This document shows, piece by piece, positions 1-64,000 of a DNA stretch of 64,000 nucleotides. Below the pieces are notes generated by a model that saw nothing but the letters and a program-made list of their open reading frames with translations, ran no database searches and had not been told where the DNA came from. This DNA is from Mobula hypostoma (taxonomy: Eukaryota), in the NCBI RefSeq assembly GCF_963921235.1, contig NC_086108.1, positions 18,166,001 to 18,230,000 on the forward strand. The letters are read 5' to 3'. Each line of letters begins with the position of its first letter. Position 1 is the stretch's first letter. Both the position numbers and the translations under genes were made by a program.

Positions 1-289
1 AATCAGTCAGATTATTATTCATTTGGTATCATTTTGATTATTGGGCTGAATCAGAGTGTTCCTCAGTAGATCTACCCATTAATCTGATGATGGGTCAATG
101 CAGTCATTCTTCATTCTGTTTATGGGTAATTAAATTCAATCATCAGTCTGATTATTGATCAGTAAAATTACTCGTGTTGTTCTGTAATATCAATTCACCT
201 TGTAGCACTTTGCCCCCAGTTCAATCAATGTCAGTGGAATCAACATGTACTTGATATGATCACTGGCCTTCCCTATCATCCTCCCTTTC

Positions 290-815
290 CTTGACCCTTG
301 CACTAGGAAGGCAACATGCCAATGTGGGTCACATTTATTTCTGCAAAAGTGCCTATCATTCCCTTTGTAGCACAGAAGAGGAATCCACCATAGATGAGTC
401 CATGATTATATTGAATGCATTGACTGATTTTTCGGTCACCATAGATCTCCCAGTCTTGTTTCTCCTCTCTTGTGTAGCAGAACCACAAGTGGTATTGCAA
501 AGCTGGATGCTCCTACCTTGCCCTGAAGAGCTAATCCTCTCAACAGTATCCAAAGCAGTGTTTCTTATGGAGAGGTGTTAGCCAAAGGAGATACCTGTAG
601 TTTCAGCCTTCCTATATTCCACCTGACACTAATCTATTCCCTTCCTGTCTATGCATTCTTAGCCTGGGGTGTGACCACCTCTTTAAATGTACTGGCTATG
701 AAGATCTCAGCCTCGCCAATGCTCTGATGTTACGATGGCTGCAGCTTCCACTTTGAAGTGCAACTTTCCAGTTGTGCAGCGGGAGACATTTCCTGCACAG
801 GGCTCACCCTCCAAC
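290..815 (-). mobile_element. Highly decayed CR1-like LINE 5'/ORF1-region remnant
   Basis: Stretches such as CCACAAGTGGTATT and GGGGTGTGACCACCTCTTTAAATGTACT resemble the reverse strand of CR1 5' regions as I recall them; no intact ORF. Confidence 0.35.
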
Positions 816-819
816 ACAT

Positions 820-1370
820 GAAATAGGAGCAAGAAAATAGACCTCGAGGCCCCTCGAGCCTGCCCCATCAATCGGTGTGATCATGGCTGATCTATGCTGG
901 ACTTTTTCTCTGCTAGTAAATAACCCTCAATTCAAACATGTTTCCAATATTTATCTAATAATAATAATAATAATAGGCATCTGTTAGTCTCATGAGACCA
1001 TGGATTTGCACCTTGGAAGGTTTCCAGGGCGCAGGCCTGGTCAAGGTTGTATGGAAGACCAGCAGTTGCCCATGCTACAAGTCTCCCCTCTCCACACCAC
1101 CGATGTTGTCCAAGGGAAGGGCATTAGGAGCCATGCACCGGTGTCGTCGCAGAGCAATGTGTGGTTAAGTGCCTTGCTCAAAGACACACATGCTGCCTCA
1201 GCCAAGGCTTGAACTAGTGACCTTCAAATCACCAGACAAACGCCTTAACCACTTGGCCATGTGCCAACACAATATTTATCTATCTTCACCTTAAATATAT
1301 CTAATGATTTGGCCTCCACCATGCTCACTCAGTGGTCCAGAGATTCGCTGTCCTCTGAAGACATTTCCTT
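820..1370 (-). mobile_element. Old CR1 3'-end remnant, split by the SINE at 958-1269
   Basis: ATAGGAGC...GCCCCTCGAGCC...GATCATGGCTGATC and TTAAATATATCTAATGATTTGGCCTCCAC match the reverse-strand 3' ends of CR1 copies at 25786 and 58778. Confidence 0.55.
958..1269 (-). mobile_element. Full-length tRNA-derived SINE with (TAT)n tail and 13-bp TSD
   Basis: Minus strand starts GTGTTGGCACATGGCCAAGTGGTTAAGGCG (A box) then AGTTCAAGCC (B box), with a central GTGTCTTTGAGCAAGGCACTTAACC domain. TSD CAATATTTATCTA at 945-957 and 1270-1282. Confidence 0.9.
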
Positions 1371-1543
1371 GACTTTCTACATCATATAAGGGAAATTGAA
1401 TAACTATTATTCACTTTCAAATTGCTCCCTTTTCATTGTTCAAATTAAACAAAACTAGCTACATGGGATGTCCTATTGACATTGGAACACTACCTCCACC
1501 AACTATAATTTTTTACTTTTTCTAAATCATTGAAACCACATGG

Positions 1544-2476
1544 TCATAGTCATAGTCATAGTCATACTTTATTGATCCCCGGGGAAATTGGTTTTCGTTA
1601 CAGTTGCACTATAAATAATTAAATAGTAATAAAACCATAAATAGTTAAATAGTAATATGTAAATTATGCCAGAAAATAAGTCCAGGACCAGCCTATTGGC
1701 TCAGGGTGTCTGACCCTCCAAGGGAGGAGTTGTAAAGTTTGATGGCCACAGGCAGGAATGACTTCCTATGACGCTCTGTGTTGCATCTCGGTGGAATGAG
1801 TCTCTGGCTGAATGTACTCCTGTGCCCAACCAGTACATTATGTAGTGGATGGGAGACATTGTCCAAGATGGCATGCAACTTGGACAGCATCATCTTTTCA
1901 GACACCACCGTCAGAGAGTCCAGTTCCATCCCCACGACATCACTGGCCTTACGAATGAGTTTGTTGATTCTGTTGGTGTCTGCTACCCTCAGCCAGCTGC
2001 CCCAGCACACAACAGCAAACATGATGGCACTGGCCACCACAGACTCGTAGAACATCCTCTGCATTGTCCGGCAGATGTTAAAGGACCTCAGTCTCCTCAG
2101 GAAACAGACACGGCTCTGACCCTTCTTGTAGACAGCCTCAGTGTTCTTTGACCAGTCCAGTTCATTGTCAATTCGTATCCCCAGATATTTGTAATCCTCC
2201 ACCATGTCCACACTGATCCCCTGGATGGAAACAGGGGTCACTGGTACCTTAGCTTTCCTCAGGTCTACCACCAGCTCCTTAGTCTTTTTCACAATAAGCT
2301 GCAGATAATTCTAGTTTCCTACCGTAGCCCTGTACTCAGCCTCATCTCCCTTGCTGATGCATCCAACTATGGCAGAGTCATCAGAAAACTTCTGAAGATG
2401 ACAAGACTCTATGCAGTAGTTGAAGTCCGAGGTGTAAATGTTGAAGAGAAAGGGAGACAAGACAGTCCCCTGTGGA
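1544..2476 (-). mobile_element. Rex1/Babar-type LINE, 5'-truncated 3' end
   Basis: ORF 1693-2292 has KKTKELVVDLRK, YKYLGIRID and FYESVVASAIMFAVVCW (RT thumb/DUF1891-like C-terminus); AATAAA followed by a (GACTAT)n tail at 1544-1573. Confidence 0.85.
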
Positions 2477-2689
2477 GGAATGAAGATATCAATCTGATCC
2501 TATTTGCCAATCAGCTGCCTTCTCTGCTTTGTAGCACATTTGACATCCTGCTGTTATCTCTGGAATGCTGCCTCCAAGCTCCATGAAGACATGCAGCTCA
2601 TACCTATCTCAATGCGAATCGTCTAGGAGTCTGCATATTCTCAATGCACGGAACAATGTGCTAGTGAGAAAGGCCACCCCTCCCCCTTA

Positions 2690-4835
2690 AGAGCAAGCCA
2701 GGGTCAATCCACGTAAAGCTGTGGGGCCTGTTAACATAACTGGTCAGGCGCTGAAGGACCATGCAGTCCAGCTGACAGAAGTTCTAACAAACATCAACAT
2801 CTTTCTGAAAGAGTTCCCTGTCCCCTCAGGCTTCAAGATGGCCACCATCATCCCAGTGCCCAAGAGGGCAACAGTAACCTGCCTCAGCGACTATCGTCCA
2901 GTGGTACCAACCTCAACAATAATGAAGTGGTTATAGTTAGTATTAAACCCCATCTTCCTGCTACATTGGACCCTTTCCAATTTGCTTATTGCTCAAGTCA
3001 GTCTACTGATGATGCCATAGCCTCTGCACTCCACTCCATCCTGTCCCATCAGGAAAATGGTGCCTCAAAGCCAGGATGCTGTTTATTAACTTTAGCTCTG
3101 CGTTTAGGACCTATATAGGATCCTGGTCAGACCCCACTTGGAGTACTGTGCTCAGTTCTGGTCACCTCACTACAGGAAGGATGTGGAAACTATAGAAAGG
3201 GTGTAGAGGAGATTTACAAGAATGTTGCTTGGATTGGGGAGCATGCCTTATGAAAATATGTTGAGTGAATTTGGCCTTTTCTCCTTGGAGCGTCGGAGGA
3301 TGAGAGGTGACCTGATGAAGGTGTATAAGATGAAGATTGATCGTGTGGATAGTCAGAGGCTTTCTCCCAGGGCTGAAGTGGCTAACACAAGAGGGCATAG
3401 TTTTAAGCTGCTTGGAAATAGGTACAGAAGAGATGTCAGAGGTAAGTTTTTTATGCAGAAGAGTGGTGAGTGCATGGAATGGGCAGCCGGCAACGGTGCA
3501 GGAGGCAGATACGACAGGGTCTTTCAAGAGACTTCTGGATAGGTACATGGAGCTTAGAAAAATAGAGGGCTATGGGTAACCCTAGGTAATTTCTTAAGTA
3601 AGTACATGTTCGGCGCAGCATTGTGGGTCAAAGGGCCTGTATTGTGCTGTAGGTTTTCTATGTTTAATATGATCATCTCTCAGAAGCTGGTGGGTAAACT
3701 GTCCTCGTTGGGGCTAAACAGCTCCCTCTCTCTGACTGGATCCTGGATAGAAAGGCTACAGTCAGTCTGTGTTGGCAGTAACATCTCTAGTTCCATCACA
3801 CTGAGCACTGACATCCCCCCAGGGCTGTGTGCTCAGCCCGCTGATGTTCACACTGATGACACATGACTATACTGCTAGATCCAGTTCAAACCGAATCATC
3901 AGGTTCACTGCTGACACAACAGTGCTTGGCCTCGTCAACATTGGTGATGAAGCGACGTACAGACTGGAGGTAGAGTGGCTTATGGAACTGTGTGAGCACA
4001 ACAATTTGAATCTCAGTGTGGATATGATGAGAGATGATTGGGGACTTTAGGAAGGTGTAGGCTGACCACTCCTCACTGTACATAAACTACTCCTCTGTGG
4101 AGAGAGTTCGGAGCACCAAGTTTTTGGGAGTGCACATAATGGACAATCTCATTTAGTCCCTCACACCACCTCTTTGGTCAAGAAAGCACAGTCTCCACTT
4201 CCTGAGGAGACTTATGTGAGTGATGCTCCCCCAGCCCTCCATTCCAACCAATTTTTATAAGAGTACCATCGAGAATGTCGTAACCAGCTGCATCACCTTT
4301 GGGTGTGGGAGCTGCAAGGCATCTGACTGCAAGATCTAAAAAAGATTATGAGGACTGCTGAGAGGATCATCAGAGTCTCTCTTTCACAAATTAGAGAGAT
4401 TTATCAGTACTGCTGTGTATGCACAGCCTTAACATTGTCAATAAACTCTCCCATCAGTCCCACAATCGCTTTGATCCCCTATCATCAGGCAGGAGGTAAT
4501 TTAGCATTAGTACAATGACTGTTATGATGGGAAACAGCTTCTTCCCCCAGGCTATGAGACTACTGAACTCCCTGCCATGACCCAAGTCTCATCAAATGTG
4601 AAGTATATAATGTGTAGAATTATACTGTTATCTTTTTAAAATTGTATTGTAAGTGAGCCTTATGCTAGTTGTTAATCTTCTGGAATATATTTTGTTATCC
4701 ATCAGTTTATTTGCGGTAATATTACTATGTGGTGTATGTAACTATATGTACTGTGGTGTGCACTTTGGTGTGGGGAACATTGTTGTGTTTGGTGGTTTTC
4801 ATATGTACAGTTGAATAACAACGAACTTGAATGTG
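2690..4835 (+). mobile_element. Decayed Rex1/Babar-type LINE, interrupted by CR1 at 3107-3666
   Basis: Fragments FKMATIIPVPK..LSDYRPV, LDPFQFAY, LSPLMFTLMTHD and FTADTTV in broken frames; Rex-type 3' UTR ending GAACTTGAA. Confidence 0.8.
3107..3666 (+). mobile_element. CR1 LINE 3' fragment nested in Rex1
   Basis: [13 protein letters not shown] / GLFSLERRRMRGDL motifs and TTTCTATG tail; the Rex1 sequence resumes at TTTAATATGATC. Confidence 0.9.
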
Positions 4836-5169
4836 ATATTTTTCCAATAGAATCGATTATCAGTCTGATTAGTGCTCATTGAGCCATTCAAAAGTCTGAA
4901 ACATTTATCATCCTGACTTCAGGAATAATTATTCAGTATAATTATCAGGAGTCAATCTAATTATTAGTGGAACATTCATGTGACAGGCTATCAGTCGCTG
5001 GATGCATTCATTGGTTTGACTGAATGTAATCAAAATAGTCTGTTTATTGCTTAACAGAATCATTCATTAATCTGATTATTAGTCAATGGAATTATTCATA
5101 AATTCAGTTATTCGTTTATAAAATCATTCATTAATCTGATCGAGTCAATAGTATTATTCATCAAATTGG

Positions 5170-6653
5170 CAGTCTGAAAAATTATAAAGGATTTTTTGAA
5201 AAGGATTTTTTGACTTATCCATTAGTGTGTCAGTAGAAAATTGCAAATTTTTACAAACTATTTTCCAAAAAAATTAAATGTTACAGAGAAATGTTTGTAT
5301 TTCATTAAAGAATGTAACATATTAAGTAACAGACTGCTTTTCAAATAAAAACTTACTCTCTTAGTAGGTACATGTATAGAGCATGTTAAACAAATGTAAC
5401 AAATAGGTGCTAATGGTTAATGACATAATGAGCTGAATGAGTTAAGCTAATGAACTGAAATAGAAATGGGGATAGAAGGAATTGAACTGGGCAAAGGACA
5501 ATGAAACTAATGGGTGAGAGTGTGGCAGATGTGACAGTTTAATCTTCAAATTGTCAATTCCTAAGCCATGAGCAACAGTGAGCATCGCCTCAAGACACAA
5601 GGTGGTTATCCTCCATCAGCAAAGTCTCTCCATAGCACAAGTTTTGTGGCAGACAGGAGTTTCAAGATGTATTGTCCAAGCTCTTCTGAAGAAGCACAAA
5701 AAATTGAGCAAGGTTGAAGACCAGAAGCAGTGAAAACTGAGTACATCAAACTGATATTCCTTCAAAATCGGAAGAAATCCAGCACTGATAGCAGCTCTGA
5801 ACTCTCAGAAACCCCTGGCAGTCAAGTACACCCCCTACAGTCCAAAGAAGTCTTGTCAGAAGTGGTCTTCATGGAAGAGTTGCTGCCTAAAAGCCATTCC
5901 TCCAAAGTGGAAACAAAACCAAGAGACATAAGGACTGAGGTGCTGAACAATGGCAGCTAGTATTCTGGACTGTTGATTGCAAGTTTGAAACTTTTGGCTC
6001 AAACAGGAGGTCATTTTTACATAGAAGAGCTGGAGAGTGTCTGCATGGATGAGTGCCTGCAGCCAACAGTGAAGTGAAGGTTCTTTGTAGGTTTTTTGCA
6101 AATGGATTTAGTAATCTTGTCAGAATTAATGGAATCCTCAATGCTGAGAAGTACAAGCCAATTCTGATCTATCATGCTATACCTTTAGGGACGTAGCTGA
6201 TGAGTCCCAAATTCATTTTGCAACAGGACAATGATCCCCAAAACATGGTCAAGGTCATAAAGAGTTATCAGTGAAGAAGACTTCTGCAACAGAAGGTATG
6301 GCCTCCACAGACCCCTGATCTCAATATCATTAATGTCCTCTGGTATTCCATGGAGAGTCAGAAGCAAGCGAGACTGCCAAAGTCTGCAGAACTGTGCAAG
6401 TTCTCAAAGATGCTTGGAACAAGCTATCAGCTGATTTTCTTATAAAGCTGCATGACAGTTTAAGAGAATTGATGCAGTTTTGAAGGCAAAGGGTGGTCAC
6501 AGCAAATATTGATTTGATTTAGTTTTTTTACTGTTCACTGCTGTTTATAGTATTTTTTTGATATTAAGGAACATTTCATTTCATTATTATTTTTGAAAGC
6601 ATCTTCACTTTACAGATTTTTTTTAAAGTGCCTAAGACTTTTGCCCAGTACTG
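5170..6653 (+). mobile_element. Tc1/mariner transposon with disrupted transposase (~5568-6511)
   Basis: Encoded FILQQDNDP (6212), WPPQTPDLNII (6299) and C-terminal KAKGGHSKY*. Right TIR GTGCCTAAGACTTTTGCCCAGTACTG at 6628-6653; left TIR not visible. Confidence 0.85.
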
Positions 6654-6825
6654 TGTGTGCATTCTTTGTTCCCACGAACAACAGAACATGTTTCCTTTCC
6701 CTTGCCACTTTTAGCAATTGTTCACTCTTATCACTCAGTCTTTTCAATGCTTTTAGTGTTTTAATGGAGGTACAGATATCACACGGAGTGATTTTTGTTT
6801 AATTTCTGACTTATATAAGTGGATT

Positions 6826-7190
6826 TTTCATTATGTGCTGTGTCGCTTGACATGGGCAATTGTGGTCTTTCCATAAGCACAGTTGTTCTTGGCAAGTTTT
6901 TATACAGAAGTGTTTTACCACTCTTTTCTTGTAGTGTCTTTTCAAGATGGGTGACCCCAGCCATTCTTCAGAGACTGGCTGCTAAGCACCAGTGGTCGCA
7001 TAACCAGAACTTGTGATATGTGCCAGCCGCTCACACGACCACCATCACCTGCTCCCGTTGTTTCACGTGACCCTGATCAGGGGATGCTAAACAGATGCTA
7101 CACCTTGCCCAAGCATGACCTACAGGCTGGTGGAGGAAAGGAGCACCTTACACCTCTTTGGTAGAGATGTGTCTCTACCCCACCACCCAA
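6826..7190 (-). mobile_element. RTE-derived non-autonomous retroposon (Bov-A-like 3' part)
   Basis: Minus strand AAGAGTGGTAAAACACTTCTGTATAAAAACTTGCCAAGAAC...CCCATGTCAAGCGACACAGCAC resembles the RTE/Bov-A module; GC-richer structured 5' part. Confidence 0.55.
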
Positions 7191-7254
7191 TATAAACAGT
7201 ATTTATTCATTATCCAGAGATGGCCTGTATTGCAGTATAATTCAGTTTATCACT

Positions 7255-7390
7255 CATAGAACATAGAATAGTACAGCACATTACAGGCCCTTTGGCCCAC
7301 AATGTTGTGCCGACCCTCAAACCCTGCCTCCCATATAACCCCCCCACCTTAAATTCCTCCATATACCTGTCTAGTAGTCTCTTAAACTCA
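7255..7390 (-). mobile_element. Very short CR1 (family A) 3' end with 8-bp TSD
   Basis: Reverse complement of the 3' end at 19390-19520; TCACTCAT at 7250-7257 and 7388-7395. Confidence 0.9.
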
Positions 7391-8359
7391 CTCATCAAAG
7401 TATTGATTAGAAGAACCCTCCAGTGGTCAGATAAAGATATCTATAGAAAAGTGAACAGTTTAATCGTGTTCAGTAGAGTTATTCATCAGGCTCAGGCTGA
7501 TTAGTGGACATATGGAAGTGTTCATTGATATCAACTTGCATGATTTGGTTAGTAACGTTCTTCATTGGTTTGATTACTACCAATGTGAGCCTTTGTTAGT
7601 TGCATCACTCATTGTCCTGATTATTGATTTGTGGAATTGCTCATCAATCTGACTGATTAGGTGAATTGTTCAGTGGTCTTAAGACAGCAAAATAATTTAA
7701 CAATATCATTTAATCAGATGACTTGTCAGAAGAACCACTCTTCAATGATTATTGCTAGGTAGAATCATATTTTTCTGACATTTGGGCAGCAGATCCATTT
7801 TCAGAACATTTGGATCAATTTTCAGAACGTATGTTGGCAAGTGTGATTAGAACAATGGTGAGATCACATACTGATCTGATTATAAATAAGTAAGATTATT
7901 TATTGGTCTAATTATTCACTGACAACTCTTTCATCAGCTTCATTATTATGCAGTGTAATTAATTATTTCTTTGTTGTTCCATGCAGTCACAGTGTGTGTA
8001 GATGCATCTTCTGTTAGATGAATAGATTGACGAATAAATCGTCAGCTCAGTTGCTGTCAGTTGATTCATACATTGATCTGATCAGTTTTTAATTTGTTTA
8101 CTGAATCATTCATCAACCTGATGAAGTCTCCACGGATCCAATTATTGTTTTGTGGAATAATTCACTCATCTGGTTTTGATAGGATGGATTTATTTATAAA
8201 TTAAATTATCAGCTAGTAGAATCATTAATTTATTTCATTATTAAGTTGTACGGAATGGAAACAGTCTCTTCACCCACCGAATCCTCACCAGTTATCATCC
8301 ACCTATCTACACTAATCCTATATTCATCTTATTTAACTCACCTACATTCCAATCTGTAC

Positions 8360-8530
8360 ATCTTCCCTGTGGAGTGTATGGGTTTCCTCCAAATAATCCA
8401 AAGACATGTTGGTTAGTACATTAATAGGTCATTCAGAATTGTTCCCTGATTAGGCTAGGGTTACACCAGGGGTAAATTGGAAGTTGCTTGTGATCGAAAG
8501 GCCTAATCTGCACCATATCTCTGAATAAAT
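8360..8530 (+). mobile_element. V-SINE/HE1-like SINE remnant
   Basis: GTATGGGTTTCCTCC..TCCAAAGACATG..GGTTAG..TTAATAGGTCATT resembles the V-domain; AATAAAT tail. Confidence 0.6.
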
Positions 8531-8674
8531 ATTATTGGTTAGCAGAATGATTACTTGATCAGTAGAATCATTCACCGCCTTAATTACTGGTCATAGATTT
8601 CATTCACTGTGTTGTCTCTTGGTCAATAGATTCTTTCCTTATTCGGACAACTTTTCAGCAGAATCATTCATTCA

Positions 8675-9789
8675 TATTCAGAAAGTTAGAAGGCACAGGA
8701 TCCAGGGAAGTTTGACCAGGTGGATTCAGAATTGGCTTGCCTGCAGAAAGCAGAGGGTGGTGGTGGAGGGAGTACATTCAGATTGGAGGATTGTGACTAG
8801 TGGTGTCCCACAAGGATCTGTTCTGGGACCTCTACTTTTCATTATTTTTATTAACGACCTGGATGTGGGGGTAGAAGGGTGGGTTGGCAAGTTTGCAGAC
8901 GACACAAAGGTTGGTGGTGTTGTAGATAGTGTAGAGGATTGTTGAAGATTGCAGAGAGACATTGATAGGATGCAGAAGTGGGCTGAGAAGTGGCAGATGG
9001 AGTTCAACCTGGAGAAGTGTGAGGTGGTACACTTTGGAAGGACAAACTCCAAGGCAGAGTACAAAGTAAATGGCAGGATACTTGGTAGTGTGGAGGAGCA
9101 GAGGGATCTCGGGGTACATGTCCACAGATCCCTGAAAGTTGCCTCACAGTTGGATAGGGTAGTTAAGAAAGCTTATGGGGTGTTAGCTTTCATAAGTTGA
9201 GGGATAGAGTTTAAGAGTCGCGATGTAATGATGCAGCTCTATAAAACTCTGGTTAGGCCGCACTTGGAGTACTGTGTCCAGTTCTGGTCACCTCACTATA
9301 GGAAGGATGTGGAAGCATTGGAAAGGGTACAGAGGAGATTTACCAGGATGCTGCCTGGTTTAGAAAGTATGCAATATGATCAGAGATTAAGGGAGCTAGG
9401 GCTTTACTCTTTGGAGAGAAGGAGGATGAGAGGAGACATGATAGAGGTGTACAAGATAATAAGAGGAATAGATAGAGTGGATAGCTGGCGCCTCTTCCCC
9501 AGGGCACCACTGCTCAATACAAGAGGATGTGGCTTCAAGGTAAGGGGTGGGAAGTTCAAGGGGGATATTAGAGGAAGGTTTTTTACTCAGAGAGTGGTTG
9601 GTGCGTGGAATGCACTGCCTGAGTCAGTGGTGGAGGCAGATACACTAGTGAAGTTTAAGAGACTACTAGACAGGTATATGGAGGAACCTAAGGTAGGGGC
9701 TTATATGGAAGGCAGGGTTTGAGGGTCCGCACAACGTTGTGGGCCAAGGGGCCTGTACTGTGCTGTACTATTCTATGTCTATGTCTATA
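8675..9789 (+). mobile_element. CR1 LINE family A, 5'-truncated, RT pseudogene
   Basis: [21 protein letters not shown] and RPHLEYCVQFWSP in ORFs 8619-9722, broken by stops; (CTATGT)n tail. Confidence 0.95.
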
Positions 9790-9883
9790 TTATTATTGTT
9801 AAATAAAACAAATTTTCTGTTTAAATATTGACAGGTGAAATAGTTTCTTTCATCTAGTTATGGCCCAGTATTTTCATTCATTC

Positions 9884-10860
9884 AACACACACAAAATGTT
9901 GGAGGAACTCAACAGTCAGGCAGCATCCATGCAAAAAAACAGTCGACGTTTCGGGCCAAAACCCTTCCGCAGGACTGGAGAAAAAAAAGCTGATGAGTAG
10001 GCTTGAAAGGTGGGGTAGGGGAGAGAGAAACACCAGGTAATAGGTGAAACTTGGAGGGAGAGGGATGAAGCAAAGAGCTGGGAAATTGATTGGTGAAAGA
10101 GACCATGGAATAAAGAAAAAGGTGGGGCGGGGGGGGAGGAGAACCAGAGTGAGGCGGTCATGGACAGACATATCGGAATGGGAATGAGAAGTGGAATTAA
10201 ACTGGGTGGCCACTGGGAAATCCCGATCCTGCATTTTCTGGGGGACGGAGCATAGATGTTCCATCCACCAGAACAAACGGGACCTTCCACTTCCAATTCC
10301 CATTCTGATATGTCCATCCACGGCCTCCTCCACTGTCGTGATAAGGCCACACTTAGTTTGGAGGAACAAGACCTTGCATTCCGTTTGGGTAGCCTCCAAA
10401 CTGATGGCATGAACATCAATTTCTCAAACTATCAGTCATGCCTCACCACCCCCAAAAAAACACTCATTTCACCATTTTCCATCCCCTTTTCCCTCTCTCA
10501 TATTATCTCCTTGCACGCCTATTTCCTCCCTCTGGTGTTCCTTCCCACCCCCCCCCCCTTTTTCTTTCTTCCATGGCCTTCTGTCTCTTTCACCAATCAA
10601 CTTCCCAGCTCTTTGCTTCGTCCCCCCCCCTCCAAGTTTCACCTATCGCCTGGTGTTTCTCTCTCTCCCCTTCCCACCCGCCCCCCCACCACATTTCGAA
10701 TCTACTCCTCACCCTTTTTTCCTTCAGTCCTGCCAAAGGGTTTCAGCCCAAGACGTCGACTGTGCTTTTTCCTATAGATGCTGCCTGGCCTGGTGAGTTC
10801 CTCCAGCATTTGGTGTGTGTAGCTCAGATTTCCAGCATCTGCAGATTTTCTCTTGTTTGT
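9884..10860. mobile_element. Penelope-like element 3' ends in head-to-head fold-back arrangement
   Basis: Both arms encode the GIY-YIG C-terminal segment (PVATQFNSTSHSHSDMSVH on minus; NSHSDMSIHGLLHC..LEEQDLAFRLGSLQTDGMNINF on plus) followed by a pLTR with a decayed hammerhead motif. Confidence 0.85.
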
Positions 10861-12253
10861 GATATTTATTCACTCATTCATTCTTTCATTCATTGATCCA
10901 TTGTTTTGGTCAGTGGACTCATTTAACAATATAATTATTGCTCAGTAACATCATTCATCAGCCTTGATTATTGCTCAGGAATGTAATCCTCCAGATAATT
11001 ACTGATCATACTTTTAGTGAATAGCATAGTGTTTGTATTGATTACAGGGTGATTTCTTTCTGGGACTGATTATAGTCGGCAAGATCATTCATCACTTGGT
11101 TATTTGATGGTGGAATTATTTATCAATCTGTTTTTCAGTCTGCAGAGTAAGTTCAAGTTTAGACCATAAGACCAGAAGACAAAGAAGCAGAAGTCAGCCA
11201 TTGAGTCTGTTTTGCCATCTTATCATGAGCTGATCCATTCTCCCATTTAGTCCCACTCCCCTGCCTTCTCACCATAACTCTTGATGCCCTGGCTACTCAG
11301 ATACCTATCAATCTCTGCATTAATTACACCCAATGACTTCACCTCCACTGCTGCCCGTGGCAACAAATTCCATAGACTCACCATCCTCTGGCTAAAATAA
11401 TTTCTTCGCATCTCTGTTCTGAATGGGCGCCCTTCAATCCTTAAGTCCTGCCCTCTCGTACTAGACTCCCCCATCATGGGAAACAACTTTGCCATATCCA
11501 CTCTGTCCATGCCTTTCAACATTCGAAATGCTTCTATGAGGTCCCCCCTCAATATTCCAAATTCCAAGGAATACAGTCCAAGAGCGGACAAACGTTCCTC
11601 ATATGTTAACCCTCTCATTCCAGGAATCATTCTAGTGAATCTTCTCTGTACCTTCTCCAATGTCAGCACATCCTTTCTTAAATAAAGAGAACAAAACTGC
11701 CCACAGTACTCAAAGTGAGGTCTCACCAGCAAGTTATAGAGCCTCAACATCACATCCCTGCTCCTATACTCTATTCCTCTAGAAATGAATGACAAAATTG
11801 CATTCGCCTTCTTCGCCACTGACTCAGCCTGGAGGTTAACCTTAAGGGTATCCTGCACGAGGACTCCCAAGTCCCGTTGCATCTCAGAACTTTGAATTCA
11901 TTTAAATAATAGTCTGCCCGTTTATTTCTTCTGCTAAAGTGCATAACCATACACTTTCCAACATTGTATTTCATTTGCCACTTCTTTGCCCATTCTTCCA
12001 ATCTATCCAAGTCTCTCTGCAGACTCTGTTTCCTCAGCACTACCGGCCCCTCCACCTATCTTTGTATCATCAGCAAACTTAGCCACAAAGCCCTCTATTC
12101 CATAATCCAAATCGTTGATGTACAACGTAAAAAGAAGCGGCCCCAACACGGACCCCTGTGGAACACCACTGGTAACCGGCAGCCAACCAGAATAGGATCC
12201 CTTTATTCCCACTCTCTGTTTCCTGCCAATCAGCCAACGCTCTATCCATGTAT

Positions 12254-12583
12254 TGTGAGTGCATTGTGAGTGTTCCCTTGACAACAGCATCTGCAGATTA
12301 TTTTGTGTTTATGATTTGCTACTCAGCTGTGAAGCCTCTTCAAGGTATGCCTACCCTGAAGAAATTTAAATCCTCTCTTCCACGGGAGTTCAGTGAGACC
12401 CTCTCTCATTGCTCCCCCTCTGTGATCTCTGCCTCTCTCCGACTCTTCGCAACTACCAGCATTCTTCAAACCCTCCCCAAAGTTCTTCCTTCAGTCCTGA
12501 CGAAGGGTTTCGGCCCGAAACGTTGACTAATCTTTTCAACTGTTGCTGACTGACCTGCTGAGTTCCTCCAGCGCACTGCAAGT
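12254..12583 (+). mobile_element. 330-bp non-coding retrozyme-like / PLE pLTR-derived insertion with 15-bp TSD
   Basis: TSD GCTCTATCCATGTAT at 12239-12253 and 12584-12598; the empty site is present once in the sister CR1 at ~59883. Contains a hammerhead motif and is permuted relative to other pLTR copies. Confidence 0.8.
12493..12528 (+). ncRNA. Minimal type I hammerhead ribozyme motif, core intact
   Basis: AGTC-CTGACGA-A-GGGT-TTCG-GCCC-GAAA-C-GTT-GACT: helix I AGTC/GACT, CUGANGA box, stem II with UUCG loop, GAAA, loopless helix III, GUU triplet. Confidence 0.75.
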
Positions 12584-13054
12584 GCTCTATCCATGTATGT
12601 AACTATCCCATAATTCCATGGGCCTTATCTTGTTAAGTAGCCTCATGTGTGGCACCTTGTCAAAGGCCTTCTGAAAATCCAAATATACAACATCCACTGC
12701 ATCTCCCTTGTCTAGCCTACTGGTAATTTCCTCAAAAAATTGTAATAGGTTTGTCAGGCAGGATTTTCCTTTAAGGAAACCATGCTGAGTTCTGCCTATC
12801 TTGTCATATGCCTCCAGGTACTCTGTAACCTCATCCTTGACAATCGACTCCAACAACTTCCTAACCACCGATGTCAAGCTAACAGGTCTATAATTTCCTT
12901 TTTGCTTCCTTGCCCCCTTCTTATCATCATACAAATGTCATGAAAATTAACTTTTTGTAACAGCAATACAAGATATTATAAAGGTACATTAAAATAATCT
13001 TAATTTCACATGAAGTAGACATAAATTGCACAGCGAAATAAACGTAACAGTAGT

Positions 13055-13302
13055 GCAAACACAAGGAAATCTGCAGATGCTGGAAATTCAAGCAACACAC
13101 ACAAAAAATGCTGGTGAACGCAGCAGGCCAGGCAGCATCTATAGGAAGAGTCGACGTTTCAGGCCGTGACCCTTCGTCAGAACTAATTGAAAGAAGAGAT
13201 AGTAAGAGATTTGAAAGTGGGAGGGGGATGGGGAGATCCAAAATGATAGGAGAAGACAGGAGGGGGAGGCATGGAGCTAATAGCTGGAAAGTTGATTGGC
13301 AA
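13055..13302 (-). mobile_element. Penelope-like pLTR/3' fragment
   Basis: AAATCTGCAGATGCTGGAAATTCAAGCAACACACACAAAAAATGCTGG is the reverse complement of the pLTR end at 10800-10860. Confidence 0.8.
13149..13184 (-). ncRNA. Minimal type I hammerhead ribozyme motif, core intact
   Basis: Minus strand AGTT-CTGACGA-A-GGGT-CACG-GCCT-GAAA-C-GTC-GACT with canonical GUC triplet. Confidence 0.7.
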
Positions 13303-15770
13303 ACCAAGCACCTTAAAACTGTGCCCTCTCGTGCTAGCCATTTCAGCCCTGGGAAAAAGCCTCTATCAATATGATCAATGCCTCTCATCATCTTGAACAC
13401 CTCTATCAGGTCACCTCTCATCCTTCGTCACTCCAAGGAAAAAAGGCCGAGTTCACTCAACCTATTCTCGGAAGGCATGCTCCCCAACCAGGCAACATCC
13501 TTGTAAATCTCCTCTGCACCCTTCCTCTGGTTTCCACATCCTTCCTGTAGTTAAGTGACCAGAACTGAGCACAGTACTCCAAGTGGGGTCCGATGAGGGT
13601 CCTATATAGCTGTAACATTACCTCTGGGCTCCTAAACTCAATCCCATGATTGATAAAGGCCAATGCACCGTATGCTTTCTTAACCACAGAGTCAACCTGA
13701 ACAGAAGCCTTGAGTGTCCTATGGACTCAGACCCTAAAATCCCTCTGAACCTCCACACTGCCAAGAGTCTTACCATTAATACTATATTCTGTCATCATAT
13801 TTGACCTGCCAAAATGAACCACCTCACACTTATCTGGGTTGAACTCCATCTCCCACTTCTCAGCCCATTTTTGAATCCTATCAATGTCCTGTGTAACCTC
13901 TGACAGCCCTCCACACTATCCACAACACCTCCAATCTTAGTGTCATCAGCAAATTTACTAACCCATCCCTCCATTTCCTCATCCAGGTATAAAAATCACG
14001 AAGAGTAGGGGTCCCAAAACAGATCCCTGAGGCACACCACTGGTGACCGACCTCCATGCAGAGTATGACCCATCTACAACCGCTCTTTGCCTTCTGTGGG
14101 CAAGCCAATTCTAGATCCACAAAGCAATGTCCCCTTGGATCCCATGCCTCCTTACTTTCTCAATAAGCCTTACATGGGGTACCTTGTCAAATGCCTTGCT
14201 GAAATCCATATACACTAATCTACTGCTCTACCATCGTCAATATGTTTTGTCACACCCTCAAAAAATTCAATCAGGCTTGTAAGGCATGACCTGCCTTCAC
14301 AAAGCCATGCTGACAATTCGAAACATATTGTCCCTCTCCCTATGTTCATAAATCCTGCCTCTCAAGATCTTCATTAACTTACCAACCACTGAAGAAAGAC
14401 TCACTGGTCTATAATTTCCTGGGCTATCTCTACTTCCTTTCTTGAATAATGGAACAACATCCGCATCCCTCCAATTCTCCAGAATCTCTCCTGTCCCCAT
14501 TGATGATGGAAAGATCATCGTCAGAGGCTCAGCAATCTCCTCCCTTGCCTCCCACAGTAGCCTGGGGTACATCCCGTCCGGTCCCAGTGACTTATCCAAC
14601 TTGATGCTGTCCAAAACCATCTGCACATCCTCTTTCTTAATATCTACATGCACAAGCTTTTCAGTCCGCTCTAAGTCATCCCTACAATCGCGAAGATCCT
14701 TTTCCATAGTGAATACTGAAGCAAAGTACTCATTAAGTACCTCTACTATCTCCTCCAGTTCCATACACACTTTTCCACTGTCACACTTGATTGGTCCTAT
14801 TTTCTCATGTCTTATCCTCTTGCTCTTAACATACTTGTAAAATGCCTTGGGGTTTTCCTTAATCCTGTCCACCAAGGCCTTCTCATGGCCCCTTCTGGCT
14901 CTCCTAATTTCTTTCTTAAGCTCCTTCCTGCTAGCCTTATAATCTTCTAGCTCTCTATCTTCTAGCTTTCTGAACCTTTCATAATCTTTTCTTCTTGACT
15001 AGATTTACAACAGCCTTTGTACACCACGGTTCCTGTACCCTACCATTCTTTCCCTGCCTCATTGGAATGTACCAATGCAGAACTCCACGCAAATATCCTC
15101 TGAACATTTGCCACATTTCTTCCATACAGTTCCCTGAGAACATCTGTTTCCAGTTTATGCTTCCAAGTTCCTGCCTGATATCCTCATATTTCCCCTTACT
15201 CCAATTAAACACTTTCCTAACTTGTCTGCTCCTATCCCTCTCCAATGCTATGGTAAAGGAGATAGAGTTGTGATCACTATCTCCAAAATGCTCTCCCATT
15301 GAGAGATCTGACACCTGACCAGGTTCATTCCCCGATACCAGATCAAATACAGCCTCTCCTCTTGTAGGCTTATCTACATATTGTATCAAGAAACCTTCTT
15401 GAACACACCTAACAAACTCCACCCATCTAAACCCCTTGCTCTGGGGACATGCCAATTGATATTTGGGAAATTAAATTCTCCCAGCATGACAACCCTGTTA
15501 TTATTACACATTTCCAGAATCTGTCTCCCTATCTTCTCCTTGATGTCCCTGTTACTACTGGGTGGTCTTTAAAAAACACCTAGTAGAGTTATTCACCCCT
15601 TGTTTTTCCTAACTTCCACCCATAGAGACTCCGTAGACAATCTCTCCATGTCATTCCTCCTTTTCTTCGGACGTGACACTATCTCTGATCAACAGTGCCA
15701 AGCCCCCACCTCTTTTGCCTCCCTCCCTGTCCTTTCAGAAACATCTAAAGCCTGGCACTCAAAGTAACCT
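13303..15770 (-). mobile_element. CR1 LINE family C, frameshifted ORF2 (APE + RT)
   Basis: PTRGEAVFDLV, GDSDHNSISF, IKENPKAFYKY, GPDGMYPRLL and [11 protein letters not shown] in ORFs 14979-15455, 14297-14875 and 13457-13687. Confidence 0.95.
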
Positions 15771-16126
15771 CTTTCCTTGGCTTTTATGCAGTCCCTAACA
15801 TCCCTTGTCAGCTACAGTTACCTACCTCTGTTATTTGAAAACTACTTCTGTGGGACATGTCTATCCTGCGCTTTGTGAACTATTCCCAGAAACTTTAGCC
15901 ATCCCTACTCTGCCATCATCCCCACCAGTAGCCCCTTCCTATTCACCTGGGCAAGTTCCTCTTTCAAATACTTCTGTAATTCCCTTTATTCCATTGCGAT
16001 CTTTCATCTTTCATCATTCATATTTGTGATTTACAGTTGAATTTTTCATTGGTCTAATCACTTTCAAAATGATTGGTCATGTGAATATATTTACTAATTC
16101 AACAATTAACCAAAAGAATCATGTGT

Positions 16127-16660
16127 ATGTACTGTGTAGAAGTCTTAGGCACACATATATATAGCTGGGGCAACCAAGACCTTTGCACAGTACTGTATTT
16201 GTCGATGTAGAGTGAGTTTGTAAATCTGGAGGGAGCAAAGGATATTGGGAATGGTGAGAGTCGGGTGTGGGACAAGTGGCACAGAAGTACCAGCAGCAGA
16301 GGTGGAGAAGGTGCAGACACACCCACTCCTGAGTCACCAGGCAAAGTCATTTGATTTCAAACAGTTTGGTATATTGGTCAGTACAGAATGTCTTTCTGAT
16401 GCTTCTCACTCCCTCCCCTCTCCCTTTCCCTTTTTCCCCCAACCATGATTTCCACCATAGAGACCAAAATCAGAATCAAGTTTGTCATCACTCAGGTTTT
16501 TCCCCTTTGGGATCAATGAAGTACTTTATTATTATTATTATTATTATTATTTTCATGATTTTTTTGTGGCAGCAGTACAGTGCAATAGATAAAATTACAG
16601 TACTGAGCAAAAGTCTACGGCACTCTAATTAATGTGTGCTTAAGACTTTTACACAGTAGT
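16127..16660. mobile_element. Non-autonomous unit bounded by two ~65-bp Tc1-TIR mini-palindromes
   Basis: GTACTGTGTAGAAGTCTTAGGCAC..CAAGACCTTTGCACAGTACTG (16129-16195) and CAGTACTGAGCAAAAGTCTACGGCAC..GTGCTTAAGACTTTTACACAGTA (16598-16658) both match the TIR at 6628-6653; (ATT)n at 16526-16550. Confidence 0.7.
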
Positions 16661-16968
16661 CTAGATTTCATTTTGGTTCAGCAAAACAGTTCTACTGTGA
16701 TGGATATTCACTTTCCAGGATCCAAGAGGCTTGTTGCTAAATTCAGCTTTCCAGCGCATCTACATGACCTTTCCAAAGTGTTAGGAGTTGGTGGTAAAGT
16801 TAAACTTAACAAGTATTTGCAGAGCCAGACCCAGTTCTCAATGTAAGCATCAATCAGTTTGAAGTTGGAGTTTGAAGTTGCAAAATGACTTGACCAGGAA
16901 ATTTCTTACTTTGTTAGCCAAACACAAGACAATGAGGTGATGTCACTAAGCACATCAAACACGGTTAC

Positions 16969-19521
16969 ATGAGTCAGTATGGGTGGAAGTCAGGAACAGG
17001 AAGGGAGCAGTTACTGTATTGGGGGTATTCTATAGGCCCCCTGATAGCAGCAGAGATACGGAGGAGCAGATTGGGAGGCAGATTTTGGAAAGGTGCAAAA
17101 ATAACAGGATTGTTATCATGGGTGACTTTAACTTCCCTAATATTGATTGGCACCTGATTAGTTCCAAGGGTTTAGATGGGGCAGAGTTTGTTAAGTGTGT
17201 CCAGGACAGATTCCTGTTATAGTACATGGACAGGCCGACTAGGGGGAATGCCATACTAGATCTAGTACTAGATAATGAACCGGGTTAGGTCACAGATCTC
17301 TCAGTGGGTGAGCATCTGGGGGACAGTGACCACTGCTCCCTGGCCTTTAGCATTATCATGGAAAAGGATAGAATCAGAGAGGACAGAAAAATTTTTAATT
17401 GGGGAAGGGCAAATTATGAGGCTATAAGGCTAGAACTTGTGGGTGTGAATTGGGATGATGTTTTTGCAGGAAAATGTACTATGGACATGTGGTCGATGTT
17501 TAGAGATCTCTTGCAGGATGTTAGGGATAAATTTGTCCCGGTGAGGAAGATAAAGAATGGTTGGGTGAAGGAACCATGGGTGACAAGCGAGGTGGAAAAT
17601 CTAGTCAGGTGGAAGAAGGCAGCATACATGAGGTTTAGGAAGCAAGGATCAGAAGATTATAGGGAAGCAAGAAAGGAGTTTAAGAAGGGGCTGAGAAGAG
17701 CAAGAAGGGGGCATGAGAAGGCCGTGGTGAGTAGGGTAAAGGAAAACCCCAAGGCATTCTTCAATTATGTGAAGAACAAAAGGATGACAGGAGTGAAGGT
17801 AGGACTGATTAGAGATAAAGGTGGGAAGATGTGCCTGGAGGCTGTGGAAGTGAGCGAGGTCCTCAATGAATACTTCTCTTCGGTATTCACCAATGAGAGG
17901 GAACTTGATGATGGCGAAGACAATATGAGTGAGGTTGATGTTCTGGACCATGTTGATATTAAGGGAGAGGAGGTGTTGGAGTTGTTAAAATACATTAGGA
18001 TGGATCAGTCCCCGGGGCCTGATGGAATATTCCGCAGGCTGCTCCATGAGATGAGAGAAGAGATTGCTGAACCTCTGGCTAGGATCTTTATGTCCTCGTT
18101 GTCCACGGGAATGGGACCGGAGGATTGGAGGGAGGCAAATGTTGTCCCCTTGTTCAAAAAAGTTATTAGGGATAGTCCGTGTAATTATAGACCAGTGAGC
18201 CTTACGTCTGTGGTGGGAAAGCTGTTGAAAAAGATTCTTAGAGATAGGATCTATGGGCATTTAGAGAATCATGGTCTGATCAGGGACAGTCAGCATGGCT
18301 TTGTGAAGGGCAGATCATGTCTAACAAGCCTGATAGAGTTCTTTGAGAAGGTGACCAGGCATATAGATGAGGGTAGTGCAGTGGATGTGATCTATATGGA
18401 TTTTAGTAAGGCGTTTGACAAGGTTCCACATGGTAGGCTTATTCAGAAAGTCAGAAAGCATGGGATCCAGGGAAGTTTGGCCAGATGGATTCAGAATTGG
18501 CTTACCTGCAGAAGGCAGAGGGGCATGGTGGAGTGAGTACTTTCAGATTGGAGGATTGTGACTAGTGGTGTCCCACAAGGATCTGTTCCGGGACCTCTAC
18601 TTTTCGTGATTTTTATTAATGACCTGGATGTGGGGGTAGAAGGGTGGGTTGGCAAGTTTACAGATGACACAAAGGTTGGTGGTGTCGTAGATAGTGTAGA
18701 GGATTGTCGAAGATTGCAGAGAGACATTGATAGGATGCAGAAGTGGGCTGAGAAGTGGCAGATGGAGTTCAACCCGGAGAAATGTGAAGTGGTACACTTT
18801 GGAAAGACAAACTCCAAGGCAGAGTACAAAGTAAATGGCAGGATACTTGGTAGTGTGGAGGAGCAGAGGGATCTGGGGGTACATCCCTGAAAGTTGCCTC
18901 ACAGGTAGATAGGGTAGTTAAGAAAGATAATGGGTGTTAGTTTTCATCAGTCCAGGGATAGAGTTTAAGAGTCGTGATGTAATGATGCAGCTCTATAAAA
19001 CTTTGGTTAGGGCACACTTGGAGTACCGTGTCCAGTTCTGGTCACCTCACTATAGGAAGGATATGGAAGCATTGGAAAGGGTACAAAGGAGATTTACCAG
19101 GATGCTGCCTGGTTTAGAGAGTATGCATTATGATCAGAGATTAAGGGAGCTAGGGCTTTACTCTTTGGAGAGAAGGAGGATGAGAGGAGACATGATAGAG
19201 GTGTACAAGATAATAAGAGGAATAGATAGAGTGGATAGCCAGCGCCTCTTCTCCAGAGCACCACTGCTCAATACAAGAGGACTTGGCTTTAAGGCTCAAG
19301 AGGGATAAGAGGAAGGTTTTTGACTCAGAGAGTGGTTGGTGCGTGGAATGCACTGCTTGAGTCAGTGGTGGAGGCAGATACACTCGTGAAGTTTAAGAGA
19401 CTACTAGACAGGTATATGGAGAAAGTTAAGGTGGGGGGTTATATGGGAGGCAGGGTTTGAGGGTCGGCACAACATTGTGGGCCGAATGGCCTGTAATGCG
19501 CTGTACTATTCTATGTTCTAT
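16969..19521 (+). mobile_element. CR1 LINE family A, near-complete ORF2 pseudogene
   Basis: APE motifs (GVFYRPP, MGDFNFP, GDSDH), 410-aa ORF 17304-18536 and RT motifs; several stops/frameshifts; TTCTATG tail. Confidence 0.95.
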
Positions 19522-19831
19522 ATGTTTATGTACTCAGAAGGCCAGCCCACACAGCATTGTGAATGAGTTACTTTGTCCTAGCAAAGGTATTTGGAAAACA
19601 TAAATGCAGATGATATCATCTTGAAGAAAATAGTTTAAAAAATTGTAGATTGTTAGGAATGACGAGAAGAACAAAAGGAAGATGAGGTTAAAAAAAGAAC
19701 TAAAATTTATTCTTCAAATTTTGGTTTTTGTGATGGATGACTCATTCATCTGCAACTTATTGGTATGTTTTTCTAGGATGTAAGAATTGTATCTGTGTTT
19801 GGAAATGCCTTTGTAGTTTGTACATTTCGTA

Positions 19832-20593
19832 CAGGTCCACAATCCCTTATCCGAAATCCTTGGGGCCAGATGCATTTTGGAATTCAGAATATTTTGGATT
19901 TAAAAAACCCTCCTTATTGGTTCCGGGACCCCCCTGTGGATACCAAAAAACACGTATTCTCAAGTCCCTTCTTTGACCTACACACATCCTCCCGTATACT
20001 TTAAATCATTTCTAATACCTAATACAATGTAAATGCTATGTAAATAGTTGTACTGTATTGTTTAGGGAATGATGACAAGAAAAAAACTTTCAATAAAACA
20101 TAAAAATATACAGCTTTAAACGAACCGAATCAAATACATGGTAAATAACTTATTGGAATAAATGTAGAACGTCACTGTCACTATAAAACTTCAGTAACTT
20201 GTCTTTCTGTGTATTTAAATCATATATAGTGGTAGTTCCGACACTATATTCTTCAGTAAGATGCTGCACAGACACACTACCATTAAGCTTCAGCAATAAC
20301 TCTGCTTTCTGCATTATTAATAATGATAGATGCTTCCTTCTCTTTTTTTCATTGTTACCCATACGGGTATCTGCAGCTCTTTTTGACATTTTCACAGTGA
20401 AATTAAACAGAAAGTCAACAGTAACACCAAATATCAGCGAGCAGCAAATGCACGTATAACCAGTATGAGCGCTGAGCCACAACTGACGTCTGGTGGCCTC
20501 TGCTAGTGCTGCTATGTCAGCTGTTGGCGAAGAAAGCTTTGGTTTTCAGAGCTTTTTGGATTTCAGAATTTCAGATAAGGGATTGTGAACCTG
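19832..20593 (-). mobile_element. Internally deleted pogo/Tigger DNA transposon (Tigger4/MER46-like) containing a MER2-like segment
   Basis: TIRs CAGGTCCACAATCCCTTATCCGAAAT / ATTTCAGATAAGGGATTGTGAACCTG, TA on both sides. Minus ORF from 20389 MSKRAADTRMGNNEKKRRKHLSL..QKAELL..YSVGTTTIYDL is a CENP-B/psq-type HTH N-terminus. Confidence 0.9.
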
Positions 20594-20596
20594 TAT

Positions 20597-21607
20597 TTCA
20601 AAGATTCAAGATTCGAAATGCATTTATTATCAAGGAATGTATAAATTATTCAAACTTGAGATTTGTTTGCTTACAAGGAATCTGAAGAACCCAATTTAAA
20701 AAAAATAAGACCCGCTCCCTATGCATACAGAGAAAGAGAAAAAAACAAATCATGCAAACAATGGGAGCGAACAACAACAGCATCCAAACCAAATTGAGTC
20801 CTTGGATCCGAATCCCTGGAGCAGCTCAGAGTAGGCCAAAAGTCTCTATTCAGTTTATCATATTAACAGGACAAATCATTGCAAAGTTCACAGTCACAAA
20901 ACAGCAGCTGGCAGTAGTCTTGCAGCCTTAGCATCATGGAGAGAGGAGCCCTCAGATTATTTGGGTTGGTGTTTTAATTGTCCGATCCTCGCACTAGGAC
21001 CCAAGCCCCACTGTGACAAATCGCTCTGGGCCTCAATTTCACTACCAGAGAAGCTATTCTCAACTTCTCTAAATGGTTCAGAACCCAGTGCAATCCAATC
21101 CCATATGATTGTCAACATCCTGTCTTTCCAGTCTATCTGGGCCGGTGCTTAGATTGTCCAAACAGGGTATTGTACCTTGCATTAGGACCCAGGCCCTGCC
21201 GTGGTGAATCGCTCCATAGAACACAATGCCCAGCAATTCGCTTTGGAATTGGATTTTGCTGCCAAAGAAGCTGTTCTCAAACTCTCCATATCAGCTTCGT
21301 GCTTAGAGCAATCTTCCCTTGCACTCAGGCTAGCTGGACAGTCATTGGAATTCCTCATCCCACCTTCTCCCCTCTGAATCATCCACTCCAGTGAACACAG
21401 CTCTAACTCCAAGTGTGTCGACTTTGCAGTGCACTAGAAAGACACATCTCTTGAGTTTGCTTTGCCCTCTCTCTCACCCTTTCATTTTTTGTGGTGATAG
21501 GTCACCACAATTTACTTCAAAAAAGTGTTATTAATAATGTTTTAATTGAATTCCTTTGTTTTCAAACCACCAGTCAGCTGTTGCACATCTTTGGTGGTGC
21601 CATGTTA
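20597..21607 (-). mobile_element. Non-autonomous LINE-derived repeat (L2/Rex-type ends)
   Basis: Minus-strand AATAAA plus (GAATCTT)n-like tail at 20597-20630; 5' AACATGGCACC motif near 21600; no ORF. A similar tail occurs at 34757. Confidence 0.4.
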
Positions 21608-21819
21608 TAAAAAAATTTGGAAATTGTTTATAAATTAGAAATTTTCTGTGTGTTAAATGTGTGTGAAAAACTATCTGTGTGATTTAAACATGTACTAATA
21701 AAAATAAAATAATTGGTTAAGCTACTTCATTAGCTGGAAGTATCTTGGTAGGGAGGGTATCCTATCACTCAACCAGTAGGCATTGGCAGCTAAACCTTAC
21801 TGCAGAGGCTAGACAGGGA

Positions 21820-24180
21820 ACATAGAACACAGAGAACAGTACTAAGTGCCCTAAGCACCGAGCCAAATAAATTAATAATCTAATGGCCAGCTATGTTTCT
21901 AAACTAATCCCTTCTGCCTACACAATGTTCATATCCTTCATTTTTCTCATATTCATATGTCCAGCTAAACATCTCTTTGAAGTCTCTGTCATCACCCCAG
22001 GCAGTGCAATCCAGGCACCCAGCACTCTGTTTTTTTAAAAATACTTGATCCTCACTTCTCCTTTGAAATTATCCCCTCTCACCTTAAGTGCATGCCCTCT
22101 GGTTTTAGGCATTTCAAACCTGGGAATAAGATATTGTCTACTCTGTTTATGCCTCTCATAATCTTTTGAATTTCTATGAACTCTCCCCTCAGCTGCTCCA
22201 GAGAAAAAAACCCAAGTTTGTCCAACCTCTTTATATAGCACGTGCTTTTTAATTCAGGCTGCATCCTGGTAAACTTCTAATGTACTCTCTTCAAAGCCTC
22301 AATATCCTTCCTGTAATGAAGCGACCAGAGTTTTATAAATCTGCAACATAACTTCCTGACTTTTGAGCTCAGTGCTTCGACTAATAAGATCAAGTATACC
22401 ATATACCTTGTAAATCACCCTTTCAATCTGTGTAGCCACTTTCAGGGAGCTATGAATTTAGACCCCCAAGATCCCTCTGCTGATCAACACTGTTAAGGGT
22501 CTTGTCACTAACAGTGTACTGTCTGTTTGCATTTGACCTACCAAAGTGCAACACTTAATATTCAGCCAGGTTAAACTCCATCTGCCATTTATCCACATCT
22601 GCAAATGATCTATATTCCATTCTATTGTTTGCCAGTCTTCTATGCCATGCACAGCTCTTTATATCATCTGCAAACCCATGTAAATTTCCATCCAGATCAG
22701 CTATGTACATCACAGACAGCAGAAGTCCCATTGCAGATCCCTGTGGAACACCACTAATTACAAAACTCCAGCTAGAACGTTCCTTTGACCACTACCCTCC
22801 ATCTATGGACAAACCAGTTCTGAATCCAAACGGACAATTCATCATGGTTCCCATGTCTCCCATGAGGGACTTTGTCAAATGCTTTACTAAAATCGGGTAG
22901 ACAACATCTACAGCTGTACCATATTCAAGTTGGAAAAACATAACTTGTCCCACATAAAGCTATGCTGGCCCTTCCTAATTTGGCGATGGTTTTGCAAATG
23001 CTCATAAATCCTATTCCTAAGAATGCTCACCAGCAATTTACCTACCACTGATGTGAAACTCAGAAGTCTGTAGTTTCTCGGATTATCCCTGTTTCCCTTG
23101 AATAATGGAAAAAGATTAGTTCCTTGCTAGTTTTCTGTAACCTTATCTGTGGCTAGAAAAGAGACAAAGATATTGGTTCCCCCCTTTACCCTTGAGAGCT
23201 CTATCCCCTCCCTATTTATCATCTTGCTTCTAACGTACGTATAGAATGCTTTAGGTTTCTCTTTAAACCTAGTTACCAAGAACTTTTCATGGTCCCTCCT
23301 GGCTTTCTTAATTCCATTGAGTTCTTTTTTGGTTTCTTTGTAATCTTCCAGAGCTGTGTTTGATTCTACTGTCCTAGGATTTGCATACAATTCCTTTTTC
23401 TTGTCTAAATTCATCACCTCCCTTGATATCCTTGTCCTTCCTTCTTACTGCAATGTATCTATCCTGTACTCTGTGGTGCTGATCTTTAAACACCCTCCAC
23501 AAGTTACACATGGATGCCCAAAAACAGCTGTTCCCAATTAACTCTCCCTAGTTCCTGTCTAGTGTTTTCATAATTTACCCTGCTTCAATTTAATACTCTC
23601 CCACAAGGTTTATATTTATCTTTATCTATAGCTATCTTAAAACTTTTGGAGCTGTGGTCATTGTTCCCTAACTGCTCACCAACTGAAAGATTGGTCAGGC
23701 TCATTACCCAACACCAGGTCCAGTACTGCCCTTCCTCTTGTTGGACCGTCCGCATATTGATTTAAGAAACTGTCCTGGATGCCCCTAAAAAAATTCAGCC
23801 CCATCTAAACCTCTTGAACTAAGAAGATCTTCAATGACCCTATTGTTTTTGCATCTTTCCTTAATCTGCCCTCATATCTGTTTTGCAATGTCTCAGTGGC
23901 TATCAGAGGGTGGGGTTCTATAGTACAAATTCGATCAGGGTGATTGGACCCTTCCTAGTTTTGAGTTCTCAGTGAACAAGCTCTCCATTATGTTTCCTGT
24001 GATAGTACAGCTGTGATATTGTCCCTGATTAGTAGTGCAACTCTTTTCTCCCCCCTCCTCATTTTTACCTCTCTCTTTTTCTAAAACATTGAAACTCTGG
24101 AACAATAAGCACTCATTCTTGTCCCTCTCACAACCTAGTCTCTGTAATGGTCACAACATCACAGTTGCATGTAAGTAAGC
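21820..24180 (-). mobile_element. Old decayed CR1 LINE
   Basis: Residual DKLGFFSLEQLRG, GVPQGSAMG and KEKPKAFYTY frames; ACATAGAAC tail. Confidence 0.85.
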
Positions 24181-25387
24181 TAGTCTTTGAAGAGTAGGTA
24201 GATACAATATAACCTCCCTTTAGTGAGGGTATCCATAGATATCTATCTTAGATGGGGCTTAAAATTTTCATATGAAATTTAGGGTTTTGCAGACACAGAA
24301 CCTAATGCCATCACTACCATGGTCAATATGAACATCCGTTATTTTGAATATTGGGTAAAAGGGTCAGGTTATTCATCCTAGAGTTATCCATTGGACTGTA
24401 CACTTCAATGCATTTCACTGTATGTTTCAATATACTTTGATAATTTAATCTGAAACTGATTAAATCAGGACAGGTTACTGTTTATAGAAAATACATTGAT
24501 CTGTGTGTTTGCTCTAGAATCATGTATTGGTTGACACGGTCATTTGCTGGTTGATCAGCTGAATTATTGATTGATCTGACATTTAGTGTGAGAATTATTA
24601 ATCAGCAGGATTAAGTGGTTTATTTATTCACTCATTTGCTTATTAGCCAATAGATTTATCTGCTTGCTTGATCAGTTGACCGTCAAATAATTGATTAGTG
24701 TGATCTTTGGCCAAATTGAATTATTATATCAATCAATCCAATTATTTGCAGGTCTGAGTACATATGGCATCTTATTACTTGGCAGCTTAATAATTCATCA
24801 GGCTGCTTACATCATCCCTCTGTTTAATTATATGATAGTAAAAATCTGTGAGTGAATATTATCTTTTATTACCCTATAAGATCAGAATTAATTTTTAGTA
24901 AAATCATTGATTGACATTAGACAAATCATTCATCCATTGGAGTATTGTTAGTTAAATATTTTCCATGGAATTATTGACTTCTCTGACTAATGGCATCAAA
25001 ATCATTGGAGTAACGGTTGAAAGAAAATGCTGTGGATCTGATTGGTATCATTAAAATCATACTTCTGTCTGATTATTGGTTACTAGACACATCCTTAGGT
25101 CTGATTATTGGTTAGCATATTTGCTATTTCATATTGTTGGGGGTCAGTACAATATTTCATTGGTCTGATTATTGTCAGCAGTTGGGTTGTTAGTCAATAT
25201 ATACCAAAAGATCATTAACTGAAATCCTTATTATGCGTTGTCCTGACTATTTAAATCAGCATCACTTGTCAGTTTGTTTATTGGTGACTAGGATAATTGT
25301 TCCATAAAATCATTGAACATTAGAATAATGCATAAATCAGCTATTAATTGGTTTCATTTATTTTTGGTTAATGGAATAGTAACCAAT

Positions 25388-25750
25388 CTGGGCCCAGAAC
25401 ATAAGTGCAATTATGAAGCAAGCATGGCAGCACTACTACTTCCTTAGGAATTTGCGGAAATTTGGCATGACATCTAAAAATTCTATCGGTGTGTTGTGGA
25501 GAGTATATTAACTGGCTGCATCAGAGCCTGGTATAGAAACACCAATGCCTTTGAACAGAAAATTCTACAAAAAGTACTGGATATGGGCCAGTCCATCATG
25601 GATAAAGACCTCCCAATGAGCACATCTACATGAGCCTCAGGACTCACACCACCAGGTTCAGGAACAGTTACTCTCCCTAAATGATCAGGCTCTTGAACAA
25701 AGAGGTAACTTCACTTGCCCCATTATTGTGATATATATGTACTTTGATCA
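25388..25750 (+). mobile_element. Rex1/Babar 3' remnant
   Basis: TACTTCCTTAGG..TTTGGCATG..GTGGAGAGTATATTAACTGGCTGCATC..ACCAGGTTCAGGAACAGTTAC, similar to 33515-33850. Confidence 0.7.
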
Positions 25751-25785
25751 CTTGCTAGTACAAATTCTTTAACAGCCTGATGCTC

Positions 25786-26949
25786 ATAGACAATAGACAA
25801 TAGGTGCAGGAGTAGGTCATTAAGCCCTTCGAGCCAGCACCACCATTCACTGTGATCATAGCTGATCATCCACAATCAGTACCCTTTTCCTGCCTTCTCC
25901 CTATATCCCTTCACTCCGCAATCTTTAAGAGCTCTATCTAACTCTTTTTTGAAAGAATCCAGAGAATTGGCCTCCACTGCCTTCTGAGGCAGAGCATTCC
26001 ACAGAACCACAACCCTCAGTGTGAAAAAGTTTTTCCTCAACTCCATTCTAAATTGTCTACCCCATATTCTTAAACCGTGGCCTACGGTTCTGGACTCCCC
26101 CAACATCGGGAACATGTTTCCTGCCTCTAGCGTGTCCAATCCCTTAATAATCTTATATGTTTCAATCAGATCCCCTCTCTTCCATCTAAATTCCAACGTA
26201 TACAACTCCAGTCGCTCCAATCTTTCAACATATGACAGTCCCGCCATCCCAGGAATTAACCTCGTGAACCTACGCTGCACTCCCTCAATAGCTAGAATGT
26301 CCTTCCTCAAATTTGGACACCAAAACTGTACACAATATTCCAGGTGTGGTCTCACCAGGGCCCTTTACAACTGCAGAAGGACCTCTTTGCTCCTATACTC
26401 AATTCCCCTTGTTATGAAGGCCAGCGTGCCATTAGCTTTCTTCACTGCATGCTTACTTTCGGTGACTGATGAACAAGGACACCTATATCTTGTTGTGCTT
26501 CCCCTTTTGCTAACTTGACACCATTCAGATAGTAATCTGCCTTCCTGTTCTTGCCACCAAAGTGGATAACCTCACATTTATCCACATTAAACTGCATCTG
26601 CCATTGATCTGCCCACTCACCCAACCTGTCCAAGTCACCCTGCATTCTCATAACATCCTCCTCACATTTCAAACTGCCACCCAGCTTTGTGTCATCTGCA
26701 AATTTGCTAATGTTACTTTTAATTCCCTTCATCTAAATCATTAATGTATATTGTAAATAGCTGCGGTCCCAGCACCGAGCCTTGCAGTACCCCACTAGTC
26801 ACTGCCTGCCATTCTGAAAAGGACCCATTAATCCCTACTCTTTGTTTGTTGTCTGCCAACCAATTTTCTATTCATGTCAGTACCCTACTCCCAATACCAT
26901 TTGCTCTAATTTTGCACACTAACCTCCTATGTGGGACCTTATCAAAGGC
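25786..26949 (-). mobile_element. CR1 LINE family D, 5'-truncated
   Basis: ISKFADDTKLGG and RPHLEYCVQFWCP; (TGTCTAT)n tail; sister of 30096-32603. Confidence 0.95.
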
Positions 26950-27102
26950 TCATTTGTCCAAACATTGGTAAGAACGATCATGCATTGACCTTATGATGAT
27001 GCAGCAGAATCCCACAATAGTTCCAAACTATCAGTAGAAATATTCATTGATCTATTCTTTAGATGAATTATTCACAAAAGCATTACAAAATGGATTGATT
27101 CT

Positions 27103-27519
27103 TGTTGTACGTGAATTGATTCACTGGAGAGAAGTATGGCTAGCTATAAAGTAGCTTCTTTATTGAACCAAACAAGATCCAGCAGGCATTTTATAGAGAT
27201 GCTTTCAGTGGAAAGGTCCAACTTGGGGCCCAATAATTTATGTGCAAAACATCAAAGAACATCTTCCTATTGACAATGCATTTACAATGCTTTCTTTGAA
27301 ACTACGCACAAACTCCACACTTCCCAATTTGCATCCACACCAGAGATATCCAAGTGAATTTTAATCAGTACTGTCTGGTCTGGGATTCACGGCTTTTAGA
27401 GACACATTGTTCAGAACTGCACTCCAAATTAAATCTATAATTTATACTCAGACCCAAAGACTGGTGGCCGAAATAATTTGCTAACTGTAAACGTTCTAAA
27501 CCCAAAAATCACTCTAACA
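27103..27519 (-). mobile_element. Solo LTR (417 bp) with 5-bp TSD
   Basis: Begins TGTT, ends AACA with imperfect terminal IR; ATTCT at 27098-27102 and 27520-27524; AATAAA on minus strand near 27160; interrupts the satellite. Confidence 0.8.
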
Positions 27520-30095
27520 ATTCTCATTAGTAAAACAACTCACTGATCTCATCATCAGTTATTGCTCTGATTACCTGTTCATAGTATAAGCAATTATTCT
27601 GATAACCTTCATCCAGTTTCATTGTTGTTCTGTAATTCATTGCTCAGCAGTATCAGTCGTGCAGATTCATTAGTTACTAGTTTTCATTCTGATTCATTAA
27701 TTGGTGGTATTGTTGATTGTTTTGGTTATGGGGCTGCAGAATAATTATGAAAAAGCATAGAATGCTGATTCAAGAAATAAATTTAAAAAGACTGATGGAG
27801 ATATTCAGCAGTCAGGTAGCATCTAGGGAGAGAAAAATATAAAGTTTCAGGTCAATGAACTTTCATGATAACATCAGAATAATAAGGCATTTGATTGGCT
27901 TGTCTGATGAAAACACAGAGAAATGATTAATTGGATTGGTTATTGGTCACCAGAATCAATCATTAGTCTGATTATTGATGAGGAGAATCATTCAATCTGT
28001 TTATTGGTTAGTACAATCATTCATCACTTTATTGGACTGCATGGTTTCTTAATAGATTGATTATTTTTCAGTAAGTACGCGGACCAACCTTTTGTGGAAT
28101 CATGCACAGTATCTAAGTGGAATTTTTTGTTTTTATTATTGGCCATTGGAATAATCTTCCCTATCGGATTATTGAGAATAGAATCATTTCTCAGCCCTGA
28201 TTACTTTTTTGTTGACAATCTGACATTTATTTTTGGTATTGATTAGTCTGATCAATGATTCTTTGACTTGTGATTGGTGAAATCATTTTTTGATTCATTG
28301 GGTGATTATTGTTCACTGAGGTCACTTTGGTGGATGGATCAGATCATTCATCATCAGCATCAATTGTAATGATTATCATCAGAGGATCCATTGGTCAGTA
28401 GAATTACAGTTTGGTCTGTTTATTGATCAGAAAGGCTATGGCTAGGAGATTAATTTATCAGCCTGATTATTGATCTGATTATGGGCCTAGATTATTCTTT
28501 GAAAATGCATTTGAACAGGGAATTAATTAATTATAAGTTATTGGCTTGCAGAATCATTCTTTGTATTGATAGTTGATGGATATAATTATTGATCTGTAGA
28601 ATTGTTTGTCTGTCTGATTAGACATCATGTTTTGTGGAATTATTGACTGGTCAGCTATTGTCAACTGAATCATTTATCAGCTAATAAATTCATAAAATAG
28701 TTTGTGTATTTGGGCAATAGAATTAGTCTTTTGTCTCAATGTCAGTTAACTTTAGTAATTCATGGGAGTGTTTATTATCCAGGAAATTCATTGATTAGTA
28801 TAATCATCGACCAATTGAATCATACAATGTTCTGATAACAATTATTCTACTATTCAAAGATTTTCTCTTAGGAATTTAATCATGTCGTTGATTAATGTTT
28901 AGATAACCATTCACAAACTTAATGCAGGGCAGTGAAATCATTCATGGTCTTTAATTGATGCTTATCAGTTGACCTTTGAACATCTATTGATCATCAATTA
29001 TCAGTAGTGTGCCTTCAAAAACATACCCAGATATACCCAAACCAAAAACCATGGAATGAACTAGAAGATTCATAGTCTGCTGAGGGCTAGATCGGTGGTA
29101 TTCAAGATTGGTGGTCCAGAACTACACAAGAAGCCCAGGTATGACCTATGGAAGGTTATTTTAAGAATAATAAAACAACTCAACTTGAGGTTGAGATGGA
29201 ATTAGGTGCATGCCAACAGTGGCAGGGTTTGAAGGCCATTACTTCCTACAAGGCAAAATCTAATATCTTGAATGGCTGTGATGCTTCACTCTTGGATCAA
29301 CAAAACACCTTTCATGCATGCTTTGAAATGGAGAATAAAACTATTCTCCATCTGGTGACCCTGTAATCTCTGTCTCGGAGGCCAATGTCAGAACGTCTTT
29401 TGAGAGGGTGAACCCTTGCAAGGTATCAGGCCCTGATGGGAGAGCATTGAAAACCTGTGCTAGCCAACTGGTGGAGTGCAGAAGGACATCTTCAATCTCT
29501 CACTGCTGCAGTTGGAGGTTTCCATCTGCTTCAAATGGGCAAAAGTCATACCAATGCCCAAGAAGAATAGGGTGAACTGCCTCAATGACTATTGCCCAGT
29601 TGTGATGAAGTGCTTTGAGAAGTTGGTCATGACCAGAATCAACTCCTGCCTAAGCAAGGTCCTGAATGTGTTGCAATTTGCCTATTGTCACAATGTCTAC
29701 AGCAGATGCAATCTCACTGGTTCTCCACTCAGCCTTGGATCACCTAGACAATACTATATCAGGCTGCTGTTTATTAACTACAGCTCGACATTCAACACAA
29801 TCATACTCTCAGGTCTAATCAGTAAGCTCCAAAGCCTGGGCCCCTGTACCAACCTCTGCAACTGAATGCTTGACTGCCTTGTTGGGAGACCATAGTCAGT
29901 GTGGATCAGAAATAACATCTAATACTTGCTGACAATTAACACTGGAGCACCTCAAGGATGTGTGCTTAGCCCACTGCTCTACTCTCTACAGCCACAGCTA
30001 TGTGGTTAGACAAAGCTCAAAAGCCTAACCACACATAAATTACTGTTGGCAGAATTTCAGATGGTGACAAGATGGTGCACAGGAGTGACATAGAT

Positions 30096-32603
30096 AATAG
30101 ACAATAGACACTAGGTGCATGAATAGGCCATTTGGCCCTTCGAGCCAGCACCGCCATTCACTGTGATCATGGCTGATCATCCACTATCAGTATCCAGTTC
30201 CTGCCTTATTCCCATAACCTTTGATTCCACTATCTTTAAGAGCTCTATCCATCTCTTTTTTGAAAGCGTCCAGAGACTTGGCCTCCACAGTCTTCTGGGG
30301 CAGAGCATTCCATATATCCACCAGTCTCTGGGTGAAAAAGTTTTTCCTCAACTCTGTTCTAAATGTCCTACCCCTAATTCTTAAACTGTGGCCTCTGGTT
30401 CTGGACTCACCCATCAGCGGGAACATGCTTCCTGCCTGCAGCGTGTCCAATCCCTTAATAATCTTCTATGTTTCAATAAGATCCCCTCTCAACCTTCTAA
30501 ATTCCAGAGTATACAAGCCCAGTCGCTCCAACCTTTCGACATATGACAGTCCCGCCATCCCGGGAATTAACCTTGTGAACCTACACTGCACTCCCTCAAT
30601 AGCAAGAATGTCCTTCCTCAAATTTGGAGACCAAAGCTGCACACAGTACTCCAGATGTGGTCTCACCAGGGCCCTGTACAGCTGCAGAAGGACCTCTTTG
30701 TTATGAAGGCCAGCATGCCATTAGCTTTCTTCACTGCCTGCTGTACTTGGATGCTTGCTTTCAGTGACTGATGTACAAGAACACCTAGATCTCGTTGTGC
30801 TTCCCCTTTCCCTAACTTGTCTCCATTTAGATAATAATCTGCCTTCCTGTTCTTACCACCAAAGTGGATAACCTCACATTTATCCACATTAAACTGCATC
30901 TGCCATGCATCTTCCCACTCACCCAGCCTGTCCAAGTCACCCTGCATTCTCATAACATCCTCCTCACATTTCACACTGCCACCCAGCTTTGTGTCATCTG
31001 CAAATTTGCTAATGTTACTTTTAATTCCCTCATCTAAATCATTGATATATATTGTAAACAGCTGTGGTCCCAGCACTGAACCCTGCAGTACCCCACTGGT
31101 CACCGCCTGCCATTCCGAAAGGGACCCGTTAATCGCTACTCTTTGTTTTCTGTCAGCCAGCCAATTTTCAATCCATGTCAGTACTCTGCCCCCAGTACCA
31201 TGTGCCCTAATTTTTCCCACTAATCTCCTATGTGGGACTTTATTAAAGGCTTTCTGAAAGTCCAGGTACACTACATCCACTGGCTCTCCCTTGTCCATTT
31301 TCATAGTTACATCCTCAAAAAATTCCAGAAGATTAGTCAAGCATGATTTCCCCTTCGTAAATCCATGCTGACTCGGACCAATCCTGTTACTATTATCCAG
31401 ATGTGTCGTAATTTCATCTTTTCACTCCAGCATCTTTCCCACCACTGACGTCAGGCTAACCAGTCTATAATTCCCTGATTTCTCTCTTCCTCCCTTCTTG
31501 AAGAGAGGGACAACATTAGCCACCCTCCAATCCACAGGAACTGATCCTGAATCTATAGAACATTGGAAAATGATTACCAATGCGTCCACGATTTCTAAAG
31601 CCACTTCCTTAAGTACCCTGGGATGCAGACCATCAGGTCCCTGGGGACTTATCAGCCTTCAGACCTAACAGCCTATCCAACACCATTTCCTGCCTAATAT
31701 AAATTTCCTTCAATTCATCCATTACCCTAGGTCCTTTGGCCACTATTACATCTGGGAGATTGTTTGTGTCTTCCCTAGTGAAGACAGATCCAAAGTACCT
31801 GTTCAACTCGTCTGCTATTTCCTTGTTCCCCATAATAAATTCACCCGCTTCTGTCTTCAAGGGCCCAATTTTGGTCTTAACTATTTTTTTCCTTTTCACA
31901 TACCTAAAGAAGCTTTTATTATCCTTCTTTATATTCTTGGCTAGTTTACCTTCGTATCTCATTTTCTCTCCGCGTATTGCCTTTTTAGTTACCTTCTGTT
32001 GCTCTTTAAAAGTTTCCCAATCCTCTGGCTTCCCACTCATCTTTGCTATGTTATACTTCTTCTCTTTCATTTTTATACTGTCCATTACTTCCCTTGTCAG
32101 CCACGACCTCCCCTTACTCCCCTTAGGATCTTTCTTCCTCTTTGGAATGAACTGATCCTGCACCTTCCGCATTATTCCCAGAAACACTTGCCATTGCTGT
32201 TCCACTGTCATCCCTGCTAGGGTATTGTTCCATTGAACTTTGGCCAGCTCCTCCCTCATAGCACCATAGTTCCCTTTGTTCAACTGTAATACTGACACTT
32301 CTGAGTTTCCCCTCTCCCTCTCAAATAGTAGATTAAAACGTATCATATTATGGTCACTACCTCTTAATGGCTCCTTTACCTCGAGGTCCCTGATCAAATC
32401 CGGTTCATTGCACAACACTAAATCTAGAATTGTGTTCTCTCTGGTAGGCTCCAGTACAAGCTGTTCTAAGAATCCATCTCGGAGGAACTCCACAAACTCC
32501 CTTTCTTGGGGTCCAGTACCAACCTGATTCCTCCAGTCTACCTGCATGTTGAAGTCCCCCATAACAACTGTAGCATTACCTTTGCGACATGCCAATTTTA
32601 ACT
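30096..32603 (-). mobile_element. CR1 LINE family D, near-complete ORF2 pseudogene nested in Rex1
   Basis: MGDFN, PTRENTILDLV and GSDHNMI (APE); YLDFQKAF and FADDTK (RT); (TGTCTAT)n tail. Confidence 0.95.
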
Positions 32604-32813
32604 CGGCTGGTTGAATGGTTTCGCCACAACAACCTTGCACTCAACGTCAGTAAGGACAAGGAATTGATTGTGGACTTCAGGAAGGGGAAGTCGAGGGAAC
32701 ACACACCAGTCTTCATCAAGAGATCAGCAGTGGAAAGGGCTCAGCAGTTTCATGTTCCTGGGTGTCAACATATGAGGATCTATCCTGGGTTAACATATTG
32801 GTGCAATTACAAA

Positions 32814-33510
32814 TGTAGCCCCCTGATAAGCCTCAGGCTCGCTCAGCTCGCTTCCATCTAGGGGGAGCAGCCTTTGGCCCCACCAACCTGGGTAATCAAG
32901 TTTGTGCAGATGCTATGTGATGTACCCCACCCCACCAATTAACAGACAGCACACCATATGCGATTAAATGATTACACTTTATAGATCTTACTGGAAGTAT
33001 GTAATTAATAGAGATACAGTATAAAAGGAAAGTAAAAGGTGCCAGACTTATCAAAGTTCAACTACTTCGTGCACAACCGTTGGAGCTCAATTAATGGAGT
33101 TTTCTTTCCACCATTCGATCCCCTCCGACCTCTCGACCCGCCGCCTGGGACCAACCACGGTGGTCGACCAGAGCACGTCCAGCTTGTCCTTCCTCTTCGG
33201 TTCTCCTCCCGAAAAGCCCTGGGCCTCAGACTCCCTCATGGGTCCGATCCTCGCCCAGCTCACAGCATCGCATCTCCTCTCTCTGTCCCCAAGGCGCCTT
33301 CTCCCCAAAGCCCGCGAAAAGAATAGCTTACAGACAAACAAGAAGGTATAACATCTATCCCAATTGGTTAGCAAATGAATACAATTCTCGTTATCAGTAA
33401 TTATAACCCAAACAAGCTGCTAGAGAGAGAACCACCGTCTCAGCAGTTAACATCATATAGAAGCCATTTTATTAGCCTGAGCAATAACATAAAAGAAGAA
33501 ACCCCTTACA
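32814..33510. mobile_element. Solo LTR (697 bp), 4-bp TSD, Gypsy- or ERV-type
   Basis: TGTA...TACA termini; CAAA at 32810-32813 and 33511-33514; CpG-rich interior; splits Rex1. Confidence 0.85.
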
Positions 33511-34009
33511 CAAAGAAGGCTATATTTCATTAGAAGTTTGTGGAGGCTTGTTAAGAGTCTCATAAATTTATACAGATGTACTGTGGAGATTAGTCTAACC
33601 AGTGTGGTATGGAGTGGCCATTGCATAGGAATTGAAAAAGCTGCAGAAAGATTCAAACTCAGCCAGCTCTATCATGGGCATTAGCCTTCCCAACATCAAG
33701 AACATCTTCAAAAGATGATGACTCGAAAGGCATCCATCATGAAGAATCCTTCACACCCAGGACATGCCCCCTCCTCATTGCTACCATCAAGCAGGAGGTA
33801 CAGAAGCCTGAAGACACACACTCAGTGTTTTAGGAACAGATTCTTCCTTACCACCATCAGATTTCTGAATAGATAATGAATATTGAACTACCTCACCATT
33901 TTTTGCTCTCATTTTGCACTATTATTTATTTAATTTATAAAATAATATAAAATAATTTGTCATTTGTGAAATTTTTATTTATTCTGATCAATGGCAGAAT
34001 TACTCTATT

Positions 34010-34525
34010 CAAGCACAACAGTACAGAAAGATAGGAGCAGGAGTTGGTTACATGGCCCCTCAAACCTGCCTCACCATTCAATATCATTATGATTTGGTCT
34101 ACGGCAGGCCTCATTGGTTCTGTGTCAAATTCCCCATTGCCCAAAATCATCCTGAGATTCCAGACATTGATATACTTCCAGTTTAAATACTGATAGTAGA
34201 TAAACTGATAGTAGATAAAGAAATCCAGAGATTCATCCTCAGACAATAAATTTCCACCTAGCTCAGTTTTTTAATGCTGGTGCACGTTTAAATCCATTCC
34301 CCATCATTCAAGATGCTTCCACTACTGAAAACATTTCATCCTCGACTACATAACCCTCCACCTTACCCCATCCTTTAAACTTGCCCGATACAGATCCAAA
34401 TTGCTTAATCTCCTTTAACAGAGTAATATTCTCATCCCAGAAATTAGCCTAGTGAATCTTCTTTGGACTTCTTCCAGTGCCACTGCATCTGTCCCTTGAC
34501 AGGCTGACTGTGTATGGTACTCCAA
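34010..34525 (-). mobile_element. Old CR1 3' remnant
   Basis: ATAGGAGCAGGAG..GGCCCCTCAAACCTGCC..CCATTCAAT and CTCATCCCAGAAATTAGCCTAGTGAATCTT resemble other CR1 reverse strands in the window. Confidence 0.6.
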
Positions 34526-34756
34526 AGTTAACATCATCATCAATTTGATTTTTCTTTCTCCGTTACTCAATGTCAATGTAATCATTATTACTAAGTAAAA
34601 AGTAATGATTTGTTTTTTGATTCAGTCAAATTATTGGTGTGGATTGTAATAATTTTTACCAGCTCCTTTTGAAAGTCCATTACTTTGAACAAATACAATG
34701 TTTCTTGCTCCGGGAACCTGCTGTCTTTCCATTTTTTTTTGCTTCAAAGATTGCTT

Positions 34757-35300
34757 TAAAGGTTCAAAGGTTCCTTTATTATCAAAGTATACAACTCTGA
34801 AATTCTTCAATTCTCCAGGTAGGCGTGAAACCAAGAAAGAAAAGAAAGGCAGCACAATCATCGACTCCCAAATACCACCTGCCCGCAAAAAGAAATGAAC
34901 AAAAACAGAACAGCTCCACTCACCACCAAATCCCCTCTCCTGCACCAAAACCAAGCAAAGTAGACCAGGCACATTGACCCCCAAGTCCCTCATCCCACAC
35001 AAAAAAACAAACAAAACGGATCTGGCACATCAGCCTCCCCGCACCAAAAAACCTGAGAAGATTGGGTGAAAAAACAGAATATAAAAACTATACGACTGAA
35101 AATTTGAGTCTGTAGTCTAAAGTACACATCCAAAATGCAGAAAAAAACCTGGACAACAATCTCTGGGTACAGCAGCCAGCTCTCCCCTCTCCAGCACAGA
35201 GCAACCGATCAACAGATAGGCTCGTCCTCATCCTTGGCACTTGTTTTGATGCTTCAATCTCCCTCATTCCTCTAATCAACGAACAATGGAAGCTGATTTT
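34757..35300 (-). mobile_element. Non-autonomous LINE-derived repeat fragment
   Basis: (GAACCTTT)n tail after AATAAA on the minus strand; architecture like 20597-21607. Confidence 0.4.
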
Positions 35301-35440
35301 CTGTTTTATTTCCAGTATCTACAGCGATTTAAATTTGGGAGACTCTTTTGGTTGGACAATAGCATTATTTTCTCTATTGTTAATTAGTCAGTTGAATCAT
35401 ACTTTGCACAGCTTATTCATCAGATGTGGCACCGGAAAGA

Positions 35441-35612
35441 CTGCTGGGTTCAAGTTGCTTCCCACAGAACGGCCGCTGGGTTCAAGTTGCTTCCCACAGA
35501 ACGGCCGCTGGGTTCAAGTTGCTTCTCACAGAACAGCTGCTGGGTTCGAGTTGCTTCCCATAGAATGGCTGCTGGGTTCGAGTCGCTCCCCACAGACCGG
35601 CAGCTGGGTTTG
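35441..35612 (+). repeat. GC-rich 32-bp minisatellite, ~5.4 copies
   Basis: Unit CYGCTGGGTTCRAGTTGCTTCCCACAGAACGG repeated head-to-tail. Confidence 0.95.
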
Positions 35613-35789
35613 AGCGCTTGCTCTCCCCAATGCTCTCGGAGATGTTATTGAAATTCTGAGATTAATGGATTGGTCTGTAGTTCATATTGGTCTCTTTCAG
35701 TTTTGTCTTTTTTTGTGTTCTTACCTTTTCTTTCTTGTTGCCAATTAGTGGGCTGGGGGCTTTGGGGTTTGATGTTCTTGTTGTTGTGA

Positions 35790-37115
35790 AAAAGCCAAAA
35801 GGAGAGAAAAGAGGAAGTATAAAGGTAAGGTAGCCGGTAATATAAAAGAGGACACCAAAAATTATATAAAAAATAAAGGAGAGGAAAGAGTGGATATCAG
35901 ATCACTGGAAAATTATGTTGGAGAGGTACTAGAGGGGTCAAAGAAATGACAAACGAACTTAATAAGTAATTTGCATCAGTCTTCACTGTGGAAGACACTA
36001 GCAGTATGCCAGAAATGCAAGAGTGTCAGGATGTAGTAGTGAGTGTACTTGCTATTACTAAGGAGAAGGCGCTTGGGAAGCTGAAAGATCTGAAGGTAGA
36101 TAAGCCATCTTGGCCATTGGGCCAGATAGATTACAACACTCCAGTGTTCTGAAAGAGGCAGCTGAAGAGATTGTGGAGGCATTGTTAATGATCTTTTAAG
36201 AATCACTAGATCCTGGAATAGTTTTGGAGGACTGGAAAATTGCAAATGTCACTCCACTCTTTAAGAATGGGGGGGGCAGAAGAAAGGAAATTATTGGCTA
36301 ATTAGCCTGACCTCAGTGTTCTTGGAGTCCATTATTAAGGATGAGGTTTTGGGGTACTTGGAGTTGCATGGTAAAGTAGACCAAAGACAGCATGGTTTCC
36401 TTGAGGGTAAATCTTGCCTGACAGATCATACAGGATTCCCTAATGGTTAACTTGCAGGTTGAGTCCGTGGTAAGGAAGGCAAATACAATTTAATATTCAT
36501 TTGGAGAGGACTAGAATATACCTGTAAAAACAAGGATGTAATGGTGAGGTTTTATTGCATTGGTCGGACCATACCTGGAGTATTGTGAGCAGTTTTGGAC
36601 TCCTTATCTGAGAAAAGATTGGCTAGCATTAGAGAAGGTCCAGAGGAGGTTCACAAGTATGATTCTGTGAATGAAAGGGTTAACATACAATATGGGGAAT
36701 GTTTGATGGCTGGAGTTTATAAGAATGAGTGGTGATCTCATTGAAACCTATCAACTAATGAAAGGCCTAGAAGTGGATGTGTAAATGATGCTCCCTATAG
36801 TAGGGGAGTCTAGGACCAAAGGGCACAGTCTCGTAATAGAGGGGCATCCTTCAGAACAGAGATAAGAAGCAATTTCTTTAGCCAGATGGTAGCGATTCTG
36901 TGGAATTTATTGCCATGGCCCCTCTGGAGGCCAAGTCATTGGGTATATTTAAAGCAGATTTTGATAGGTTTTTGATTAGTAAGGTTGTCGAAGGTTATGT
37001 GGAGAAAGCAGGACATTGGGGTTGAGAGGGATAATAAATCTGTCAAGATGGAATGGCAGAGCAGACTTGCTGGGCTGCATGGCATAATTCTTCTCCTATG
37101 TCTTATCGTCTTATG
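35790..37115 (+). mobile_element. Decayed, internally deleted CR1 (family B-like)
   Basis: GAGGACTGGAAAATTGCAAATGTCACTCC and CTGGAGTATTGTGAGCAGTTTTGG; CTTATGG tail. Confidence 0.85.
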
Positions 37116-37159
37116 GAATCATTCTTTGGTTATTCATCAAATTATGGGTCAAATTAAAG

Positions 37160-37650
37160 AGTGCTGTCACAGCAGATCAGTATCCATTATCAAGGAACCC
37201 CATACATCCAGGCCATGCTCACTTCTTGATGCCGTTATTAGGAAGGATGTACAGGACCCTGAGGTCCCCTCACACCAGATTCAGGAATTGTTATTTCCCT
37301 TCAGTCATCGGGATCTTGAAATAAAGAGGATAATTTCACCCAACTTCACTCACCCCATACACTGAACTGGTTCCACAAACTATGGACTCACTTTCAAGGA
37401 CTCTGCAACCCTTGATATTTATTTGTTAATTATTTATTAGTATTGTTTGTTTCTTTTATTATATTTGCACAGTTTGTCTTTTGTATGTTGGTATTTTGTA
37501 CATTGTGCATCTTTGTTTTGTGCGCATGTTTTTATTGATTCTACCGTGTTTCTTTGCATTTTGTGTGAATGCCTGTGAGAAAACTAATATCAGGATAGTA
37601 TGGTGATATATACCATATGTACTTTAATAAAAAATGTATTTTGAACTTAG
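37160..37650 (+). mobile_element. Rex1/Babar 3' end remnant
   Basis: TCCATTATCAAGGAACCCCA..CCAGGCCATGCTC..CACCAGATTCAGGAA; AATAAA..TTTGAACTT tail. Confidence 0.75.
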
Positions 37651-38194
37651 ATTAATTTATGTGTCTCTATTGCATAGCATAACAATCATTGGACTAATCT
37701 GTTATGATTTTTTCGTCAATCAGTAGAATCATTCACTCAGTTAAATTAATAGTCAATAGATTGATTTAGCAGTGCGGATATTGTTCAGAATAATTAATTT
37801 TATTTATGATTGAATAAAAAAAATAATATTTGACTCTGACTCTGCTGGTTAAAATCATTCCCCAGCCTTATTATTGGTTGGTAGAAGAATTGAAATAACC
37901 TAATTATCAAATTGATTACTTGTTAGTGTAAGTAATCTGATTATTGGTTAATAAAATAATTATTCATCAGTCATTAGTCAATGATTCATTTACTGGTCTG
38001 GTTATTGATCAATGAATCAGGCACCAATCTGATTATTGGTTAATGGATTTATTCATGCGTGTTATTATTGGTCAATAAGATTATTTTGAATTTAGATCAG
38101 TAAAGTTATTTTTTTGAATATTGATAAACAGAATAATTCATTGTTCGCATTAAATTTACTCATCATTCTGATTATTGTGCAGTTTCATTAGTAA

Positions 38195-38925
38195 CCGGGA
38201 GTATCAGGGTGGAAGTGAGAGTAGTTTTTATTACTAAGGAGAAGGAGCTAGGGAAGCTGAAAGGTCTGAAGGTAGATAAGTCAAGTGGACCAGATGGACT
38301 ACACCACAGGGTTCTGAAAGAGGGAGCTAAAGAGTTTGTGGAGGCATTAGTAATAATCTTTCAAAAATCACTAGATTCTGGAATAATTCCGGAGGACTGG
38401 AAAATTGCAAATGTCACTCCACTCTTTAAGAAGGGAGGGAGGAAGAAAAAAGGAAACTATAGGCCAGTTAGCTTGACTTCAGAGTTTGGGAAAATGGAGT
38501 CCATTATTAAGGATGAGGTTTCGGGGTACTTTGAGATGCTTTGAGATAAAGTAGGCCAAAGGGGAAATCTTGCCTGACAAAAATGTTGGAATTCTTTGAG
38601 GAAATAATTGGCACAATACACAAAGGAGAGTCTCTGAACATTGTTGGATTTTCAGAAAGCCTTTGACAAGGTACTGAACATCAGGCTGGTATTACAGGAA
38701 AGATATTAGTATGGATAGAACATTGGCTGACCAGCCGGGGGCATGAGTGGGAATAAAGGGGGCCTATTCTGGTTGGCTGCCAGTGACTAGTGATGTCCAC
38801 AGAGGCAGTATTGAGACCGCTTCTTTTGATGTTATATGTCAGTGTTTTAGATCACAGAATTGACGGACTTGTGGCTAAAATTGCAGACAAGATGAAGATG
38901 GGTGGAGAAGTAGATAGTGTTGAAC
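38195..38925 (+). mobile_element. Internal CR1 RT fragment
   Basis: ORF 38209-38544 KVDKSSGPDGLH..PEDWKIANVTPLFKKG..GNYRPVSLTS. Confidence 0.9.
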
Positions 38926-39347
38926 AATGTGGTTAGACATGAAGAATATCAGCAAAACTACAGATTCACATTCAAGATTAGTTTGATCAATTAGTCACTG
39001 ATTCTGAATATATTGGGTTGGTAGATTTAGGTATTGGTCCAATTATGGCTGGTAGAATCATTAAATTCTTGCTCAGTGTTGCAAAAGGGAAGTTTGTTAC
39101 ACTGATTCTGATCTAATGATTTGAGGGTTTTTTTTAATTAAACAATTAGTAACAAAGAGAAAATGCTTTGCCCTATTAAAATAAATAGAATTTTCGTATC
39201 CCTTTTGCTATCGGAGACCATCAAATATAAGAATCATTAATAGCTCCTAATATCACTCAAGGTTCTCCCAAAAATATCCAAAAAAAACTACCCCCAAACT
39301 GTTGTGGACTCCTGACAACAGTAAACAGAAAAACAAATCGTACCTTC

Positions 39348-41595
39348 TCTATTGTCATGGACAAGGATAGATCTGGTCCTAGGGTTGAGGTTCTTAACTG
39401 GAAGAAGGCCAAATTTGAAGAAATGAGAAAGGATCTAAAAAGCGTGGATTGGGACAGGTTGTTCTCTGGCAAGGAAGTGATCGGTAGGTAGGAAGCCTTC
39501 AAAGGAGAAATTTTAAGAGTGCAGAATTTGTATGTTCCTGTCAGGATTAAAGGCAAAGTGAATAGGAATAAGGAACCTTGGTTCTCAAGGGATATTGCAA
39601 CTCTGATAAAGAAGAAGAGGGAGTTGTATGACATGTATAAGAAGCAGAGAGTAAATAAGGTGCTTGAGGAGTATAAGAAGTGCAAGAAAATACTTAAGAA
39701 AGAAATCAGGAGGGCTAAAAGAAGACATGAGGTTGCCTTGGCAGTCAAAGTGAAGGATAATCCAAAGAGCTTTTACAGGTATATTAAGAGCAAGAGGATT
39801 GTAAGGGATAAAATTGGTCCTCTTGAAGATCAGAGTGGTCGGCTATGTGTGGAACCAAAGGAAATGGGGGAGATCTTAAATAGGTTTTTTGCATCTGTAT
39901 TTACTAAGGAAACTGGCATGAAGTCTGTGGAATTAAGGGAAACAAGTAGTGAGATCATGGAAACTGTACAGATCGAAAAGGAGGAGGTCCTTGCTGTCTT
40001 GAGGAAGATTAAAGTGGATAAATCCCCAGGACCTGACAGGGTGTTCCCTCGGACCTTGAAGGAGACTAGTGTTGAAATTGCAGGGGCCCTGGCAGAAATA
40101 TTTAAAATGTCGCTGTCTACAGGTGAGGTGCCGAAGGATTGGAGAGTGGCTCATGTTGTTCCGTTGTTTAAAAAAGAATCGAAAAGTAATCCGGGAAATT
40201 ATAGGCCAGTAAGTTTAACATCGGTAGTAGGTAAGTTATTGGAGCGAGTACTAAGAGACAGAACCTACAAGCATTTGGATAGACAGGGACTTATTAGGGA
40301 GAGTCAACATGGCTTTGTGCGTGGTAGGTCATGTTTGACCAATCTGTTGGAGTTTTTCGAAGAGGTTACCAGGAAAGTGGATGAAGGGAAGGCAGTGGAT
40401 ATTGTCTACATGGACTTCAGTAAGGCCTTTGACAAGGTCCCTCATGGGAGGTTAGTTAGGAAAATTCAGTCGCTAGGTATACATGGAGAGGTGGTAAACT
40501 GGATTAGACATTGGCTCAATGGAAGAAGCCAAAGAGTGGTAGTAGAGAATTGCTTCTCCGAGTGGAGGCCTGTGACTAGTGGTGTGCCACAGGGATCAGT
40601 GCTGGGTCCATTGTTATTTGTCATCTATATCAATGGTCTGGATGATAATGTGGTAAGTTGGATCAGCAAATTTGCTGATGATACAAAGATTGGAAGTGTA
40701 GTAGACAGTGAGTAAGGTTTTCAGAGCCTGCAGAGGGACTTGGACCAGCTGGAAAAATGGGCTGAAAAATAGCAGATGGAGTTTAATACAGACAAGCATG
40801 AGGTATTGCATGTTGGAAGGACAAACCAAGGTAGAACATACAGGGTGAATGGTAAGGCACTGAGGAGTGCAGTAGAACAGAGGGATCTGGGAATACAGAT
40901 ACAAAATTCCCTAAAAGTGGCGTCACAGGTAGATAGGGTCGTAAAGAGAACTTTTGGTACATTGGCCTTTATTAATCAAAGTATTGAGTATAAGAGCTGG
41001 AATGTTATGATGAGGTTGTATAAGGCATTGGTAAGGCCGAATCTGGAGTATTGTGTTCAGTTTTGGTCACCAAATTACAGGAAGGATATAAATAAGGTTG
41101 AAAGAGTGCAGAGAAGGTTGACAAGGATGTTACCGGGACTTGAGAAACTGAGTTACAGAGAAAGGTTGAATAGGTTAGGACTTTATTCCCTGGAGTGTAG
41201 AAGAATGAGGGGAGATTTGATAGAGGTATATAAAATTATGATGGGTATTGATAGAGTGAATGCAAGCAGGCTTTTTCCACTGAGGCAAGGGGAGAAAAAA
41301 ACCAGAGGACATGGGTTAAGGGTGAGGGGGGATAAGTTTAAAGGGAACATTAGGGGGGGGGCTTCTTCACACAAAGAGTGATGGGACTATGGAATGAGCT
41401 GCCGGACGAGGTGGTAAATGTGGGTTCTTTTTTAACATTTAAGAATAAATTGTACAGATACATGGATGGGAGGTGTATGGAGGGATATGGTCTGTGTACA
41501 GGTCAGTGGGATTAGGCAGAAAATGGTTCGGCACAGCCAAGAAGGGCCTAAAGGCCTGTTTCTGTGCTGTAGATTCTATGGTTCTATGGTTCTAT
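39348..41595 (+). mobile_element. CR1 LINE family E, young ORF2 pseudogene (RT nearly intact)
   Basis: 398-aa ORF 39519-40715 plus in-frame 201-aa ORF 40776-41381 separated by stops; all RT motifs present; (TTCTATGG)n tail. Confidence 0.95.
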
Positions 41596-41864
41596 TTATG
41601 GTCCTTGGCACTGCTCTCAATCCCAATATTTAATGTCTGATTACCAGTTTGTAGTCACTCACCTCTCTTATCATTAATCAGTATAATCTGATTATTTGTC
41701 CGTGGATTGAATTTGCAGCATAATATTAATCAGTTGGAATGACACTGATTTGATAATCAATCTTTAGAATCTTCATCAGCCTTAATATAGGAGATTTATA
41801 CTTGGGTCAGATTTATAGCCAGCAGTGTAATTCTTTGGTCTGATTATTGATCAGTTGTATTACT

Positions 41865-42406
41865 CGACCATGGTTTTTCGGTCCGGCGCCAGACTCTCAG
41901 AGAGATTCGACAGGGGGCGGGCGCCCAGCGCTCGGCCGGGGGCCGTGGTCGAGTGGTCAACAACTTGGGCTGGCTCCCCCACCGGACTTAGTCTGGTTAG
42001 GAGGGTGTGAGGACACCCAGCAGGACTAGGAAAAAGCAAGACCTGACAAAGGACGGATCAGCTCCTTGTGAGCCAATGGCCATCTTCCATGGAAGAGATT
42101 AAAACCTCACCACGTATCTACGAATTGTATGCTATGCACCTAGTTATAAGCGACATGATGAACTTGGGCACTGCACCATGTGCCTGGACCTGCCCAAGGT
42201 GTCTGCCTAAGGAAGGGTCGAGCTCGAAGAAGGGGCCGTGGCTGGAGGCCGACACGGCCTTGGGGTTGCGGCAGGCGGTGCCAAGACGGCCAGCAAGAAC
42301 AAACTAGAGGAGAGGCTGTACTCGGTGCTGTCGCAAGATCGAAGAAGATGGAGGTGCATAGCCGCCAACCCTGGATTCGGGATGGCACCCACTGACTGAC
42401 TGACTG
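41865..42406 (+). mobile_element. Young non-autonomous RTE-clade retroposon with (ACTG)n tail and 6-bp TSD
   Basis: ATTACT at 41859-41864 and 42407-42412; 3' end encodes SQDRRRWRCIAANPGFG (RTE C-terminal DRxxWR); CpG-rich. Confidence 0.75.
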
Positions 42407-42476
42407 ATTACTTATTATTGCTCAATAAATTCATTGACAAGTCAGATTACTGGTCATTATAATTGATTGGATTAAT

Positions 42477-42900
42477 TAGAAACATAGAAACATAAAAAAC
42501 CTACAGTACAATGCAGGCCCTTTGGACCACAAAGTTGTGCCCAACATGTCCCCACCTTAGAAATTACTAGGCTTACCCATAGACCTCTATTTTTCCAAGC
42601 TCCATGTACCTATCCAAAAGTCTCTTAAAAGACCCTATCGTATCCGCCTCCACCACTGTTGCCGGCAGCCCATTCCGTGCACTCACCACTCTATGCGTAA
42701 AAAAACTTACCCCTCAGATCTCCTCTGTACCTACTCCCAAGCACCTTAAACCTGTGTCCTCTTGTGGCAACCATTTTAACCCTGGAAAAAAGCGTCTGAC
42801 GATCCACACGATCAATGCCTCTCATCATCTTATACACCTCTATCAGGACACCTCTCATCCTTCGTCGCCCCAAGGAGAAAAGGCTAAGTTCACTCAACCT
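42477..42900 (-). mobile_element. CR1 family C 3' end
   Basis: Reverse complement of 3270-3660; LFSLGRRRMRG. Confidence 0.9.
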
Positions 42901-43094
42901 ACTTTTTGCTACTCTAGTCATTGACCGGTCTATGTATGTATAATCATTCTTCGGTTTGATCAGTCAATAGTTACAAACTTCCAGCATTAATTTGCTAATC
43001 TAATTGTAGTTTAATGAAACCACACTTAATCAGTTTATTGTCATGTGGATTATTCACCAGTCAGATTTTTATTCGGTATAATAAAAGTTTGAGG

Positions 43095-43095
<1 letters not shown>

Positions 43096-43139
<44 letters not shown>
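43096..43139. repeat. (TA)~22 microsatellite at a CR1 5' junction
   Basis: Direct reading. Confidence 0.97.
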
Positions 43140-43140
<1 letters not shown>

Positions 43141-43142
<2 letters not shown>

Positions 43143-44219
43143 TTGGCCAGGTGGATTCAGAATTGGCTTGCATGCAGAAGGCAGAGGGTCATGGTGGAGG
43201 GAGTACATTTGGATTGGAGGGTTGTGACTAGTGGTGTCCCACAAGGATCGGTTCTGGGACCTCTACTTTTCGTGATTTTTATTAACAATCTGGATGTTGG
43301 GGTAGAAAGATGGGTTGGCAAGTTTGCAGATGACATAAAGGTTGGTGGTGGTGTAGATAGTGTAGAGGATTGTTGAGGATTGCAGAGAGACATTGATAGG
43401 ATGCAGAAGTGGGCTGAGAAGTGGCAGATGGAGTTCAACCTGGAAAAGTGTGAGGTGGTACACTTTGGAAGGACAAACTCCAAGGCAGAGTACAAAGTAA
43501 ATGGCAGGATACTTGGTAGTGTGGAGGAGCAGAGGGATCTGGGGGTACATGTCCACAGATCCCTGAAAGTTGCCTCACAGGTAGATAGGGTAGTTAAGAA
43601 AGCTTATGAGGTATTAGCTTTCATAAGTTGAGGGATAGAGTTTAAGAGTCACAAGGTAATGATGCAGCTCTATAAAACTCTGGTTAGGCCACACTTGGAG
43701 TACTGTGTCCAGTTCTGGTCGCCTCACTATAGGAAGGATGTGGAAGCATTGGAAAGGGTACAGAGGAGATTTACCAGTATGCTGCCTGGTTTAGAGAGTA
43801 TGCATTATGATCAGAGATTAAGGGAGCTAGGGCTTTACTCTTTGTAGAGAAAGAGGTTGAGAGGAGACATGATAGAGGTATACAAGATATTAAGAGGAAT
43901 AGATAGAATGGATGGTCAGCACCTCTTCCCCAGGGCACCACTGCTCAATACAAGGGGACGTGGCTTCAAGGTAAGGGGTAGGAAGTTCAAGGGGGATATT
44001 AGAGGAAGGTTTTTTTACTCAGAGAGTGGTTGATGCGTGGAATACACTGCCTGAATCAGTGGTGGAGGCAGGTACACTAGTGAAATTTAAGAGACTACTA
44101 GACAGGTATATGGAGGAATTTAAGGTGGGGGGGTTATATGGGAGGCAGAGTCTGAGGGTTGGCACAACATTGTGGGCCGAAAGGCCTGTACTGTGCTGTA
44201 CTTTCTATGTTCTATGTTC
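43141..44219 (+). mobile_element. CR1 family A, 5'-truncated
   Basis: Near-identical to 8710-9780; TTCTATG tail. Confidence 0.95.
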
Positions 44220-45471
44220 GTAATCATGTATTGATTTGATTAAATATCAGTTGAGTAACACATGGGTCCAATTATTCTAATTCAAATCATTTTAGAGTCT
44301 TTTTATTTGATCAAGAACAGTTACTGCCCCTCAACCATCAGGCAGTTGTTCCTTTGGAGCAGAATGTTCTGTAGGTAGGAAACCCACCAGATAAAAGAGA
44401 GGGCAACCAATGAATCTCATGCATCAGAACTCATCAGTCTGTGCAGCCTTTATCAGCAATTTTGCGGACCCTGAGCATGTTGTTCACTGTGATGGCCAGA
44501 TCATTCAGTATTTGCACCTGTGACCAACAAGTTGGGCACACCAGTCAATGTGATGAACGAACAAGCCTTCAGCAATATTTTCTCTTGTCTTACTCTAACT
44601 CAGCCAGAGGAATGCCAGGCTCTTTCCTTACAGAGGCATTAAAACTTGGCTTCCCCTCCATTTACTCCATCTCCACTTCCCGCTGTCTTGCAACAGCAGT
44701 CAGCATAATCAAAGACCCAGATGAAGGACTGGGATGAGGATTAGTGCAGGTGAAAGTTGATGGTCAGCACAGATGGTGGGTTGAAAGGCATGCTGCATAT
44801 TTCTATGACTACATAAATCTGGAGTTGTGACAGATGATAAACTGTAGTTCTTTTATTTAACACTTCTGACAGCAAGCACAAAATGTCAAGCTGCAAGAGT
44901 GTGCACTGTCATGACACACATCAGCTAGGGCTGTTGTATCCTTCTGATGACCTTCTGCTCCATCCCATTCCTCCAACCAACAACCCTTCAGAAAGGAAAA
45001 GGTCAGGAGCAGCAAGCTTGTTATGTGAATGCGAATGCTGTCACCATGGAGATGACGGTAAAGCAAAATCAAAGTCATAATTCAGCAAACTGCTGTTCTG
45101 TCTCTGTAAGGTAACAAACTAATCACAAATAGAAACAGGTTGAACATGAACCTAGAGTACTCCGAAACAGGCCCTTTGGCCTAGCTAGTCTATGTTGAAT
45201 TGTCACATCGACTCACACCAGGGTAATAGCCCTCCATACCCCTCGCACCCATGTACTCGTCTAAACTTCTCATAAATGTAGCAATTAGATCCGTGTCCAC
45301 CACCTTCACTGGCAGCTTGTTCCACACTCACACCACCCTCCGAGTGAAGAAGTTCCTCTTGAGGTTGCCCTTAAATATTTCACCTTCCTTCCTTAACCTA
45401 AGACTTCTAGTTCTAGTCTCACCCACCCTTAGTGAAAAAAGTCTGCTTACATTAAGCCTATCTTAACCCTT

Positions 45472-45579
45472 ACCAAGCAGCAGTAAATCAAGGCAACTTG
45501 TTCACATCAAGTCCAGTTGCCTTGATTTACTACTGCTTGATTATAATGACCTGGATGACTGAGAACCTTCATAGACATG
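45472..45579 (+). mobile_element. 108-bp fold-back insertion (Penelope pLTR-end-like) with 11-bp TSD
   Basis: TCTTAACCCTT at 45461-45471 and 45580-45590; 25-bp inverted repeat; ends ATGACCTGGATGACTGAGAACCTTCATAGACA. Confidence 0.7.
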
Positions 45580-46204
45580 TCTTAACCCTTCATAATTTTA
45601 TATACTTCTATCAAATTTCCCCTCATTTTCCTGTGCTCCTGGGAATAAAGCCTACCAATTCAACCTTTCCTTATAACTCAGGTCCTCAAGTTCTGGTAAC
45701 ATCCTTGTAAATTTTCTCTGTATTCTTTCAATTTTAGTAATAACTTTTCTGTAGGTAGAAGTGCGCACAATACTCTAAATATAGCCTCACCAACATCTTA
45801 TACAAATACAACATGTTATACCAGCTCCTGTACTCAGTACTTTGATTTAATCAGGCCATTATGGCGAAGGTTCTCTTTACAAACCTATATAGCTGCGACA
45901 CCACTTTCAAGCGATTACTGTACTCTTCAGTGGCCTACTCTGTAAGTCCTATTCTGGTTTGTCCTACTTGTCGACGTTAAATTGCATCTGCCATTTTCTG
46001 CCCATTTTTCCAGATGGTCCAGATCCTGCTGCAAGCTTTGATAGCCTTCCTCGTTGCCCCCAATCTTGGTGTCTTCCACAAGTTTGCCGATCCAGTTTAC
46101 CCGGTTATTATCCAAATTGTTGACATAGATGATGAACAAGAATGGACCCAGCACTGATCCCTGTGGCACAACACTAGTCACGGGCCTCCAATCAGGGAGG
46201 CAAC

Positions 46205-46460
46205 TATTTATTTTAAAGATACAACACAGTAACAAACCTTTTTGGCTGAACAAGCCTGCGCCACCTAATTACAGCCTTGTGACCAACTAACCTACTAACT
46301 TGTATGCCTTTGTAATGAGGAGAAAACGGGAGCACCTGGTGGAAACCCACATGGTCACGGGGGAAAAGAATAAACTCCTCGCTGACAGCGGCAGGAGTTG
46401 AACCCTGTTTTGCTGGAGCAGTAAAAGTGTCGTGCAAACTGTTACTCTACTGTGCCTTCT
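46205..46460 (-). mobile_element. HE1/V-SINE-like tRNA SINE
   Basis: Minus strand GGTTCAACTCC B box; GTGGGTTTCCACCAGGTGCTCCCGTTTTCTCC V-domain; AAAT tail. Confidence 0.8.
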
Positions 46461-47019
46461 ACAGTACTTCCACTTTCTGGCTTCTCTCACAAAGACAATG
46501 TCGAATCCAATTTACTATCTCATCCTGAATGCCAAGCAATTGACCCTTGACTATCGTCCCATGCGATTTTGTAAAAGGCCTTGCTAAAGCAGTGAGGAGA
46601 CTCTCACACTCTTGCGCACACAGCACAGACCTCGTGATGTGAGTTATGGCACTGTCTTCCCATAATCACTGGTGGAATGCATACAATAACCATCAGGGAA
46701 TTGTGATAGCTGTTTAGGGAGGAGTTGTGGCTACTTTGAACATGTTGCTTGCTAAGATACAAAACTGACATGATTTTTCTTCTGAGGCATCTCCTTGAGA
46801 ATGAGGATGACTTTTCATGCTGGTTTTGTGGGTTCTGAGCTGATGTGGGAATTGCAAATCTTACTATAGGGCAGCTAGTGGCTGAGTAGGCAGGAGGATG
46901 GGCAATTTGTGAAGTGCTCCACTCCTTCCACAATTTACACTTGAGTCTGTTTACTTACAATGCACAGACTCAAAGTTATCAATACTGGTGCTACTGACTG
47001 TAAAGTGGAGGATTGGGCA

Positions 47020-48380
47020 GTCGAGGTCATGGCTAAAGAGTTGGTGCAGAAGGGAAGGTTTGGGTACGTCTGGGACAAGTGGGATATGTACAGGTGGATC
47101 ATGCTTCACTTGAACTGGAAGGGGTCAAATATCCTTGGAAGGGAGATTTGTTCAAGCAATTTGGGAGGTTTAACCTAATTTGGCAGGAGTTTGGGAAAGA
47201 CTGTAATTATGAACTAGGTAGGGAAAATAATGTATAGGATGAAACAAGCAAGTCCAGTGAACAAAGTAGGATATCCGTCCAGTGTGGCCATAAAAGTAGA
47301 ACTGAGTTCTGAGAGAGGACAATCACTTTGCTGGAGTTATACTGTAGGCCCTTCAATAGGCAGTAGGAATTAGAAGAACAGAGATGCAAGCAAATTGCCT
47401 ATGGATGCAAAAGTGGGTGATTTTAACTTTGTTAATATTCCCTGAGATTGCCTTAATGTAAGGGCATTAGATCAGTCAGAGTTGTTAAATGCATCCAAGA
47501 GAATCCTAGAATAGAATAGACCACCTTATCTGTGGGGGCTGGAGACTGGACACATGGTGGAAATGCCTATAGGGAAACACTTGGGAAACAGTGATCATAA
47601 TTCTATTAGTTAGACAGCAGTTATGGAAAGGGAAAAGGTTGGCCATCAAGTTAAGAACTTGAACTACAGTAAAGCAGATTTCGGAAGTATAAGAGAGGGC
47701 CTGGCAAAAGTAAATTGAGAGGAGATGCTTGTGGGTAAAACAGAGGTTGATGTGGGAATCTTTTAAGATTCAATAAAGTTCAAGAATGGTACATTCTGAT
47801 AAAGGCATAAAACCCAGATTGCAAGATTATGCAACCTTGGATAACAAACAATATTCAAGGCTTAATTGGAGGGAGAAAAGTGGAAATGTGGAGGTAACTG
47901 GCACCAAAAGGAATCTCTTAAAAACTATTGAGTGTGTAGAAGAGAAGAAATTGGGGGTGGGGGCAAAAAAGATAATGAAATATTCTTGGCAAACAATGAA
48001 AGAAGACCCAAGATATTCTGTAGTAGGAGCAAGAGAGTAGCCAGGCAAAGAGCTTGGAGGTAATCCATGTTTGCTTGTCTCCATGGAGGGGCAAACTGAT
48101 AGAAGTATATGAGGCATAGACAGGGGAAATGTTCAGAATCTTTTTCCCATTGAAAAGGTATTGAAAACAAGAGGACACAGATTTTACAGAATATTTGAAC
48201 TCATTGCTAGAGAAGGTGGAGTTATCAGATACAAGCACTTAGGTTTAAGAGGAATTTAGACTGCACTTAAATTGGCCAAATATAGAAGATACAAGCAGAT
48301 GGGGTTAGTAAATGAACAATAAAATGTAGACATAGCTGGGCAGTGTGGGCTGAATGGCCTGTTTCAGTGTTCTACGACCC
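47020..48380 (+). mobile_element. Very decayed CR1
   Basis: LHLNWKGSNILG (ORF1 esterase-like), GGTGATTTTAAC, AACAGTGATCATAAT (SDHN) and 3' GGGCTGAATGGCCTGTTTC. Confidence 0.7.
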
Positions 48381-48394
48381 AATGGCCATAATTC

Positions 48395-48570
48395 TATCTC
48401 AAATGCTCCTTCTACACTCTGAGCACTCATTAGTCAGAGATTCCCAGGAGTCTGTGGGGATGCTGCAGTTCTCGTTGAGATTTTCAGCACATCCTTGAAA
48501 TCTTTTACTCTGTCTGCCTGGTCCCAAGACAGAGCTCAGAACAGAGTCTGACATGTTCAACAATGGCGAC
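48395..48570 (-). mobile_element. RTE LINE C-terminal fragment
   Basis: GRQSKRF..CSIPTDSWESL..SEC(W)RRSI resembles the RTE ORF C-terminus. Confidence 0.6.
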
Positions 48571-49224
48571 ATCAAATATGCATGACCCACTACAAATGTC
48601 TGAGTTACCCAAAGGGTCATCGGCTGACGTGTGTTAATTTTCTAGAACTCTGGTGATTGCTTGCAATGTTGGTAACTACAGTAGATATCCTATTATTAGA
48701 AATTGTCAGTTCTACAGCTCCCATTAAGGAATGAATCAGATAAGATATTGGGGCAGAGAAAATTTTGGTTGATAGGTTAAATTTTAAGGTGTATCAGACA
48801 AAACGAGGTTGAAAAACAAAGAATATGCAGTCAGATTTCTTTCACTGTGGGACATGAAACTGAAGGCACATCTGCCAGTGGTAGATTCAGTAAAATCAAA
48901 AAGATTGAATTCAAGTTACAAGAGCCACTCCTACCCCATCTAGTCTGCTCTTCATGCTAATCTGAATTTGAGCTTTATCACAATTAAATTTTGCCCCCAA
49001 GACACGTGACTTGGAGGGCATCACAGTTGTGCAGCCACGCACATTTTTTAAACCTATCCACTTGACCAATATTCTTTAGCTAGCCTGGAGACACCGAGGC
49101 TAGCTATAATGAATCTTCTCCCCTGTTAATTCTTCATTTCAGACCAGACAGGGATCCAAGGACCTGTACGACACAAGCCATGCCAGATCAGAATATGATA
49201 GAGATGGTTAAAGTCAAAATTGAG

Positions 49225-49490
49225 TTTACTTATTTATTTAGCGATACGGAACACAGTGGGCTCTTCAAGCAACCTTGATTAACCCTAACTTAATCGCAGA
49301 ACAATTTACAATGATCAATTAACCTACCTTGCACATCTGTGTACTGTGGGAGGAAACTGAAGCACCTGGTGAAAACCCATGTATTCCATAGGGAGGACAT
49401 TCAGAGACTCATTCAGACAGCACCAGAACTGAACTCCAAGCTCCAATGCCTTGAACTGTAATAGTGTCACACTAACTGCTGTGCTACAGT
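49225..49490 (-). mobile_element. HE1/V-SINE-like SINE
   Basis: TGTGGGAGGAAACTGAAGCACCTGGTGAAAACCCA (V-domain reverse); (TAAA)n tail; similar to 62420-63775. Confidence 0.8.
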
Positions 49491-49803
49491 GCCTCATGTA
49501 GATACTTCTAATGGATTGAGCTAAGTCACTTAGTCAAGGTGGTAAATACAAAAGATTCTGCAGTTGCTGGAAATCCAAGAATAACACAAACAAAATTATG
49601 AAAATGACATTATGGAATAAGATCACTCTTCAGGACTGGAAAGAAAGGGGGAAGATGCCAGAATAGGAATGTGGGGGGAGGGGAAGGAGGACAAGGTAGA
49701 AGGTGATAGGTGAAGCCAGGAGGGTGGGGAGTGGAGGTTGAAGTTTGAAGATGGGAGATAATGTGGAAAAGACAAAGGGCTGGAGAGAAAAGGAATCTGA
49801 TAG

Positions 49804-50240
49804 ATAGAACATAGAACATAGAACAGTACAGCACAGTATAGGCCCTTCAGCCCACATTGTTGTGCTGATCCTTAAACCCTGCCTCCCATATAACCCCCCA
49901 CCTTAAATTCCTCCATATACCTGTCAAGTAGTCTCTTAAATTTCACTAGTGTATCTGCCTCCACCACTGACTCAGGCAATGCATTCCACGCACCAACCAC
50001 TCTCTGAGTAAAAAACCTTCCTCTAATATCCCCCTTGAACTCCGCCCCCCCTTACCTTAAAGCCATGGTATACCATGGCTTTAAAAGCCATACCTCTTGT
50101 ATTGAGCAGTGGTGCCCTGGGGAAGAGGCGCTGGCTATCCACTCCATCTATTCCTCTTAATATCTTGTATACCTCTATCATGTCTCCTCTCATCCTCCTC
50201 CTCTCCAGAGAGTGAAGCCCTCGCTCCCTTAATCTCTGAT
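49804..50240 (-). mobile_element. CR1 family A 3' end nested in PLE
   Basis: TCTGATAG at 49796-49803 and 50235-50242; (TTCTATG)n tail. Confidence 0.92.
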
Positions 50241-50600
50241 AGGAGCGGAGAGTGGATCATGGGAGAAAGGGAAGGAGGAAGAGCAGTGGGGGAGGTGATA
50301 GGTGAAGAAAAGAAGTAAGAGGCCAGAGTGGGGAAATGAAGAACGGGGAAAAGGGAGTGGAAAAAAATATTACTGGAAGTTGGAGAAATCTTTGATCATG
50401 CCATCAGGTTGGAGGCTAATTAGACAGAATATAAAGTGTTGCTCTTTCAGACTGAGAGTCATCGTGGCAGATGAGAAGGCCATGGACAATTTGTATCAGA
50501 ATAGGAAGGGGGATAGAAATTTAAGTGGTTGGCCAGGGAAATTACGCTTTTTGCAGATGGAGCTGTGGTGCTCAACAAAGTGGTCCCCTAATCTACATCA

Positions 50601-52628
50601 AACATAGACATAGACATAGACAAAGGACAGTACAGCACAGTACAGGCCCTTCGGCCCACATTGTTGTGCCAACCCTCAAACCCCCCACCTTAAATTCCTC
50701 CATATACCTGTCCAGTAGTCTCTTAAATTTCACTAGTGTATCTGCCTCCACCACTGACTCAGGCAGTGTATTCCACGCACCAACCACTCTCTGAGTAATA
50801 AAAAACCTTCCTCGAATATCCCCTTTAAACTTTCCACCCCTTACCTTGAAGGCATATCCCCTTGTATTGAGCAGTGGTGCCCTGGGGAAGAGACGCTGAC
50901 CATCCATTCTATCTATTCCTCTTAATATCTTGTATACCTTTATCATGTCTCCACTTATCCTCCTTCTCTCCAAAGAGTAAAGCTCTAGCTCCCTTAATCT
51001 CTGATCATAATGCATACTCTCTAAACCAGGCAGCATACTGGTAAATCTCCTCTGTACCCTTTCCAATGCTTCCACATCCTTCCTATAGTGAGGCGACCAG
51101 AACTGGACACGGTACTCCAAGTGTGGCCTAACCAGAGTTTTATAGAGCTGCATCATTACCTCGCGACTCTTAAACTCTATCCCTCGACTTATGAAAGCTA
51201 ACACCCCATAAGCTTTCTTAACTATCCTATCTACCTGTGAGGCAACTTCCAGGGATCTGTGGACATGTACCCCCAGATCCCTCTGCTCCTCTACACTACC
51301 AAGTATCCTGTCATTTACTTTGTACTCTGCCTTGGAGTTTGTCTTTCCAAAGTGTACCACCTCACATTTCTCCGGGTTGAACTCCATCTGCCACTTCTCA
51401 GCCCACTTCTGCAACTTATCAATGTCTCTCTGCAATCTTTGACAATCCTCTACACTATCTACAACACCACCAACCTTTGTGTTGTCTGCAAACTTGCCAA
51501 CCCACCCTTCTACCCACACATCCAGGTCGTTAATAAAAATCACGAAAAGTAGAGGTCCCAGAACCGATCCTTGTGGGACACCACTAGTCACAACCCTCCA
51601 ATCTGAATGTATTTTAATAACTTCAACACCTCCTCTCCCTTAATATCAACATTCTCCAGAACATCAACCTTACTCATATTGTCCTCACTGTGATCAAGTT
51701 CCCTCTCATTGGTGAATATCGAAGAGAAGTATTCATTGAAGACCTCGCTCATTTCTGCAGCCTCCAGGCACATCTTCCCACCGTTATCTCTAATCGGTCC
51801 TACCTCCACTCCTGTCATCATTTTGTTCTTCACATAATTGAAGAATGCCTTGGGGTTTTCCTTTACCCTACTCACCAAGGCCTTTTCATGCCCCCTTCTT
51901 GCTCTTCTCAGCCCCTTTTTAAGCTCCTTTCTTGCTACCCTATACTCCTCAATAGACCCATCTAATCCTTGCTTCCTAAACCTCATGTATGCTGCCTTCT
52001 TCCACTAGATTTTCCACCTCACTTGTCACCCATGGTTCCTTCACCCTACCATTCTTTATCTTCCTCACAGGGGCAAATTTATCCCTAACATCCTGCAAGA
52101 GATCCCTAAACAGCAACCACATGCCCATTGTACATTTCCCTGCAAAAACATCATCCCAATTCACACCTGCAAGTTCCAGCCTTAAAGCCTCATAATTTGC
52201 CCTTCCTCAATTAAAAATTTTCCTGTCCTCTCTGATTCTATCCTTTTCCATGATAATGCTAAAGGCCAGGGAGCGGTTGGCACTGTCCCCCAGATGCTCA
52301 CCCACTGAGAGATCTGTGACCTGACCCGGTCCGTTACCTAATACAAAATCTAGTATGGCATTCTCCCTAGTCGGCCTGTCAACGTACTGTGACAGGAATC
52401 CGTCCTGGACACACTCAACAAACTCTGCCCCGTCTAAACCCTTGGAACTAATCAGGTGCCAATCAATATTAGGCAAGTTAAAGTCACTCATGATAACAAC
52501 CCTGTTATTTTTGCACCTTTCCAAAATCTGCCTCCCAATCTGCTCCTCGGTATCTCTGCTGCTACCAGGGGGCCTACAGAATACTCCCAATAGTGTACCT
52601 GCTCCCTTCCTGTTCCTGACTTCCACTT
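50601..52628 (-). mobile_element. CR1 family A with internal deletion, nested in PLE
   Basis: ORFs 52207-52626 (APE), 51588-51986 and 50593-51591 (RT C-half); lacks the segment equal to 17991-18537. Confidence 0.95.
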
Positions 52629-54016
52629 CTAGAGGAGGCTACATTGGGAGAACCAGATATAGTAGACAACTCCAATAGATTCACATGTGAACTGTTGTGT
52701 CACCTGAAAAGACTGTTTGGGGTTCTAAGTGGAGGTGAGGGACGAGGTGAATGGGCAGGTGTAACATTTCTGTCACTTGCAGGGATATGTGCCAGGAGGG
52801 AGATAAGTGGGGAGGGATATGTGGACAAGGAAATCACAAAAGGAGTGGAGAGTGAGGTGGGGGGAAGGTAAAGATCTAAGTTGTGGTAGGGTCCCCTTGA
52901 AGATGGCGGAGATGTTGTGGAGAATGACATGTTGGATGCAGAGGCTTATTGGGTGGTAGGTGAGGACAAGAGGAACAAGAGGCAGCGGGAAGATGCGGTG
53001 AGCATGGGTGTCTGGGAAATGAAGAAGATGTAGGTGAGGACAGTATCAATGGTGGAGGAAAGGAAACCCCATTCTTTGAAGAAGGAGGGCACCTCTGAAA
53101 TCCTGGAAAGGAAAGCCTCATTCTGGGAACAGATGCAGCAGAGATGAAGGAACTGGGAAAAGGGAATGGCATTTTTACAGGAGACACGTTGGGAAGAAAT
53201 ATAGTCAAGATAGCCATGGGAATAGGTGGGTTTATAAAAGATATCATTAGACGGTTTGTCTTCAGTGATGGAGATAGAGAGATTGAGGAGGACAGAGAGG
53301 TGCTAGAAATGGACCAACTGAATTTAAGGGCAAGGTGGAAGTTGAAATCAAAGTTGCTGAAATTGACATGCTCAGCATGGGTGCATGAAGCAGCACCAAT
53401 GCATTCATCAATGTAGCACAGAAAAAGTTGGGGAGCATTACCAGGGAAGGATTGGAATATGGACTGTTCCATGTAGCCAACGAAAAGGTAGGCATAGCTG
53501 GGGCCCATGGCTATACCTTGTGTTTGGAGAAAGTGGGGAGAGCCGAAAGAGAAATTGTTGACGGTTAGCACCAGTTCTGCCAGACAGGAGAGAGTCGTGG
53601 TGGAGGGGAAATGGTTGGGACTGTTGTCAAGAAAGAAGCTGAGAGCTTTAAGGCTTTCTTGATGGGGATGGGTGTATAAGGATTGAATATCCATGGTGAA
53701 AATGCCAAGGATATGAAAGTCGTTGAGGAGATCGAATGTATGTGAAGTGTCATGGCTTTAGGTGGAAAAGGACTGAACCAAGGGAATAAAATGGAGTCAA
53801 GGTATGTGGAGAGAAGTTCAGTGAGGCAGGAGCAGGCAGAAACAATGGGCTAACTGGACAGTTAGGTGTGTGGATCTTGGGTAGGAGGTAGAAACGAGCA
53901 GTGTGAGGTAAGGGGACTATAAAGTTGTTACTGTGAATGGGAGAGCTCCAAGGTAAATGATGTTGGAGATGATGTCCTGATGGTTCTAAGTGGGGTCCTT
54001 TTCAAGTGGTAAGTAA

Positions 54017-55026
54017 GGGTACGTCCACACTACACCGGATAATTTTGAAAACGAAGCTTTTTCTCTTCGTTTTGCCCTCCCGTCCACACTGAGCCAGTGT
54101 TTTCAGCCCCCGAAAACAGAGATTTTCGAAAACACTCTCCAGAGTGAATAAATCTGAAAACGCTTAATATCCGTTGTAGTGTGTACGGGGTAAACGGAGA
54201 GATTTAAAAATGTTGTCATGACAACACCACAACAACAATGCTTTTTTCTGCTTCTGCTTGGTACTGCGCAAGTTGTTAGAACGCGCAGTCGGTGTGAACG
54301 GCGTGGGAGTTAAATTGTAAAGTGAGCTTTTTTGACTATTTAAAAACGCTGTCATGACGTGCCGGAACAGACGTTCGTTTTCTTGAACGCCACCACCTAA
54401 CAATTTCAGAACAGACGGACGAGACTGAAGCCAGAAGGGTTAGAAATGTACTCACCAAATACTTGGACCCATAGCTTACTGAATAAATAAGTATACTCAT
54501 TTCACCCTGTTTTCTGTCCTTGCTTGTATGAAGGTGGTTTACCTATTTATGCAAGTTCTTCTCTGACAATAGATGTGTAACAGCCTAATGTAACATTGTA
54601 TGGAAATACAAGATAACACTGATGCAGACGTTTTATACATTTAACAAGGTGCTTTATTAATGCAGCAGAGTTATTCAGTTTTTCAATGTTCGTCGTCAGC
54701 TGGGTCATACTGTCCGTGAACTCCCTGTCGGTTGCCTCCATACGGTCCAGTATTTGTTTTTTTTTAGTTTTAAGTCCTCCTGCGCGAGAGCCAAGAGCAA
54801 TTCCTTTAAAGTTTTTCTACTCTGTAACTGGACAAACGCGCACTAAGTATATTGTTTCCTCTTCGCTTGTTTTCTGTGTGTCCTGCGCATGCCCAGTAGG
54901 AGGAGATTCGCCCAAATATCCGCCTAATGTGGACTGAGATATTTTGAAAAATGCTTAGTGCGGACACCTGTCGCTTCTACCTGAAACCGGCGTTTTCAAA
55001 ATTATCCGGCGTAGTGGGATGTAGCC
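54017..55026. mobile_element. Non-autonomous PIF/Harbinger DNA transposon
   Basis: TIRs GGGTACGTCCACACTACACCGGATAATTTTGAAAACG / CGTTTTCAAAATTATCCGGCGTAGTGGGATGTAGCC; TAA TSD at 54014-54016 and 55027-55029; subterminal GAAAAC repeats. Confidence 0.9.
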
Positions 55027-55089
55027 TAAGAAGAGGTGTCTGAGAGTTAAAAAATAGTTCCCGATTTTCAATGTAACCTCCGATGTTTG

Positions 55090-55350
55090 ATTGATTTTTT
55101 TCAATACTTGCATGGTATCCTTTTCTGTTCCTGGCCATTGGCCATTGGTGTTTTCATAACAAGCTGTAATGTAACCAGTTAGGATATTCTCCTGTGTGCA
55201 TCCATAGAAGTTTGTAAAAATTTTAGGTGACATGCCGAAACGACACAAATTTCTAATAAAGTAGAAACACTATTGTGTCTTCTTTGTGATGACATCTATA
55301 TGCTGGTCGTATGATAGATCCTCTAATATTTTGGCACCAAGGAATATGAG
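55090..55350 (-). mobile_element. Rex1/Babar fragment
   Basis: RFGMSPKIFTNFYGCTQENILTGYITACY. Confidence 0.8.
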
Positions 55351-55351
55351 T

Positions 55352-56555
55352 TAGCATCCGTGGAGGGAATTAAACAGTCGACATTTCGAGCCAAGGCCTT
55401 TCATTAGGACTGAAAAGGAAGGGTGAGGGAGCCAGAATGAGGAGGTGGGTGGGAGGGGGAGAGAAGTACACATGAGGAGGTGATATAGTAAATCCAAGTG
55501 AGGAGGAAGGGAGATGATTTGAGAAGATGGGAGGTAATAAATAGAAGAGGTTAAGGGCTGAAGAAGGAATCTGATTGGAGAGGGAGAGGAATAAAGGGGA
55601 GGAATTAGCGACCCCATCTGGGAGGGTGGAGGGGGAAGAAAAGGGATGAGAGAGCCACCAGAAAGAGGGAAAACAGAAAGGAAACAGTGGCATGAGTTTA
55701 CCAGAAGTTAGAGAAATCGATGTTCATGCCACCAGGTTGGAGATTACCCAAATGTAATTATAAGGTATTTCTCCTCAAACTTAGTTTGGCCTCATTGTGG
55801 TAGGAAATTCCTCTGCAACTTCCACCATCTCCAAACGGATTCCACCACCAGACACATCTTTCTCTTTGCACGGCTGAAAAAGCAGCGACAATCTCCCAAT
55901 GGTGACCCATTTCAATTGGACTTGCCATTTCCATACCGACACCTTTGTCCCCAGCCTCCTCTAGTGCCACAATGATGCCAAACACAGGTTGAAGAAGCAA
56001 CAGCTGTGAATTCCGTCAAGCTTGGGCCAGAGACCATGGACTACAGACCGCAGAGCACAGACTGTAGACCTTGGCCAGAGACCACAGATTTCCAACCTGA
56101 TGCCATGGACATCGATTTCTCTAACTCCTCTCTGTATTCCCCACTGTTTGTTTCCCATCATTCTGGTTTCCTCTCACCCTTTCTGTTCTGCTCAACTCCA
56201 CATCACCTCCCTCTGGTTCCTCGTCCCCTTCCCTTTCTCCCGTGCTCTCCTGTCCTCTCCTATTCTATTCCCTTCAGCCCTTTACAACTTCCACTTATCG
56301 CCTCCTGGCTTCTCACATCATCGCCATTCTCCGACTTGCACTCCTCCTCACCTGCTCTCACCCATTACCTGTCAGCTCGTGCTTCTTCTCTTCCCATAAC
56401 CTGATTATGGTTCCTGCTCCTGTCCTGATGAAGGGTTCAGCCTGAAATGTGGACTGTTTATTTCCCTCCATCCATGCTGCCTGACCTGCTGTGTTCCTCC
56501 AGCATTTAGTGTGTGTTACTCAAGATTTCCAGCATCTGCAGAATCCTTTTGTGTC
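55352..56555. mobile_element. Second head-to-head pair of PLE 3' ends
   Basis: Minus arm 55352-55800 and plus arm 55805-56555, each ending in a pLTR with a decayed hammerhead motif (55375-55412, 56420-56456). Confidence 0.75.
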
Positions 56556-56739
56556 CCTGCATTGTCTATTACTCCCATATTCTAATCAACTGCCCCCAGA
56601 CTCTGCCATTCACCTGCATACTAAGGGTAATTTATCGTCGGCATTTAACCTATGTGTGTTTGGGTTGTGGGTGGAAGCCGGTTTCCAGTGTTATCGTGGA
56701 GCAGCTCTGCTAGCTCTACCATGGCCCCATCCAATTAAC

Positions 56740-57300
56740 TACCAATGATGCTGAGCTGTTGGGAAGGAAAGGGTGATTAGAAGATGGAGAAAGAGTTAGA
56801 TTTTATGAGGGACTTTGCAGCTTGTAAAAATTGGCTGATTTTGCAAAGCAGTGGTTTGTGTCAGACAGTAGCCGCCCTTATCAGCTGCAGGTTCAAGTGA
56901 GTCTCCCTGCAGCTCATTACAATGGAAATGATGTGTCCATCAACACCTATCTTCCCTGCGTGTCCATATGGTTGTGAGCTGATAGCGAATTGGGATTATC
57001 CTGTTAAGGGGACAGATAATAGCTCTTTATTGTGTTGGCAGAGTGGAGTCTCCTAATCAGACTGCAGCACATTTATTTTTTGCGGGAAAGCTTCAGTAAA
57101 AGGCTGGCTGGCTAGCAGGTTTATCAAAGGCTGAGATTTACCTCGAACTAGCTGATTGGCTGCCCAATTCCAATCAGCAGCTCCAGGCTCTGGTTCCTTG
57201 TATTCTTCATTGTAATGCCTGTGCTTCTTGCAGGTTACAGATAGGCAGACGGTGAATTAATCACAAGGGATTGTGTTTGGGAGACGAGTTTTGTACTGTA
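56740..57300. promoter_or_regulatory. Candidate cis-regulatory unique island
   Basis: No repeat similarity recognised; several WGATAR sites, CTTATCAGCTG (GATA + E-box), ATCAAAG (TCF/LEF) and inverted CCAAT boxes at 57151-57178. Confidence 0.3.
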
Positions 57301-57464
57301 GCTGTCCTGAGGACATTTGGAATTACCTAAATTGAAGCTCCCTTTCCACCCATTCCTGCAGTGTCATCTATGCATCTAACTTCCTTCCAGCTCCCACCCC
57401 CTTAGCCTTTTTGATGGCTGTCCCTGACTTACTCCCCACTTCCCTGAATGTTGTTCCTTTAAAG

Positions 57465-57543
57465 TAGAGGTTCCAATCCTGGGGTCCATGGACCCCTCAG
57501 TTAATGGCAAGGTTCCATGGCATGAAAAGGTTGGTAACACCTA
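57465..57543. mobile_element. 79-bp hAT-type MITE
   Basis: Imperfect TIR TAGAGGTTCCAA / TTGGTAACACCTA; 8-bp TSD CTTTAAAG (57457-57464) and CTTCAAAG (57544-57551). Confidence 0.7.
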
Positions 57544-57771
57544 CTTCAAAGGTTCTTGTTTCTCTACTGCCCTTACCATCTCAGGAAATTCCGATAAGAT
57601 CACAGGCAATAAAAGATTTTTCAATTTACTTTGATAATAAAAAAAGTGCTGGTATTGAAGTAATAGGTCATAGGTTTAAGGTGAGAGGGAAACGTTTTTT
57701 ACACAGTACAGTTAGTGCTTGGAAGAGCTAACAGAAGAGGTGCTGGAGGCAGGAACAGTAACGTCATTTAA

Positions 57772-58155
57772 GAAACACACACAACATGCTGGAGGATCTC
57801 GGCAGGTCGGGCAGCATCCGTGGAAACAAACAGTCCACGTTTCGGGCCGAGACCCTTTGTCAGGACTGAAGAGGGAGGGGGCAGGGGCCCTATAAAGAAG
57901 GTGGGGGGAAAGTGGGAAGGAGAAGGCTGGTAGGTGTCAGGTGAAAAACCGGTAAGGAAAAAGATAAGGGGGTGGGAGAGGGGAAGCAGGGAGGGGATAG
58001 ACAGGAAAGGTAAGAAGGAATAGGGGAAAGCACAATGGGTAGTAGAAGGAGGTGGAACCATGAGGGAGGTAGTAGGCAGCTGGAGAAGGGGGCAGAGCGA
58101 AGCTGGGATGGGGGAAGGGAGGGGGAGGGAATTACCAGAAGTTGGAGAATTCAGT
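57772..58155 (-). mobile_element. PLE pLTR/3' fragment with mutated hammerhead
   Basis: Minus strand CAGTCCTGACAAAGGGTCTCGGCCCGAAACGTGGACTG at 57831-57868. Confidence 0.8.
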
Positions 58156-58249
58156 GAGCATACATTGTTATTATTATATATTATTATATTATTATTATCT
58201 ATATAATATAAATATATTATATATTATTATACATTCATACAATGTTCAT

Positions 58250-58455
58250 ACACTACCACGGGCAGCAGTGGAGGCCAAGTCATTGGGTGTATTTAAGGCA
58301 GAGATTGATAGGTATCTGAGTAGCCAGGGCATCAAAGGCTATGGTGAGAAGGCGAGGGGTGGGACTAAATGGGAGAATGGATCAGCTCATGATAAAATGG
58401 CGGAGCAGATTCGACGGGCCGAATGGCCAACTTCTGCTCCTTTGTCTTATGGTCT
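58250..58455 (+). mobile_element. CR1 family B 3' end
   Basis: Reverse complement of 58790-58995. Confidence 0.9.
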
Positions 58456-58777
58456 AATACAGCATGGGAACAGGCCCTTCAGCCCAACTCATTCATGCTG
58501 ACCAAGGTGCCCATCTAAGCTAGTCAAAGTTTTATTGAAATGAATTGAATTGACATTATTTCTTACATCCTTCACATTAATTACGTCTCCATCTAAATGT
58601 ACAATGTGCAATCATTGTAATTTATAATAATTTATAATAAATAGAACAGTCAATGTAATATAGAGTACACTCAACTCAGCGTGAGTTCATCAGTCTGATG
58701 GCCTTGTGGAAGATGCAATGAGAAATGTATTTGCAGAAGCATCACAAGAATGTAGCATTTGATACAAAACATAATTT

Positions 58778-61180
58778 AGACCATAAAACCATAAGACCAT
58801 AAGATAAAGGAGCAGAAGTCGGCCATTCGGTCCATCGAGTCTGCTCTGCCATTTTATCATGAGCTGATCCATTCTCCCATTTAGTCCCACTCCCCCGCCT
58901 TCTCACCATAACCTTTGATGCCCTGGCTTCTCAGATACCTATCAATCTTCGCCTTAAATACACCCAGTGACTTGGCCTCCACTGCTGCCTGTGGCAACAA
59001 ATTCCATAGATTCACCACCCTCTGACTAAAAAAAAATTCTTTGCATTTCTGTTCTGAATGAGCGCCCTTCAATCCTTAAGTCATGCCCCCTTGTACTAGA
59101 CTCCCCCATCATGGGAAACAACTTTGCCACATCCACTCTGTCCAGGCCCTTCAACATTCGGAATGTTTCTATGAGGTCTCCCCTCATTCTTCCAAACTCC
59201 AAGGAATACAGTACAAGAGCGGACAAACGTTCCTCATATGTTAACCTTCTTATTCCCGGAATCATTCTAGTGAATCTTCTCTGTACCCTCTCCAACGTCA
59301 GCACATCCTTTCTTAAATAAGGAGACCAAAACTGACTACAGTACTCTAAGTGAGGTCTCACCAGCGCCTTATAGAGCCTCAACATCACATCCCTGCTCCT
59401 ATACTCTATTCGTCAAGAAATGAATGCCAACATTGCATTCGCCTTCTTCACCACCAATTCAACCTGGAGGTTAACCTGAAGGGTATCCTGTACGAGGACT
59501 CCCAAGTCCCGTTGCATCTCAGAACTTTGAATTCTTTCCCAATTTAAATAATAGTCTGCCCGTTTATTTCTTCTGCCAAAGTGCATAACCATACACTTTC
59601 CAATATTTTATTTCATTTGCCACTTCTTTGCCCAGTCTTCCAATCTATCCAAGTCTCTCTGCAGACTCTCCGTTTCCTCAGCACTATCGGCCCCTCTACC
59701 TATCTTCGTATCGTCAGCAAACTTAGCCACAAAGCCATCTATTCCATAATCCAAATCGTTGATGTACAATTTAAAAAGAAGCGGCCCCAACACGGAACCC
59801 TGTGGAACACCACTGGTAACCGGTAGCCAACCAGAATAGGATCCCTTTATTCCCACTCTCTGTTTCCTGCCAATCAGCCAACGCTCTATCCACGTACGTA
59901 ACTTTCCTATAATTCCATGGGCTCTTATCTTGTTAAGTAGCCCCGTGTGGCACCTTCTCAAAGTCCTTCTGAAAATCCAAATATACAACATCCACTGCAT
60001 CTCCCTTGTCTAGCCTACTGGTAATTTCCTCAAAAAATTGTAATAGGTTTGTCAGGCAGGATTTTCCTTTAAGGAATCCATGCTGAGTTCTGCCTATCTT
60101 GTCATATGCCTCCAGGTACTCTAACCTCATCCTTGACAATCGACTCCAACAACTTCCCAACCACCGATGTCAAGCTAACAGGTCTATAATTTCCTTTTTG
60201 CTTCCTTGCTCCCTTCTTAAATAGCGGAGTGACATTTGCAATCTTCCAGTCCTCTGGAACCATGCCAGAATCTATCGACTTTTGAAAGATCATTGCTAAT
60301 GCCTCCGCAATCTCCACAGCTACTTCCTTCAGAACACGCGGGTGCATTCCATCTGGTCTGGGAGATTTATCTACCTCTACACTGTTCAGCTTCCTGAGTA
60401 CCTTCTCTGTCGTAATTGTGACTGCGCACACTTCTCTTCCCTGCCACCCTTGAGTGTCCGGTATACTGCTGATGTCTTCCTCAGTGAAGACTGATGCAAA
60501 ATACTTGTTCAGTTCCTCTGCCATCTCCTCATCTCCCATTACAATTTCTCCAGCATCATTTTCTATCGGTCCTATATCTACTCTCACCTGTCTTTTACTC
60601 TTTATATACTTGAAAAAGCTTTTAGTATCCTCTTTGATATTATTTGCTAGCTTCCTTTCATAGTTAATCTTTTCCCTCTTAATGATCTTCTTAGTTTCCT
60701 TTTGTAAGGTTTTAAAAACTTCCCAATCCTCTGTCTTCCCACTAATTTTTGCTTCCTTGTATGCCCTCTCCTTTGCTTTATCTTTGGCTTTGACTTCTCT
60801 TGTCAACCACGGTTGCATCCTTTTTCCATTTGAAAATTTCTTCTTTTTTGGAATATACCTGTCTTGCACCTTCCTCACTTCTCACATAAACTCCAGCCAC
60901 TGCTGCTCTGCCGTCTTTCCCGCCATTGTCCCTTTCCAGTCAACTTTGGCCAGTTCCTCTCTCATGCCACTGTAATTTCCTTTACTCCACTGAAATACCG
61001 ACACATCAGATTTCAGCTCCTCTTTTTCTAATTTCACAGTGAACTCAATCATGTTATGATCACTGTCTCCTAAGGGTTCCTTCACCTCAATCTCTCTAAT
61101 CACCTCTGGTTCATTACACAATACCCAATCTAGTACAGCCGATCCCCTAGTGGGCTCAACAACAAGCTGTTCTAAAAAAC
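58778..61180 (-). mobile_element. CR1 LINE family B, ORF2 pseudogene
   Basis: GDSDHNMIEF, 258-aa ORF 60102-60878, YLDFQK and FADDTK; (CTTATGGT)n tail. Confidence 0.95.
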
Positions 61181-61319
61181 CAGAAAGAAAGGGTTAGTCC
61201 CTTTTCCCTAGAGTTAACATCTATCCCTCTGACCCTTTCCTAGATATCTTCTACTGCTGTTATTTTACCTGCCTTTACTGTTTTCTGGCATTTTAACCTG
61301 CAGCACATATTTGGGATAA

Positions 61320-61440
61320 AACACAAAAAATACTGGAGGAACTCAGCTGGTCAGACAGCATCTCTGGAAATGAATAAACAGTCAATGTTTCAGGCTGAGA
61401 TCTTTCATCAGGACTGGGGAGAAAAGATGAGGTCAGACAT
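61320..61440 (-). mobile_element. PLE pLTR fragment with partly decayed hammerhead
   Basis: Minus strand CAGTC-CTGATGA-AAGATCTCAGCCT-GAAA-CATT-GACTG at 61379-61416. Confidence 0.7.
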
Positions 61441-62419
61441 ATATTTGGGATGTGGGAAAGTTTCTTAAATCTAAAACAAAAACAAAAAATGCTGGAAATA
61501 CCCTTTCTTTCCCTCCCATCAGGAAGAAGATACAAAATCCTGAAAGCACATAGAACCAGGCTCAGTGGCAATTCTTTCTGCTTGTTATGCTCAGGGCTAA
61601 CAACACAACTGGTCAAAAAATTGTTATGGAAAGAACAATGCAGATTTAATCCATTGTGGCCAACGACAGACAGGTGGAGGGTGTTCACTGCTATCCTAAA
61701 CATCAGTGGCGTAATGGGCAATTCATTAATTAAATCCCACTGTTAATAAGACTCTTGAACAATAAGATGGGCAATAAGATGGTCCCTTTGTACAATAAGA
61801 TGGGCTCTTGACTTCACAGTGTACCTTGCACCTTACTGTCTGCCTGCATTGTACTTTCTGTTACTGTTGCACACCATTCTACATTCTATAATTGCTTTTC
61901 CCCTGTACTACCTCAATGTACTAATGTGATAAAATAATCTGTATGGATGGCAGGCTTTTCACTGTACCTTGGTATATGTGACAATAAGAAACCAATTTTC
62001 AAGTTCGCCAAATACTAAGAAGGTCAATATTGAGAAGACAAGCAACGGAAGAGGAACAACATCAATGTTTTAGATTGAGAACCTCTTCAGATTTGAAAAA
62101 AGAAAACAAAGAAACAGCTAGAGGGAGAATAGTGGAGGGGCTATCTCTGATAGGGTAAAACCGGTTTACCATGGAAATAAGCTGTAAATAGGCTTAGCTG
62201 GTGCATGGGAGCAGTTAGAGAGTGGTGAACACAGACAGAGGAATGAGTGTGGGAATGTGGGAGGTGGGAAATGCAGAACAGAGAGATGTGTCCAGCAGAT
62301 CAGGTTGGGCATTTCCTCTGCTCTGGCAAGTGGAGGGGTTGTTGGGTTAAGGGTTGGGAGGGATAAAGAAAAAGCTAATATTTACTTATTTATTTAGTGA
62401 TAAAGAAAAAGCTAATATT

Positions 62420-63775
62420 TACTTATTTATTTAGTGATACAGCCCTTCTGGCTCTTTGAGCTTTGCTCCCCAGCAACCCCCTGACAACCCCTAACCTAAT
62501 CATGAGACAATTTACAATGACCAATGAACCTACCCAGTACATCTTTGGACTGGGGGAAGAAACTGGAGCGCCCAGGGAAAATCCACGCAGTGCATGGGGA
62601 GGATGGACAGAGTCTCCTTAGTAGTGGTCGCCAACCAGTCGATGTTTGAGACTTTCCCAGTAGATCCCAAAAAATGATAAATAAATACACAAATACTGTT
62701 GTAATGTGAGCATTATAAATATAAGTAATACTAATTAGGATAATGGTAATATAGCAATACTCCCGCTACTGAAAACTGTTTGTAAAGAGAGATTGTTTCC
62801 AGGTTGCGGGGTTTTAGTTCCGTTATTTCTGCCCAGTACATGTGTGTATAGCTCCTCCGCCATGCGCCGCAGTAGAAAAGACCGAAAGTAAAACTCCACA
62901 ACCCGGAAGCAACCTCTCTCTACAAACAACTTTCTGTAGCGGGAATATTGTTATATCACCATTATCCTGATTTGTGTTAACTTATCTTTAAAATGCTCAC
63001 GTTACAACACTTCTCCCCCTTTAAATTCCAACATTTCCCAAATGTAAATAACTGGGAAACAAAAAAACAGTGGTGTCATTATCTTGCGTGCCCCTGAAAC
63101 TTATACTAGTGTCTCAGTAACAGCTTACCAATACAAAACCCCTGAAAAACGTGGCAGATTCAACATTCAGTCTAACAAAGGAAACTGTCCATGCAAATAT
63201 TCAGTCTGTCAGGAGGTTTGCGAGGGCAATGTGCTGCAACAGATGAAAATGATGAAATCTAAGTACAGGAGCTATCTTACTGTCAGACACCTCACAGACT
63301 GTCTGAGACTGGCTGTCTGTAGCTATGAGCCAAACTTCAGGGAACTGGCAGAAAGTATTTAGCCCCAGTCATCACACTGAGTGCAACAGTCAATTTTTAT
63401 TCATTTATTTTTCGTGTTGAAATAAAATCAAATAATGAAACATAGACTTAAAGGTGTTGTAATGTCAGTATTATAAAAATAAGTAATACTAATTAAGATA
63501 ATGGTAATATAGCAATACTCCCGCTATGGAAAGCTATTTGTAAAGAGAGATTGTTTCCGGGTTGCGGGGTTTTACTTCCGGTCTTTTCTGCCCGGTGCAC
63601 ATGTGTGTGACTAAACGATTTAGTAGGTCGATCTTGCCTTTCACTAAGGCCGAGGTAGGGGATCTTGGGCTTAAAAGGTTGGCGACCACTACCATACAGA
63701 ATGGAACCATAATTGAACTCTGAACTCCGGAACGCCCCAAGCTGTAATAGCATTGCGCTAACTGCTACATTACTG
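62420..63775 (-). mobile_element. HE1/V-SINE-like SINE split by a hAT element
   Basis: V-domain and tail at 62420-62621; tRNA head (GGAGTTCAGAGTTCAATT, AGTTAGCGC) at 63692-63775. Confidence 0.8.
62622..63691 (+). mobile_element. Non-autonomous hAT (Charlie/GTF2IRD2-like) transposon
   Basis: Perfect 15-bp TIR TAGTGGTCGCCAACC / GGTTGGCGACCACTA; remnant MKMMKSKYRSYLTVRHLTDCLRLAV..YEPNF is a hAT C-terminal dimerisation region; TSD imperfect. Confidence 0.85.
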
Positions 63776-63924
63776 AGTCACCCAATATCACAGGTGAACA
63801 AACATCAGGTTACCTGAAATTGTAGAGTTCGATACTTACTGCATTGGTCCTTACTGTAACAATGCAATAGACCAGAGACCAATAGTCAGAGTGGGATGGA
63901 GAATTAGTGTCAGACCCCCTCTCT

Positions 63925-63926
<2 letters not shown>

Positions 63927-63955
<29 letters not shown>
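63927..63955. repeat. (AC)n microsatellite
   Basis: Direct reading. Confidence 0.97.
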
Positions 63956-63958
<3 letters not shown>

Positions 63959-64000
63959 GAATGCATCACACACAAATGGCCTTTGTAAATTTTTTCTCAT

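Follow-up and report, generated by a model that had tools for sequence, protein, structure and literature searches.

Penelope-like elements (PLEs) of the endonuclease-bearing (EN+) Neptune clade are described as having pLTRs, a 30-40 bp tail and a minimal hammerhead (PMC8557442; PMC4209133). Short internally deleted elements (SIDEs), reported for R2/R1 (PMC3414825) and for the CR1 element Persaeus (PMC6740152), join the 5' and 3' ends of an autonomous retroelement, keep its ribozyme and are mobilised in trans, and a template jump has been considered as their origin. They form rare, old, multi-copy families. Metazoan non-LTR retrozymes have units of ~300 nt with a type I hammerhead, long target-site duplications (TSDs), homology to PLE pLTRs and presumed mobilisation by PLEs (PMC7229834; bioRxiv 10.64898/2026.07.22.740005). 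Their defining features are tandem repeats, a hammerhead in each unit and circular RNA (PMC7229834), and they are reported to derive from local amplification of the terminal repeat (bioRxiv 10.64898/2026.07.22.740005). In vitro, the reverse transcriptase (RT) of the Anolis Poseidon element PAc uses uncleaved RNA, has two internal start sites and depends on the first 172 nt of its own ORF, and the hammerhead is dispensable for insertion (PMC11167929). Both the derivation of retrozymes from PLEs and the existence of non-autonomous PLEs have been published.

We analysed an insert of 330 nt (12254-12583) that lies inside a host LINE fragment in the window, a stretch of 64,000 nucleotides from Mobula hypostoma. 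The source of its whole sequence is a PLE that appears to belong to Neptune, and it shares with that clade the tandem and inverted structures, the two tail lengths, and a minimal hammerhead with an extra base before stem II and a palindromic, loopless stem III. It differs in that the ORF is gone after codon 34, there is one pLTR, and the cleavage base is mutated. As in SIDEs, the 5' and 3' ends of one autonomous element are joined, the ribozyme is kept and mobilisation would be in trans; in contrast to the SIDE families, this genome has dozens of independent junctions, mostly single-copy, and the parent is a PLE. Unit size, hammerhead type, long TSD, pLTR homology and presumed PLE mobilisation are those of non-LTR retrozymes, from which the insert differs in being a monomer with parent codons. 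It acts like a SIDE of a PLE and looks like raw material for a non-LTR retrozyme, while being neither tandem nor a family. To that extent an earlier sequence-only reading, which saw a PLE-derived, hammerhead-bearing, non-autonomous unit inserted by PLE machinery and resembling non-LTR retrozymes, is borne out. We consider it probable (about 0.68) that the insert is a PLE leader plus 34 codons joined to the hammerhead-bearing 3' end, likely through a stop and restart of the RT ~100 nt into the ORF, and that it is probably a dead monomer. The features of the locus are:

11163-12923, minus strand: host LINE fragment (CR1-type RT region), broken by the insert; self-BLAST match to 58788-60219 at 91-96%, with RVT_1 in the paralogue
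12239-12253, plus strand: left TSD copy, 15 bp, GCTCTATCCATGTAT; the site is single-copy in the paralogue at 59883
12254-12261, plus strand: 8-nt repeat of the bases that open the element (TGTGAGTG), at its 5' junction, seen in the sequence; the upstream parent match stops at 12262
12262-12449, plus strand: 5' part of a Neptune-type PLE, with the 85-nt leader and the first 103 nt of the ORF; 174-178/188 identical to three full-length copies
12337-12362, plus strand: hairpin around the presumed start codon of the parent, inherited from it and present in full-length copies; z -3.45
12347-12526, plus strand: chimeric 59-codon frame, of 34 parent N-terminal codons and then in-frame pLTR; no function implied
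12449-12450, plus strand: deletion or jump junction, from ATG+103 to a point 47 nt before the hammerhead core; not GT-AG, and no microhomology
12450-12583, plus strand: 3' end (pLTR) of the same PLE subfamily, stopping at the short-tail site as placed by the 3'-end peaks; 123-129/134 identical to three full-length parents
12493-12528, plus strand: minimal type I hammerhead, recognised in the sequence, with the architecture given in PMC4209133
12584-12598, plus strand: right TSD copy, 15 bp, GCTCTATCCATGTAT

The coordinates and the perfect TSD at both ends agree with the sequence-only reading. GCTCTATCCATGTAT has two perfect copies (12239-12253 and 12584-12598) and no others in the window, and its 15 bp exceed the 4 bp above which a TSD is in keeping with a non-LTR retrozyme. 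A paralogous copy of the host element has one target-site copy at 59883-59897, 13/15 identical to GCTCTATCCATGTAT, and matches the flanks of the insert at 285/303 and 289/301 positions (94-96%). The site at ~59883 had been taken for an empty site; it does hold a single target-site copy, and it is a paralogue of the host element rather than an empty allele. The ORF of the paralogue matches RVT_1 (E 4e-13), and from its motifs we take the host LINE to be CR1. Together with the last AT of the TSD, the 8-nt duplication TGTGAGTG makes a 10-nt repeat at the 5' junction, likely produced by slippage plus microhomology joining. Besides this duplication there is a terminal redundancy of 10 nt (7/10 identical), as had been observed, and the locus holds one unit (312 nt) plus 10 nt, with a total length of 1.03 units. 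Fragments of a more diverged, related PLE family, covering pLTRs and endonuclease ends, lie elsewhere in the window (9866-10154, 10400-10860, 13056-13300, 55500-56550, 57756-57872 and 61317-61425) and are ~75-83% identical to the insert's hammerhead region. The pLTRs at 10795-10860 and 56490-56550 run on into the downstream half that the sequence-only reading had described for them.

A search of the insert against its own genome (3.48 Gb) gave 80 matches, from the best 40 of 3743 candidates. Among the matches listed, many copies cover the first ~190 nt and then extend for kilobases, and the last ~130 nt are the end of the same parent element. The parent unit measures ~3.4-3.5 kb between hammerheads and contains an open stretch of 963 aa beginning at the ATG within the hairpin. 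Its ORF encodes an RT (RVT_1) followed by GIY-YIG, between pLTRs; the GIY-YIG hit is weak, and both hits are below the curated Pfam cut-offs. By eye, a Cys-rich linker with a CxxxCxxC stretch lies between RT and EN in the translation. Such a linker is a feature of Neptune and Nematis (PMC8557442); in this translated sequence it points to Neptune, although it does not separate the two. Upstream of the presumed ATG the parent frame frequently stays open across the leader, without a Met (L046, L040, L034), and in some subfamilies across the hammerhead as well. The true start may be non-canonical or farther upstream.

Each base of the insert maps to this coding parent or to the 8-nt duplication of the parent's sequence. 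The insert had been thought non-coding and free of PLE remnants, which is incorrect: the ATG at 12347 opens the parent ORF, and the first 34 codons match the parent N-terminus at 31/34 residues (E 1e-17). The coding content is these 34 parent codons within the 59-codon frame, without RT or EN. As read from the sequence, the insert is the front and back ends of a coding PLE (leader and 34 codons, then the last 134 nt) with the middle missing. The permuted order of its halves had been interpreted as the sign of a circle. Full-length tandem copies of the parent show the same order, and what had looked like the downstream half at the start is just the leader, with the pLTR at the end, the arrangement of every copy without an upstream pLTR.

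The same evidence bears on the proposal of a distinct retrozyme family. If the insert belonged to an established and expressed family of non-LTR retrozymes, with a sequence of its own, this would explain its unit of 312 nt, the type I hammerhead, the long TSD and a GC content below 50%, all of which resemble metazoan retrozymes (PMC7229834). We regard such a family as very improbable, given that both halves are the ends of one coding Neptune PLE subfamily. The exact junction occurs once in the genome (0 mismatches), and a search for two exact ATG anchors 224-424 nt apart found no tandem array of such units. The locus has one hammerhead, minimal and mutated, where a retrozyme has at least two consecutive hammerhead-bearing units.

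The hammerhead consists of a 4-bp stem I, the core CUGACGA, an extra A, stem II, GAAA and a loopless palindromic ACGU stem III. The motif lies exactly where it had been placed, and is of type I in minimal form; it cannot be called intact, as it had been, because the cleavage base at 12524 is U (GUU) where the subfamily parents have C (GUC), and an Rfam scan of the window gave five weak hits and no hammerhead at E<=1. C is also the base in most of the depth of four public sequencing runs. GUU cleaves less well than GUC. Folding of the hammerhead alone, as a monomer, did not yield the active form. In published work, single minimal hammerheads gave no cleavage and dimers gave weak cleavage (PMC4209133). 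As the locus lacks a second unit and its one minimal hammerhead is mutated, it would release neither monomer nor circle; thus, the insert is probably a dead monomer, a dead-end by-product. The hairpin at 12337-12362 folds as had been proposed (z = -3.45, 0/200 shuffles equally stable), with the parent-ORF ATG at 12347 inside it, and the fold of the whole insert has a z of -2.26 (2/100 shuffles equally stable).

Splicing was rejected as the origin of the insert junction, which is not GT-AG. The fit to GT-AG among the junction rows is 1/45 (L043); in that copy (L043:1936-2180) the junction runs from ATG+236 to just before hammerhead stem I. Several other junctions fall 2-5 nt before the hammerhead core. 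In Drosophila Penelope, an intron ends at the position just before stem I (PMC4209133). Contigs assembled from public runs have loose ends at 12449 and 12450 that lead into the parent ORF and the parent 3' UTR. Among the contigs listed, none spans the junction and no pile-up of starts or ends was seen, features that contigs would be unable to reveal in any case.

Allowing one mismatch, the junction search returned five matches, of which one is locus L002 and three are chance non-PLE sites. L002 and a further locus, L003, have the insert's exact 3' breakpoint and the G preceding it, and break at ATG+95 and ATG+78, respectively (ATG+103 in the insert). The family would thus comprise at most three copies, if both are kin. 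The base preceding this 3' breakpoint is T in 589 of 624 matches and non-T in 35, with G only in these three loci. Of 30 non-T sites viewed, one is a plain truncation at the insert's 3' breakpoint position, and no plain truncation with a G there was seen. The shared breakpoint and G fit common descent from one mini master and count against a de novo jump. The insert could accordingly have been copied from a circular or multimeric mini RNA that already existed, within a small clonal lineage with L002 and L003; it would then be a proto-retrozyme mobilised in trans. The three 5' breakpoints lie at similar CTCT..G motifs and are possible slippage derivatives. We consider such a lineage unlikely: the exact insert junction is unique, no private SNP common to the insert, L002 and L003 was seen by eye, and the inverted arm of L002, within the same 13-bp TSD, keeps the parental sequence across the break. 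Within that one TSD, L002 also carries 122 nt of captured non-PLE DNA (L002:1277-1398), which separates the inverted arm from the mini unit. A check for a cap-derived G found G at the junction in 15/45 rows against a 17% background (nominal p 0.006; rows not independent).

Our census covered every one of the 100 sites that match a 29-nt anchor at the ATG exactly. The insert itself is not among them, the anchor is blind to breaks before ATG+26, and 30/100 sites were read only to ~+1500; loci were classed with a custom alignment script. The break falls less than 250 nt from the ATG in 54 copies and at 250-1400 nt in 14 (two of which resume after an indel), and 32 run beyond 1400 nt. With duplicates collapsed, 50 events below 250 nt compare with 8 at 250-1400 (p ~2e-31 vs a uniform model). 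The short copies rejoin the element within 15 nt in 43/50 well-aligned cases, a count from which four diverged ones are excluded. In four insertions the element passes straight into target DNA, at ATG+29, +78/79 (twice) and ~+96 (L160, L107, L145, L139), with a TSD evident by eye in L107 and L139, and junctions fall at the same positions in L138, L003, L097, L002 and L063. Across copies, junctions have microhomology of 3 nt or less, or short insertions. A gapped-pattern search identified 25 minis with 80-200 nt between the anchors and 11 with 201-400 nt, and their junctions are widely different. Gutted copies make up about half of the ATG-bearing copies but are a small number next to the 3' ends of this one subfamily, which run to hundreds.

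The clustering of breaks near the ATG, the rejoining, and the direct ends at the same positions together point to re-initiation by the RT. Measured from the hammerhead core (n=99), 3' ends lie at +85-104 in 30 copies, at +120-134 in 31 and elsewhere in 17, and 21 run on; the two peaks are ~35 nt apart, as in a Neptune derivative with a minimal-hammerhead pLTR and an optional tail of 30-40 nt. They resemble the two internal RT start sites of Anolis Poseidon, and were counted in favour of re-initiation, as was its dependence on the ORF start; unlike the parent here, PAc belongs to another clade, and as far as the available text of that report goes, re-initiation yielding mini units is not described (PMC11167929). 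The inverted arm is parental across the break in 5/49 junction sites (L002, L084, L095, L099, L130), so these junctions likely arose during insertion. In eleven insertions with an inverted arm (L049, L070, L078, L084, L110, L114, L155, L158, L159, L169, L170), the two arms end at different tail sites, the short one in one arm and the long one in the other. Gutting near the ORF start is likely a common accident in this genome, now and then giving small re-copied families.

The insertion of a full-length PLE followed by removal of ~3.1 kb through DNA repair would leave the single TSD pair that flanks both ends, and microhomology-mediated deletions of Penelope copies are on record (PMC3846280). 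The insert junction has no microhomology, however, the pile-up of breakpoints in the first 180 nt of the ORF is not obviously expected from repair, and the same junction is repeated inside single insertions. We therefore judge a repair deletion improbable.

Recurrence is seen among the sister minis. A junction that joins ATG+118 to a point 63 nt ahead of the hammerhead occurs at six dispersed subfamily-A loci (L114, L169, L170, L205, L206 and L210; G000 C9, C21, C66, C12 twice and C67) with different ends and unrelated flanks. A private SNP is present in 4/4 loci covering the position, vs 63 sites with the common base, and no master of this mini was found. It is a small re-mobilised SIDE-like family, and a better retrozyme candidate than the window insert; propagation as a family, as in SIDEs, is seen for this junction, and the insert's own exact junction is single-copy. 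A seventh locus (L209) combines the six-locus junction with the 3' end of another subfamily, which indicates that junctions can recur and weakens the case for a clonal RNA. A second recurrent junction is found at two loci that are 97-98% identical, L167/L069 (G000 C68:1.88 Mb) and L168/L061 (C40:116.9 Mb). In L167, which has a 14-bp TSD, a unit of ~267 nt lies between two intact hammerhead cores; the tail of L168 is longer, so L168 would need a circle or another master.

These re-mobilised sisters favour a clonal mini RNA, as do junctions repeated head-to-tail in 4/49 sites and in the inverted arm at two loci, and 5' ends enriched near one unit length (10/64, p 0.008). Two intact hammerhead cores surround one unit in 2/49 sister sites (L048, L069). 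The tandem-repeated junctions and the recurrence make circular or multimeric templates plausible for some sister minis and possible for the insert, so far as the sequences indicate. The length of the insert, 1.03 units, is also expected from one round on a circle, which counts against re-initiation. On the other side, three of the ten one-unit 5' ends belong to long copies, so this position may be a natural stop of the parent or the start of its RNA, and no unit-length tandem was found (0 matches to two exact ATG anchors 224-424 nt apart, an exact pattern without an in-range positive control). Tandem repeats of leader and ORF start that lack a hammerhead also occur, of 161 nt x ~2.5 (L103/L104, C5:27.55 Mb) and 43 nt x ~3 (L151, C64:0.1 Mb), showing that a ribozyme is not required for reiteration.

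We return to RT stop and restart as the preferred origin of the insert. The endonuclease would cut the target with a 15-nt stagger, and the RT would prime at the short-tail site of an uncleaved tandem (or circular) parent RNA. It would copy 134 nt, through the hammerhead, halt at the edge of a U-run and re-initiate at ATG+103; on tandem or circular RNA this restart would be a back-jump of ~310 nt and not a 3-kb leap. The RT would then copy 188 nt, slip by ~10 nt and join the target. The jump may date from this insertion event or from a short-lived master that immediately preceded it.

The pattern of ORF-start breakpoints is apparently undescribed. No description of clustered ORF-start breakpoints in PLE minis, or of their match to alternative initiation sites, was found in the literature searched, which included few subscription papers. 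The words 'deletion', 'deleted', 'ORF' and 'template' are absent from the main text of the retrozyme preprint (bioRxiv 10.64898/2026.07.22.740005), whose supplementary family lists (one chondrichthyan) may hold related units. The insert locus is probably an ordinary dead by-product, and the interest is in the surrounding pattern, which bears on where PLEs start reverse transcription and on the origin of non-LTR retrozymes from PLEs. The positions that emerge from the census are testable in the existing in vitro PLE assay (~ATG+28, +78, +95, +118 and +160), and the two-ribozyme units L069 and L048 and the six-locus mini family are candidates for circle tests. Tentatively, and with some doubt, we suggest that the PLE RT routinely re-initiates in the first ~180 nt of the ORF, mass-producing hammerhead minis of 150-500 nt, of which those with two ribozymes would be excised, circularised and re-copied into small families. 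If this is true, the genome shows retrozymes being born, and vertebrate retrozyme monomers should keep the parent leader and first codons.
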